The notes under the pieces: generated by a model | The model's database searches: none | The model's input: the letters and a program-made list of their open reading frames with translations, nothing else | Told to the model about the DNA's origin: nothing | Shown here: one piece after another, positions 1 to 41,967 of the stretch | Position numbering within the stretch: position 1 is the stretch's first letter | Layout: every line of letters begins with the position of its first letter | Program-made: the position numbers and the translations under genes | Source of the DNA: a virus | Lineage: Duplodnaviria > Caudoviricetes | Reading direction: 5' to 3' (one strand) | IMG/VR virus record: IMGVR_UViG_3300032295_002786 | Coordinates: 1-41,967 of that record | Length of the DNA stretch: 41,967 bases

Positions 1-34
1 CACTGATAAAGATGCTGCGATAGTCTCTAGCCAT
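1..34 (-). CDS. 5' end of a gene leaving the window; probable calcineurin-like metallophosphoesterase (LpxH-like/PlcP-type)
   Basis: ATG at 34 reads MARDYRSIFIS..., resembling the N-terminal YRSIFISDxHLG motif of this family; preceded by TAAATA and a Pho-box-like repeat. Only 11 codons visible. Confidence 0.45.
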   Translation of the reverse strand, partial: MARDYRSIFIS

Positions 35-51
35 AATATTATTTAAGTAAA

Positions 52-74
52 GCCGTGTTACCGTTTTGTTACAA
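52..74 (-). promoter_or_regulatory. Putative Pho box
   Basis: Minus strand TTGTAACAAAAC-GGTAACACGGC: GTAACA repeated at 11-bp spacing (72-67, 61-56); same pattern as upstream of pstS. Confidence 0.55.
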
Positions 75-80
75 GCCAGT

Positions 81-107
81 AAAAAAGGCACCGCAGTGCC
101 TTTTTTC
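81..107 (-). terminator. Rho-independent terminator after the porin gene (possibly bidirectional)
   Basis: AAAAAAGGCAC-CGCA-GTGCCTTTTTT perfect hairpin with T/A tracts on both sides. Confidence 0.8.
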
Positions 108-121
108 TTCGCAGCATTGTT

Positions 122-1528
122 TTAGAAATTAACTTGGCTGCGGAACATCACAGCACGGTCACCGTTCACACGGCTGCCAGAGCTGCCAACCAAGGCATCA
201 AACTTGGTGTCAACATAGTTCAGCATGAAGCGAACATTGTCAGTTGCAAACCAGGTCACACCATAAGTCATTGCAGTGGCACGATTGGTTTTGCCTGTGG
301 CCACTGTGATTGGTACTGCGTCAAACTCGCTGGCACGAACAGCAATCTGCCATGCACCACGACCACCTTTGTCTACAGGATTGTTGGGCTTGAGTGAACT
401 GAAAGCGCCGTCTTTGTAGTTGTAGCTTTCACCGGTTAGGTTGTAAACTGCTTGAACATAGTAGCCTTTGATTTCTTGCTCAGTGCCAGTGGTGGGATCG
501 TATTTAAATACAAAATATTCACCCTGTACCTTGGCAGCGTTATAAGCCACGGCTGCTTCTAGTCCCTGACGAGTGCGTTCGGTAACACCACTCAATGCCG
601 AACCTGTAAAGAAAGCACTTTGTGATCTTGCTTCGGTTCTGCCACTGGCAGGAGTGACTCCGCCTTTGATATTGCCTATGCTGTATGCAGCTCCTAGGTG
701 CGCAATGTATGCCTTGCTGCCCTGCAGTTCTGCAATGTTGGTGGTGACACGACCAATGTAGTCAAAGTTGTCACTCACAGCATCCTTGTTGCTTTTGCCA
801 CGACTTGCTGCCACAGCATAAGTCAAACCTGCTCGTGGCACACCGTGCACCATGAAGCCAGTTTCTTTGCCTGGAATCAGCTCGCTGTCGTTTTGACCAA
901 TCAAGCTACGCTCCATGAAGTCAATGTTGTTTGAGCTGGTCAATTGTTCAAGACTGAACGGCATTTTGAACAAACCAAACTGAAACTGCATTTCAGGATT
1001 GGCAGCATAGTTCACATAAGCCACGTCCATCACTGTGCTGGTGCTGGAAGCGCCTACATCGTTGCCTAGGTTGGCTACCAATTCGTACTTGAAATCTTTC
1101 TGGAACTGGCCACGCACACCAAATCTAGCACGACGAATTTCTGCTAGGTTCTGGTACGAATCTGTGGTTTGACCTGTACCATAAGCGGGGTCGTACTGAC
1201 GATAATCCATGTGTAGTCGACCTGTAAACTGGGCAGTGTTGTTGCCATCTTTTGACTTGAGTCCAAGTCCGTTTTCAGTGACTGATCCGTCATTGGCTCT
1301 TGCGAAACGATAGTTGAAATTTTCGCGGAGGTCCTTGTCAATTCTTTGTTCCGCGAATCGTTTGTTTTCTGATTTCTCTTCGTGGGCTTTGACTTTGGCA
1401 TCATACTCTTTTTGAGTCAACACACCTTTGTCCCGCAGGATGTTCAGTGTGTCAATATATTCATCTGCATAAGCAGGAGCAGCCACGGCCAAGGTCATGG
1501 CCAGTGCTAGTTTGGTAATTGTTTTCAT
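122..1528 (-). CDS. oprP: Phosphate-selective outer-membrane porin, OprO/OprP family
   Basis: Signal peptide (..APAYA|DE), GRLHMD, EIRRARFG, G-F-K-P-F-S-L-E-like segment then SSNNIDFMERS, C-terminal Phe; directly downstream of pstS. Confidence 0.9.
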   Translation of the reverse strand: MKTITKLALAMTLAVAAPAYADEYIDTLNILRDKGVLTQKEYDAKVKAHEEKSENKRFAEQRIDKDLRENFNYRFARANDGSVTENGLGLKSKDGNNTAQFTGRLHMDYRQYDPAYGTGQTTDSYQNLAEIRRARFGVRGQFQKDFKYELVANLGNDVGASSTSTVMDVAYVNYAANPEMQFQFGLFKMPFSLEQLTSSNNIDFMERSLIGQNDSELIPGKETGFMVHGVPRAGLTYAVAASRGKSNKDAVSDNFDYIGRVTTNIAELQGSKAYIAHLGAAYSIGNIKGGVTPASGRTEARSQSAFFTGSALSGVTERTRQGLEAAVAYNAAKVQGEYFVFKYDPTTGTEQEIKGYYVQAVYNLTGESYNYKDGAFSSLKPNNPVDKGGRGAWQIAVRASEFDAVPITVATGKTNRATAMTYGVTWFATDNVRFMLNYVDTKFDALVGSSGSRVNGDRAVMFRSQVNF

Positions 1529-1588
1529 TGTGTCCTCATAAAATAACCGTTGACATTATATCACAAATGCCAACGGTTGTCAAGTTGA

Positions 1589-2614
1589 TTACTTCCAGAT
1601 TGGGTTGCTGTCTGGACCACGGAAATCCTTCTTCCAGTTTTCCTGCACCAGTTTGATCACATCAGCTGGCATGTGAACATATTCTAAGTCTGCTGCCATT
1701 TGACCGCCATTTTTATATGACCAGTCGAAGAATTTGAGAACTGCACGACCTGTCAGTGTGTCTGCTTGTTGCTTGTGCATGATAATAAAACTAGCACCTG
1801 TGGCTGGCCAAGCATCTTTACCTGTCTGCCAAGTCAGCAACAAATACATGCCAGGAGCATTTGCCCAATCTGCATTGGCTGTTGCTGCTTTGAATGTGCC
1901 ATCATCTGGCAATACAAAGTTACCATCACGATTTTTTAATGCAGCGTAAGGAATCTTGTTTCTCTTTGCAAATGCGTATTCAACATATCCAAATGCACCT
2001 TTGATACGTTGTACTTGTGCTGCAACGCCTTCGTTACCTTTGCCGCCTACGCCCACTGGCCATTTAACAGCTGAGCCTTCGCCAACACCTTTAGCAAAAT
2101 CAGCATTGGCTTTGCTTAAGAAGTTGGTCCAGATAAATGTGGTTCCGGAACCATCTGCACGATGAATTACCACGATAGGAATAGCAGGCAGACTGACACC
2201 TGGGTTTAGATCTGCGATTGCTTTATCGTTCCATTTGTTGATTTTGCCAAGATGAATGTTGGCAATAACATCTGGTGTTAATTTTAATTTGCCTGCATCA
2301 ACGCCATCTAGGTTGAATACAGGAACTACTCCGCCAATGATGGCTGGAAATTGTACAAGACCTTCTTTGTCCAGTTCTTCTTTTTTCAATGGCATATCAC
2401 TTGCGCCAAAGTCTACTGTCTTGGCCTTGATTTGACGAATGCCGCCACCTGATCCAATTGATTGATAGTTGAGACCAATACCAGTTTGCGCTTTATAGGC
2501 CTCGGCCCATTTAGCATAGATTGGAAATGGAAATGTAGCACCAGCGCCGGTGAATTCAGCTGCTGACACTAGACCTGCTGCTGCCAGCAGAGTCATTGCA
2601 AGTAATTTACGCAC
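1589..2614 (-). CDS. pstS: Phosphate ABC transporter substrate-binding protein PstS
   Basis: Signal peptide, GAGATFP, YQSIGSGGG, DFGASD, HRADGSGTT, GKGNEGVA, GYVEY; GTG start with AGGAGG RBS. Confidence 0.97.
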   Translation of the reverse strand: MRKLLAMTLLAAAGLVSAAEFTGAGATFPFPIYAKWAEAYKAQTGIGLNYQSIGSGGGIRQIKAKTVDFGASDMPLKKEELDKEGLVQFPAIIGGVVPVFNLDGVDAGKLKLTPDVIANIHLGKINKWNDKAIADLNPGVSLPAIPIVVIHRADGSGTTFIWTNFLSKANADFAKGVGEGSAVKWPVGVGGKGNEGVAAQVQRIKGAFGYVEYAFAKRNKIPYAALKNRDGNFVLPDDGTFKAATANADWANAPGMYLLLTWQTGKDAWPATGASFIIMHKQQADTLTGRAVLKFFDWSYKNGGQMAADLEYVHMPADVIKLVQENWKKDFRGPDSNPIWK

Positions 2615-2660
2615 GTATTCCTCCTAGAAAATAATTGTGTCCTGCACGATTATTTAAACA

Positions 2661-2686
2661 CAGGTATGTTACATGCGTGTTACAAA
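2661..2686 (-). promoter_or_regulatory. Putative Pho box upstream of pstS-oprP
   Basis: Minus strand TTGTAACACGC-ATGTAACATAC-CTG: TGTAACA direct repeat at 11-bp spacing (2684-2678, 2673-2667), resembling PhoB half-sites. Confidence 0.7.
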
Positions 2687-2727
2687 GTCATTAAAAATGC
2701 CAATTTTTTGTAATATATTTTGCCAGA

Positions 2728-2910
2728 TCAACGTGGCTTGAAGATGCAACTGGCCATGACTCGATGATTTTCAATCTGCCAATTGCGTTTGACTTGTTCT
2801 TGGGCCTGTAGACAGCTTTCTCGGTCAGCAAAACGAAATTCGGCTGAACCTCCCACTTTGCTGTAGGCCGGATTTAGGCCCACTATCACTACCACTATCA
2901 TGGCATACAT
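2728..2910 (-). CDS. Small hypothetical protein with hydrophobic N-terminus
   Basis: Likely start MYAMIVVVIVG just after the upstream stop; two Cys; 60 aa. Confidence 0.6.
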   Translation of the reverse strand: MYAMIVVVIVGLNPAYSKVGGSAEFRFADRESCLQAQEQVKRNWQIENHRVMASCIFKPR

Positions 2911-2911
2911 T

Positions 2912-3544
2912 TTAGGTCTCCAAAAGGCTGTGAGCAAAATCACGCAGTAGGTGATGTTGACTGTGCTGCCAACGACGACGCATCCAGCTGTGATCTTGGT
3001 ACCAGAACTGATTAGCCTCAGGATGACAACCAATCAAGCCCACACGATTCTGTATGATGGCCATGGGCCAACCGGTTTGGTAGGTGGCCACAGTGTGATA
3101 CACCCCTGGTCCAAAAGTACAGCCATCGTAAAAATACATGTGTGTGTCATTGCCGCGCCAACGAACCGGCATGTGTTTGGCATGAGGTCTGCGAGTGTCA
3201 GTGCCGGGCTGACGTATGTACTGCATGACCCGCACACCGCTCAAGATGTTGAAGTAGTCTTGATCTGCCCAATATGCGCCCATGCAGATGCCAAGATAGC
3301 GTCCGCCCTGGCGTAGATATCGCATGATCAGTTTGCGGTTGTGACGCATCACAGAATCAAAACTATCGCTGTCGCCAATGCCACCCGGGAAACACACAAT
3401 GTCAACATCGTCAAAAAAATCAGCTTCTATTTCTTGACGGGCAAAGATTTTGAATCTAAAGTCGGGATGCAGGGCCTGTATGATGCCGTTGCCGCTCTGT
3501 ACCGAACAGCGCGGTTGGTGCAAAAACAGAGCCATGGTGGGCAT
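2912..3544 (-). CDS. Class I glutamine amidotransferase-like protein (BPL_N-type domain)
   Basis: FPGG, nucleophile elbow YLGICMGAY, catalytic HPE. Confidence 0.8.
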   Translation of the reverse strand: MPTMALFLHQPRCSVQSGNGIIQALHPDFRFKIFARQEIEADFFDDVDIVCFPGGIGDSDSFDSVMRHNRKLIMRYLRQGGRYLGICMGAYWADQDYFNILSGVRVMQYIRQPGTDTRRPHAKHMPVRWRGNDTHMYFYDGCTFGPGVYHTVATYQTGWPMAIIQNRVGLIGCHPEANQFWYQDHSWMRRRWQHSQHHLLRDFAHSLLET

Positions 3545-3681
3545 TATTTTTTGATGTCTTCGCGACTGGCAGCAGGTTGTGTCACAGCCGGGGGCGGATC
3601 TAGCCGTTCAATTACCAATTTTTGCGCACCCCACCATCCAATGGCGGAGAAAAAACCCCACATAATGATTTCAGCGATCAT
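3544..3681 (-). CDS. Small membrane peptide (45 aa)
   Basis: MIAEIIMWGFFSAIGWWGAQKL...; TAAATA upstream; stop overlaps next start. Confidence 0.5.
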   Translation of the reverse strand: MIAEIIMWGFFSAIGWWGAQKLVIERLDPPPAVTQPAASREDIKK

Positions 3682-3711
3682 AGCAGCCTTTCTATACCCA
3701 GTATTTAAGCG

Positions 3712-3736
3712 AAAATGGCACCCGAAGGTGCCATTT
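3712..3736 (-). terminator. Terminator hairpin downstream of tmRNA coding piece
   Basis: Minus strand AAATGGCACC-TTCG-GGTGCCATTTT, UUCG tetraloop and U tract. Confidence 0.8.
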
Positions 3737-4035
3737 AGACTATTGGGTAACAAGGTGGTCAACCCCGGAGATTACGCTGCTAGAGCGTATACCTCATCAT
3801 TAGCTGCGTTTGCAGTTATGGTTTTTGCTTGATTTACGGTCATCGCCTACCGTGTTGTCCATATCCTTACTCGTCACCCTGTCGAAACCATGTCTGGCCC
3901 ATCAAAAGCACATTCTGTCGTCGTTTTTGCTACGCAGGTAACGACCAAGACCTCAAAGAATATGCTTTTGGTGGACCAGGCGGGAGTCGAACCCGCGTCC
4001 AGAACACCTTTCATTCTACTTCATACAACAATAAC
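3737..4035 (-). ncRNA. ssrA: Circularly permuted two-piece tmRNA (outer ends approximate)
   Basis: Acceptor piece ..GCGGG-TTCGACT-CCCGC-CTGGTCC-A-CCA ends at 3969 and lies upstream of the 5' piece GGGCCAGACATGGTTTCGAC starting at 3900; acceptor stem GGGCCAG/CTGGTCC with G3.U70; tag ORF 3813-3772 = ANAANDEVYALAA*. Confidence 0.93.
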
Positions 4036-4119
4036 TTACAGAGTCAGTATCACTACAGTAGCAATAAACACTGCTACCAGACCCCAATATATTGCTTCGC
4101 CAATTTTATAACTCATCAT
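4036..4119 (-). CDS. Possible 27-aa membrane peptide
   Basis: MMSYKIGEAIYWGLVAVFIATVVILTL*, GAGGG RBS; below ORF-track length cutoff. Confidence 0.35.
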   Translation of the reverse strand: MMSYKIGEAIYWGLVAVFIATVVILTL

Positions 4120-4127
4120 GCCCTCGA

Positions 4128-4379
4128 TCATACTCGTACAAAACGCAACAATTCATCAGCGGTCATGTGCCCGCTGTGGCGTCTAATTTCTGTGTCGCTG
4201 TCGTCCACAATGATCATTGTGGGCACTGCTCTCACATTGTATTGCACAGCACGAGCACTGTTAGTGTCAATGTTGATCTCGTCCACTGCTAGAGCAATTT
4301 GATCACGCACTGATTCAACTGTGTCACTGAGTGATCGACAGGGCGCACACCAATCTGCATAGAATTTCAAAATTTTCAT
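4128..4379 (-). CDS. trxA: Thioredoxin family protein
   Basis: FYADWCAPC active site and cis-Pro VPT motif; GAGG RBS. Confidence 0.9.
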   Translation of the reverse strand: MKILKFYADWCAPCRSLSDTVESVRDQIALAVDEINIDTNSARAVQYNVRAVPTMIIVDDSDTEIRRHSGHMTADELLRFVRV

Positions 4380-4404
4380 ATCATTACCTCACGTGGTGAC
4401 ATAT

Positions 4405-4926
4405 TTAGCTGTCATCTGACGGTTCAACCACGATCCAACCCAGGCGAAACAGATCTTCTCGAATTTCATCAGTCACAACCATTTCTGGTACAAAACCATT
4501 GTCAGGCGCACCTAGATCCATGATGCCTGAACAGTACCAGTCAATGTAGTCCCCGGCACCCAGCATGTCGGCTATGATGCCGCCAGCATAACGCCAACTG
4601 CAACTCCAGGTTTGATCTTTCAATAGTGGCCAAACTTCGTTGCGTCGAAAATCATTGTTGCACAGAGCCGCATAGAGATTTTGAGCATACACACTACTGC
4701 TGCGAGCCTTGACCAAGATCCAGTCAGTGCTGCGAAGATCCCACTCTAGATTGTTTTCGCGCCACTCAGGACTGGCTTCCTGCGCACGCCGCTGCTCGGC
4801 CCAGGTAGCGTAGAGATCAGTCATCTCTTCCACATGCTGCTGCGTGGTGTTGCCCTGTTCTGCACGTTCTTCTAGTTTTTTCAATTGAAAGGTGCCACGG
4901 TCAGGACTGCTACTGATCTTGCTCAT
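4405..4926 (-). CDS. Conserved-looking hypothetical phage protein
   Basis: Likely start MSKISSSP; YAQNLYAALCNN..WSCSWRYAGG..YIDWYCSG Cys/Trp-rich core. Confidence 0.7.
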   Translation of the reverse strand: MSKISSSPDRGTFQLKKLEERAEQGNTTQQHVEEMTDLYATWAEQRRAQEASPEWRENNLEWDLRSTDWILVKARSSSVYAQNLYAALCNNDFRRNEVWPLLKDQTWSCSWRYAGGIIADMLGAGDYIDWYCSGIMDLGAPDNGFVPEMVVTDEIREDLFRLGWIVVEPSDDS

Positions 4927-5230
4927 CCAGTTCCCCCCGCCACAATTTGCGATCCAATTCCATGTCATGATCCACAATGGTTGTAAAGCTTTTGAGAGCT
5001 GCCACCAACATTTCTCCATCGTTGATCACAAACACATTGTATTCTGCTCTACGAAACGGTTTCATGCTGGGAGCCTCTCTTCGGCCACCAGAGTCGCTGT
5101 GTATAGGTGTCACAGTCACACTGTCGCTGTGTTGATGCAAAGTGGTAACACGACCCAGAATTATTCTACCGTTGTGAGCCACAACTACCGCGCAGTTTTC
5201 AGTTATGTCATTGCCAACAATGTCTTTCAT
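4910..5230 (-). CDS. Hypothetical protein
   Basis: Start MKDIVGND with AGGAG RBS, downstream of tRNA-Arg. Confidence 0.6.
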   Translation of the reverse strand: MKDIVGNDITENCAVVVAHNGRIILGRVTTLHQHSDSVTVTPIHSDSGGRREAPSMKPFRRAEYNVFVINDGEMLVAALKSFTTIVDHDMELDRKLWRGELDEQDQ

Positions 5231-5271
5231 AGTCTGTCTCCTGTGGCTGCACGTGAGTGCTTTGGTAAATG

Positions 5272-5346
5272 TGGTCCGGCGTGAGGGAATCGAACCCCCA
5301 TTCACAGTTTAGAAGACTGTTGTCCTATCCGTTGAACGAACGCCAG
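5272..5346 (-). tRNA. tRNA-Arg(TCT)
   Basis: Acceptor CTGGCGT/ACGCCGG, anticodon arm ACAGT-CTTCTAA-ACTGT, T arm GGGGG-TTCGATT-CCCTC, encoded CCA. Confidence 0.93.
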
Positions 5347-5365
5347 AATTATTGAATAGACTTGT

Positions 5366-5394
5366 ATGCTAACACACTGCATAATATTTGTCAA
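5366..5394 (-). promoter_or_regulatory. sigma70-type promoter for tRNA-Arg
   Basis: TTGACA-17 bp-TAGCAT. Confidence 0.6.
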
Positions 5395-6022
5395 GTCCAG
5401 GCAGTTTGGTAGCGATCCAGGCATGGTTAAATCTAAAACCACTGTCCTGACTATTTAAGAAATCTTGCATGATTGCTTGGCGCTGCACTGGGTCATGCAT
5501 GTGTGCCACAGTGGTGTGGTCGCCAATTTCCAGCCATGGTCCGTACTCCTGTGAGCAGCCAAAATGTATCTGACCAGTTTCTGTGTCCAGGCCACACAAG
5601 GACAGCAGCTCATGATCATTTTTGATAGGATACCAACCGGTCCAGTTGTGTGCTTGAGCCTGCTGGGGCACCACTGCAATCACTGCCATTGTGGCCATAG
5701 GTGTACGATGAGACACTGCCATGTATCTGGTGTCACCACACAGTATTTGGTATCCGCGCTGATTGGGCATTACCAATATTGGTTTTCGTATTGGACACCG
5801 ATCCAAGGTGTGGTATATCCAGTTGGCTCTGATCAATCTGGCCGCTGTGCTATGATCACCTGGATCTCGCCACTGTGCAATGTTCATGCCATGAGACAAA
5901 ATCAAACTGTTGAGTCTGTCACAAGCCTGTTGATAGGTTAGTCCGGGCTGTAGTTGTGATAATTCAATACCAGGATGGTACCACGCCTGATACCGATCAT
6001 AATCAAGGCTTTTTGATGTCAT
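5369..6022 (-). CDS. Hypothetical protein with ParB/sulfiredoxin-like motif
   Basis: IRKPILV..GYQILCGDTRYMA resembles the ParB/Srx core; resembles 10510..11220. Confidence 0.5.
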   Translation of the reverse strand: MTSKSLDYDRYQAWYHPGIELSQLQPGLTYQQACDRLNSLILSHGMNIAQWRDPGDHSTAARLIRANWIYHTLDRCPIRKPILVMPNQRGYQILCGDTRYMAVSHRTPMATMAVIAVVPQQAQAHNWTGWYPIKNDHELLSLCGLDTETGQIHFGCSQEYGPWLEIGDHTTVAHMHDPVQRQAIMQDFLNSQDSGFRFNHAWIATKLPGLDKYYAVC

Positions 6023-6031
6023 TGCTAGAAC

Positions 6032-6108
6032 TGGTGGGCCGGGAGAGATTCGAACTCTCTATCCCCCGATTATGAGTCGGACGCATATACCTAAAATGCT
6101 TCCGGCCC
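6032..6108 (-). tRNA. tRNA with CAT anticodon, likely tRNA-Ile2 (lysidine) rather than Met
   Basis: Acceptor GGGCCGG/CCGGCCC, anticodon arm TCCGA-CTCATAA-TCGGG, T arm GAGAG-TTCGAAT-CTCTC, CCA; C4-G69 and C5-G68 are TilS determinants; no initiator features. Confidence 0.9.
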
Positions 6109-6116
6109 AGAACTGT

Positions 6117-6145
6117 ATTTTAAGACAACTCGGTATTTTTGTCAA
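6117..6145 (-). promoter_or_regulatory. sigma70-type promoter for tRNA(CAT)
   Basis: TTGACA-17 bp-TAAAAT. Confidence 0.7.
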
Positions 6146-6740
6146 ACAGTCGTTCTTTGTCGCTGAGGTGGTCGGTTTTGATTTCTCTCATCTTGAGACC
6201 GAACAGAGCAGCAATGCTGTTTTTGAATTCAATTCGGCGATTGTTGTTGTCGCGAATTGCAATGGCTCGGCGACCAATTTCTTCCAAGGTCAACTGTTGC
6301 TCTACACCAGATTTGAGTTGCCATTCTAGATCCCAAATGGTGTTGTGTATGCGTGTGATTTCCGCAATGTCGTGATGCAATTGCGTGATTTGATTTGCGT
6401 TCAACTGTTTCACAAGTTCTTTGTATCTGGCTTCGTACCAATCCAACTCGTCTTGGTTGGATCCTGCGGTACGTTCGTGTTTGACTCGTGCAATGCACAG
6501 GCGATCAATCAATTCTAAAACTGGTAAAAATTCCATGTCACTCCTTTTTATATAGTATTTACTGGCATTGGGGCTGTTGTCATCTTCAGTGTCAACATCA
6601 CACCAGGGTGACCATTCTGGGTCAATCTGTTGTCGGTACTGAAGTACAGTTTCTACTTCTTCAGCATCCAGTCCGTAACGGTTAATGATTTGTCTGCCAG
6701 TGTGTCGGCGTAGCCATCTCAGTTCAATCATAACCACCAC
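6120..6740 (-). CDS. Helical hypothetical protein (DUF6165/DUF4254-like from Met at 6536) with an in-frame N-terminal small-phage-protein module
   Basis: ELIDRLCIA..IHNTIWDLE..NNNRRIEFKN pattern; internal AAGGAG RBS and TAAATA before the ATG at 6536. Confidence 0.6.
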   Translation of the reverse strand: MVVMIELRWLRRHTGRQIINRYGLDAEEVETVLQYRQQIDPEWSPWCDVDTEDDNSPNASKYYIKRSDMEFLPVLELIDRLCIARVKHERTAGSNQDELDWYEARYKELVKQLNANQITQLHHDIAEITRIHNTIWDLEWQLKSGVEQQLTLEEIGRRAIAIRDNNNRRIEFKNSIAALFGLKMREIKTDHLSDKERLFDKNTELS

Positions 6741-7276
6741 TGCTCGTAGGGAAATTCAACCCAGACATCGTCTTTGCTTTTGTCTATGGTGCGTCCTGAA
6801 TAAGCAATTGGCATATTGGTTTGGCTGGCAAGATTATCAACCACAACGGCTGTTCTCACATTGCGACCCCAGATCGCACGCCAGGCCGAATGTTCAGGCA
6901 AGCAACCACTCGGCCAGTCGTTTATGATCCAATTCAGTGTGGCTCCGGTGTCGTTGATGTCGTCCACCAACAAGATGTTTTTTCTCAAGGCTGGATCAGT
7001 TTCAGTGCCTGACTCGTCACGTTGATCTTTGGGCACATAACCAAAAGCATCTTCCGCCATCCAGAGATTGCTTTCGCTTTGGCTGCCGTCACGCAGACTG
7101 ACCTTGAGAGTTTCGCAAGGCACATTCAAATAGTGACTGATCATCACAGCAGGCAACAGCCCGCCACGGGTGATTCCTACCACGTAGTCGGGTCGCCAGT
7201 CGCTGTTGGCAATTTCACGACAGATGTTGTTGACCAAACCAACATACTGATCGTAATCCAGCTTGAGTGTTTTCAT
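6728..7276 (-). CDS. Type I phosphoribosyltransferase (Gpt/Hpt-like)
   Basis: VVGITRGGLLPA, PRPP-binding ILLVDDINDTGAT, C-terminal WVEFPYE. Confidence 0.9.
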   Translation of the reverse strand: MKTLKLDYDQYVGLVNNICREIANSDWRPDYVVGITRGGLLPAVMISHYLNVPCETLKVSLRDGSQSESNLWMAEDAFGYVPKDQRDESGTETDPALRKNILLVDDINDTGATLNWIINDWPSGCLPEHSAWRAIWGRNVRTAVVVDNLASQTNMPIAYSGRTIDKSKDDVWVEFPYEQWWL

Positions 7277-7422
7277 CTTCCTTGTCCTCGATTGCGTTTG
7301 TAACCACGACGCAGACTTTTGTTCATGCTTGATGTTTTGGGTCTACGTCCGCCCTGGCAAGTGCGTTTTGGGGTACTGACATGACTCTTGCCTGATGTAC
7401 TAGCTGCTGCTTTTTTTACCAT
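7273..7422 (-). CDS. Small very basic phage protein (49 aa), not in the ORF track
   Basis: MVKKAAASTSGKSHVSTPKRTCQGGRRPKTSSMNKSLRRGYKRNRGQGR*; GGAGG RBS; ATGA overlap with the PRTase. Confidence 0.75.
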   Translation of the reverse strand: MVKKAAASTSGKSHVSTPKRTCQGGRRPKTSSMNKSLRRGYKRNRGQGR

Positions 7423-7525
7423 ATATCCTCCCTGTTTGGTACTATAATTTACTCCAGATCAAACAGGCCTTGACAATTTGGCATCAAGTCTATAATAGCA
7501 TACTTGCGAATTTCAAGCAATAAGT

Positions 7526-8521
7526 ATGGCAATGACAATCAGTTTCAAAGACGTATATCAGGGAGAAATTTTCCAAAAGACTCAATGCATTGAGCAGGAA
7601 AACAACCTCATGGACCGCATGGCCCAGTACATGCAGCAACAAGGGTACACTGGACATCACCCACTGCACAAAATTTGGACACGTGGTTCACGCCAAATTA
7701 TTCAGTGCTTGGTAGATGATTTTTTCACCTGCGGTGATACCACTCTACCTGTCGCCAAAATGTTTGATCACAACACCACGGTGGTCACAGACAACTGGCT
7801 CACAGTTGATGTGCCCTATCCGGTTCTGCGCCTGCCCAACAGTTTTTTTGGCATCTATGCCTATGAGCCCGATAAGCACGATTGGCAGCCCACACAGCGA
7901 TTTGGATTTTGTGTGAATCGCATTGACCCTTTGCGCATCAGTGTACTGTGCGAAATGATTGATCCGGATCAGGATCTTGTAAACTTCAACTGTCTTGACC
8001 ATACACATCGTGCAGAATTACCCAATCAGCTGCGTGACACTTTTGATAGATACCAAGATCATGTCAATCATGATCGTTTTGATTACTGGGCCAACCTAAT
8101 GCCAGTGCGCAATCATGAACTCACGGTAGAACAGGTACATGTACAAGCCAGACTCAATGTGGTCATGGAAACCTATGCCGGCCGTGATGTTGTGGCCTTG
8201 AGCGAAAAAACCTGGCGAGCCTTGCAAACTCCAGCGCCGTTTGTGGTCTATGCTGGACGAGGATCTGTGAAGTTTTTGCGTGACCTAGGGTTTGATCTAC
8301 AGGACGATGAGATTGATCACAGTTATGATACTGTGGTTGACTACCATGACAAGATCAAACAGTTTGCCAAATGTGCGCAACAAACCGTGAGTCGCGCACC
8401 TAACCCAAAGAGAGCTCAACAGGCTGCTATTCACAATCAACAACTGTTGGTCACAATGCGTCAACAGTGGCCCAGGGACCTTGAACAATGGTGGTCCCAA
8501 TACCAGGCAGCGACTGCATAA
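7526..8521 (+). CDS. Putative glycosyltransferase (GT-B, GT10-like C-terminal motif)
   Basis: VVMET..LSEKTWRAL..PFV..LRDLGFD..IDHSYD; motif shared with 11246..12364 and 24314..25336. Confidence 0.55.
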   Translation: MAMTISFKDVYQGEIFQKTQCIEQENNLMDRMAQYMQQQGYTGHHPLHKIWTRGSRQIIQCLVDDFFTCGDTTLPVAKMFDHNTTVVTDNWLTVDVPYPVLRLPNSFFGIYAYEPDKHDWQPTQRFGFCVNRIDPLRISVLCEMIDPDQDLVNFNCLDHTHRAELPNQLRDTFDRYQDHVNHDRFDYWANLMPVRNHELTVEQVHVQARLNVVMETYAGRDVVALSEKTWRALQTPAPFVVYAGRGSVKFLRDLGFDLQDDEIDHSYDTVVDYHDKIKQFAKCAQQTVSRAPNPKRAQQAAIHNQQLLVTMRQQWPRDLEQWWSQYQAATA

Positions 8522-10008
8522 TGTGCGGAATCCTATTGGTTCGTAGTCAACATCAAATTCCTTTGGCCAAACATCTTGCGGCACTGGAAACCATAGAATC
8601 ACGCGGACCTGATTTCTCCTTCTACCACTACACTGATCACACATTTATTGCTCAGACAGTTTTGCATATCACTGGCAGTGACAGTTTCTATCACACCCAT
8701 CGCAGCGACTTCTTTGCCTTCAACGGCGAAATCTACAACTATCGCCAATTTGGTCCTGCTGCCAGCGATATTGATGTGGCTTATAGAGCTGCTCGTGATG
8801 ATGTGAACCGGTTCAAAGATTTCACAGGACCCTGGGCCTGGGCGTTGTACAACAATGGGTCATTCACCTATGCCACTGATCCACAGGGCGAACGTGTGTT
8901 GTATCAGTACCAGGATCAAGACATATTGATTGTAGCCAGTGAAGTCACTGCCATTCTTGCCTACATCCAGACACAGACAGAATCAGTGCCCTATGTCAAC
9001 AAATGCTGGACCATGCTGCAACAAACACCCTGGCGCGGCATTGAGAGAATAACACCAGGTCAGCTTTATCGTGACGGTACTGCCCAGATCATGATAGATT
9101 CAGTATGGTCTTGGATTCGGCCTACAACCATGTCCATGGCTGAAGCACAGGAGGAATTTGATTTGACATGGCGTCAAGTGATTGATGAAATTCAGCCACA
9201 CTGTGCTGCTTCGCTCAGTTACAGTGCTGGGATTGACAGTACCATGATCATGGATGCATTGCCTGCGCTTGATCTCATAGCAGTGAACATAACCAACAAA
9301 GATCCAGTGATAACTCGTGCCAGGGATTATTTGTCATCCAGTCAGCTCACAAGTCTTGTCATGATTGACATTGATCCTGAACACTGGGCCAGTCTGTATC
9401 AAGAACTCATATGCAGCACTCGCATGCCAGCACAGTCATGGAGTTTTGTGGGTAAATGGGCAGTGGCCAAGGCCTGTTCAACTAGAGTTCTGTTCACTGG
9501 CTTGGCTGCTGACGAACTGTTTGGTGGTTATGATGTCTATCATGACCTTGTGTATGATCAGCATGGCAGTCACAGTCCTTACAGCAGTCACGACCACGAT
9601 CAACTATGGTCACAGTGTTTGGACAGTTACGACGGCGATGCTTGTCAGGCCACACTGCTCATGGATTATTGGTATCAGGTTGTTGGCATGGATGCTCCTG
9701 GTCAAGACCGCATTGCTGGTGCCTGGGGCATAGAAGTACGTAATCCTTTCATGAACCAACGTGTCATGAAGTTTGCTCTCAATCTGCCGTGGCACCTCAA
9801 GGTCGGAGTAGAAACCAAGCCCTTGCTCAAACATCAATGGCGTCGCAATCGACCCAACTTAGAAATTTTGCCCAAAATGGGTTTTGCAGGCCATGCCAAT
9901 GACAGTGCGGCCTGGTTACCGGTGCACATTGCCCCCACCGGAAATCGTCATCAAGATTGGATACAAATTGCACAACAGACTTTTTACCATTACTGTAAAA
10001 CAATCTGA
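8521..10008 (+). CDS. asnB: Asparagine synthetase B-like glutamine amidotransferase
   Basis: N-terminal MCGI (Ntn Cys), RGPD, FNGEIYNY, SAGIDS PP-loop, TGLAADELFGGY, EVRNPF. Confidence 0.88.
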   Translation: MCGILLVRSQHQIPLAKHLAALETIESRGPDFSFYHYTDHTFIAQTVLHITGSDSFYHTHRSDFFAFNGEIYNYRQFGPAASDIDVAYRAARDDVNRFKDFTGPWAWALYNNGSFTYATDPQGERVLYQYQDQDILIVASEVTAILAYIQTQTESVPYVNKCWTMLQQTPWRGIERITPGQLYRDGTAQIMIDSVWSWIRPTTMSMAEAQEEFDLTWRQVIDEIQPHCAASLSYSAGIDSTMIMDALPALDLIAVNITNKDPVITRARDYLSSSQLTSLVMIDIDPEHWASLYQELICSTRMPAQSWSFVGKWAVAKACSTRVLFTGLAADELFGGYDVYHDLVYDQHGSHSPYSSHDHDQLWSQCLDSYDGDACQATLLMDYWYQVVGMDAPGQDRIAGAWGIEVRNPFMNQRVMKFALNLPWHLKVGVETKPLLKHQWRRNRPNLEILPKMGFAGHANDSAAWLPVHIAPTGNRHQDWIQIAQQTFYHYCKTI

Positions 10009-10522
10009 TCCCTGGTGTCATTGGATTGTGGACAATTTTCTCACACCTGAATGTTTGTTCGAGGTCAAGTCTGTACGTCACACTGTGACGCAAGAAAATC
10101 CCGGACGTAGAGTGGGCAGCGGTCGCCTGTTCATTGATGATTCACATTGCGACACACATCCGCACCTTCACAGCCTTTGGCAAAGTCTTCATCAAGGTTT
10201 TTACCGACAATATTTTGAACATCACACCGGAATTGATTATACCGGATTGTTTCCGCGAGTGGAAGTAGTAAGTGACATTGGGGACTTCTATCTTAAACCA
10301 CATCCTGATCAGCCCGAAAAACGGCTCACTGCATTGGTGTATACTGATCATGAGCAACTCTATCCAGGCACGGCCTTGTCAGGTGGATCTAGGGTTGAAG
10401 CCAAAGACAATCGCTGTTTTTTCTTTGTGCCATCTCCAATAACCATACACAGTTATCCTGCCACAAGATTTGATCAAGTGCGTAGATGTCTGCAAATCAA
10501 TTATTGGACCTACTCGCTGTAA
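9968..10522 (+). CDS. 2OG-Fe(II) oxygenase-like protein (start uncertain; TTG at 9968 assumed)
   Basis: LKPHPD (HxD), distal IHSY, RRCLQINY. Confidence 0.75.
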   Translation: MHNRLFTITVKQSDPWCHWIVDNFLTPECLFEVKSVRHTVTQENPGRRVGSGRLFIDDSHCDTHPHLHSLWQSLHQGFYRQYFEHHTGIDYTGLFPRVEVVSDIGDFYLKPHPDQPEKRLTALVYTDHEQLYPGTALSGGSRVEAKDNRCFFFVPSPITIHSYPATRFDQVRRCLQINYWTYSL

Positions 10523-11220
10523 CTCTGCCAGTCTATGACTGTGTTGAACCAATCTGTGGTAGCACGAGTATCAGGGTGCTGCTTTAAGTAATTTCGCAGC
10601 AGTTTCAAGGCCTCATCATCGCTTGGTGTCATCGCTGCGGTCCTGTTGGTTTGATGTTCGTACCAATAAAGTCCATACGGCGCAGCTTTATCGGCTATGC
10701 GGAACATGAATTGGTCAAACTCACTGGCAGCACACAGTGTTGCAAATTGAGCCAAGGTTGTCACAGGCTCAAGGTCACTGTAAAGATGTGCTCGTAATTG
10801 ATGAGTGCTAATGAATGCCTGTACATGAGTTATTTCTGGAACCATTTCAAGACATTTCAACCTGCTGTCGCCGGTACCGGCCAAATATGTGCCATCGCCT
10901 TCGTCCAAAATCAACCAAGGTTTTATATTTCCATACCTGCGCAGATTGTCTGTCCAGATATTGAATTTTACCATGTTGGTAAAAGCATAGTGGTTGCCGG
11001 GCAATGTGTCATTGTCTTGGTCAACAGCAGACACACCCCATGCTGCCAGCATACTATTGAGTTGATTACAAAAATCTGTGAGATTGTATTGAGATTTTAC
11101 AGATTTAAAGTCATAACGGGGATTCCAAAACAAACAGTGTTGTCCTGCCTGGCGCAAATCGGCGAGAGGATCTATGTGTGTGGGCCAGGTGAGTTGAATT
11201 AACGGATGATTCCAATACAT
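10510..11220 (-). CDS. Hypothetical protein with ParB/Srx-like motif
   Basis: IKPWLIL..GTYLAGTGDSRLKC parallels 5369..6022. Confidence 0.5.
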   Translation of the reverse strand: MYWNHPLIQLTWPTHIDPLADLRQAGQHCLFWNPRYDFKSVKSQYNLTDFCNQLNSMLAAWGVSAVDQDNDTLPGNHYAFTNMVKFNIWTDNLRRYGNIKPWLILDEGDGTYLAGTGDSRLKCLEMVPEITHVQAFISTHQLRAHLYSDLEPVTTLAQFATLCAASEFDQFMFRIADKAAPYGLYWYEHQTNRTAAMTPSDDEALKLLRNYLKQHPDTRATTDWFNTVIDWQSYSE

Positions 11221-11245
11221 AAATAACGGCGTATAGAATATTTAT

Positions 11246-12364
11246 ATGATTGAAATTTTTGGACCTACATATCGCTACGGTGGCGAAATACTGACCAAAC
11301 CAGAAATCATCTATGTAAGCGATCATCATTATGACGAAGATCAGCAGTGTTTTCATGTCAAGACTCTACTGGAAAACAGCACATGTGATCCTCGTAAGCA
11401 CCTGGTTGTGTTTGATCACATGAATCACGAAGACCAGCTCAGTGAATACAATACCTTGTATTTGCCTATTCTGTTGTCGGCTGAATGCAAAGAATTTACT
11501 GCACAAGGTATTGTACCAGACTGGTCGCGCAAAAAATTCAATTTCAATTTCATGATCAATAAGCCTAGACGCAACAGAGAGTTCTTGTTGCTGTTGATCG
11601 AGCATTTTGAATTAAAAAATTACTGTTATACTCTGTGCTGGCAAGATGTTGAATTCAGCCGCAATGTTGGCAATCTGCTGCGACACACCAACAATCCACA
11701 CTATAGAAAAATAATTCTAGAAACCAAAATAAACATACCAAGTCACTATTTTTCTATGGGCCACGAACGTCTGTTGAGCCAGGGTCTACAATACGGATCA
11801 ACCAAGAATGTTGAAAACTATATTGGTCTATTGAAACAAAATATCTTTGAACCCAGTTGTGTAAGTCTTATAACCGAGCCCAGTTTTTTTGAGCGAGAAA
11901 CACTGAAGACCGAAAAAACCATCATGGCCATGTACGGAGGTACTTTACCAATCTGGGTGGGCGGTTGGGGTATTCCACAATCACTGCGAGATCTAGGATT
12001 TGATGTGTTTGACGATATCATTGACCACAGTTACGAACGCATGAGTGATCCCTATGACCGAGCATATTACGCTGTGGAAAAAAATCTAGATCTATTACGA
12101 GATTTTGATCGTGCCAAAAATTTTATAAGTCAAAATCATGAAAGATTCAAACACAACCTTGGCCTAGTAGAACAAAATGTGTTTTTCAAACACATGATTG
12201 CCAAAATCAAACAGTTTGATGCCCGGGAACAACGTTACCTTTCTATGATTGCCGAGGGATTCAGATTCAGATGTCTAGCTGATTATCATTTGCTTGGTGA
12301 ACTGATTGGTGACAAACGCAATGAAAATCATGATCCTGATGAAACCAGGCAACGTTGGAGTTAA
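11246..12364 (+). CDS. Putative glycosyltransferase (GT-B, GT10-like)
   Basis: FNFMINKPRRNR, LITEP..KTEKTIMA..PIW..LRDLGFDVFDDIIDHSY. Confidence 0.55.
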   Translation: MIEIFGPTYRYGGEILTKPEIIYVSDHHYDEDQQCFHVKTLLENSTCDPRKHLVVFDHMNHEDQLSEYNTLYLPILLSAECKEFTAQGIVPDWSRKKFNFNFMINKPRRNREFLLLLIEHFELKNYCYTLCWQDVEFSRNVGNLLRHTNNPHYRKIILETKINIPSHYFSMGHERLLSQGLQYGSTKNVENYIGLLKQNIFEPSCVSLITEPSFFERETLKTEKTIMAMYGGTLPIWVGGWGIPQSLRDLGFDVFDDIIDHSYERMSDPYDRAYYAVEKNLDLLRDFDRAKNFISQNHERFKHNLGLVEQNVFFKHMIAKIKQFDAREQRYLSMIAEGFRFRCLADYHLLGELIGDKRNENHDPDETRQRWS

Positions 12365-12726
12365 AGTCTCTGCAGATATTCTACAAATCTAGGCCAGTCG
12401 TTGTACAGCCCGCAAATCACTGCCATTTCTTCACCATACAATGTCAGATGCGTTCGTTGATGTCTTGAACGTACATGGTAAGCACAATCCAATTTCTGAT
12501 TCAACAACAACAAACGTCCAGGATAAAACACATCGGGCGCATCAAAACTGTAGCAAGCAAAGCCAGCCTCTTGAAATGATTCATGACCTTGATCGGTCAA
12601 TCTCATTCCGCGGTGACCTCGTCTGACATCACGCCACCAGGTGCTCATGGCTTGTTTCAATGAGGGTCGTGTGTCTTCAGGAAGACGTTGCCAGACCTGT
12701 TGAGTGATTTGGTGTCTAGCCAGCAT
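12361..12726 (-). CDS. Hypothetical phage protein
   Basis: WW..GMRLTDQG pattern; tightly packed in the operon. Confidence 0.65.
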   Translation of the reverse strand: MLARHQITQQVWQRLPEDTRPSLKQAMSTWWRDVRRGHRGMRLTDQGHESFQEAGFACYSFDAPDVFYPGRLLLLNQKLDCAYHVRSRHQRTHLTLYGEEMAVICGLYNDWPRFVEYLQRL

Positions 12727-13015
12727 CAGGGTAAACTTGCGTACCCTGAGTCAACAACACCACTGTGAATTTGTCTGTACGGAACTGTGTGTTGAGTTTG
12801 CGAGCAAGATTACGAGCATGTCCTGGATTGCTAAAGCTGACCTTTTTGTACTTGGGTCCAGGATATTGGGTGAGTAGATTACTGGTCTTGAGATTGATGG
12901 GCTTGTTGTCGTAGAATACTGCCCACACACCTTCGCTGGCCAGTACCTGTTCAGTTTTGTAGGTCTGCTTGTTGGTGTTTTCAATCAGCACTGTGGGCTT
13001 GGGTCTTGACATCAT
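12716..13015 (-). CDS. Hypothetical phage protein
   Basis: MSRPKP..WAVFY..PINL..KYKKVSFSNPGHA; AGGAG RBS and TAAATA upstream. Confidence 0.75.
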   Translation of the reverse strand: MMSRPKPTVLIENTNKQTYKTEQVLASEGVWAVFYDNKPINLKTSNLLTQYPGPKYKKVSFSNPGHARNLARKLNTQFRTDKFTVVLLTQGTQVYPDAG

Positions 13016-13043
13016 TATCTCCTATGATTATTTATCTCATAAT

Positions 13044-13262
13044 CTAGTCAGATTTGAAACTGCCACCGGTGAGTTCTACTGTGACCACAGAGTCGGTCTG
13101 TGCTTGTTCTAGGCGCTGATTGAGAGCTTGCAGTGCCAACAGCAGTTTGGTTATGTCGCCGTGCAGGTCCTTGGCATCGCGCATGCTCATGGAGAAATCA
13201 CGCTGTCCGCGAGCTTCGTGTGCCTTGAGATTGTCTATGAATCTATTGATGTGCAGGCTCAT
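13044..13262 (-). CDS. Hypothetical phage protein
   Basis: 72-aa ORF in operon spacing. Confidence 0.65.
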   Translation of the reverse strand: MSLHINRFIDNLKAHEARGQRDFSMSMRDAKDLHGDITKLLLALQALNQRLEQAQTDSVVTVELTGGSFKSD

Positions 13263-13263
13263 G

Positions 13264-13617
13264 TTATTTCACATAGGGTTTTAGATCAGGCGCCACCCAG
13301 CCCAAGGGCTTCAACACCTTGCCATCTTCGCGTTTGCGAACCTTGCCGGTTTCACGATCTATCTTGGCAAAGTTTGTGTTCATGACTTCGCGCCAGGCTC
13401 CTTCAGCATCAGCACCTATACTGTGAATGGCACCAATTGTTACAACCAAAATGTCAATTAGTGCATCAAGATCATCGGTCTTGGTAGTGCTGGCCACAAG
13501 TTCGTTGAATTCTTCTGCAATGAGATTGCAGTACATTTGATATTGCTGTTCATTGAACTCGCCCACGGTTTGATCGCAGGCTCGCATGAATTTTTCTTGA
13601 TCACGAAATGGATTCAT
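13264..13617 (-). CDS. MazG-like (PRA-PH type) NTP pyrophosphohydrolase
   Basis: Start MNPFRDQ; LIAEEFNEL, DALIDILVV, VMNTNFAK, REDGKVLKP. Confidence 0.85.
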   Translation of the reverse strand: MNPFRDQEKFMRACDQTVGEFNEQQYQMYCNLIAEEFNELVASTTKTDDLDALIDILVVTIGAIHSIGADAEGAWREVMNTNFAKIDRETGKVRKREDGKVLKPLGWVAPDLKPYVK

Positions 13618-14047
13618 CTGCTTCTTTCTTGGTATGATAAGGACCTTGCCAGCTATAGCGTTGCAAGGTAATGAGTTTGGGATTCTGTACAGTTTTCCAC
13701 TTGCGATGTTGTCGCACACAATACCAGCCGGCAGCAAACCAACTCTTGCTTTTGCTTTCTTTGGTAAACAACGGAATACGATGTTTGACATCCCATACCG
13801 GATTAAAGATTCGCCCTGACACTGCGAATCCATACACCTGATTGGTGGCTATGTTTTTACTGCGAGCCAGTTTTTCAAATTGAATATTGGCCGCTCGACC
13901 AGCCATGCGTATGGTTTTGTAACGTGTGACCTGACCTTGAATCTTGACAGTGTATTCTCCGTCCTGGGCTTCAATCTGTCCAATCTTGGCATTGTCCTTT
14001 TTCAAGATCCAATACTGTTTTTCAACTATGGGCTTGGCCACTATCAT
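13601..14047 (-). CDS. Hypothetical phage protein
   Basis: MIVAKP..PLFTK..SWFAAGWY..PKLITL..GPY; overlaps both neighbours. Confidence 0.7.
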   Translation of the reverse strand: MIVAKPIVEKQYWILKKDNAKIGQIEAQDGEYTVKIQGQVTRYKTIRMAGRAANIQFEKLARSKNIATNQVYGFAVSGRIFNPVWDVKHRIPLFTKESKSKSWFAAGWYCVRQHRKWKTVQNPKLITLQRYSWQGPYHTKKEADESIS

Positions 14048-15041
14048 CTAATACTCCATGGTAAGTTTCGTTCAGCCATCGGCCCACTGAATCTGCCGAC
14101 TCGCTGAGTTTGACAAGTTCGTACTTGCCACAAAATTTCAAAAAGTGAGCTCCCACTTGACCCACATCGCGATGACTGATCTGTTCGCGTATGGCTTGAT
14201 CCACAGCGGTCTTGATGGTGTCAGGTTGTGCTGTGAGATCAATCAAGGTGCGATTGCGCTCGTAGTCATCTAGCACACGATGTTCAACACCGTTGTGATC
14301 GGTCCAGCGTTGCAGCATGAGATTGTTCCAAGCATAACCGCGCTTGTCACGATCCTCATAGGCTTCTTGTAGACCCACTTTGTTTTTTGTGCCCTTGGTT
14401 CTCACGCCCGGAAAGGCTGAGAACACGTTGTCACTGGTATCGCCACGCATGCATTTCTCAAACAACAACCAGGCTGGATCAGGGATGGCCTTGGCAGTTT
14501 TGGTTTTCTTGTCAATCACGGCCTGACCCTTGGCATCAAACACGCCCTCCAAGGTAATCAGTTCATCAGTGATACCGTTGTACTGATCAACGTTGTTGGC
14601 CAACAACTGCACAAAGTCTGTGTCACTGCTGACAATGGTGTGATGATCGCCAGGATGCAGCGCAATCCAACGAGCAATGATGTCGTCGGCTTCGGCATTT
14701 TCATGTCTGATCACACTGCAATTGGTTCGGTTGGCAAGGTACTGACACAGTTCGTCGTAGGTTTGCCAAAACAATTGATCCTCTTCGGCTTCGGCTTCGC
14801 TCATGGCTGCTCGTGCCACTGCGCGATTTTTCTTGTAGGGCTCGTAGAAATCTTTGCGCCAGCTGCGTCCTTCCAGTGCGAACACCACATGATCGGCACT
14901 GAATCTACGTACCACTTTGTTGGCAGCCATGAGAGTGACGTGCAGTGCAAACCCCAGTTTTGTCCAGGTGTCAGCGGCACGATGTGCGCTGTGCCGAGCG
15001 CGGAAAAACATATTGGCAGTGTCAATCAAGAGATATCGCAT
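14022..15041 (-). CDS. rnh: T4 RNase H-like 5'-3' exonuclease (FEN/PIN family)
   Basis: LIDTAN, SWRK..YKKNR, EADDII, IVSSDTDF, GDTSDNV. Confidence 0.92.
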   Translation of the reverse strand: MRYLLIDTANMFFRARHSAHRAADTWTKLGFALHVTLMAANKVVRRFSADHVVFALEGRSWRKDFYEPYKKNRAVARAAMSEAEAEEDQLFWQTYDELCQYLANRTNCSVIRHENAEADDIIARWIALHPGDHHTIVSSDTDFVQLLANNVDQYNGITDELITLEGVFDAKGQAVIDKKTKTAKAIPDPAWLLFEKCMRGDTSDNVFSAFPGVRTKGTKNKVGLQEAYEDRDKRGYAWNNLMLQRWTDHNGVEHRVLDDYERNRTLIDLTAQPDTIKTAVDQAIREQISHRDVGQVGAHFLKFCGKYELVKLSESADSVGRWLNETYHGVLDDSGQAHS

Positions 15042-15756
15042 GGCTTCCCAGAATGTTGTGAGTGTCTAGGTATTGTAGCACATATTTGGCCCAAAAGCAA
15101 TGGGCAGAGGCACCAAAATGATAGGTGTTGGGATTGGCAAACTCATGCCCATTTTCGCGAAGAACCGCTGCGTAGCTGTGCTGGACACTGTAGGGCTCGA
15201 TATAACTTACACCCCAATCTTGTTGTTCATTTGGACCCAATTCGCTGAAAGTGCTTTGGCCATTGAAGAATACATGACGTATGCCTAGAGCCTCAAGGTC
15301 TTGATGTAGTGCCCAAATTTGAGCATGAGCTTGACGTGTTTTGGTATACCAATCCACAGAAGCCACAAATTCACGATAGCGATTTTGCAGTTCGGGCGGA
15401 ACCGAATCCACGCCACTGGCATTGACCTGATACCATGTGCCTTGGTGTAGCCATTCTTCCCGTTCCCAGGTGGTCCACTGTATGATCACGACAGTGTCTG
15501 CCAAATTATCACTGTTGTCTGCCAACCACTGCCGCGTGGTTCTCACAATGCGATCATTGCTGGCTGCACTTTCGGCGTCGCAAATAAGTTCTGTCCCAAG
15601 CTGTTGTGCCACATGAGTTGCCCAACTGTGTCTGAAGTTTTTAGGATGTGGTCTACGACCAAGATGCCGATAATCCCAATCATCTTCGGCAAACGCATGT
15701 GGCAACACTGCCTCGGCAGCAGCGGTGTGACTGCAACCATTGATATACAGTTTCAT
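15022..15756 (-). CDS. SGNH/GDSL-like protein
   Basis: LYINGCSHT block I, SNDRI, VIIQWT, C-terminal YHF..AH..WA. Confidence 0.6.
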   Translation of the reverse strand: MKLYINGCSHTAAAEAVLPHAFAEDDWDYRHLGRRPHPKNFRHSWATHVAQQLGTELICDAESAASNDRIVRTTRQWLADNSDNLADTVVIIQWTTWEREEWLHQGTWYQVNASGVDSVPPELQNRYREFVASVDWYTKTRQAHAQIWALHQDLEALGIRHVFFNGQSTFSELGPNEQQDWGVSYIEPYSVQHSYAAVLRENGHEFANPNTYHFGASAHCFWAKYVLQYLDTHNILGSHAISLD

Positions 15757-16229
15757 TTTTGTGTCAGTGCCTTGACAGTTTCAGCCTGCGCCACACGTTT
15801 GCGTAAGCTGCTGCTACTGAACGAATGATCTCTGCCGTTGAACACTATTTGAATACCTCGACTGTAACATTCTGAATCTCCAGTAAAAGGTTTTTCTGCG
15901 TATTCAACACCGAGTATACGCACATCCAATGGAAGTATCAACAACAAGTCAATTAGATCCTGTTCAGTTTGGTACACAACAACTTCATCCACATAGCGAC
16001 ATGCTGTCAACTGAATTTGTCTCTCCACAATGCTTTGTACAGGTTTGTTTTTTGTGTCAGGACGGTCGATAGTGGGATCAGTTTGTAGGCCTGCAATCAA
16101 ATAGTCGCAGTGATTTTTGGCTTCGGCCAACATTGCAACATGCCCAGCATGCAACATGTCAAAGGTACTGAATGTGATTCCTATTTTTAGTCCCTGCGAT
16201 TTTAGTTCTTTGACTCTATTAAAAATCAT
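15753..16229 (-). CDS. Cytidylyltransferase, TagD-like
   Basis: FDMLHAGH (HxGH), GLQTD, ER..L.AC..VDEV, R.HSFSSS. Confidence 0.88.
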   Translation of the reverse strand: MIFNRVKELKSQGLKIGITFSTFDMLHAGHVAMLAEAKNHCDYLIAGLQTDPTIDRPDTKNKPVQSIVERQIQLTACRYVDEVVVYQTEQDLIDLLLILPLDVRILGVEYAEKPFTGDSECYSRGIQIVFNGRDHSFSSSSLRKRVAQAETVKALTQK

Positions 16230-16285
16230 TTTTGTTTTGTCCTTGAATTCCAACGTTTGATACAATCACCAGTTCAAATACATCT

Positions 16286-16693
16286 CTAGCTGACTTCACT
16301 GCGACCATTGCCAACATCACGGGTGCGAACATAGATTCCAGAATTGCGCATGGCTTCTTCTTGTTCGTAGGTCTCTAACACCACGTGTCTGCAAACATTT
16401 TGGAACCAACGATCCACAATTTCGGCATCAGTGTCTTCCGGCTTCATCATGTAACCGGCTCTCACCAGTCTGGCAACAAACACATCGTTCCAGTCTAGTT
16501 CAAATGCGCCCTGATGCAGATTGTCAAGATCAACATCCATGTTCAACACCGCCACATAGGGTTCACCACGTTCGGTGGCCAGTTCTTTTTCGCTTTTTTT
16601 GCGCGGAGCTGTTGTGCGTGGTTCCTTGGGTGTAACTACTGGATTGGGTGCAGATTCAGCAGGTTTAGTTTTCTTTTTTAGCCAATCAAACAT
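16286..16693 (-). CDS. Hypothetical phage protein
   Basis: EPYV..FELDWN..FV..IVDRWF. Confidence 0.7.
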   Translation of the reverse strand: MFDWLKKKTKPAESAPNPVVTPKEPRTTAPRKKSEKELATERGEPYVAVLNMDVDLDNLHQGAFELDWNDVFVARLVRAGYMMKPEDTDAEIVDRWFQNVCRHVVLETYEQEEAMRNSGIYVRTRDVGNGRSEVS

Positions 16694-16716
16694 TTCAAAT
16701 ATCCCATCAATATAGA

Positions 16717-16980
16717 TTAGATCCAGCCGCCGGCTCTAACAATGCCAATTACGCCAACCAAAATCCAAAAAGCATTTAACAATGTATAAGCCTTGTCTTT
16801 CTTTAACATAGCACAATAGGTTAACAAAATTGCGTCAGCAGTGTTGACAATCCAAACCAACATAAAGGGACTAGCTGGTCCTAACCATGATACTAAACTA
16901 AAACAGAAAATACGCATGATAACCCCAGCCATCTCCAGCTGAGGTATGTTGTTTTTGATAAAATTGTGAATGAACTGCAT
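16717..16980 (-). CDS. Small multi-pass membrane protein
   Basis: About three hydrophobic segments; locally AT-rich. Confidence 0.65.
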   Translation of the reverse strand: MQFIHNFIKNNIPQLEMAGVIMRIFCFSLVSWLGPASPFMLVWIVNTADAILLTYCAMLKKDKAYTLLNAFWILVGVIGIVRAGGWI

Positions 16981-17826
16981 TTATCTCCCCCATCCATTGC
17001 CCCAGAGATCCACGTGCAATCTGGGACTGTACCAATATCCTCGACGGAGTGCTTCGTTAGCAACATTTAACCTGTTGCTGTCGTACACAGACACTGTGCC
17101 GCCCACAGGCATCACAAACACCGGACCGGCAAATTCACGTGAACGATATTCAGCCACAGCACGATCTACTTCGTCAAAATCTTCGGGCTTGTCAACCACA
17201 AACTTGAGATAGGTCACGCCATGATTTTCATATTCAAACACAGTGTCCGGACGAATGGCATCCTCCCACTTCTCGCCACTCACACTCAGCTTGGGACTCA
17301 CACTGAATGTGATTTCACCGTGCCAGTCGTACAGATAATTTCTAAATTCTGGTGTGAGCCCTTGTGTGCCATTGGTCTCAAAAGTCACATGTCTAAGACC
17401 ACGTTCGTGTAGATAGCTCAACAGCTCAGGATAAGCACGTTGCCAACCCAGCAAAGGTTCTCCGCCGGTGATCACAAGATGTACCGGCATCTGATTGGGC
17501 TGTAACCATGTGTTGTTGGGCAACAATTGTTCCATGGTATCAGACAGCTCTTCCACTGTGTAGCTGCGACTGAGATGTCGGAAAGCCGGATGCCATGATG
17601 CATAGCTGTCACAGCCTGTGTTCACCAACGGCAGCTCCTCAAAAGTTTTGTACAGTTCTACTTGTTTGGCAACCTCGTCGGCCTCAACACTGCGTTCTCC
17701 AGGAGCGCAACCAAAACCACTGCAGGTAAAGTTGCAACCAAACGTGCGCAGAAATATGCTGGGAACTCCAACATATCGTCCTTCGCCCTGGGCACTGTAA
17801 AATATTTCACTGACTTTGATTTTCAT
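16981..17826 (-). CDS. queE: 7-carboxy-7-deazaguanine synthase (radical SAM)
   Basis: EIFYSAQGEG, FLRTFGCNFTC..GCDS, VITGGEP, FETNGT, SVSPK, SPRLH..WG. Confidence 0.92.
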   Translation of the reverse strand: MKIKVSEIFYSAQGEGRYVGVPSIFLRTFGCNFTCSGFGCAPGERSVEADEVAKQVELYKTFEELPLVNTGCDSYASWHPAFRHLSRSYTVEELSDTMEQLLPNNTWLQPNQMPVHLVITGGEPLLGWQRAYPELLSYLHERGLRHVTFETNGTQGLTPEFRNYLYDWHGEITFSVSPKLSVSGEKWEDAIRPDTVFEYENHGVTYLKFVVDKPEDFDEVDRAVAEYRSREFAGPVFVMPVGGTVSVYDSNRLNVANEALRRGYWYSPRLHVDLWGNGWGR

Positions 17827-18572
17827 TAATGACCTCCAAACCTCTCAACATAACATGTTCCGTCCATGCGTCGTTCAAACACCATGGGATTTTGTGCTAT
17901 TTTATTACGCACATCTTGATCTGTCACCCAACCTGGCAATACTGCGTCAAGATAGCGCAGATGTTCCTGTGTGGTAGGGTGATAATCAACCCCGCCATGA
18001 TCATGACGCAATCTTAGATGCTGATCACGGTCCCAATAATGTTCGCCCAGCACTTCAAGATAACTTGTGCCTAGACATGCTACCACATCATGATAGAGAT
18101 TGAGAATTTTGGGATTGTTGATTTTGTCCTGATTCATGTCGCTCACTCTATCTATGGGAACCATGCACATGAACTTCCAGGTCACGCCAGCGCGGTTTTG
18201 CAAAATATCGCGTACGGCCTTGATCAAGTTTAAATCTCTAAACAAAAAACCATGTTCGCACACTCCGCTGTCAATGAACTCTTTGGTATAAACTGTGTCG
18301 GCCCAGCCAACATTGCCTGGTGTCAACCACCCTCGCCCCTGTGCATATCGATCTTCACGCATGACATCGGTCCAGCACACTATCACAGTATCGCCGGCAC
18401 CAAAGCGGTGTCGCTGATCAGCTTCCATGAAGGAATGAAATATGAACTGATTACCTGCCCCAGCCTGTCCCCAGTTTTCAAATGCATCATACTTGTGAGC
18501 CAATATATTGGCCCAGGTCCAATACTTGTAGTTGGTGAAACTGCACCCAAATGCAAAAAGTCTATTTGCCAT
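17826..18572 (-). CDS. SGNH/GDSL-like protein
   Basis: LFAFGCSFT, GAGN, VIVCWT, DYHPT..H. Confidence 0.6.
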   Translation of the reverse strand: MANRLFAFGCSFTNYKYWTWANILAHKYDAFENWGQAGAGNQFIFHSFMEADQRHRFGAGDTVIVCWTDVMREDRYAQGRGWLTPGNVGWADTVYTKEFIDSGVCEHGFLFRDLNLIKAVRDILQNRAGVTWKFMCMVPIDRVSDMNQDKINNPKILNLYHDVVACLGTSYLEVLGEHYWDRDQHLRLRHDHGGVDYHPTTQEHLRYLDAVLPGWVTDQDVRNKIAQNPMVFERRMDGTCYVERFGGH

Positions 18573-19539
18573 GTTCTGCTCGGTACACAGTGAGCCAGTG
18601 GTCAATCATTTCATCCATGAGCTGGTCAAACGTATAAGTTGGCTTCCAGCCCAGTTCGGTTGTAATTTTGGTGTTATCACCTCGCAGATAAGGCAGCTCT
18701 TCAGGACGCAGATACTTGGGATTCTGTACCACATAGTCTTGATAGTTCAGTTCCAACTTCTCGAACACATAATCACACATGTCGCGAACAGATCTTGTGA
18801 TACCAGTGGCTACCACATAGTCGTTGGGTCGATCCTGCTGTACAATCAGGTGCATGGCTCGCACATAGTCATAGCTGTGTCCCCAGTCACGATAGCTGTC
18901 CATGTTGCCAAGTTCCAGTTTGGTGGCTAGACCCAGTTTGATTTCCACAGCACCTTTCACCACTTTGTTTGTGACAAAGTTTGATCCACGACGTGGACTT
19001 TCATGATTGAATAGAATGCCATTGTTGGCATGCAACTTGTAGGCATTGCGGTAGTGATGCACAATGTTGTAGGCAAACACCTTGCTGCAACCATAGGGAC
19101 TCACTGGATGCATGGGAGTGGTTTCACGCTGATAGCCATCTGCATCAACTGAACTGCCAAACATCTCACTAGAGCTGGCCTGATAGAATCTAGCATGGGG
19201 CACAACGTTTTTATATGCTTCAAGAATGTTCACTACACCCAGGGCATTGGTCTGTACTGTAAACTGCGGAATATCGCTGGAGATACGCACATGACTCTGT
19301 GCTGCCAGATTGTAAATTTCATCAGGTTGAAAGATACGTAACGCACGTTCCAAACTGCTTTGATCAGTGAGATCGCCGTATTCTACTTCAACTGGTAGAT
19401 CCGCAATGCGATTCTTTTGATGTTCTACAGTGCTGTTTCGGCGAATGATACCTGTGACTCTGTAGCCTTGTTCTACCAGGTGTTCGGCAAGATAGCTGCC
19501 GTCTTGTCCGGCAATGCCGGTGATGAATGCTGTTTTCAT
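18562..19539 (-). CDS. gmd: GDP-mannose 4,6-dehydratase
   Basis: ITGIAGQDGSYL, YNLAAQSHV, YQASSSE, SPYGCSK, LFNHESPRRG, RDWGH. Confidence 0.96.
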   Translation of the reverse strand: MKTAFITGIAGQDGSYLAEHLVEQGYRVTGIIRRNSTVEHQKNRIADLPVEVEYGDLTDQSSLERALRIFQPDEIYNLAAQSHVRISSDIPQFTVQTNALGVVNILEAYKNVVPHARFYQASSSEMFGSSVDADGYQRETTPMHPVSPYGCSKVFAYNIVHHYRNAYKLHANNGILFNHESPRRGSNFVTNKVVKGAVEIKLGLATKLELGNMDSYRDWGHSYDYVRAMHLIVQQDRPNDYVVATGITRSVRDMCDYVFEKLELNYQDYVVQNPKYLRPEELPYLRGDNTKITTELGWKPTYTFDQLMDEMIDHWLTVYRAEHGK

Positions 19540-19562
19540 GAATGTCCTCAAGTGTTGATTGT

Positions 19563-19591
19563 ATTATATAGATGCTATTGCGATTTGTCAA
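19563..19591 (-). promoter_or_regulatory. Consensus sigma70 promoter for gmd-SGNH-queE
   Basis: TTGACA-17 bp-TATAAT. Confidence 0.8.
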
Positions 19592-20453
19592 AATATTTTT
19601 CAACCACTCGTCCGATTCCTTCTTCAAGGTGCACAACGGGATCAAAATTGAACAAGTGTTGAGCCAATGACACATCGCCCTGTCGGTGTCTAACCACTCC
19701 GCCAGTTACTTCTTGTATCTCAAGATCACTGCCAAGAGTGCGCAGAATGGTCTTGGCCACTTCACGTATGGTATAGGGTTGTATACCACCGATGTTGATG
19801 GTTTGATTGCAGCAACCGATGCTCTCTGCAATGTCAATCGTGGCCTTCACTGCATCATCAATGTAGAGATAGGTTCTTGTGCTGTTGCCAGCCATGAGCG
19901 TGGTGTCTTGTTTTTCAACCACTCGTGCCACAAAGTCCGGAATGAACTGATTGCGTTGTCCTGGACCATATATGTTGTGATATCTGATGATGCTGAAACC
20001 AGTGCCGGTTTGATTGCGCATGGCCTGGACTTGCAGCTCATTGGCGATCTTGCTGCCACCGTAACTGCTACGCGGATCTTGTGGATTGTCCACACACAGC
20101 GGCACAGATTCTGGTGTGGGCATGGGTTCAGAATAATAGTCACGACTGCCAGCATATACTTCGCTGGTACTGGCCAGAACAAATCGCTCTACTCTGTCTT
20201 GGTAACGTTCAATCAACCATTGTGTAGACAGTATGTTTGTGGTCAGCACATCCCAGGGACGTTTTGCAAATGCCTGAGGTTGATTGATGGCAGCAAAGTG
20301 CATGACCATGTCCACTGCTGGCAAACTCAAAACTGCATCACGCTGTGTTAGATCAACACCGTGTGGACGCACAACTTCGTGGCCCTGCTGTTCCAGTTTT
20401 TCAGCAACATGACTGCCAATGAAACCACGATGGCCAGTAACTAAGATTTTCAT
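19575..20453 (-). CDS. NAD-dependent nucleotide-sugar epimerase/dehydratase
   Basis: TGHRGFIG, ASTSEVY, YGGSK, RYHNIYGP. Confidence 0.9.
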   Translation of the reverse strand: MKILVTGHRGFIGSHVAEKLEQQGHEVVRPHGVDLTQRDAVLSLPAVDMVMHFAAINQPQAFAKRPWDVLTTNILSTQWLIERYQDRVERFVLASTSEVYAGSRDYYSEPMPTPESVPLCVDNPQDPRSSYGGSKIANELQVQAMRNQTGTGFSIIRYHNIYGPGQRNQFIPDFVARVVEKQDTTLMAGNSTRTYLYIDDAVKATIDIAESIGCCNQTINIGGIQPYTIREVAKTILRTLGSDLEIQEVTGGVVRHRQGDVSLAQHLFNFDPVVHLEEGIGRVVEKYFDKSQ

Positions 20454-20896
20454 ATGGGCTCACTGTCCAATTCACGACCTAGATAAGGTCCGTTTTTGAT
20501 TTCAAATATCACACCAGATTCCAAGACCTCAAAACTGTGGCCACCGCGATAGAGAATCATGCAGTCACCTCCACCCAACATCATGGTGTCACAATGAGTG
20601 CCATCTATGTCATAGAGTTCGGCACGAATCACACCACGCATGACTACCCAGGCCTCTTGTGTGCCCTGAGTGTTGCGCGGTGTTGCCAGATGTCTGTGCG
20701 CACGAAGTTGTCTACCCTGTGCCAGCGGTATTACAGATGCCTGTAGAATTTCTTCAGTGCCAGCAGCGTCGGTTCTGACGTCAGCTTCTGAGTTGAGCAC
20801 CGTGGCCAACAACAGTGTGGAATCAACCCGGCTGTGATATTGCTTCACGGGATTTATTTTCGTACTCGTAACTGAGACCACCCTTGACAGAATCAA
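20450..20896 (-). CDS. WbuC-like cupin
   Basis: AHRH..TQEAWVV..GGH.F..EIKNGPY; start uncertain. Confidence 0.7.
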   Translation of the reverse strand: MILSRVVSVTSTKINPVKQYHSRVDSTLLLATVLNSEADVRTDAAGTEEILQASVIPLAQGRQLRAHRHLATPRNTQGTQEAWVVMRGVIRAELYDIDGTHCDTMMLGGGDCMILYRGGHSFEVLESGVIFEIKNGPYLGRELDSEPI

Positions 20897-21710
20897 TCTT
20901 CATTTTGTACTGCACCATCTGACCGTTTACATCGTTGACCTTGAGTTTGGCCCAGGGATCTTGTTCGCCAGACTTCACACGAGTCCACCAATCAATATCC
21001 ATGCCAATTTCTACCATGTGTCGTGACAGACGTTCACATTCGTTAAGGCGCTGTTGAGTCCAGGTGATATGGTGAAAGTCATTGGGATCATGCGGCTTGC
21101 CTTCCAGCGCAATTCTGCCTTTGAAGGTGCTGTCTTTGTTGTTGCCGGTTAGATCATGTCGATCATGATTCACAGTGACTTCAATACGTTCCCAAATGTC
21201 CAACATATAGGCACACTGACTCAACCATGCATCAATCATTTGATGTGGGCTGAGATGGCCCAACAGTTCCATCCATATCTTAGGAACTATGGGGAAAATA
21301 CTATAGGGGTGATCGTTGTGTGTGTGAACTGCTAGTAATTTAAATTCTCCAGTGCGCTGGGCAATAACATCATCCCAGCCCTGTGTCTCCATCACAGCAT
21401 CGTCATTGAAAAACATGTACCAGTCTGCATCAGCTCGCTCGGCCAATTCATTGCCATAGCGATTGATGTTTACATAGCCCATGGGAGCGAATTGCACAGC
21501 TCGATAGTGGACTCCGCGTTGGTCCAATTTGGCTTTTAGACTGTTGCGAAAGTGATCCAGGCCCACTGAGTCGTCGCGATCAAACCCCAGCATGAACTGT
21601 ACCTGTTCAAGATTGGCACAGTTGTCAATGAGACTGAACATGCTGCGATCCAAGAGATCAGTTCTGCCACGAGTGGGCAGCAAAATTGCTATTTTGTATT
21701 TGTTAGTCAT
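20823..21710 (-). CDS. Glycosyltransferase family 2 (GT-A)
   Basis: ILLPTRGR, FNDDA..GWD, FPIV. Confidence 0.75.
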   Translation of the reverse strand: MTNKYKIAILLPTRGRTDLLDRSMFSLIDNCANLEQVQFMLGFDRDDSVGLDHFRNSLKAKLDQRGVHYRAVQFAPMGYVNINRYGNELAERADADWYMFFNDDAVMETQGWDDVIAQRTGEFKLLAVHTHNDHPYSIFPIVPKIWMELLGHLSPHQMIDAWLSQCAYMLDIWERIEVTVNHDRHDLTGNNKDSTFKGRIALEGKPHDPNDFHHITWTQQRLNECERLSRHMVEIGMDIDWWTRVKSGEQDPWAKLKVNDVNGQMVQYKMKIDSVKGGLSYEYENKSREAISQPG

Positions 21711-21999
21711 GTTGAACATCCTTGTGTGTTTGAAATATATTAGACCATTGTCTGAGCTTTTGACGTTTCAGTTCTTTGGCGGTGTCCAAGGCATCAGGAT
21801 CAATTACACCTTGGTCTACCAAGATATCTATCATGGCCAACACATCACCAAGTTCGCGCTCCAACATTGTTCTGTGTGGAATACCGTGACTGTAGTGAAC
21901 AGAATTTAGTCCAAATCTACGGCACTTGCTGACTTCAACAATGACCTCAGCACACTCTTCTTGCAAGATATCCAGTGCTTCTTGAATTTGTGCATTCAT
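21703..21999 (-). CDS. MazG-like NTP pyrophosphohydrolase
   Basis: ILQEECAEV..ERELGDVLA. Confidence 0.75.
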   Translation of the reverse strand: MNAQIQEALDILQEECAEVIVEVSKCRRFGLNSVHYSHGIPHRTMLERELGDVLAMIDILVDQGVIDPDALDTAKELKRQKLRQWSNIFQTHKDVQHD

Positions 22000-22511
22000 G
22001 CAAATAGATCCTCATTCCACTCTCTATGACCTTCTCTAAAAGCCATGTTGCTTTGTGTTTCGCGCACTTCCACACGATAGCACCAGAGTCTTTCTGCTTC
22101 TCCTGGTCCCCACATGTCGGGAATGTACACACCATTCACAAACTTGTACAGTTGGTCAGCCAGTCCTTCGCAGCCCAGGCGTGGTAGTACCACAATCTTG
22201 GCCATTTTCCGTTCTTGCAGCAGTTTGAATGTTTCCAGTTCCGGGTCATCCTGTGCCACGATCAAGGTATGATCAAACTGATCTTCAAGGATCCGCTTGA
22301 GATCTTTGAGGCCGCCGTAGTCAGCTGCCCAATTACGAACATCCAGATTGTCTGTGCCAAAATAAAACTTCATGCTAAAACTATAGCCATGAATTAGGTT
22401 GCAGTGACTATCAGCTCGCCACTGACGGTATGCACATGGAAATGCGTCGTGATATTCTTTGGTACTCACATACCGGTAGGTTATGGGTGGGTTGATTTGA
22501 TCAAGATACAT
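21996..22511 (-). CDS. queD: 6-carboxy-5,6,7,8-tetrahydropterin synthase
   Basis: HCNLIHGY (CxxxHG), DYGGLK, FDHT, GCEGLA, EVRET. Confidence 0.88.
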   Translation of the reverse strand: MYLDQINPPITYRYVSTKEYHDAFPCAYRQWRADSHCNLIHGYSFSMKFYFGTDNLDVRNWAADYGGLKDLKRILEDQFDHTLIVAQDDPELETFKLLQERKMAKIVVLPRLGCEGLADQLYKFVNGVYIPDMWGPGEAERLWCYRVEVRETQSNMAFREGHREWNEDLFA

Positions 22512-22600
22512 TGTTGTCTCCTATATTAAATGTTAACATAGGCCTGCAGAATTTGTAAAGCGGGATGAAGAGCCAGGAAGGCCGCTATTGAGGAAAATAT

Positions 22601-22834
22601 TTAGTCGCACCAATCATCGGTCTTCATGTAATCTGCTGCCAGTCGTTGAGCAGATTCCATGCTGTCGGCCACCACTGTAAGAGTGGCCACGCCGTCTTTG
22701 ATGTGTATGTTGTAAGGCACTGGACCTTGTGGTAACCAGCCATCATCCACACGCAGCTTCACCTTGAAACTGCGCATGGTCTGAGCACGTTGAATTATAC
22801 TTTGCGTTAAATCGCGAGCTTGTTCCTTGTTCAT
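22601..22834 (-). CDS. Hypothetical protein
   Basis: 77-aa ORF in operon spacing. Confidence 0.6.
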   Translation of the reverse strand: MNKEQARDLTQSIIQRAQTMRSFKVKLRVDDGWLPQGPVPYNIHIKDGVATLTVVADSMESAQRLAADYMKTDDWCD

Positions 22835-22839
22835 TTTGT

Positions 22840-23256
22840 TTAATTCTCAGTAGTATCTGCTTGATCTTTGATATCAATAGGACCGCGAACCCAGCATTCA
22901 GTGTCGTATTGTGACCAACCTTCTTCTTCCCAACCGGCCGACCAGTCTTCGTCCCAGATCTCTTGTAGTCGATCGCGTTCTTCTTCAGGCATGTCGTCGG
23001 GCCAGATGATGTCTCCATACCAGCCATCGTCAAGACTCACAAGTTCTGTGTCATAACCACAGTCATACATGTTCACAGCATCAGCACCAGGACCTTCGGT
23101 TTGATCCAGTTCAGGTGGACTATCGTCTTCGGTTTCCACAGTCCAAGTACCCCAGCGATATCCGTTGATCACACGAATAACCATGTCATCCTTTTGCCAT
23201 AGTTCGTGTTCTTCCACTGATTTCTTTTCTGCGGTTGATACAGTCCATGTAGCCAT
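22840..23256 (-). CDS. Acidic, Trp-rich hypothetical phage protein
   Basis: KKSV.E..GYRWG..EEEGW..TECW..GP. Confidence 0.7.
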   Translation of the reverse strand: MATWTVSTAEKKSVEEHELWQKDDMVIRVINGYRWGTWTVETEDDSPPELDQTEGPGADAVNMYDCGYDTELVSLDDGWYGDIIWPDDMPEEERDRLQEIWDEDWSAGWEEEGWSQYDTECWVRGPIDIKDQADTTEN

Positions 23257-23481
23257 TTATTTCAATCCTTTGCGACGGTTGCTTTCTGCCATGCCTTGCG
23301 CTATCATTTTCTTGAACATCAGCACTACCCGGTTTTTTTCTTTCTCACTCAAATACTTCACCAGCACTAACTTGTCGTCGTAGCTTTTGGCATTGTCCAA
23401 AAACTCTTCAGGCACTGCCAGCTTGGGCTTTTTGGGTTTGAATTTTTTCAAGTCCATTTTTGGTGTATCATCGTCGGACAT
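23257..23481 (-). CDS. Hypothetical protein
   Basis: Start MSDDDTPK with AAGGAG RBS and TAAATA upstream. Confidence 0.65.
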   Translation of the reverse strand: MSDDDTPKMDLKKFKPKKPKLAVPEEFLDNAKSYDDKLVLVKYLSEKEKNRVVLMFKKMIAQGMAESNRRKGLK

Positions 23482-23509
23482 GGTGGTCTCCTTTGCCGGG
23501 TATTTACTA

Positions 23510-24259
23510 TTATCTAGGCGCAAACTCCTGTTGTAGCTTGATATTGTCCATGAACTCTTTCTTGACACTGGCATCAGTACTGAACACACCTTTTAACACA
23601 GTGGTCTGTGTCAATGAACTGTGTGCCATGATACCGCGATTCTCGCAGCAGCCATGTGTGGCCTGAATATACACACCCACGTCGTGACTGTCAGTGGCGC
23701 GAATTATTTCTCGGGCAATGTCATTACACAGTTCTTCCTGTAGCGTACCTCGCCGCGCACACCACTGTGCGATTCGTGTGTATTTGGACAGACCGATAAG
23801 TTTATTGGCCGCAATGATACCGATATAGGCGACACCATTAACAGGCTGATGATGATGACTACACATGCTACGAAGCTCGCTGCGTACAACAAGCATACCT
23901 TCATATCTTTCTTGCGAGTGGTTGGGAAAAGCAGTTGCATCAGGTCTTGATTCATATCTACCTGCCATTATCTCATTGAAATACATCTTGGCCAGCCTAC
24001 GAGCTGTGCCTGCACTGTTGGGATCTGTTTCACGATCAATCAACAACCTATCCAGTACCAATTCAAAAGCTTCTGTTGCCTCATTGATTAGATGTTCTTT
24101 GTCTGTTTCGTGCAAGTAGTCACTGATGTTGTCACCTGCCCAAAAACGTTTGTTGTCGCGTTGCATTCTGGCACGGATCGCGTCGGCCAAATATGTTTTC
24201 TTTGGTGCTGAAGTACCAGTGTCATCGTCGCTGCTCTGGTACATTTTTTCGTAAACCAT
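23510..24259 (-). CDS. folE: GTP cyclohydrolase I
   Basis: TARRLAKMY, SMCSHH, GLSKYTR, LQEEL, HGCCENRG. Confidence 0.96.
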   Translation of the reverse strand: MVYEKMYQSSDDDTGTSAPKKTYLADAIRARMQRDNKRFWAGDNISDYLHETDKEHLINEATEAFELVLDRLLIDRETDPNSAGTARRLAKMYFNEIMAGRYESRPDATAFPNHSQERYEGMLVVRSELRSMCSHHHQPVNGVAYIGIIAANKLIGLSKYTRIAQWCARRGTLQEELCNDIAREIIRATDSHDVGVYIQATHGCCENRGIMAHSSLTQTTVLKGVFSTDASVKKEFMDNIKLQQEFAPR

Positions 24260-24288
24260 GTAGTCTCCTAGTGTTACAGGTATGCTGT

Positions 24289-24317
24289 ATTTTACAATAT
24301 TTAGATCTTGGTGTCAA
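24289..24317 (-). promoter_or_regulatory. sigma70 promoter for folE with TAAATA in the spacer
   Basis: TTGACA-17 bp-TAAAAT. Confidence 0.7.
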
Positions 24318-25336
24318 ATATCTTGAGATTTTGTTTCACCAATCAAACGTTGCCAGGCCTGATAATTTTTTTCAGGCTGCTCTTCGATTATCTGTGCCAA
24401 TCGGTTCCAGTTTGCTGCCAATCTATCACGCATGGTGTTTCGAATATGTGCAAGATTCATGACAGACAAACGCTTGATTTCATCTAGTAGCATTTGCATT
24501 CTGATGTCTTGATCATGTTCAAGATCATAACTATGGTCAATCACATCATCAAACAAATCAAATCCCAATTTTCTTACTGAATCAACCAGACCGGGAACTG
24601 CCCACCAAATTGGCATCTGCCACATGGCAAAGGCCTTGAAAGTTTTTTCTGTGATAAAAATTGAATGCCATCTATTGGATTCGTGTTGGCACGAACTTTC
24701 GACCACAATGTTTATAACACAGCCCCGAAACAATGGATTGGAAATGTCATGATCTTCGTGTCCATGAGTCATGGGCAATACACCATCAACTGTGATTGGC
24801 AAAGTATGACGCGGAAAATGTCGTTCAAAATCTGTCAATCTCTCGAGAGATGTTGCAGCACCAAGACTCAGTCTCAAGTCTACATTTAACTGCAAAAGTC
24901 GCGATGCAAAAACGGCGCGAGTTTCATCAACAGATCGAATGAGACAAAGAAATGCACAATCAGTTTTTGTATCCTGTGGTACATCACGCTGCCGAGTAAA
25001 AAAGTAGTAACTGTCGGCATGGTGTGTGATAAAACACTCGGCTCGGTAATTTAGTTTGCTGCAATCCACCACAGCATTGAACGCCACACAGAAATCATTG
25101 ACACCGCGCTCTCGCAGTAATTTGATCAACAATTCAATGTCAGAATCGTTGTGGCCTTCTGCTCTAAAATCCACAACAACCCTGTTTGTGCAAAGGTCTA
25201 ACCATGTGACGCCACTGCGTTCAAGATCTTGGTCAATGATCTGTTGTATGCGCAACGGATCAGCAAGATCCTCGCGATACATCAGAAGTGCCCAATACCA
25301 AATTACCCCTGGGCCATGCTTGCGAATCAGAATCAT
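24314..25336 (-). CDS. Putative glycosyltransferase (GT-B, GT10-like)
   Basis: IVVES..FITEKTFKAF..PIW..LGFDLFDDVIDHSYD; start uncertain. Confidence 0.55.
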   Translation of the reverse strand: MILIRKHGPGVIWYWALLMYREDLADPLRIQQIIDQDLERSGVTWLDLCTNRVVVDFRAEGHNDSDIELLIKLLRERGVNDFCVAFNAVVDCSKLNYRAECFITHHADSYYFFTRQRDVPQDTKTDCAFLCLIRSVDETRAVFASRLLQLNVDLRLSLGAATSLERLTDFERHFPRHTLPITVDGVLPMTHGHEDHDISNPLFRGCVINIVVESSCQHESNRWHSIFITEKTFKAFAMWQMPIWWAVPGLVDSVRKLGFDLFDDVIDHSYDLEHDQDIRMQMLLDEIKRLSVMNLAHIRNTMRDRLAANWNRLAQIIEEQPEKNYQAWQRLIGETKSQDI

Positions 25337-25917
25337 TCAATCACTATGGATCTACAGTCTGGGTAGGCGTGATAGTGCGGCACGGCTGGATTGGCTCTCA
25401 GCCATTGCAATTTTTCCAAGGCTTGATCAGCTTCTTCTGGAGTGGGTCGATAGTGATAGCCCACAGTGAAAGTTTGTTGGTTAATCCAGGGCGATACAGA
25501 AAGATCCCTACCGTCATATCGCATGCGAGACAAAGCCTGATAGTCTTCAGCATTGTCCAACAATATGGCGCCGCCGCGACCCACTGACATTGGTTTGCCC
25601 CAACCAAAGCTCAAACACTGCATTTGGCCTTCACGGTACATGCCTGGTTCCAGTCTTCTGGCACTGTCCCAAATGTCTGTGCCATAAAAACGATATTCTC
25701 CACACCAACGTTCGGGCACTAACTCATAATCAATTCCCAGTTTGTGCATGGTCATGACCACAGACACATAGGTGAATGCAGTGAACTGCACTCGCTGCAC
25801 TCGACGATATCGCAAGCAAAGCTCTATGGCATGTGTGCAACAATCGGTCATCACAGCATAGGGAGCACCAGTGTATTCGGCCAGCTCCTGCTCAAACGTC
25901 AGTATTCGTTCAAACAT
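25333..25917 (-). CDS. Short DegT/DnrJ/EryC1/StrS-family PLP sugar aminotransferase
   Basis: FEQELAEY.G..AV..CTHA, DSA, SFGWGK..GRGG; only about 194 aa. Confidence 0.8.
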   Translation of the reverse strand: MFERILTFEQELAEYTGAPYAVMTDCCTHAIELCLRYRRVQRVQFTAFTYVSVVMTMHKLGIDYELVPERWCGEYRFYGTDIWDSARRLEPGMYREGQMQCLSFGWGKPMSVGRGGAILLDNAEDYQALSRMRYDGRDLSVSPWINQQTFTVGYHYRPTPEEADQALEKLQWLRANPAVPHYHAYPDCRSIVIE

Positions 25918-26863
25918 ACCACTGCCAGGCATGTGCGATGATGTCATCAAGACTGTACTGACGCCATGTCACCAGTTTGTCAAATTTTTCAGCACTGGCT
26001 GTGAGCATGGCTGGATCGCCTTGACGCCTGACACCGGCTTGAACTTTGAGTTTGCGTCCAGTCACACGTTCTGCGGTTAGAATGATTTCAGCATTGCTGA
26101 TACCAGTGTGTGATCCTAGATTGTAAACACCTGCAGGCACTGTGTCACGATCCAGAGCCATGACATGTGCCTGTGCAATGTCGTCTACATGAACATAGTC
26201 ACGCACACAGGTACCGTCCGGTGTATCATAGTCATTGCCGTTGAGCACGAACTCACGATCATCGCGCAGGCTTTCTAGCACACGAGCAATGATGTGTGTG
26301 GCTCCGGATTCTTGACCATGTCTGCCTTGCGGATCTGCGCCACAGGCATTGAAGTATCTAAATGCCACATAGTCAATGTTGTATGCTTGACGGTAACTGG
26401 CCAACATGAGTTCAATCATGCGTTTGCTTTCACCATAGGGCGAAATTGGTTCACATGGATCAACCTCGTGGCAGGGATTCATGATGGGTTCACCATAAAC
26501 TGCTGCTGAGCTAGAAAAAATCACCCTACAGTGTGGCATTGCTTGGCGAACAATACCCAGCAGTTTTTTGGTCTTGACAAAGTTGTTTTCGTAATACTCT
26601 TCAGGGTTGGCCATACTGGGACCAACCAAGCTTGTACCAGCACAGTGTATGATGGCCTGGGGTTGAAACTTTACCAAGGCTATGAAACTGCGATCTGTGG
26701 CAAAATCGCACTGTTCAAAATGATATTTGCCGTTGGCAACGTCCACACGATTGTTGTGAGGCTGCCTGTGATCAATGCCCAGCACCGTGTGTCCGGCTTC
26801 CAGCAGCCGAATCACAATCTGCCCGCCAATGTAACCGGCTGCACCTGTAACAACTACATTCAT
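25910..26863 (-). CDS. galE: UDP-glucose 4-epimerase
   Basis: TGAAGYIG, FSSSAAVYG, PYGESK, RYFNACGA, TPDGTCVRDYVHV, RRQGDP. Confidence 0.95.
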   Translation of the reverse strand: MNVVVTGAAGYIGGQIVIRLLEAGHTVLGIDHRQPHNNRVDVANGKYHFEQCDFATDRSFIALVKFQPQAIIHCAGTSLVGPSMANPEEYYENNFVKTKKLLGIVRQAMPHCRVIFSSSAAVYGEPIMNPCHEVDPCEPISPYGESKRMIELMLASYRQAYNIDYVAFRYFNACGADPQGRHGQESGATHIIARVLESLRDDREFVLNGNDYDTPDGTCVRDYVHVDDIAQAHVMALDRDTVPAGVYNLGSHTGISNAEIILTAERVTGRKLKVQAGVRRQGDPAMLTASAEKFDKLVTWRQYSLDDIIAHAWQWYV

Positions 26864-28062
26864 GATTGTACCTTTACCACCTGATACTTCTCGTGAGCAA
26901 CATGATCACGATATCTATTACCCGCGCGATTCCATTGCTCTCCCTGCCCCAGTATAATATCAACGACACGATCAACAGTAGCATTATTCCAGTCACTTAT
27001 CAACCCCATGTTATGATGTGGTGCCTGCAAGAGATTCAACATTTTGTGATAGGCATCGTCGATGCTCCAAGGCACATACAGGCGATTGGGATCGTTTGCA
27101 AATGTTTCTGGGAACGAACGATAGGCCGGATACAACACATTGCTGCCCAGGGTGTCGGCTTCACTCACAGTGTTAGACACCCAGTCTTGCAAGGCACAGT
27201 TAAACAACACACGAGTATTGTTGAGATGCTGGTAATACTCGTTCTTGGTAATGTTATCAAAAATCTTGAGTTCGCCACGTGCTTCAAGATCTCTAGCACG
27301 ACGAATGTATTCAGGATTGTTGCTGCGAAGTTCACCACCCGAGTACACACAGAACTCAATAGGCAGATCCGTGAGCTCACGAGTCATCTCAATTAGATCC
27401 ATGAAGAAGCCTGGCTGCTTTTCTTGATCAAATCTTGCAGCAAAGCCCACACGCAAGGGACGATCAGCAAAGGGTCGGATGTTCTCTGCACCGCCAATGC
27501 GCTCCAGCACTTCTGTCTTGCCAAATGCCAGGCCACTGATGTTGTAGATAGGAGCAGTCCAACCTGCGATTCTCATGTGCGCAACCATTTCTTCGTTTGT
27601 GGCCAATACCCCAGTCACAAAGTGGTTCACCATCTTTTCATAAGTTGACATCCACGACGCCATGCCCCAGACATGTACAAAGTCGTCAGGATCAATTGCC
27701 TGTGCAAGACAACGAACAAAAATGCGGGGACGCTGGCTAGCAGGTACCTGATCCAGAATATAGGGCAGGCTTTCGATGCCGGGTTGAAACATGTCTTCAA
27801 AGTACACCACATCGTCATGTCTAACTTCTCCTTGTTGCATCAGTCGTACTAGGTTCATCATTTGGCTCATGGCAAAATAGCTGCGACCATGAGCATCCAA
27901 GACCTGACCCACTGAAATCTTTTGACTGTTGTCTAGATTCAAACCAGGAACATAAACCACGTCAAGTTTACGCCGATCAAACACACGACGATTCCATTCT
28001 GTGAGTTGAAGAGTATAACGGGCTTCGTAGCTTTCGAGCCCCATGTAATAGAGTTTTCGCAT
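26860..28062 (-). CDS. GT-B glycosyltransferase (family 4-like)
   Basis: FAARFDQEKQP, QDWVSNTVSEA..LYP..SFPE in the C-terminal nucleotide-sugar-binding domain. Confidence 0.75.
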   Translation of the reverse strand: MRKLYYMGLESYEARYTLQLTEWNRRVFDRRKLDVVYVPGLNLDNSQKISVGQVLDAHGRSYFAMSQMMNLVRLMQQGEVRHDDVVYFEDMFQPGIESLPYILDQVPASQRPRIFVRCLAQAIDPDDFVHVWGMASWMSTYEKMVNHFVTGVLATNEEMVAHMRIAGWTAPIYNISGLAFGKTEVLERIGGAENIRPFADRPLRVGFAARFDQEKQPGFFMDLIEMTRELTDLPIEFCVYSGGELRSNNPEYIRRARDLEARGELKIFDNITKNEYYQHLNNTRVLFNCALQDWVSNTVSEADTLGSNVLYPAYRSFPETFANDPNRLYVPWSIDDAYHKMLNLLQAPHHNMGLISDWNNATVDRVVDIILGQGEQWNRAGNRYRDHVAHEKYQVVKVQS

Positions 28063-28064
28063 TG

Positions 28065-28802
28065 TTATGAAAAGTAGTTTAAAATGTGTTCGGCCATTTT
28101 GTCATGAGCAGTCAAGCTGGGCCACAACCCAGGTCGATCAAACAGACTAGTAAAAGCACCACTGTTAATGAACTGCGCTCTTTTCCAAGGGTCTGTCAAC
28201 AGCAACAGTTGTTCTACCATGTCATTTCTGCCCAATCTCTGCAATGATAATTCAAGATCACGAAAAGAATCTCGCACACTGCCCAACATCACAGCAGTGG
28301 GCACATGATCTGGAACCATCATTTGTATCCAACTGGTGCAGATATTAGCAAGATTATTATAACGCGATAAAGCTGCTTGGTCAATGTCAGTTGCCCCACC
28401 TGCCACATATATTGTGATACCAGCAGCAGCGGCAAGTTTGTCAAGTTTTGCATACCAGCTGTCAACAATTCTTGAAAACAGATCTTCAAGATTGGCACTG
28501 GTTGTAATCACCTCGTCATGTCTGAAATCAAATGCATGAGCCTGCCAGGTATTGGCAGTGTTGCCTTGAAACACAATCACCGTGCCCGCTAACTCTAGTT
28601 CTGATGCCAACATTAGTTCGGACCAAATACCATTTCTCAAATTTTCAGTGTGTGAATCCGGGTGATGTACAGTCACATCATATTTGGCAGACAACAAGCG
28701 ACTCATACCAGGTTGATCAGGCACCACGGTGCCGTCGTGTCTACGCCAGGTGCCATATATCCAGCTGTCGCCAATTAGAGTTAATTTAGGTTTGGTTTCC
28801 AT
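28065..28802 (-). CDS. Divergent SGNH-like protein
   Basis: LIGDSW block I, VIVFQG, C-terminal WPS..AH..MA. Confidence 0.5.
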   Translation of the reverse strand: METKPKLTLIGDSWIYGTWRRHDGTVVPDQPGMSRLLSAKYDVTVHHPDSHTENLRNGIWSELMLASELELAGTVIVFQGNTANTWQAHAFDFRHDEVITTSANLEDLFSRIVDSWYAKLDKLAAAAGITIYVAGGATDIDQAALSRYNNLANICTSWIQMMVPDHVPTAVMLGSVRDSFRDLELSLQRLGRNDMVEQLLLLTDPWKRAQFINSGAFTSLFDRPGLWPSLTAHDKMAEHILNYFS

Positions 28803-28810
28803 GATATCAA

Positions 28811-29035
28811 TCAATTACGGTGCCCGCTTAACCTGCGTGAATCTTCACGCCACATGTTTTTGGCAGGCTTGCCTTGTTGATATTTACTGTATTGTTGCCA
28901 CGCATAACTCTTGAAATTGTATAGATCAGATTCATTGTAACGATATCCGTATTCTACACAAAAATCCAAAAATTTTTCTAGATCACGAAAAACTTCGGCC
29001 ACACGTGGATTGGGTTTGATTACAGGCTTGCCCAT
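28811..29035 (-). CDS. Hypothetical phage protein
   Basis: FRDLEKFLDFC..YGY.YNE.DLY; GAGG RBS. Confidence 0.7.
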   Translation of the reverse strand: MGKPVIKPNPRVAEVFRDLEKFLDFCVEYGYRYNESDLYNFKSYAWQQYSKYQQGKPAKNMWREDSRRLSGHRN

Positions 29036-29064
29036 GGCAGTTTCCTCTTGTTAAAAAATAAAGT

Positions 29065-29814
29065 TTATATAAAATCGTTGGTTTTTTCAAGCCACCGGTT
29101 GACCAAATCGCCAATGGCCTGTGCGAACAATTCGTTGCCTCTAATGTTGGGATGTACATTGCTCCACAATCTACGACGTTCTAATTTACTCCATAACGTA
29201 AAGGCCTGATCAATGCAGAAAATCACATCTTTGCTGACAGGCACTTCCAGATCAAGAGTGTACTCAGGACCTTGTCGGCCTTCAATACGGTTGTGTAACC
29301 AGCGATGTGCTACCTCAGCTGCCCAACCAAAAAATCTTGGAGTTGAGATTCTGCCTTGTTCTAACAGAAAATTTTGCCAACTAGCATGAATCACTGTGAT
29401 ATGATCTGGCCATGCATAGTCAACGATGTCTGTGTGAGCACCAATCAAGGCCACGGGAATATTTAGGTCACAAAGATGCTGATAAAATTTTATTTCAACC
29501 GCTTTGATAACTGCCACAGGATCGCTCTGGCACATGAAATATCTTGCAAAATCCTCAATGGGTGTGTCTAGCAAAATTTCTGAATCTTGCAGTGAATTAG
29601 AAGTAATAAACACAGCTCTCGCTGGTCCCTGATGCTCTTGGAGAAACTGTTTGGCCATGCTGAGTTGATTCATGTTGGAATCGCCACATCTAGACAGATC
29701 AACATAGTTTTGTAATTTTAGTTCTTTGGCAAGATTGGTCTTGACAGCGTCATTGCCGAGCGGAGTTTCAAAGCTCTGCACCGCCCAACTTGGCCCAAGA
29801 TACAGAGTGTGCAT
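29065..29814 (-). CDS. SGNH-like protein
   Basis: LYLGPSWA, GDSN, VHPNIRGNELFA. Confidence 0.55.
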   Translation of the reverse strand: MHTLYLGPSWAVQSFETPLGNDAVKTNLAKELKLQNYVDLSRCGDSNMNQLSMAKQFLQEHQGPARAVFITSNSLQDSEILLDTPIEDFARYFMCQSDPVAVIKAVEIKFYQHLCDLNIPVALIGAHTDIVDYAWPDHITVIHASWQNFLLEQGRISTPRFFGWAAEVAHRWLHNRIEGRQGPEYTLDLEVPVSKDVIFCIDQAFTLWSKLERRRLWSNVHPNIRGNELFAQAIGDLVNRWLEKTNDFI

Positions 29815-30275
29815 TAAATTTTCACTGTGAGGTTGACACGTTGTACAGGGTATTCAATCACACATCCGTTCTCACCATCTTCGCTGACTTCAATCACAAT
29901 GGTTCGATCAGGATAGCGTTGTGCTATGGCATTGTAAAGATCATCTGCAATCATCTCGCATGATTTGTAGTCCAACTGCAGACAATCTTGTTCCCTTGAA
30001 TACAGTGCTTCCAGCCATCGCTTGAATTGGATGAACTCGATATCACGGTCATTGTGCCATACGTCGATTGACACCCGGAAGTGAAAGATATGGCGATGAG
30101 GATAGCCAAGAAACGATACATCATATTGATCTCCCGTTGCCAGTTGTGGATCGTTGAGTGCTGCAGGATATTTATGGATGCCTTCACGACGGAAGGTGAC
30201 CCAGATTCTTCTTGTGGCAGCATCCAATCTGCGCTGTTGTGTTTCGGCCAAGGCCTGTTGATGTTGATCTATCAT
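29814..30275 (-). CDS. QueD paralog (T-fold), DpdL-like
   Basis: EGIH, FLGYPHRHIFHF (LxxxHRHxF in place of CxxxHGH), DRDIEF, SCE, VSEDGENG. Confidence 0.7.
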   Translation of the reverse strand: MIDQHQQALAETQQRRLDAATRRIWVTFRREGIHKYPAALNDPQLATGDQYDVSFLGYPHRHIFHFRVSIDVWHNDRDIEFIQFKRWLEALYSREQDCLQLDYKSCEMIADDLYNAIAQRYPDRTIVIEVSEDGENGCVIEYPVQRVNLTVKI

Positions 30276-30793
30276 AGTGTTTGGTCCTTGCTGTATTGGT
30301 TCCAGTGAGTAAATGCACTGGGTCTAGTGAGATTGTGTATTCGGTGACACCAAACTCCAGGATTGGTTGCTGCAAAATCTTTGTCATCAAGCTTTATTGT
30401 AGCATTATATCCCAGTTGTTGTACATAGGGCAGTTTGACCGAAATCATGGGAATAAACATGATGTACTCGGTGAGTACAGTTTCCAAAAGATCTTCTACC
30501 ACAGCAACATCAATGTCAAGAGTACACCACACGCCCTGTTCCAAAAATGGCCGTATCATGTCCTCCCATTGATCCCAATCCTTGCTGTCAGCACGACCGT
30601 TTGGAAAACTGTGATTGGCACCGAAGTAGATGTGATGCACAGCACCGTTGGCTTTGGCATCTTCCATGGCCTTGACAATGTCATTGTGATTCTGTAGTCC
30701 TACCACGAACAGAGTCCTCAGTCCATGTGCGGGGGTGTGTTCAATTTCCTCACCAACAAAAAATTTGGTATCTTCGTGTCCTTGTCTGTTCAC
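30272..30793 (-). CDS. Hypothetical protein coupled to the DpdA-like gene
   Basis: G.E.E.TP..G..TLFV, HIYFGANHSF, KLDD.DF..TNPGVW; 4-nt overlaps with both neighbours. Confidence 0.75.
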   Translation of the reverse strand: MNRQGHEDTKFFVGEEIEHTPAHGLRTLFVVGLQNHNDIVKAMEDAKANGAVHHIYFGANHSFPNGRADSKDWDQWEDMIRPFLEQGVWCTLDIDVAVVEDLLETVLTEYIMFIPMISVKLPYVQQLGYNATIKLDDKDFAATNPGVWCHRIHNLTRPSAFTHWNQYSKDQTL

Positions 30794-32334
30794 AGTGTGG
30801 CCTCCAATTCGTCAAGTTTATCAATGTCTAAGTCGTCGCTGTTGTCATCAACAGGCGTGTCTTCAGTGTCAAACAAGGATGTGAACATGGGTTTTGCACT
30901 GAACATGCGTTTGCCAGTGTTGCCTCGAGTGCCAATGATTAGATCACAGGTGCTGCGATAGTATTCTACTGCGGCAAGACTGCGCTCGCGATCTTGATGA
31001 TGAAAAATTTCTTCCACAATGTTGCGGAAGTCGTAGTCGCTGCTGTTTTGTCCTGCCAACATTTCAGGTTTGCTGCCTTGATCATACAGTTCATTGGCTG
31101 TTTGTACCGCATTGATATGATGCCACACATTGTGGCCCATCATGAGTGCATAGCTGAAACTGTCCCAAGAGGTCTTGCCTTCCTTGCCCAGCTTGTTGAG
31201 ATCACCTGGACCATACACACAGACGTCGCTGATCTTGAGTCGCTGTGATATGGGCGAATCATCAAATACCGAATGAATACCATCCTGCAACACAGCATCA
31301 CGGAACGAACGCTGATCTGTGGCATAGCGTTTGTTGTCTGCTGTGGGTGCCATTCTATAGGTCCACTTGCCACGATTGGGGAATATGCTTTGATAGTACA
31401 ACTGACCATTGGCAGTGGCCAGGAATGGTGATGCACAGTCAAACGATATTGTGAAGTTGGGATTGTGATAGCGGCGCACTGCACGTTGGATGTCAGTGAG
31501 CAAGCAAGCCCATTCCAGTTTGGATGTACCCAGGAAGTGCATCCAATCATGTACGCCAGGCTGCAACAAACCATCGTGTATCAGGGTCACAATACGCTTG
31601 AGCACAAGATGCACGTCACACATGTTCTGACCACCCATGCCCCAGCCGTCAAAGTGTCTGCCAGGGTAACGTGCAGGATCGCTGTAGTGTTTCATGGTTT
31701 CGTACCATGAATCAGCTTCGCCGTGATCTGCACCCTGCAACACGTTGAGATATCTAGCACCGCCTTCGGCCACACCGCGTCGGTTGGCAATGAAATAGTC
31801 GTTGTTGTAGATGGTGGCGTCAACCGCGTCTTGATAGTTGTAGATGCCGGTCTTGGCACTTGAGCCAGGCCATTTGCTGGTCCATGTGGGAATATCCAGT
31901 GTGAGTCCATATGTGGCCATGCCATCCTGCCACTTCAACACAGCCTCACGTTTTTTCTGTGCCTTGGCGCAACCTGAGTTGGCCTTCCAGTCACCTTCCC
32001 ATACACCCTTGGCAATCTGGAATCCACCTGAGTCGCACAGCAGTGTGCTGCCGGGATCGCGACTGCGCAGCATGTCCTCTTTGGGATTGTGTTTGGTAAG
32101 ATCTAGATCGGCATGTCCAGCTGAGTAAAGGCTCCAACGATAAGGGAATAGTGCCTTGCCAGGATTGAGAAAATTCATCTGTTCCATGTCAGGCATGGCT
32201 TGGGGCATGCGAGCAGGATCAACATAATTTTCAAATCTTTGCCGGCCGATATAGGTACTGTAGAAACTGCTGACAGCCGGAAGAAAAATTGCATAATCTT
32301 GCTGTCTAGCAGTTAGGTCATGTTGATCAGTCAT
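30790..32334 (-). CDS. dpdA: TGT-fold 7-deazaguanine transglycosylase, DpdA-like
   Basis: LCDSGGFQ, LDIP, NVLQG, GWGMGG, HFLG, SFDCAS; no CxCxxC zinc site seen; clustered with folE/queD/queE. Confidence 0.75.
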   Translation of the reverse strand: MTDQHDLTARQQDYAIFLPAVSSFYSTYIGRQRFENYVDPARMPQAMPDMEQMNFLNPGKALFPYRWSLYSAGHADLDLTKHNPKEDMLRSRDPGSTLLCDSGGFQIAKGVWEGDWKANSGCAKAQKKREAVLKWQDGMATYGLTLDIPTWTSKWPGSSAKTGIYNYQDAVDATIYNNDYFIANRRGVAEGGARYLNVLQGADHGEADSWYETMKHYSDPARYPGRHFDGWGMGGQNMCDVHLVLKRIVTLIHDGLLQPGVHDWMHFLGTSKLEWACLLTDIQRAVRRYHNPNFTISFDCASPFLATANGQLYYQSIFPNRGKWTYRMAPTADNKRYATDQRSFRDAVLQDGIHSVFDDSPISQRLKISDVCVYGPGDLNKLGKEGKTSWDSFSYALMMGHNVWHHINAVQTANELYDQGSKPEMLAGQNSSDYDFRNIVEEIFHHQDRERSLAAVEYYRSTCDLIIGTRGNTGKRMFSAKPMFTSLFDTEDTPVDDNSDDLDIDKLDELEATL

Positions 32335-32905
32335 TGCGTAAAAATCCTGTGATGTTGCAAGTCCATTTTGTTTCACATCCAATATTGCCACTGAGGTGCC
32401 AAGTGTCAGGCTGCCACACAATGCAGTCTCCACGCTGCCAGTGATGTATCACACTGTCTCCGGCCTGCAAAAAGTGTCCGGTTTTCCAATCTTCCAGAAA
32501 CAGTAGAAATCTCCAGACGGGTCTAGTGTCATCTGGATGTAGTTTACGCAGCATGTAAAAACGATCTTGGTGCCAGGGCAACACTTGGCCGCAACGTTGT
32601 CGAGTCACTGTGGCCACAGCATGGTCCAAAGGCAATTGCTGTATTATATCTTGTTCCCAGGCAAATGTCAACTTGGGCTCACGATTTGTGGTTTTCCAAA
32701 TGCGAGTATTGTGTACAGTATAACCAAATTGTGCATGAGCCCGCTGTTCTTTGCCTAGAGCATCGTTGTAGCTCATGTCATCTAGGAGACTGTATTCATG
32801 CTCCTGGTCATAAAGATATTCCACAAGATCTTGATTCACCTGTTTCCAATCAAGATCAATGCGACTGTACAAAATATAGTCGCTGTCAAAAGTCAGTGAT
32901 TTCAT
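32327..32905 (-). CDS. Cupin/2OG-Fe(II) dioxygenase-like protein
   Basis: LPWHQD (HxD), WHLSGNIG..KWT..ITG. Confidence 0.7.
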   Translation of the reverse strand: MKSLTFDSDYILYSRIDLDWKQVNQDLVEYLYDQEHEYSLLDDMSYNDALGKEQRAHAQFGYTVHNTRIWKTTNREPKLTFAWEQDIIQQLPLDHAVATVTRQRCGQVLPWHQDRFYMLRKLHPDDTRPVWRFLLFLEDWKTGHFLQAGDSVIHHWQRGDCIVWQPDTWHLSGNIGCETKWTCNITGFLRND

Positions 32906-33746
32906 CAGTAATACATATTCTGTTGTAGCCGTTTCTGTTGTATTCACGATGCAGATCTGCATCACCCTGTGCCAGTGTAAAAGTGTTGGTTGGTTCAATA
33001 CCTAGCGTGTTGCATACTTCAACCTGGCGATAAAGATATTTAGACAGCAGCCAGTCTATGGAAAATTCTTTCATGAGCCGCATGCCCACACTCACAGCCA
33101 CACGATTGTAAATTTTCAAGTCGCTGTTGACTTGCAGCATGTCATCAACATGTGTGCGAGTCAGTCTCAAGCCCAGGCGCAGTTGAGTTGCTAGAGGCTT
33201 GCTGAGACTGAAGGCCACTTCTTTCACACACTGTCGTGATAAATCCAGTGTAACGCTGTGACTGATGGGCCAATAACTGAGATCCAAGAATACCGGCACA
33301 TCCATGCTGTCGCAGCAATCAAGCATGGCTTCAAAGTCTGTGTGCATGTTGCCTGAACCGGAAAATGGCGCACTGATCATGACAGCATCGTTGTGTTCGA
33401 TGGGCCCGTGTTCTAGAAAACTCCATTCAAATTCAGCTGACTGACTGGCAATTTTTGCTGCGACAAATTCAGCCTGACTGAATCTCAGTCTTCGTTTGGC
33501 ACCGTGTCGATGCACAAAGCTGATGATGGCATCAACACTGCCGGCCGAATAAGCACGATGGGGGAACTGATCTAGACCTTGCAGTTTGTTCAAGGGATGA
33601 TCTCGCATCCAGGAGATCACAGCATCGGTATAGTTTTCAGTTTTCCACGAGTTGTCAGCAACATCAGATTCTGTTGTGTTGGCAAGAAGTTCAAACATTC
33701 TTTTGCGAACAGCAGAATCTTCTAGTGGTTTGTGACCGGGTGTCAT
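32886..33746 (-). CDS. Compact fold-type I PLP-dependent enzyme
   Basis: ISAPF..G, VFLDLSY, FSLSKP..RLG (Schiff-base Lys), C-terminal NRICI. Confidence 0.7.
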   Translation of the reverse strand: MTPGHKPLEDSAVRKRMFELLANTTESDVADNSWKTENYTDAVISWMRDHPLNKLQGLDQFPHRAYSAGSVDAIISFVHRHGAKRRLRFSQAEFVAAKIASQSAEFEWSFLEHGPIEHNDAVMISAPFSGSGNMHTDFEAMLDCCDSMDVPVFLDLSYWPISHSVTLDLSRQCVKEVAFSLSKPLATQLRLGLRLTRTHVDDMLQVNSDLKIYNRVAVSVGMRLMKEFSIDWLLSKYLYRQVEVCNTLGIEPTNTFTLAQGDADLHREYNRNGYNRICITDEITDF

Positions 33747-34468
33747 TATTTGGTTTGTGCTGGCAAGATATAGTTGTAAACAGCCAAGCCAGAATCCACA
33801 GTGATCTGCGTGGCACCGCCATCACTGATTCTCACAGTCTTGTCTCCAGTGAGATCCATGATAGCAGCAAACTTCTTGGCAGGCCATGACCAAGCACGTT
33901 TGAGCTCGCCTGACACTCCGGGATGAAACACAAAGTTGCCAGCATGAGTGCTGTGATCACCAAAGAAAAACTTTAGGTCTCCATTCTCAGTACGGGCTTG
34001 GTAGTTGGGCTCCTCACTGTTGGCAGCCATCTGCCATTTCAGTCGCTGAATAGCAGCATTGGTGGGCTGAAATTCAACGTCCCAGGTCACACCGCGGAAC
34101 TTGGCATACTTCACTTTTTCATTGACCACACCTTCGCTCATGAATCTGTAGTTGTTGCGGAAGTCGCCTGCTGCATTTTCAAACGCAATGCCATCGGGTT
34201 CTCCTGTGCTGCGTTGTGTCAAGGATATCTTGGCCCCTTCGCCATATTCCTGCAATGACAACAGTGTTTTGAGCTTGGCCAGATTAGGCATGCCAAATGT
34301 ACCAATGAACTCCGGTAGCGGATTCTTGAATTCGGCTTCTACAACCACGCTTTGGTCTTCAGGCAAACCTTTGATTTGCGTGGATTTGTCGTCGCCAATG
34401 ATCTTGATGATGTCAATGAAACCAAGATCATAAGTGTGTTCAACTAAGTCTTTTAGATAGTCTTTCAT
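33746..34468 (-). CDS. Probable DNA polymerase sliding clamp (gp45-like)
   Basis: 240 aa with two-domain beta/alpha pattern, FG..NL..L..LL, C-terminal YNYILPA; near the polymerase; weak similarity only. Confidence 0.55.
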   Translation of the reverse strand: MKDYLKDLVEHTYDLGFIDIIKIIGDDKSTQIKGLPEDQSVVVEAEFKNPLPEFIGTFGMPNLAKLKTLLSLQEYGEGAKISLTQRSTGEPDGIAFENAAGDFRNNYRFMSEGVVNEKVKYAKFRGVTWDVEFQPTNAAIQRLKWQMAANSEEPNYQARTENGDLKFFFGDHSTHAGNFVFHPGVSGELKRAWSWPAKKFAAIMDLTGDKTVRISDGGATQITVDSGLAVYNYILPAQTK

Positions 34469-34486
34469 AAAATTCTCCTTGTGTGT

Positions 34487-34515
34487 ATTATATAGACCGC
34501 AACGTCAAATTACAA
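34487..34515 (-). promoter_or_regulatory. sigma70-type promoter
   Basis: TTGTAA-17 bp-TATAAT followed by AAGGAG RBS. Confidence 0.6.
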
Positions 34516-35443
34516 CAATTTTGGCCAAGGTCTGTGCGCCGCGAATGCTGGTTAAATCACCTGGTCGGCGCAGTTCACACCATACCATGTCGCCGCCTTC
34601 TCGATTGATGCTGACAACTTCAAAACCAGCTGTTCGAACAGCAGGCTCCAGCAATCTCCAGGGTTGATACATCATGAATCGATTTTCAAATAGACCCATG
34701 TTTTGTGCAATGTCGCAATCATTGAAAGTCATGATTAGGCTGCCGCCAGGGCGCAATTTTTCAAACAGTTCTAAAATATACTTTGTAATCAAAGGCAAGG
34801 GTTTATAGTTGAAAAAATTATAGGCCAATACAAATCCAAATTGATTGTTGGGCAATTTTTCAAGTGCTGGTTGATTTTCTGGATCTTCAATCACATATGG
34901 TCGCAATCTACGTTGATACAGTTCACTGTACTGATTCATGAACGGTGTGAAGATCTCTTGGTAGTTGTCAACTAGATACAAGGGATCAAGCGTGACCACG
35001 GGCTGCATCCACTCATCTGCAGTGGGTCTAAAAATCATGCCAGGCCACTGCCAGGTGCTTAGAAGTTTGATGCGAGTTGAAATATTCTCCAGGACCTGAT
35101 CTGTGACTGACACTGATCGCCCCATGATTGATGCAGCAGTATCTATTCCTTTTTCTTGTTGGTATCGATCTTGATCTTCCTGTATGCAGCGGGCATCATT
35201 GGCTGCTATCACAGTCATGAGATTGCGATGTATGGTTTTGATTATTTCATCAAACTGATGCAGGTTGAGATGAATTTCTTGACACTTGGCATCTAACTGT
35301 TGCGCCAAGTCTTGAGATTGCACCGGACTGTGAATCACTGTGTATACCGTGGCTGCTAGGTCTCGCACTGTCTGACTGGCATTGGCAGTTACATCTATCT
35401 GTTCCAGTTGATTGCAAAAGGCAACAATATCTTGAAGAGTCAT
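34505..35443 (-). CDS. Class I SAM-dependent methyltransferase-like protein with coiled-coil N-terminus
   Basis: LPNNQFGFVLAYNFFNY..KLRPGG; degenerate motif I. Confidence 0.55.
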   Translation of the reverse strand: MTLQDIVAFCNQLEQIDVTANASQTVRDLAATVYTVIHSPVQSQDLAQQLDAKCQEIHLNLHQFDEIIKTIHRNLMTVIAANDARCIQEDQDRYQQEKGIDTAASIMGRSVSVTDQVLENISTRIKLLSTWQWPGMIFRPTADEWMQPVVTLDPLYLVDNYQEIFTPFMNQYSELYQRRLRPYVIEDPENQPALEKLPNNQFGFVLAYNFFNYKPLPLITKYILELFEKLRPGGSLIMTFNDCDIAQNMGLFENRFMMYQPWRLLEPAVRTAGFEVVSINREGGDMVWCELRRPGDLTSIRGAQTLAKIVVI

Positions 35444-38100
35444 GAAAAGTCAAACAGTGATGTGAATGTGTTCTGTGTGTTGGTGGCCGCAGCCAGATCC
35501 CAATCCAACACGCCCAAGAGATTGTCTAATTTTTGATCAACCACGGTGTTCTCCATTTCTTGATCATCAAACGGCAATTCACGGAACCAGGCAGGCAAGT
35601 GCAGTTCATCTGTGGGATAGGCTATGCTGGTCCAGCCCAGGGGATTGTTTTTTAGTTTGCACACAATCACTTTCATGCCATCCACAATCTGCATGCTGTA
35701 GTTGTCACTGTTCATGCGCCGCAGTGTGTTCCAATTGAGAGCTGCACGTACATGTCCGGGCATGTTGGCTTTGCCTTCGCGTTCTTCTTTCTTAGCATAG
35801 GCTGTTAGATTGTTCACACGTTTGGGAGATCCTTTTTCCCAACCAGGCCTTTCTGTGAATTCATATTTGAAGTCTCTAATTTTCTCCACAATGGCCTCGC
35901 GTGATTCTCCATACAAAAGCTGCATCAACACATCAAGCAAAAAGTCCTGGATCACTTTGGGAGTGTCACTGCGCTTGAGATCAAGTCCGGTGGCTTTGAC
36001 CTTGCCATGACTGCCGGCCACGTCTTTGCGTGTGCCTTCCTGATCAATGATGTTGACTGCGTAGCGTTTCTTGGTTATGAACAAACCACGGTCAGCTACC
36101 ACTTCACGACCGGCCTTGATCAGGCTGCCCATGTCTCGCGGACAGTGAAAAGCCTGTTCCATGAAAGCCGGGAATGAATCGTTGACCTGTTCGGCCAGGT
36201 TGTCATAGAGCTGAATACAAAACTCTTTGCTCCAGGTCATGCGACCTTGTTCTACTTCTTTCTTGAGCACTGGCCAGGCCGAGAAGTAACAGCTATCTGT
36301 GTCACCATAGATCACTGCATCGCCCATGTGATCATAAACACCGGTGAGACATTCATTGATGTGTGCATCCATGTGTCGTGCAATGGCACGACCTGTCAGT
36401 GTGGTGCTTTGACCAATGCGTTTGTCAAAGAATCTGCAACCAGGATTGAGAATAGCGCCATACAAGCTGTTGAGGTTAATCTTCTTGACCAACTGACGCT
36501 TGTCCCAGAATGCTTCCGCTTTTTTGTCGGTGGCTTCACGCTTCTTGGCCTGCATTTCTTTGCGTTCGGCATACCAGCGTTCCAGCAAGCCGGGTATCAC
36601 ACCTTTTTTCTCATAGGTAAAGATTGTACCATTGGCACTGAGCATCCAGGGCTGGTTGCTGTCAAACATGATCTTCCATACTTCGGCAGCACTGTGTACA
36701 GTTTCTGTTCCATCCTGCCAGTCAATGGTGATCTCAGTGCCACGTTCTTGATTCATCACTGCTGAGTATTCAAGACTGCCAAACAGGCCTTCCCAGGCCG
36801 CAGCAAAACTCATGCCGCTGGCCATGCGCTCCTTGATGTGACGACTGGTCATGTGTGGACGCAGTTGCCCCACAATGGTTTCTGGACCCATGTTCAAGGC
36901 ACGAATTGCACTGGGATACAGACTGTTGATGTCAACACTGCCGATCCACTCGTGTACACCTTTCTTGGGATAGGCCACATAAGCGCCAGCAGCCTGTGTG
37001 TCGTCATCAGTGAGACGTTGCTTGCGATTGGGCACCACCATGCCACGTTCGTGTGCTTCGTTGATGATGGCCTGCTCGGTCACAGCCACAGCACCCATGG
37101 TTGTCTGTAGCAGCACAGTGTTGGCATGTGCCAGTTCGTTGGCCAGATCAAGAAATCGCAGTTTCTTGTCCATCTGTGCAATACCATTGACGTCTTGTCG
37201 GTTGTACTCCAAGAACTTTTTGAAGTCATTGTTGTAGAGTTGGTCCAATGTGCCTTCGTACTTGGTCTTGCCTTCCAATCCTTCGTATTCTAGAATGGCA
37301 TCAAGACTGTAGCTGTGGCGTTCTTCATAGGTGTACTTGCGATACAGTTGCATGTAATCCATGTGTACACGCCCCACCAGGTCATAGGTCTGATGTTCGG
37401 CACCAAATCTTTCAAATGTTCGCTGTTTGGGAAACTGTCCCCAGAGACAGAACTTGCGAGTGTCGTCACGACTCAGCACACGAGTCACTCGGTTCACGGT
37501 GTAGGGAATATCATAGCCTTCTGAGTTCCAACCTGTGAGCACATCAGCATCGTCAATGAGATCAAGAAACGCCTTGAGCATTTCTGCCTCACTGTCAAAA
37601 ATCATGGTGTTGTCAAACTGCTCGGCAATTTCCTGTGCTGTGGCCTGACTCATGTGACGGGGCGGTACTGCAAAGGTCACCAGTTGATCCAGCCAGTCCA
37701 AGTACACTGATATTGCAGTGATGGGGTTGAACGGATCTTCCACAGGTGAAAAGCCGCGTTCTTGATCAAAGGCAACCTCAATGTCAAAGATTGCTGTGTT
37801 CAGTTCTGGAGCGTCTAGATCTTTGTAGTTTTCTTCTAGGCAACGAAAAATGGGATTGAAGTCGCTTTCATACAGTTGTTTACTGCTGTGCATGCGAACT
37901 TCTTTGCGAAACTCTTTGTTGTTGCGTGTGCTGAATCTTGACACTGGTGTGTCATAGATGCTGCGAAACTTGCCTCGAGGATCGTCGTAGTAAAAAACAT
38001 AGTTGGCTGGATATTCCTGATATCTGCGTTGGCCTTTGATGCGTTCTACAACATGAATGCGATCGTGTTCACGATCAAACAGTGCGTCAATGTAACTCAT
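35440..38100 (-). CDS. Family B DNA polymerase (gp43-like) with 3'-5' exonuclease
   Basis: FDIE, GWNSEGYD, YNRQD, DINSLYP, KINLNSLYG, YGDTDS, KKRY. Confidence 0.98.
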   Translation of the reverse strand: MSYIDALFDREHDRIHVVERIKGQRRYQEYPANYVFYYDDPRGKFRSIYDTPVSRFSTRNNKEFRKEVRMHSSKQLYESDFNPIFRCLEENYKDLDAPELNTAIFDIEVAFDQERGFSPVEDPFNPITAISVYLDWLDQLVTFAVPPRHMSQATAQEIAEQFDNTMIFDSEAEMLKAFLDLIDDADVLTGWNSEGYDIPYTVNRVTRVLSRDDTRKFCLWGQFPKQRTFERFGAEHQTYDLVGRVHMDYMQLYRKYTYEERHSYSLDAILEYEGLEGKTKYEGTLDQLYNNDFKKFLEYNRQDVNGIAQMDKKLRFLDLANELAHANTVLLQTTMGAVAVTEQAIINEAHERGMVVPNRKQRLTDDDTQAAGAYVAYPKKGVHEWIGSVDINSLYPSAIRALNMGPETIVGQLRPHMTSRHIKERMASGMSFAAAWEGLFGSLEYSAVMNQERGTEITIDWQDGTETVHSAAEVWKIMFDSNQPWMLSANGTIFTYEKKGVIPGLLERWYAERKEMQAKKREATDKKAEAFWDKRQLVKKINLNSLYGAILNPGCRFFDKRIGQSTTLTGRAIARHMDAHINECLTGVYDHMGDAVIYGDTDSCYFSAWPVLKKEVEQGRMTWSKEFCIQLYDNLAEQVNDSFPAFMEQAFHCPRDMGSLIKAGREVVADRGLFITKKRYAVNIIDQEGTRKDVAGSHGKVKATGLDLKRSDTPKVIQDFLLDVLMQLLYGESREAIVEKIRDFKYEFTERPGWEKGSPKRVNNLTAYAKKEEREGKANMPGHVRAALNWNTLRRMNSDNYSMQIVDGMKVIVCKLKNNPLGWTSIAYPTDELHLPAWFRELPFDDQEMENTVVDQKLDNLLGVLDWDLAAATNTQNTFTSLFDFS

Positions 38101-38137
38101 AGTTCTCCACTTGTGGCCGCCTGGCCATTCTATCTGC

Positions 38138-38686
38138 TCACTTAATTATAGATACGGCTGTGCGCGGATTACGAATACAGTCGCACACCACAGCCGCGGC
38201 TTTTTCTATACTCATGGTTCCTTGGTGTCCGTTGAAACGACTGGGGAATGAGCCCAGTTCCACAGTGCTCACTGTCACTGGCCCATTGTCATCTACAATT
38301 TTTCGATTGAAGTGGCGACCAAACTGTGACAGTGCTTCCTTGCTTGCATTATAACACAAACGTTGACTTGAAATGTTGGGGTATGATACCCAATATGTGC
38401 TAGTGCTGCTAATGTTTATGATCTGTCCTTGTTGCATCTTGTGGTAAAATCCCAAGGTAAGATATGCTGCACTGACAAAGTTTGTTGTCAATATCTGCCA
38501 AGCATCATGGTGTTCGTTCACTGCCACGGTGTTGACAACCACAGTGGGAGTATGATCTTGAACCACACGATCACAATCACTCTGTAGGGAAAAATCGTAT
38601 ATGGGACGCCCAACAATCACGGCGGGTTCAGATAGCTGCTGTTGTATGGCGTGAGCTAGATCACTTGTGCCCAGGAGTAATATCAT
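38138..38686 (-). CDS. Short-chain dehydrogenase/reductase-like protein
   Basis: IINISS, YNASK catalytic motif; degenerate Rossmann glycine motif. Confidence 0.7.
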   Translation of the reverse strand: MILLLGTSDLAHAIQQQLSEPAVIVGRPIYDFSLQSDCDRVVQDHTPTVVVNTVAVNEHHDAWQILTTNFVSAAYLTLGFYHKMQQGQIINISSTSTYWVSYPNISSQRLCYNASKEALSQFGRHFNRKIVDDNGPVTVSTVELGSFPSRFNGHQGTMSIEKAAAVVCDCIRNPRTAVSIIK

Positions 38687-39763
38687 CTAAGAGAAATATT
38701 TTTGTATCGTGCCATCACGATCAAGATCGTTGGTGACGCAGTGTATACCAGCATCCCAGAAGTACCTGTGCCTGAAAGGCGACACATGCACTTCAACTCC
38801 GTAACGAGCGCAGGCCTGCTCAACTGCATCACAATGACTACTGACCACGATGTTGTGTTGATCTATCACCAAGATATTGACATCAAACACAGTTTCTGCT
38901 GCATGGCCCACCCAGGAGTCAAAGTAGTGTTCCACAATGTGACGCAGATTGGCATCTTGTTCGAATCCTGGCACATACCATCTGCCACGATTGAGCTTCA
39001 TGCAGTCTCGAAACTGCCTGGTGTTGGCAAAGTCACTGGGTTCAAGATACACCACTTCCCAGTCTGGAAAAGTATCTGCATAAGTGGGTACGTCACGCAG
39101 ACTCACGATTAGGCCAGGTGTCACAGCACAGTAAGTGGCATCACCGTGCCCTTGAGCATCAACAATGCGATTGCGAGTGTGTGGAAATACAGTATTGACA
39201 CGATCAAGCAATTGAGATTGATCCTCATCTGGACGCTGTGTGGCAAAATACAGATCCTGACCCAGTCTTGTTACAAAACAGCCACTCACAACATCAAGAT
39301 CGGTGCGGCATATTTCATTGCCTTGTTGTGACACCTGATCAAATATGTTTTGATAACAGGTCAGTTTGGCCTGATGCAGTGCCCAATCCTGTTGGTGCCA
39401 TTGGTGCCAGTCCAGTTCTGTTTGACGTTCAAATGCCTTGACAGAGTGAACTTGATTGGGTTCACTGGGCACCCACAGACGGTCATGAATCATGACAAAA
39501 TAATCTCTGGGAGTTACCGGAGGAGGTACCCAGCGATGTCCAATCTGGCTCTGCTGTGGATCGTTGGGTCTCACCACAGTAACATCGAACCTCTGCAACA
39601 ACTGAATCAAGCTTTGAAAGTCTTCTTCAGTTTCTTCGGCCAAAATTTGAAACCGTCGTCTGGTTTCTGTGTCTTGGATCCAGTCATAAAACTCAGGATC
39701 GTAACTGGATCCAACCACACAAGTTTTGAGTCTATCCCAGTGTTGAAAAACCTGGTAAGGCAT
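38687..39763 (-). CDS. Amidinotransferase (pentein family)
   Basis: WDRLKTCVVG, V.V.RP, PRD, GHGD, C-terminal GIHCVT.DL.R. Confidence 0.8.
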   Translation of the reverse strand: MPYQVFQHWDRLKTCVVGSSYDPEFYDWIQDTETRRRFQILAEETEEDFQSLIQLLQRFDVTVVRPNDPQQSQIGHRWVPPPVTPRDYFVMIHDRLWVPSEPNQVHSVKAFERQTELDWHQWHQQDWALHQAKLTCYQNIFDQVSQQGNEICRTDLDVVSGCFVTRLGQDLYFATQRPDEDQSQLLDRVNTVFPHTRNRIVDAQGHGDATYCAVTPGLIVSLRDVPTYADTFPDWEVVYLEPSDFANTRQFRDCMKLNRGRWYVPGFEQDANLRHIVEHYFDSWVGHAAETVFDVNILVIDQHNIVVSSHCDAVEQACARYGVEVHVSPFRHRYFWDAGIHCVTNDLDRDGTIQKYFS

Positions 39764-39765
39764 TG

Positions 39766-40026
39766 TTACAGAGTTTTGCCCACGGTTTCAAGAATGGTGT
39801 TGAGATCCTCGTGATCGGCATTTTCTTCGCCCAGTCTTGACTTGTAGGCAATTTTGATTGCTTTCTTGAGAATGGTTGGTTTGATTTCCAGTTCTTCGGC
39901 CACGGCCTTGACAGTGTCAGACAGTCCGCCCTGCAGAGTTTCAACCTCCATCATAACCTGCATGCCTTCGTTGACTACCTGGGTAAGTTTGGCTTTTTGT
40001 TCACTGGTAAACACTCGAGATGTCAT
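39766..40026 (-). CDS. Small helical dsDNA-binding-type protein (T4 DsbA/GapR-like)
   Basis: 86 aa helical, L.D.VK.VAEEL.I.P..LKKAI; own promoter and AGGAG RBS. Confidence 0.5.
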   Translation of the reverse strand: MTSRVFTSEQKAKLTQVVNEGMQVMMEVETLQGGLSDTVKAVAEELEIKPTILKKAIKIAYKSRLGEENADHEDLNTILETVGKTL

Positions 40027-40052
40027 TGTTGTCTCCTAATTAAAACACAGCT

Positions 40053-40081
40053 ACTATAACAGGTTATTGTGATATAGTCAA
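40053..40081 (-). promoter_or_regulatory. sigma70-type promoter for the operon leading into the polymerase
   Basis: TTGACT-17 bp-TATAGT. Confidence 0.7.
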
Positions 40082-40100
40082 TGCAATTTGGAGTCAAACT

Positions 40101-40865
40101 TCACTTTTCCTCAATGTAATCTTGAGCTTGGTTTTGTTTTTGTTTGTGTTTTTGGTACAGACGCACTGCCATGTCTGCATGATCAATGGTGTTAAATTTG
40201 TGAGGCAGTTCGTTTTGGCCGCGACGGATACGGAACCCCTGATCTTCGTCGCCGTGTATTTCAAACACAGATCCGTCTTCCATGGTCATGGTTTTCACCG
40301 GACTGTTGGGTGCTGTGAGATCTGCGGCAATCTTGTCACCAATTTCGTGACCAACTTCGCTGTCAGCGGGATGCGGAGGTGTGGCACCGTCCGGTGTGCT
40401 TAGGGTAGCACTGTAAGGACCAGTGGCAGTGTCCTGATCAGTTTCACTGACTTCGGAGTCACGTGCTGTGAAACTACGGTCCCGAACATCGCGAGATTTT
40501 AGATCTGTGTCAGATCGTTCACGCGATTTCAGTTCTTCGTGATGACGATCACGCATGGCGTCAAGATAGTCTACAAAGTCGCGTTTGACTTTGCTCAACA
40601 TATCTTCTTCGATGTCAGCCATGGTTTCAGCCAGGCTGGCTCGTGGCTCAACGCTTTCGTCTGCGCCTACCATGTAACCTGCGGCAGGATGTTTTGGATC
40701 TTTTTTCTTGCGCAGCACCGGACTGATATCTTTGGGTTTGAACAGCGCCGGCAACTGCGGCACTGACTGCTGTTGTTTGTTGAGTCCGTGTTTGACATTG
40801 ACCGGAGTGATCTTGGCTTCCAGCAAAGACAGTTTTTCCAACAGTGATCTTATGTCGTTACTCAT
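40101..40865 (-). CDS. Hypothetical phage protein
   Basis: Start MSNDIRSLL with ATGA overlap to dps; charged and low-complexity. Confidence 0.7.
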   Translation of the reverse strand: MSNDIRSLLEKLSLLEAKITPVNVKHGLNKQQQSVPQLPALFKPKDISPVLRKKKDPKHPAAGYMVGADESVEPRASLAETMADIEEDMLSKVKRDFVDYLDAMRDRHHEELKSRERSDTDLKSRDVRDRSFTARDSEVSETDQDTATGPYSATLSTPDGATPPHPADSEVGHEIGDKIAADLTAPNSPVKTMTMEDGSVFEIHGDEDQGFRIRRGQNELPHKFNTIDHADMAVRLYQKHKQKQNQAQDYIEEK

Positions 40866-41302
40866 GCTCGTTGTGTCTTGAGAAAACTGCGAATCTGCCA
40901 CAGATATTTTCCGTGTGCGCTTTGACGTTCGGCCATGAAGTTTGCAATGTCTTCACGACGTTCTTGCTGTGCCAATTCAAACACCTGCATCACAAGTTCA
41001 ATCATGCGCTCGGTATCAACTTTTAATTCTTCCAGCATGAGCTGTGCTCTGGGCACCTTGGTTTGACCGCTGATCTGTGTGAGCTCTTGAAAGCGTTCAA
41101 AGCTGCCTGGTGCATAGTCATCCAAGGTTCGAATATATTCAGCCATCTGATCGGTGGCACCATAAGCATCTTGATAGATTTCACTGAAGAATTCATGCAA
41201 TTGTGCGAAATCAGGACCTTCCACATTCCAGTGGAACATGTGGGCCTTGAGATAGTAGGCAAAATTACTGGCCAAAAGCTGTTTCAACAAATCACTTAGC
41301 AC
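40862..41302 (-). CDS. dps: Dps/ferritin-like protein
   Basis: YLKAHMFHWNVEG..F..LHEFF, D..AEYIR, H.K..W..RS; GTG start assumed. Confidence 0.92.
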   Translation of the reverse strand: MLSDLLKQLLASNFAYYLKAHMFHWNVEGPDFAQLHEFFSEIYQDAYGATDQMAEYIRTLDDYAPGSFERFQELTQISGQTKVPRAQLMLEELKVDTERMIELVMQVFELAQQERREDIANFMAERQSAHGKYLWQIRSFLKTQRA

Positions 41303-41468
41303 GTTTTTTCCTTGGTTTGGCAGCCATGACCGGCGCCGCATTTTTCATAGCATATTTACCTGACAACAGATTTCCGCCCATTCTTGATATCGTGCCCATG
41401 GGCATGGTCACAGGCGCAATGGCTGCTGATGTGGTTGATACATTTTCTGTTATTTCATGCAGTCGCAT
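41292..41468 (-). CDS. Small hypothetical phage protein
   Basis: MRLHEITEN..TTSAAIA; GGAGG RBS. Confidence 0.6.
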   Translation of the reverse strand: MRLHEITENVSTTSAAIAPVTMPMGTISRMGGNLLSGKYAMKNAAPVMAAKPRKKRAK

Positions 41469-41769
41469 TGGCTTCCTCCGGGACATAGATCTGTATGCTG
41501 CCATCGTTGGCAATTATGGCAGGCCCGTAACTCACTGCAAGATCCTGCAAGCGTATTTTGCTGTGCTCGGGGTCAACCATTTCTAGTCGCACACGATATT
41601 TGCCAGCTTCGGCATTCAGCGTGAGATTTTCTTCAAGGTAAACACCTTCCCAGATCCAGGTGCGTTCACAAAACAGTTCGTCAGCCACATAGATACGATA
41701 ACGCGGGGGCCGGTGATACCACTCGCAGAACACAAGACAGGTAGCTCCAACTTCGAATGTCTGCATCAT
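41455..41769 (-). CDS. Hypothetical phage protein
   Basis: PRYRIYV.DELF.ERTW.W. Confidence 0.65.
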   Translation of the reverse strand: MMQTFEVGATCLVFCEWYHRPPRYRIYVADELFCERTWIWEGVYLEENLTLNAEAGKYRVRLEMVDPEHSKIRLQDLAVSYGPAIIANDGSIQIYVPEEANATA

Positions 41770-41951
41770 GAAATCCTTGTGACATTGCTGACCACAGAAT
41801 CTTTACCGTACTGTGCCTGCAACAACAGTCTTGCCATGGCAGGAGACTTGGCAAATACAGCGGTGTCAACACTCATGCTGTAGTCAGGATGCTTGACCTT
41901 GACCTGTGCGCGATACACCTGGAATCCAGCAAAAATTTCTGACGCTCTCAC
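41766..41951 (-). CDS. Small hypothetical phage protein
   Basis: 61 aa, ARLLLQAQYG; ATGA overlap. Confidence 0.6.
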   Translation of the reverse strand: MRASEIFAGFQVYRAQVKVKHPDYSMSVDTAVFAKSPAMARLLLQAQYGKDSVVSNVTRIS

Positions 41952-41967
41952 GGTGCGACCTTTCTCA

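Follow-up and report, generated by a model that had tools for sequence, protein, structure and literature searches.

Background

A transglycosylase of the DpdA type works on one base at a time, which raises the question of how it can cover the numerous guanines of a large phage genome ahead of attack by host nucleases. In bDpdA, Asp95 serves as acid/base and Asp256 as nucleophile (PMC10164549). The DNA of phage phiST is fully modified, and the DpdA2 of VH7D works in E. coli in the absence of its phage clamp (both PMC10516641). The Pseudomonas phage PA5oct has a deazaguanine synthesis and incorporation system (Iyer 2021, PMC7824862), and its DNA withstands five restriction enzymes, a pattern interpreted as modification of G (PMC12191111). 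Its enzyme, QCG76197.1, is listed as a DpdA3 accompanied by FolE, QueD, QueE and DpdL, without QueC (Cui, Hutinet et al. 2023 Supplementary Data S1, PMC10516641); within that supplement the accession occurs once, in the summary table, and is not in the PSI-BLAST list of phiST DpdA3 (PMC10516641).

Sliding clamps are known to recruit other proteins through short peptides, and gp45-binding motifs have been described on gp43, ligase, gp33 and gp55 (PMC6212786). Enzymes that modify DNA are among the clients of clamps: DNMT1 binds PCNA (PMC9690074), and the T4 alpha-glucosyltransferase co-purifies with gp45, a binding that, in the judgement of that report, is not what mainly sets its share of modification (PMC13216743). 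No clamp-bound DpdA was found in the literature searched, which covered few subscription papers, and the word 'clamp' occurs nowhere in the main text of PMC10516641, PMC6884629 or PMC10164549. Clamp-bound DNA-modifying enzymes are already known, which tempers the surprise of a DpdA that is predicted to dock on a clamp. We consider it probable that the enzyme described below is both a DNA transglycosylase and a clamp binder.

A deazaguanine locus beside the replication genes of a jumbo phage

The stretch of DNA analysed (the window) is a virus record of 41,967 bases, estimated to be 12% complete, and hence a fragment of an uncultured jumbo phage of about 350 kb. Its minus strand carries, in order, a DsbA-like gene, a family B DNA polymerase of 886 aa identified by library scan (35440..38100), an unknown gene, a sliding clamp (33746..34468), two further unknowns and the transglycosylase (30790..32334), followed by a gene at 30272..30793, DpdL, three unknowns, a gene at 26860..28062, an epimerase, a DegT-like gene, FolE and QueD, with QueE further along. 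The transglycosylase gene begins with an ATG at 32334, its start overlapping the stop of the upstream open reading frame, and encodes 514 aa; its own stop is overlapped by the gene at 30272..30793, a conserved unknown present in 76 of 83 loci compared. The protein encoded at 26860..28062 has no library match and is glycosyltransferase-like by our own reading; it is conserved, and its homologs adjoin DpdA in PA5oct, ACP17, BUDD and BCSR5.

The transglycosylase shares the window with 7-deazaguanine synthesis genes. Library scans identify FolE, the GTP cyclohydrolase I (23510..24259), QueD (21996..22511) and a QueE-like radical SAM enzyme (16981..17826), and homology identifies a DpdL (29814..30275), a QueD paralog with an LGYPHRHIF motif and a proposed CDG decarboxylase, which matches CGPG_00067 of phiST (E 7e-9) and the PA5oct protein (58%). 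Among the 83 loci FolE is present in 44 and DpdL in 69. QueC, which is needed for preQ0 and preQ1, was not found in eight of the ten relatives that were searched, PA5oct, Phosso and a 99%-complete contig being among the eight, and the base inserted by the enzyme is most likely DG or CDG. Vibrio phage 2.275.O encodes both QueC and QueF, so the inserted base differs within the family. The resemblance to PA5oct extends to the gene order polymerase-clamp-DpdA-DpdL, to the set of FolE, QueD, QueE and DpdL, and to the tail of its DpdA, which reads FNSLF. In the literature searched we found neither a nucleoside analysis nor data on binding, activity or base composition for any member of the family.

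Fold and catalytic residues of the transglycosylase

The catalytic motifs of tRNA-guanine transglycosylases (TGTs) named in the original prediction can all be read directly from the protein: DSGGFQ at residues 101-106 (32017..32034, minus strand), LD at 146-147, QG at 200-201, HFLG at 266-269 and FDC at 298-300 (31435..31443, minus strand). By hhalign, D101, D147, Q200, L268 and D299 align with D89, D143, Q187, M244 and D264 of E. coli TGT, making D101 the putative general acid/base and D299 the putative nucleophile by homology to D89 and D264. In 120 diverse homologs D101, H266 and D299 are each invariant and D147 is kept in 119, while position 200 is Q in 105, H in 10 and S in 5.

Scans of Pfam (including PF01702), PHROGs and NCBIfam (including tgt) gave no TGT-family match, and PDB sequence searches with the protein or its profile gave no match at all, so its identity rests on folds. 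An AlphaFold2 model built from an alignment of 120 diverse rows (pLDDT 93.5) has the (beta/alpha)8 TGT barrel at approximately residues 12-444, a low-confidence tail at 475-499 and a terminal helix at 504-513. The best 50 Foldseek matches in the PDB are all Z. mobilis TGT (top E 5.7e-8). The best five by VIA-align are archaeal TGT, bacterial TGT, QTRT2, bDpdA (7ui4) and Cap10, with Z from 18.3 to 14.2, and the next barrel after these TGT-type matches scores 11.7 or below. The enzyme thus shares fold and catalytic residues with E. coli Tgt and Z. mobilis TGT, and differs from the bacterial tRNA enzymes in its low identity (~14%), its lack of CxCxxC and its replication-gene context. We judge that 30790..32334 very probably encodes a DNA transglycosylase.

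The zinc motif had been noted as absent, and so it is: CxCxxC, present in E. coli TGT, occurs in none of 121 close and none of 120 diverse homologs. As a novelty the absence was rejected, as most phage DpdAs checked are likewise without CxCxxC, among them 9g DpdA1, seven of eight DpdA2 and all five DpdA3 sequences examined. H401 and C372 are conserved in 109 and 78 of the 120 homologs, and on this pattern of conservation the enzyme may yet hold some other metal site.

Placement among the DpdA subfamilies

PA5oct QCG76197 is a homolog of the window's enzyme, with 36.7% identity across 80% of the query and an E of 2e-81, and it scores 532 bits against the family profile. Tblastn with phiST DpdA3 (CGPG_00065) did not return PA5oct among its 14 records. 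The family profile matches seven DpdA2s with an hhalign probability of 97.4 (E 1e-11) and five DpdA3s with 77.0 (E 2e-5); against single sequences the probabilities are 83.6 for E. coli TGT and 0.7 for 9g DpdA1. In the reciprocal direction a DpdA2 HMM barely scores, with a mean of 5.6 bits on the family and -1.4 on the query. Among predicted structures the DpdA2 of nt-1 (YP_008125322) is nearest (E 2.5e-10). The phylogeny that the original prediction had called for was run as a quick tree of 33 rows, with the RHph DpdA3 trimmed to its first 300 residues, and it places the family (18 rows, SH-aLRT 98), the seven DpdA2s (100) and the five DpdA3s (95) on separate branches, with the deep nodes left open; in this tree the family thus has a branch of its own, separate both from DpdA2 and from the phiST-type DpdA3s represented by CGPG_00065.

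With DpdA2 (Vibrio nt-1 and VH7D, Acidovorax ACP17, Xanthomonas BUDD) the family shares a similar size class, the absence of CxCxxC (which holds for most DpdA2s) and the absence of the DpdA1/bDpdA-type His at the QG position, which is part of the DpdA2 definition (PMC6884629) and holds for the query; several DpdA2s also have [ST]LxxLF tails that match their own polymerase. Unlike DpdA2, the present proteins form a separate, well-supported branch, are longer, and have an acidic tail and a conserved terminal helix. Like DpdA3 proper (Cellulophaga phiST CGPG_00065 and Campylobacter phages), they travel with DpdL and are without QueC and CxCxxC, whereas DpdA3 proper is only ~260-290 aa long compared with 514, matches the profile weakly and has no clamp tail. 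Given the separation by profile, HMM and tree, the family, whose enzyme probably works as DpdAs do, is most aptly described as a DpdA subfamily of its own, as yet unnamed, whose nearest relative would be DpdA2.

The sliding clamp

The protein encoded at 33746..34468 (minus strand, 240 aa) has no Pfam name, and its suggested role as the clamp was borne out by its predicted structure, a PCNA fold (pLDDT 92.3) that matches PCNA with E 2.6e-11 and TM ~0.7; an Atlas search likewise returned PCNA and gp45 look-alikes. The clamp gene precedes the transglycosylase gene, on its upstream side, in 77 of 80 IMG/VR loci, and the remaining three loci start at the transglycosylase itself. In the present window two extra genes stand between them.

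A tail motif shared with the DNA polymerase

The polymerase ends, as had been noted from its sequence, in TFTSLFDFS (35443..35469, minus strand), and the transglycosylase contains MFTSLF at residues 483-488 (30871..30888, minus strand), a predicted clamp-binding peptide on the evidence of motif conservation and co-folding. Both the motif and the acidic tail that had been described are present, but MFTSLF is not at the extreme end of the protein, as 26 acidic-tail residues follow it. In alignments of 121 rows F484, L487 and F488 form a conservation peak amid variable flanks (93, 85 and 99%).

Of 76 distinct transglycosylases, 70 carry [FY]xxLF within their final 45 residues, as do 71 of 73 polymerases, compared with one of 687 proteins from other neighbouring families and five of 975 other open reading frames of the same loci; the pattern was picked after the sequences had been viewed, and the rows counted are kin. 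Conservation of the tail motif in homologs, on which the original prediction hinged, is therefore upheld. A second set, more distant at 27-49% identity, has the motif within the last 60 residues of 43 of its 72 transglycosylases; for its polymerases the count is 56 of 66, and for other neighbour proteins one of 339. Among the 29 transglycosylases of this set that miss it, 19 adjoin a clamp gene and have, by eye, mostly looser variants; three end in xxLF and lack a recognised clamp in their vicinity; and seven form a rearranged subgroup with no recognisable motif (L137, L144, L147, L151, L152, L154 and L199), in which the six polymerases seen retain theirs. By our own count a looser pattern is present in the last 70 residues of 32 of 105 full-length distant representatives. 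A scan aimed at short, motif-less relatives (tail-less forms of 420-460 aa) gave mostly clamp-linked members from jumbo phages.

From phage to phage, the tail of the DpdA resembles that of the polymerase. Paired tails (polymerase / DpdA) read NNTDLFDW / NNNDLFGW in 2.275.O, HFDSLFGW / SFNSLFDV in the PA5oct type, SLDDLFE / TLDELFE in ACP17, SLESLFG / SLEELFG in BUDD, SLEDLFGW / SLDDLFG in Moby and TLDDFFS / SLDSFFD in BUCT-ZZ01, so that the present phage and PA5oct have an F-type tail, 2.275.O has NxDLFxW, and ACP17, BUDD, Moby and BUCT-ZZ01 have [ST]LxxLF or [ST]LxxFF; the subfamily labels of pf16, Moby, BUCT-ZZ01, D479 and CPt10 were assigned in the present analysis. The resemblance is weak in pf16 and Phosso, and no terminal motif was found in the DpdA2s of nt-1, VH7D and BCSR5 or in any of five DpdA3s examined. 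The DpdA1 of 9g ends in LQDLFDE, and its gene adjoins a clamp gene. Across 119 locus pairs the only two polymerases with F at the fourth motif position pair with the only two such transglycosylases (shuffle p 0.00015), a test on tiny counts, without tree correction, that leaves out 10 of 129 pairs for want of a motif call (nine transglycosylases, one polymerase). The middle positions of the motif show no covariation between paired proteins (p 0.235).

The identity of FTSLF in the two proteins of the window was discarded as evidence and is mostly chance, with three of 71 pairs identical and a shuffle mean of 0.9. A third FTSLF, in the unrelated protein encoded at 28065..28814, was considered as a further clamp client and set aside, the two L004 homologs not having it.

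Predicted docking on the clamp

The proposed co-folding of the tail peptide with the 33746..34468 protein supports docking as a prediction. A clamp trimer with transglycosylase residues 468-500 scores 0.72, compared with 0.00 for the best of three controls; among solved complexes 116 of 157 attain the mark used, and among mismatched pairs two of 215. Runs share at least 71% of their contacts, with a partner pLDDT of at least 62. Peptide residues M483, F484, L487 and F488 contact clamp residues 38-42, 120-127, 217-219 and 234-240, regions that we take to be the PCNA centre loop, the interdomain connector and the C-terminus that form the PIP pocket, and conservation in the pocket columns barely exceeds that elsewhere in the clamp (0.76 vs 0.72). 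On this model the tail would insert into the PIP-type pocket of the clamp, and the polymerase tail likely docks in the same way. The co-folding result may stem from the tool's memory of solved PCNA and gp45 peptide complexes, and it shows likeness rather than binding.

The predicted arrangement resembles that of clients of T4/RB69 gp45 and PCNA, in which a short hydrophobic stretch within a flexible segment enters a pocket under the interdomain loop. Unlike those clients, the protein would exchange bases, breaking the glycosidic bond, and its motif opens with F in place of L and lacks the PIP glutamine. Weighing motif and model together, we regard binding of the transglycosylase to the phage's own sliding clamp as quite likely.

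Alternative explanations

A phage tRNA-guanine transglycosylase editing host or phage tRNA would share much of what is seen in the barrel: the top matches among solved structures are tRNA TGTs, the phage encodes tRNA genes, and Q200 is the residue of tRNA TGTs, where DpdA1 and bDpdA have His, which counts against a role on DNA. However, the DpdA2 of VH7D has QG too, and few DNA-acting members are in the PDB, which makes the top structural rank uninformative. The missing CxCxxC motif, the failure to find QueC in eight of ten relatives searched, the two tRNAs of the window (Arg-TCT and Met-CAT, neither a Q target), a gene position fixed between the clamp on one side and DpdL on the other, and the G-modified behaviour of PA5oct DNA all stand against tRNA as the substrate, and we find this explanation very improbable. 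Still less credible is a non-catalytic or protein-directed reader resembling CBASS Cap10 or QTRT2, for although both are among the fold matches (Z 14.2 and 17.2), conservation of the three catalytic aspartates is complete or almost complete in 120 diverse homologs.

If DNA transglycosylation is accepted, the question becomes what the tail does. The protein could be an ordinary DpdA whose FxxLF is structural, packing on its own barrel, in dimers or on another partner, with the likeness to the polymerase due to chance and the co-folding due to memory. The motif is indeed short and amphipathic, FTSLF also occurs inside the unrelated 28065..28814 protein, where homologs do not keep it, and the co-folding tool itself warns of memory; but the motif segment has a pLDDT of ~50 in the monomer model, and so no confident self-docking, the motif is missing from all but one of the 687 other neighbour proteins, and its form tracks the polymerase from lineage to lineage, all of which leaves a structural role unlikely. 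Harder to set apart is a DNA transglycosylase that does bind the clamp but acts behind the fork or late in infection, the tether being a modest aid. It shares all the sequence evidence with the explanation that we prefer and differs in timing and weight only; once loaded, T4 gp45 persists on DNA, where late transcription factors make use of it (PMC9690074), gp45 binding was not what dominated the output of the alpha-glucosyltransferase (PMC13216743), and a subgroup without the tail motif exists. Against a merely modest aid stand the strong conservation of three hydrophobic residues in close (60-90% identity) and distant (30-45%) sets and the lineage match to the polymerase tail, which point to sustained selection. 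We rate this possibility as a serious one that is nonetheless less than probable.

Proposed mechanism and its implications

The explanation that we prefer, and consider rather likely as a whole, is of a TGT-fold enzyme that swaps G in phage DNA for a 7-deazaguanine while its FxxLF tail docks on the PCNA-fold clamp. FolE, QueD and QueE would make 7-carboxy-7-deazaguanine, which DpdL is proposed to decarboxylate, a chemistry that follows Cui 2023, where the DpdL step is unproven (PMC10516641). By analogy with bDpdA and TGT, D299 would attack the sugar with D101 as acid/base, guanine leaving and the new base entering. M483, F484, L487 and F488 are predicted to enter the clamp pocket, and the docked tail would keep the enzyme on clamp-loaded, newly copied DNA, where, judging from PA5oct and other DpdA phages, the modified G may guard against host nucleases.

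The original prediction of a clamp-tethered enzyme modifying DNA at the replication fork fares well in its first half, given the conserved, shared motif and the co-folding score; action at the fork itself can be inferred but goes beyond the evidence, as clamps also stay on DNA behind the fork and clamp binding does not prove fork action. Nor is tethering needed for DpdA chemistry, since phiST DNA is fully modified by a system without the tail motif and the DpdA2 of VH7D is active without the phage clamp. A wider reading is that replisome tethering is a general design of phage DpdAs, the jumbo-phage subfamily, many T4-like DpdA2s and the 9g-type DpdA1s each having evolved clamp-matched tails, which we hold to be possible though somewhat short of probable. 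If true, bases would be exchanged directly behind the polymerase, blurring the label 'post-replicative'; the DpdAs that give no product in E. coli, such as ACP17 DpdA2 with DpdL, would be accounted for; and clamp-guided base exchange could be reconstituted. Tests of phage DpdAs that failed in E. coli may need to include the cognate clamp and its loader. Clamp docking is a concrete and cheaply testable mechanism, for which PA5oct and Paride are cultured models.

Distribution of the family

The transglycosylase family comprises at least 7979 clusters at 90% identity (of 7999 candidates scored) and at least 855 representatives at 50% identity. Among the matches listed, the nearest homolog of the window's enzyme is likewise 514 aa long and covers 100% of the query. 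With the clamp, two unannotated core genes of an abundant jumbo-phage group have thus been identified, one a distinct DpdA subfamily and the other a PCNA-fold clamp. Matches were found in 13 of 50,697 phage records, namely 11 PA5oct-like Pseudomonas phages, Vibrio 2.275.O and Sinorhizobium Phosso. Cellular genomes yielded 11 loci with the transglycosylase, all of them in MAGs of unrelated phyla and probably misbinned phage contigs.

Tail peptides of the transglycosylase and its relatives

Beyond its predicted clamp-binding peptide, the predicted DNA transglycosylase carries a second conserved tail element at residues 503-511 (30793-30830, minus strand), in which D503, L507, L510 and E511 are conserved in 91, 98, 99 and 99%, respectively, of 121 close homologs aligned. 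The predicted structure models these residues as a helix (pLDDT about 80), which may pack against the enzyme's own barrel, a dimer partner or a second site.

Peptides resembling a clamp motif or a polymerase end also occur in other DpdAs. In phage 9g (locus L119), where the gene order is polymerase-clamp-DpdA, DpdA1 (L119:3007-3960) ends in LQDLFDE, similar to the beta-clamp motif. VH7D DpdA2 (L094:1492-2868) bears VDLSSFFD internally, within an apparent insertion; the segment resembles the end of the VH7D polymerase, ITLESFFG, and nt-1 lacks it. In the window, an unconserved 249-aa protein (28065-28814, minus strand) has FTSLF in its sequence at residue 221, which its two homologs at locus L004 do not retain.

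Gene neighbourhood and distribution

Two unnamed genes, 30272-30793 and 34505-35443, both on the minus strand, flank the transglycosylase and the clamp and are kept in 76 and 66 of 83 loci, respectively. Present in 59 of these loci is the gene for a 400-aa protein (26860-28062, minus strand), without a match in Pfam, PHROGs or NCBIfam, whose homologs directly adjoin DpdA or DpdL in PA5oct, ACP17, BUDD, BCSR5 and BUCT-ZZ01. On our own reading it is a putative glycosyltransferase-like protein, and as such a lead towards a deazaguanine bearing a sugar. Transglycosylase family members also occur in 11 loci (L200-L210) of MAGs from unrelated phyla, which are probably misbinned phage contigs.

Elsewhere on the minus strand lie a permuted tmRNA (3681-4061; tag ANAANDEVYALAA), tRNA-Arg(TCT) (5272-5346), tRNA-Met(CAT) (6032-6108) and, by library matches, genes for a phosphate porin and a PstS-like phosphate-binding protein (122-2614), which are auxiliary genes for phosphate uptake.
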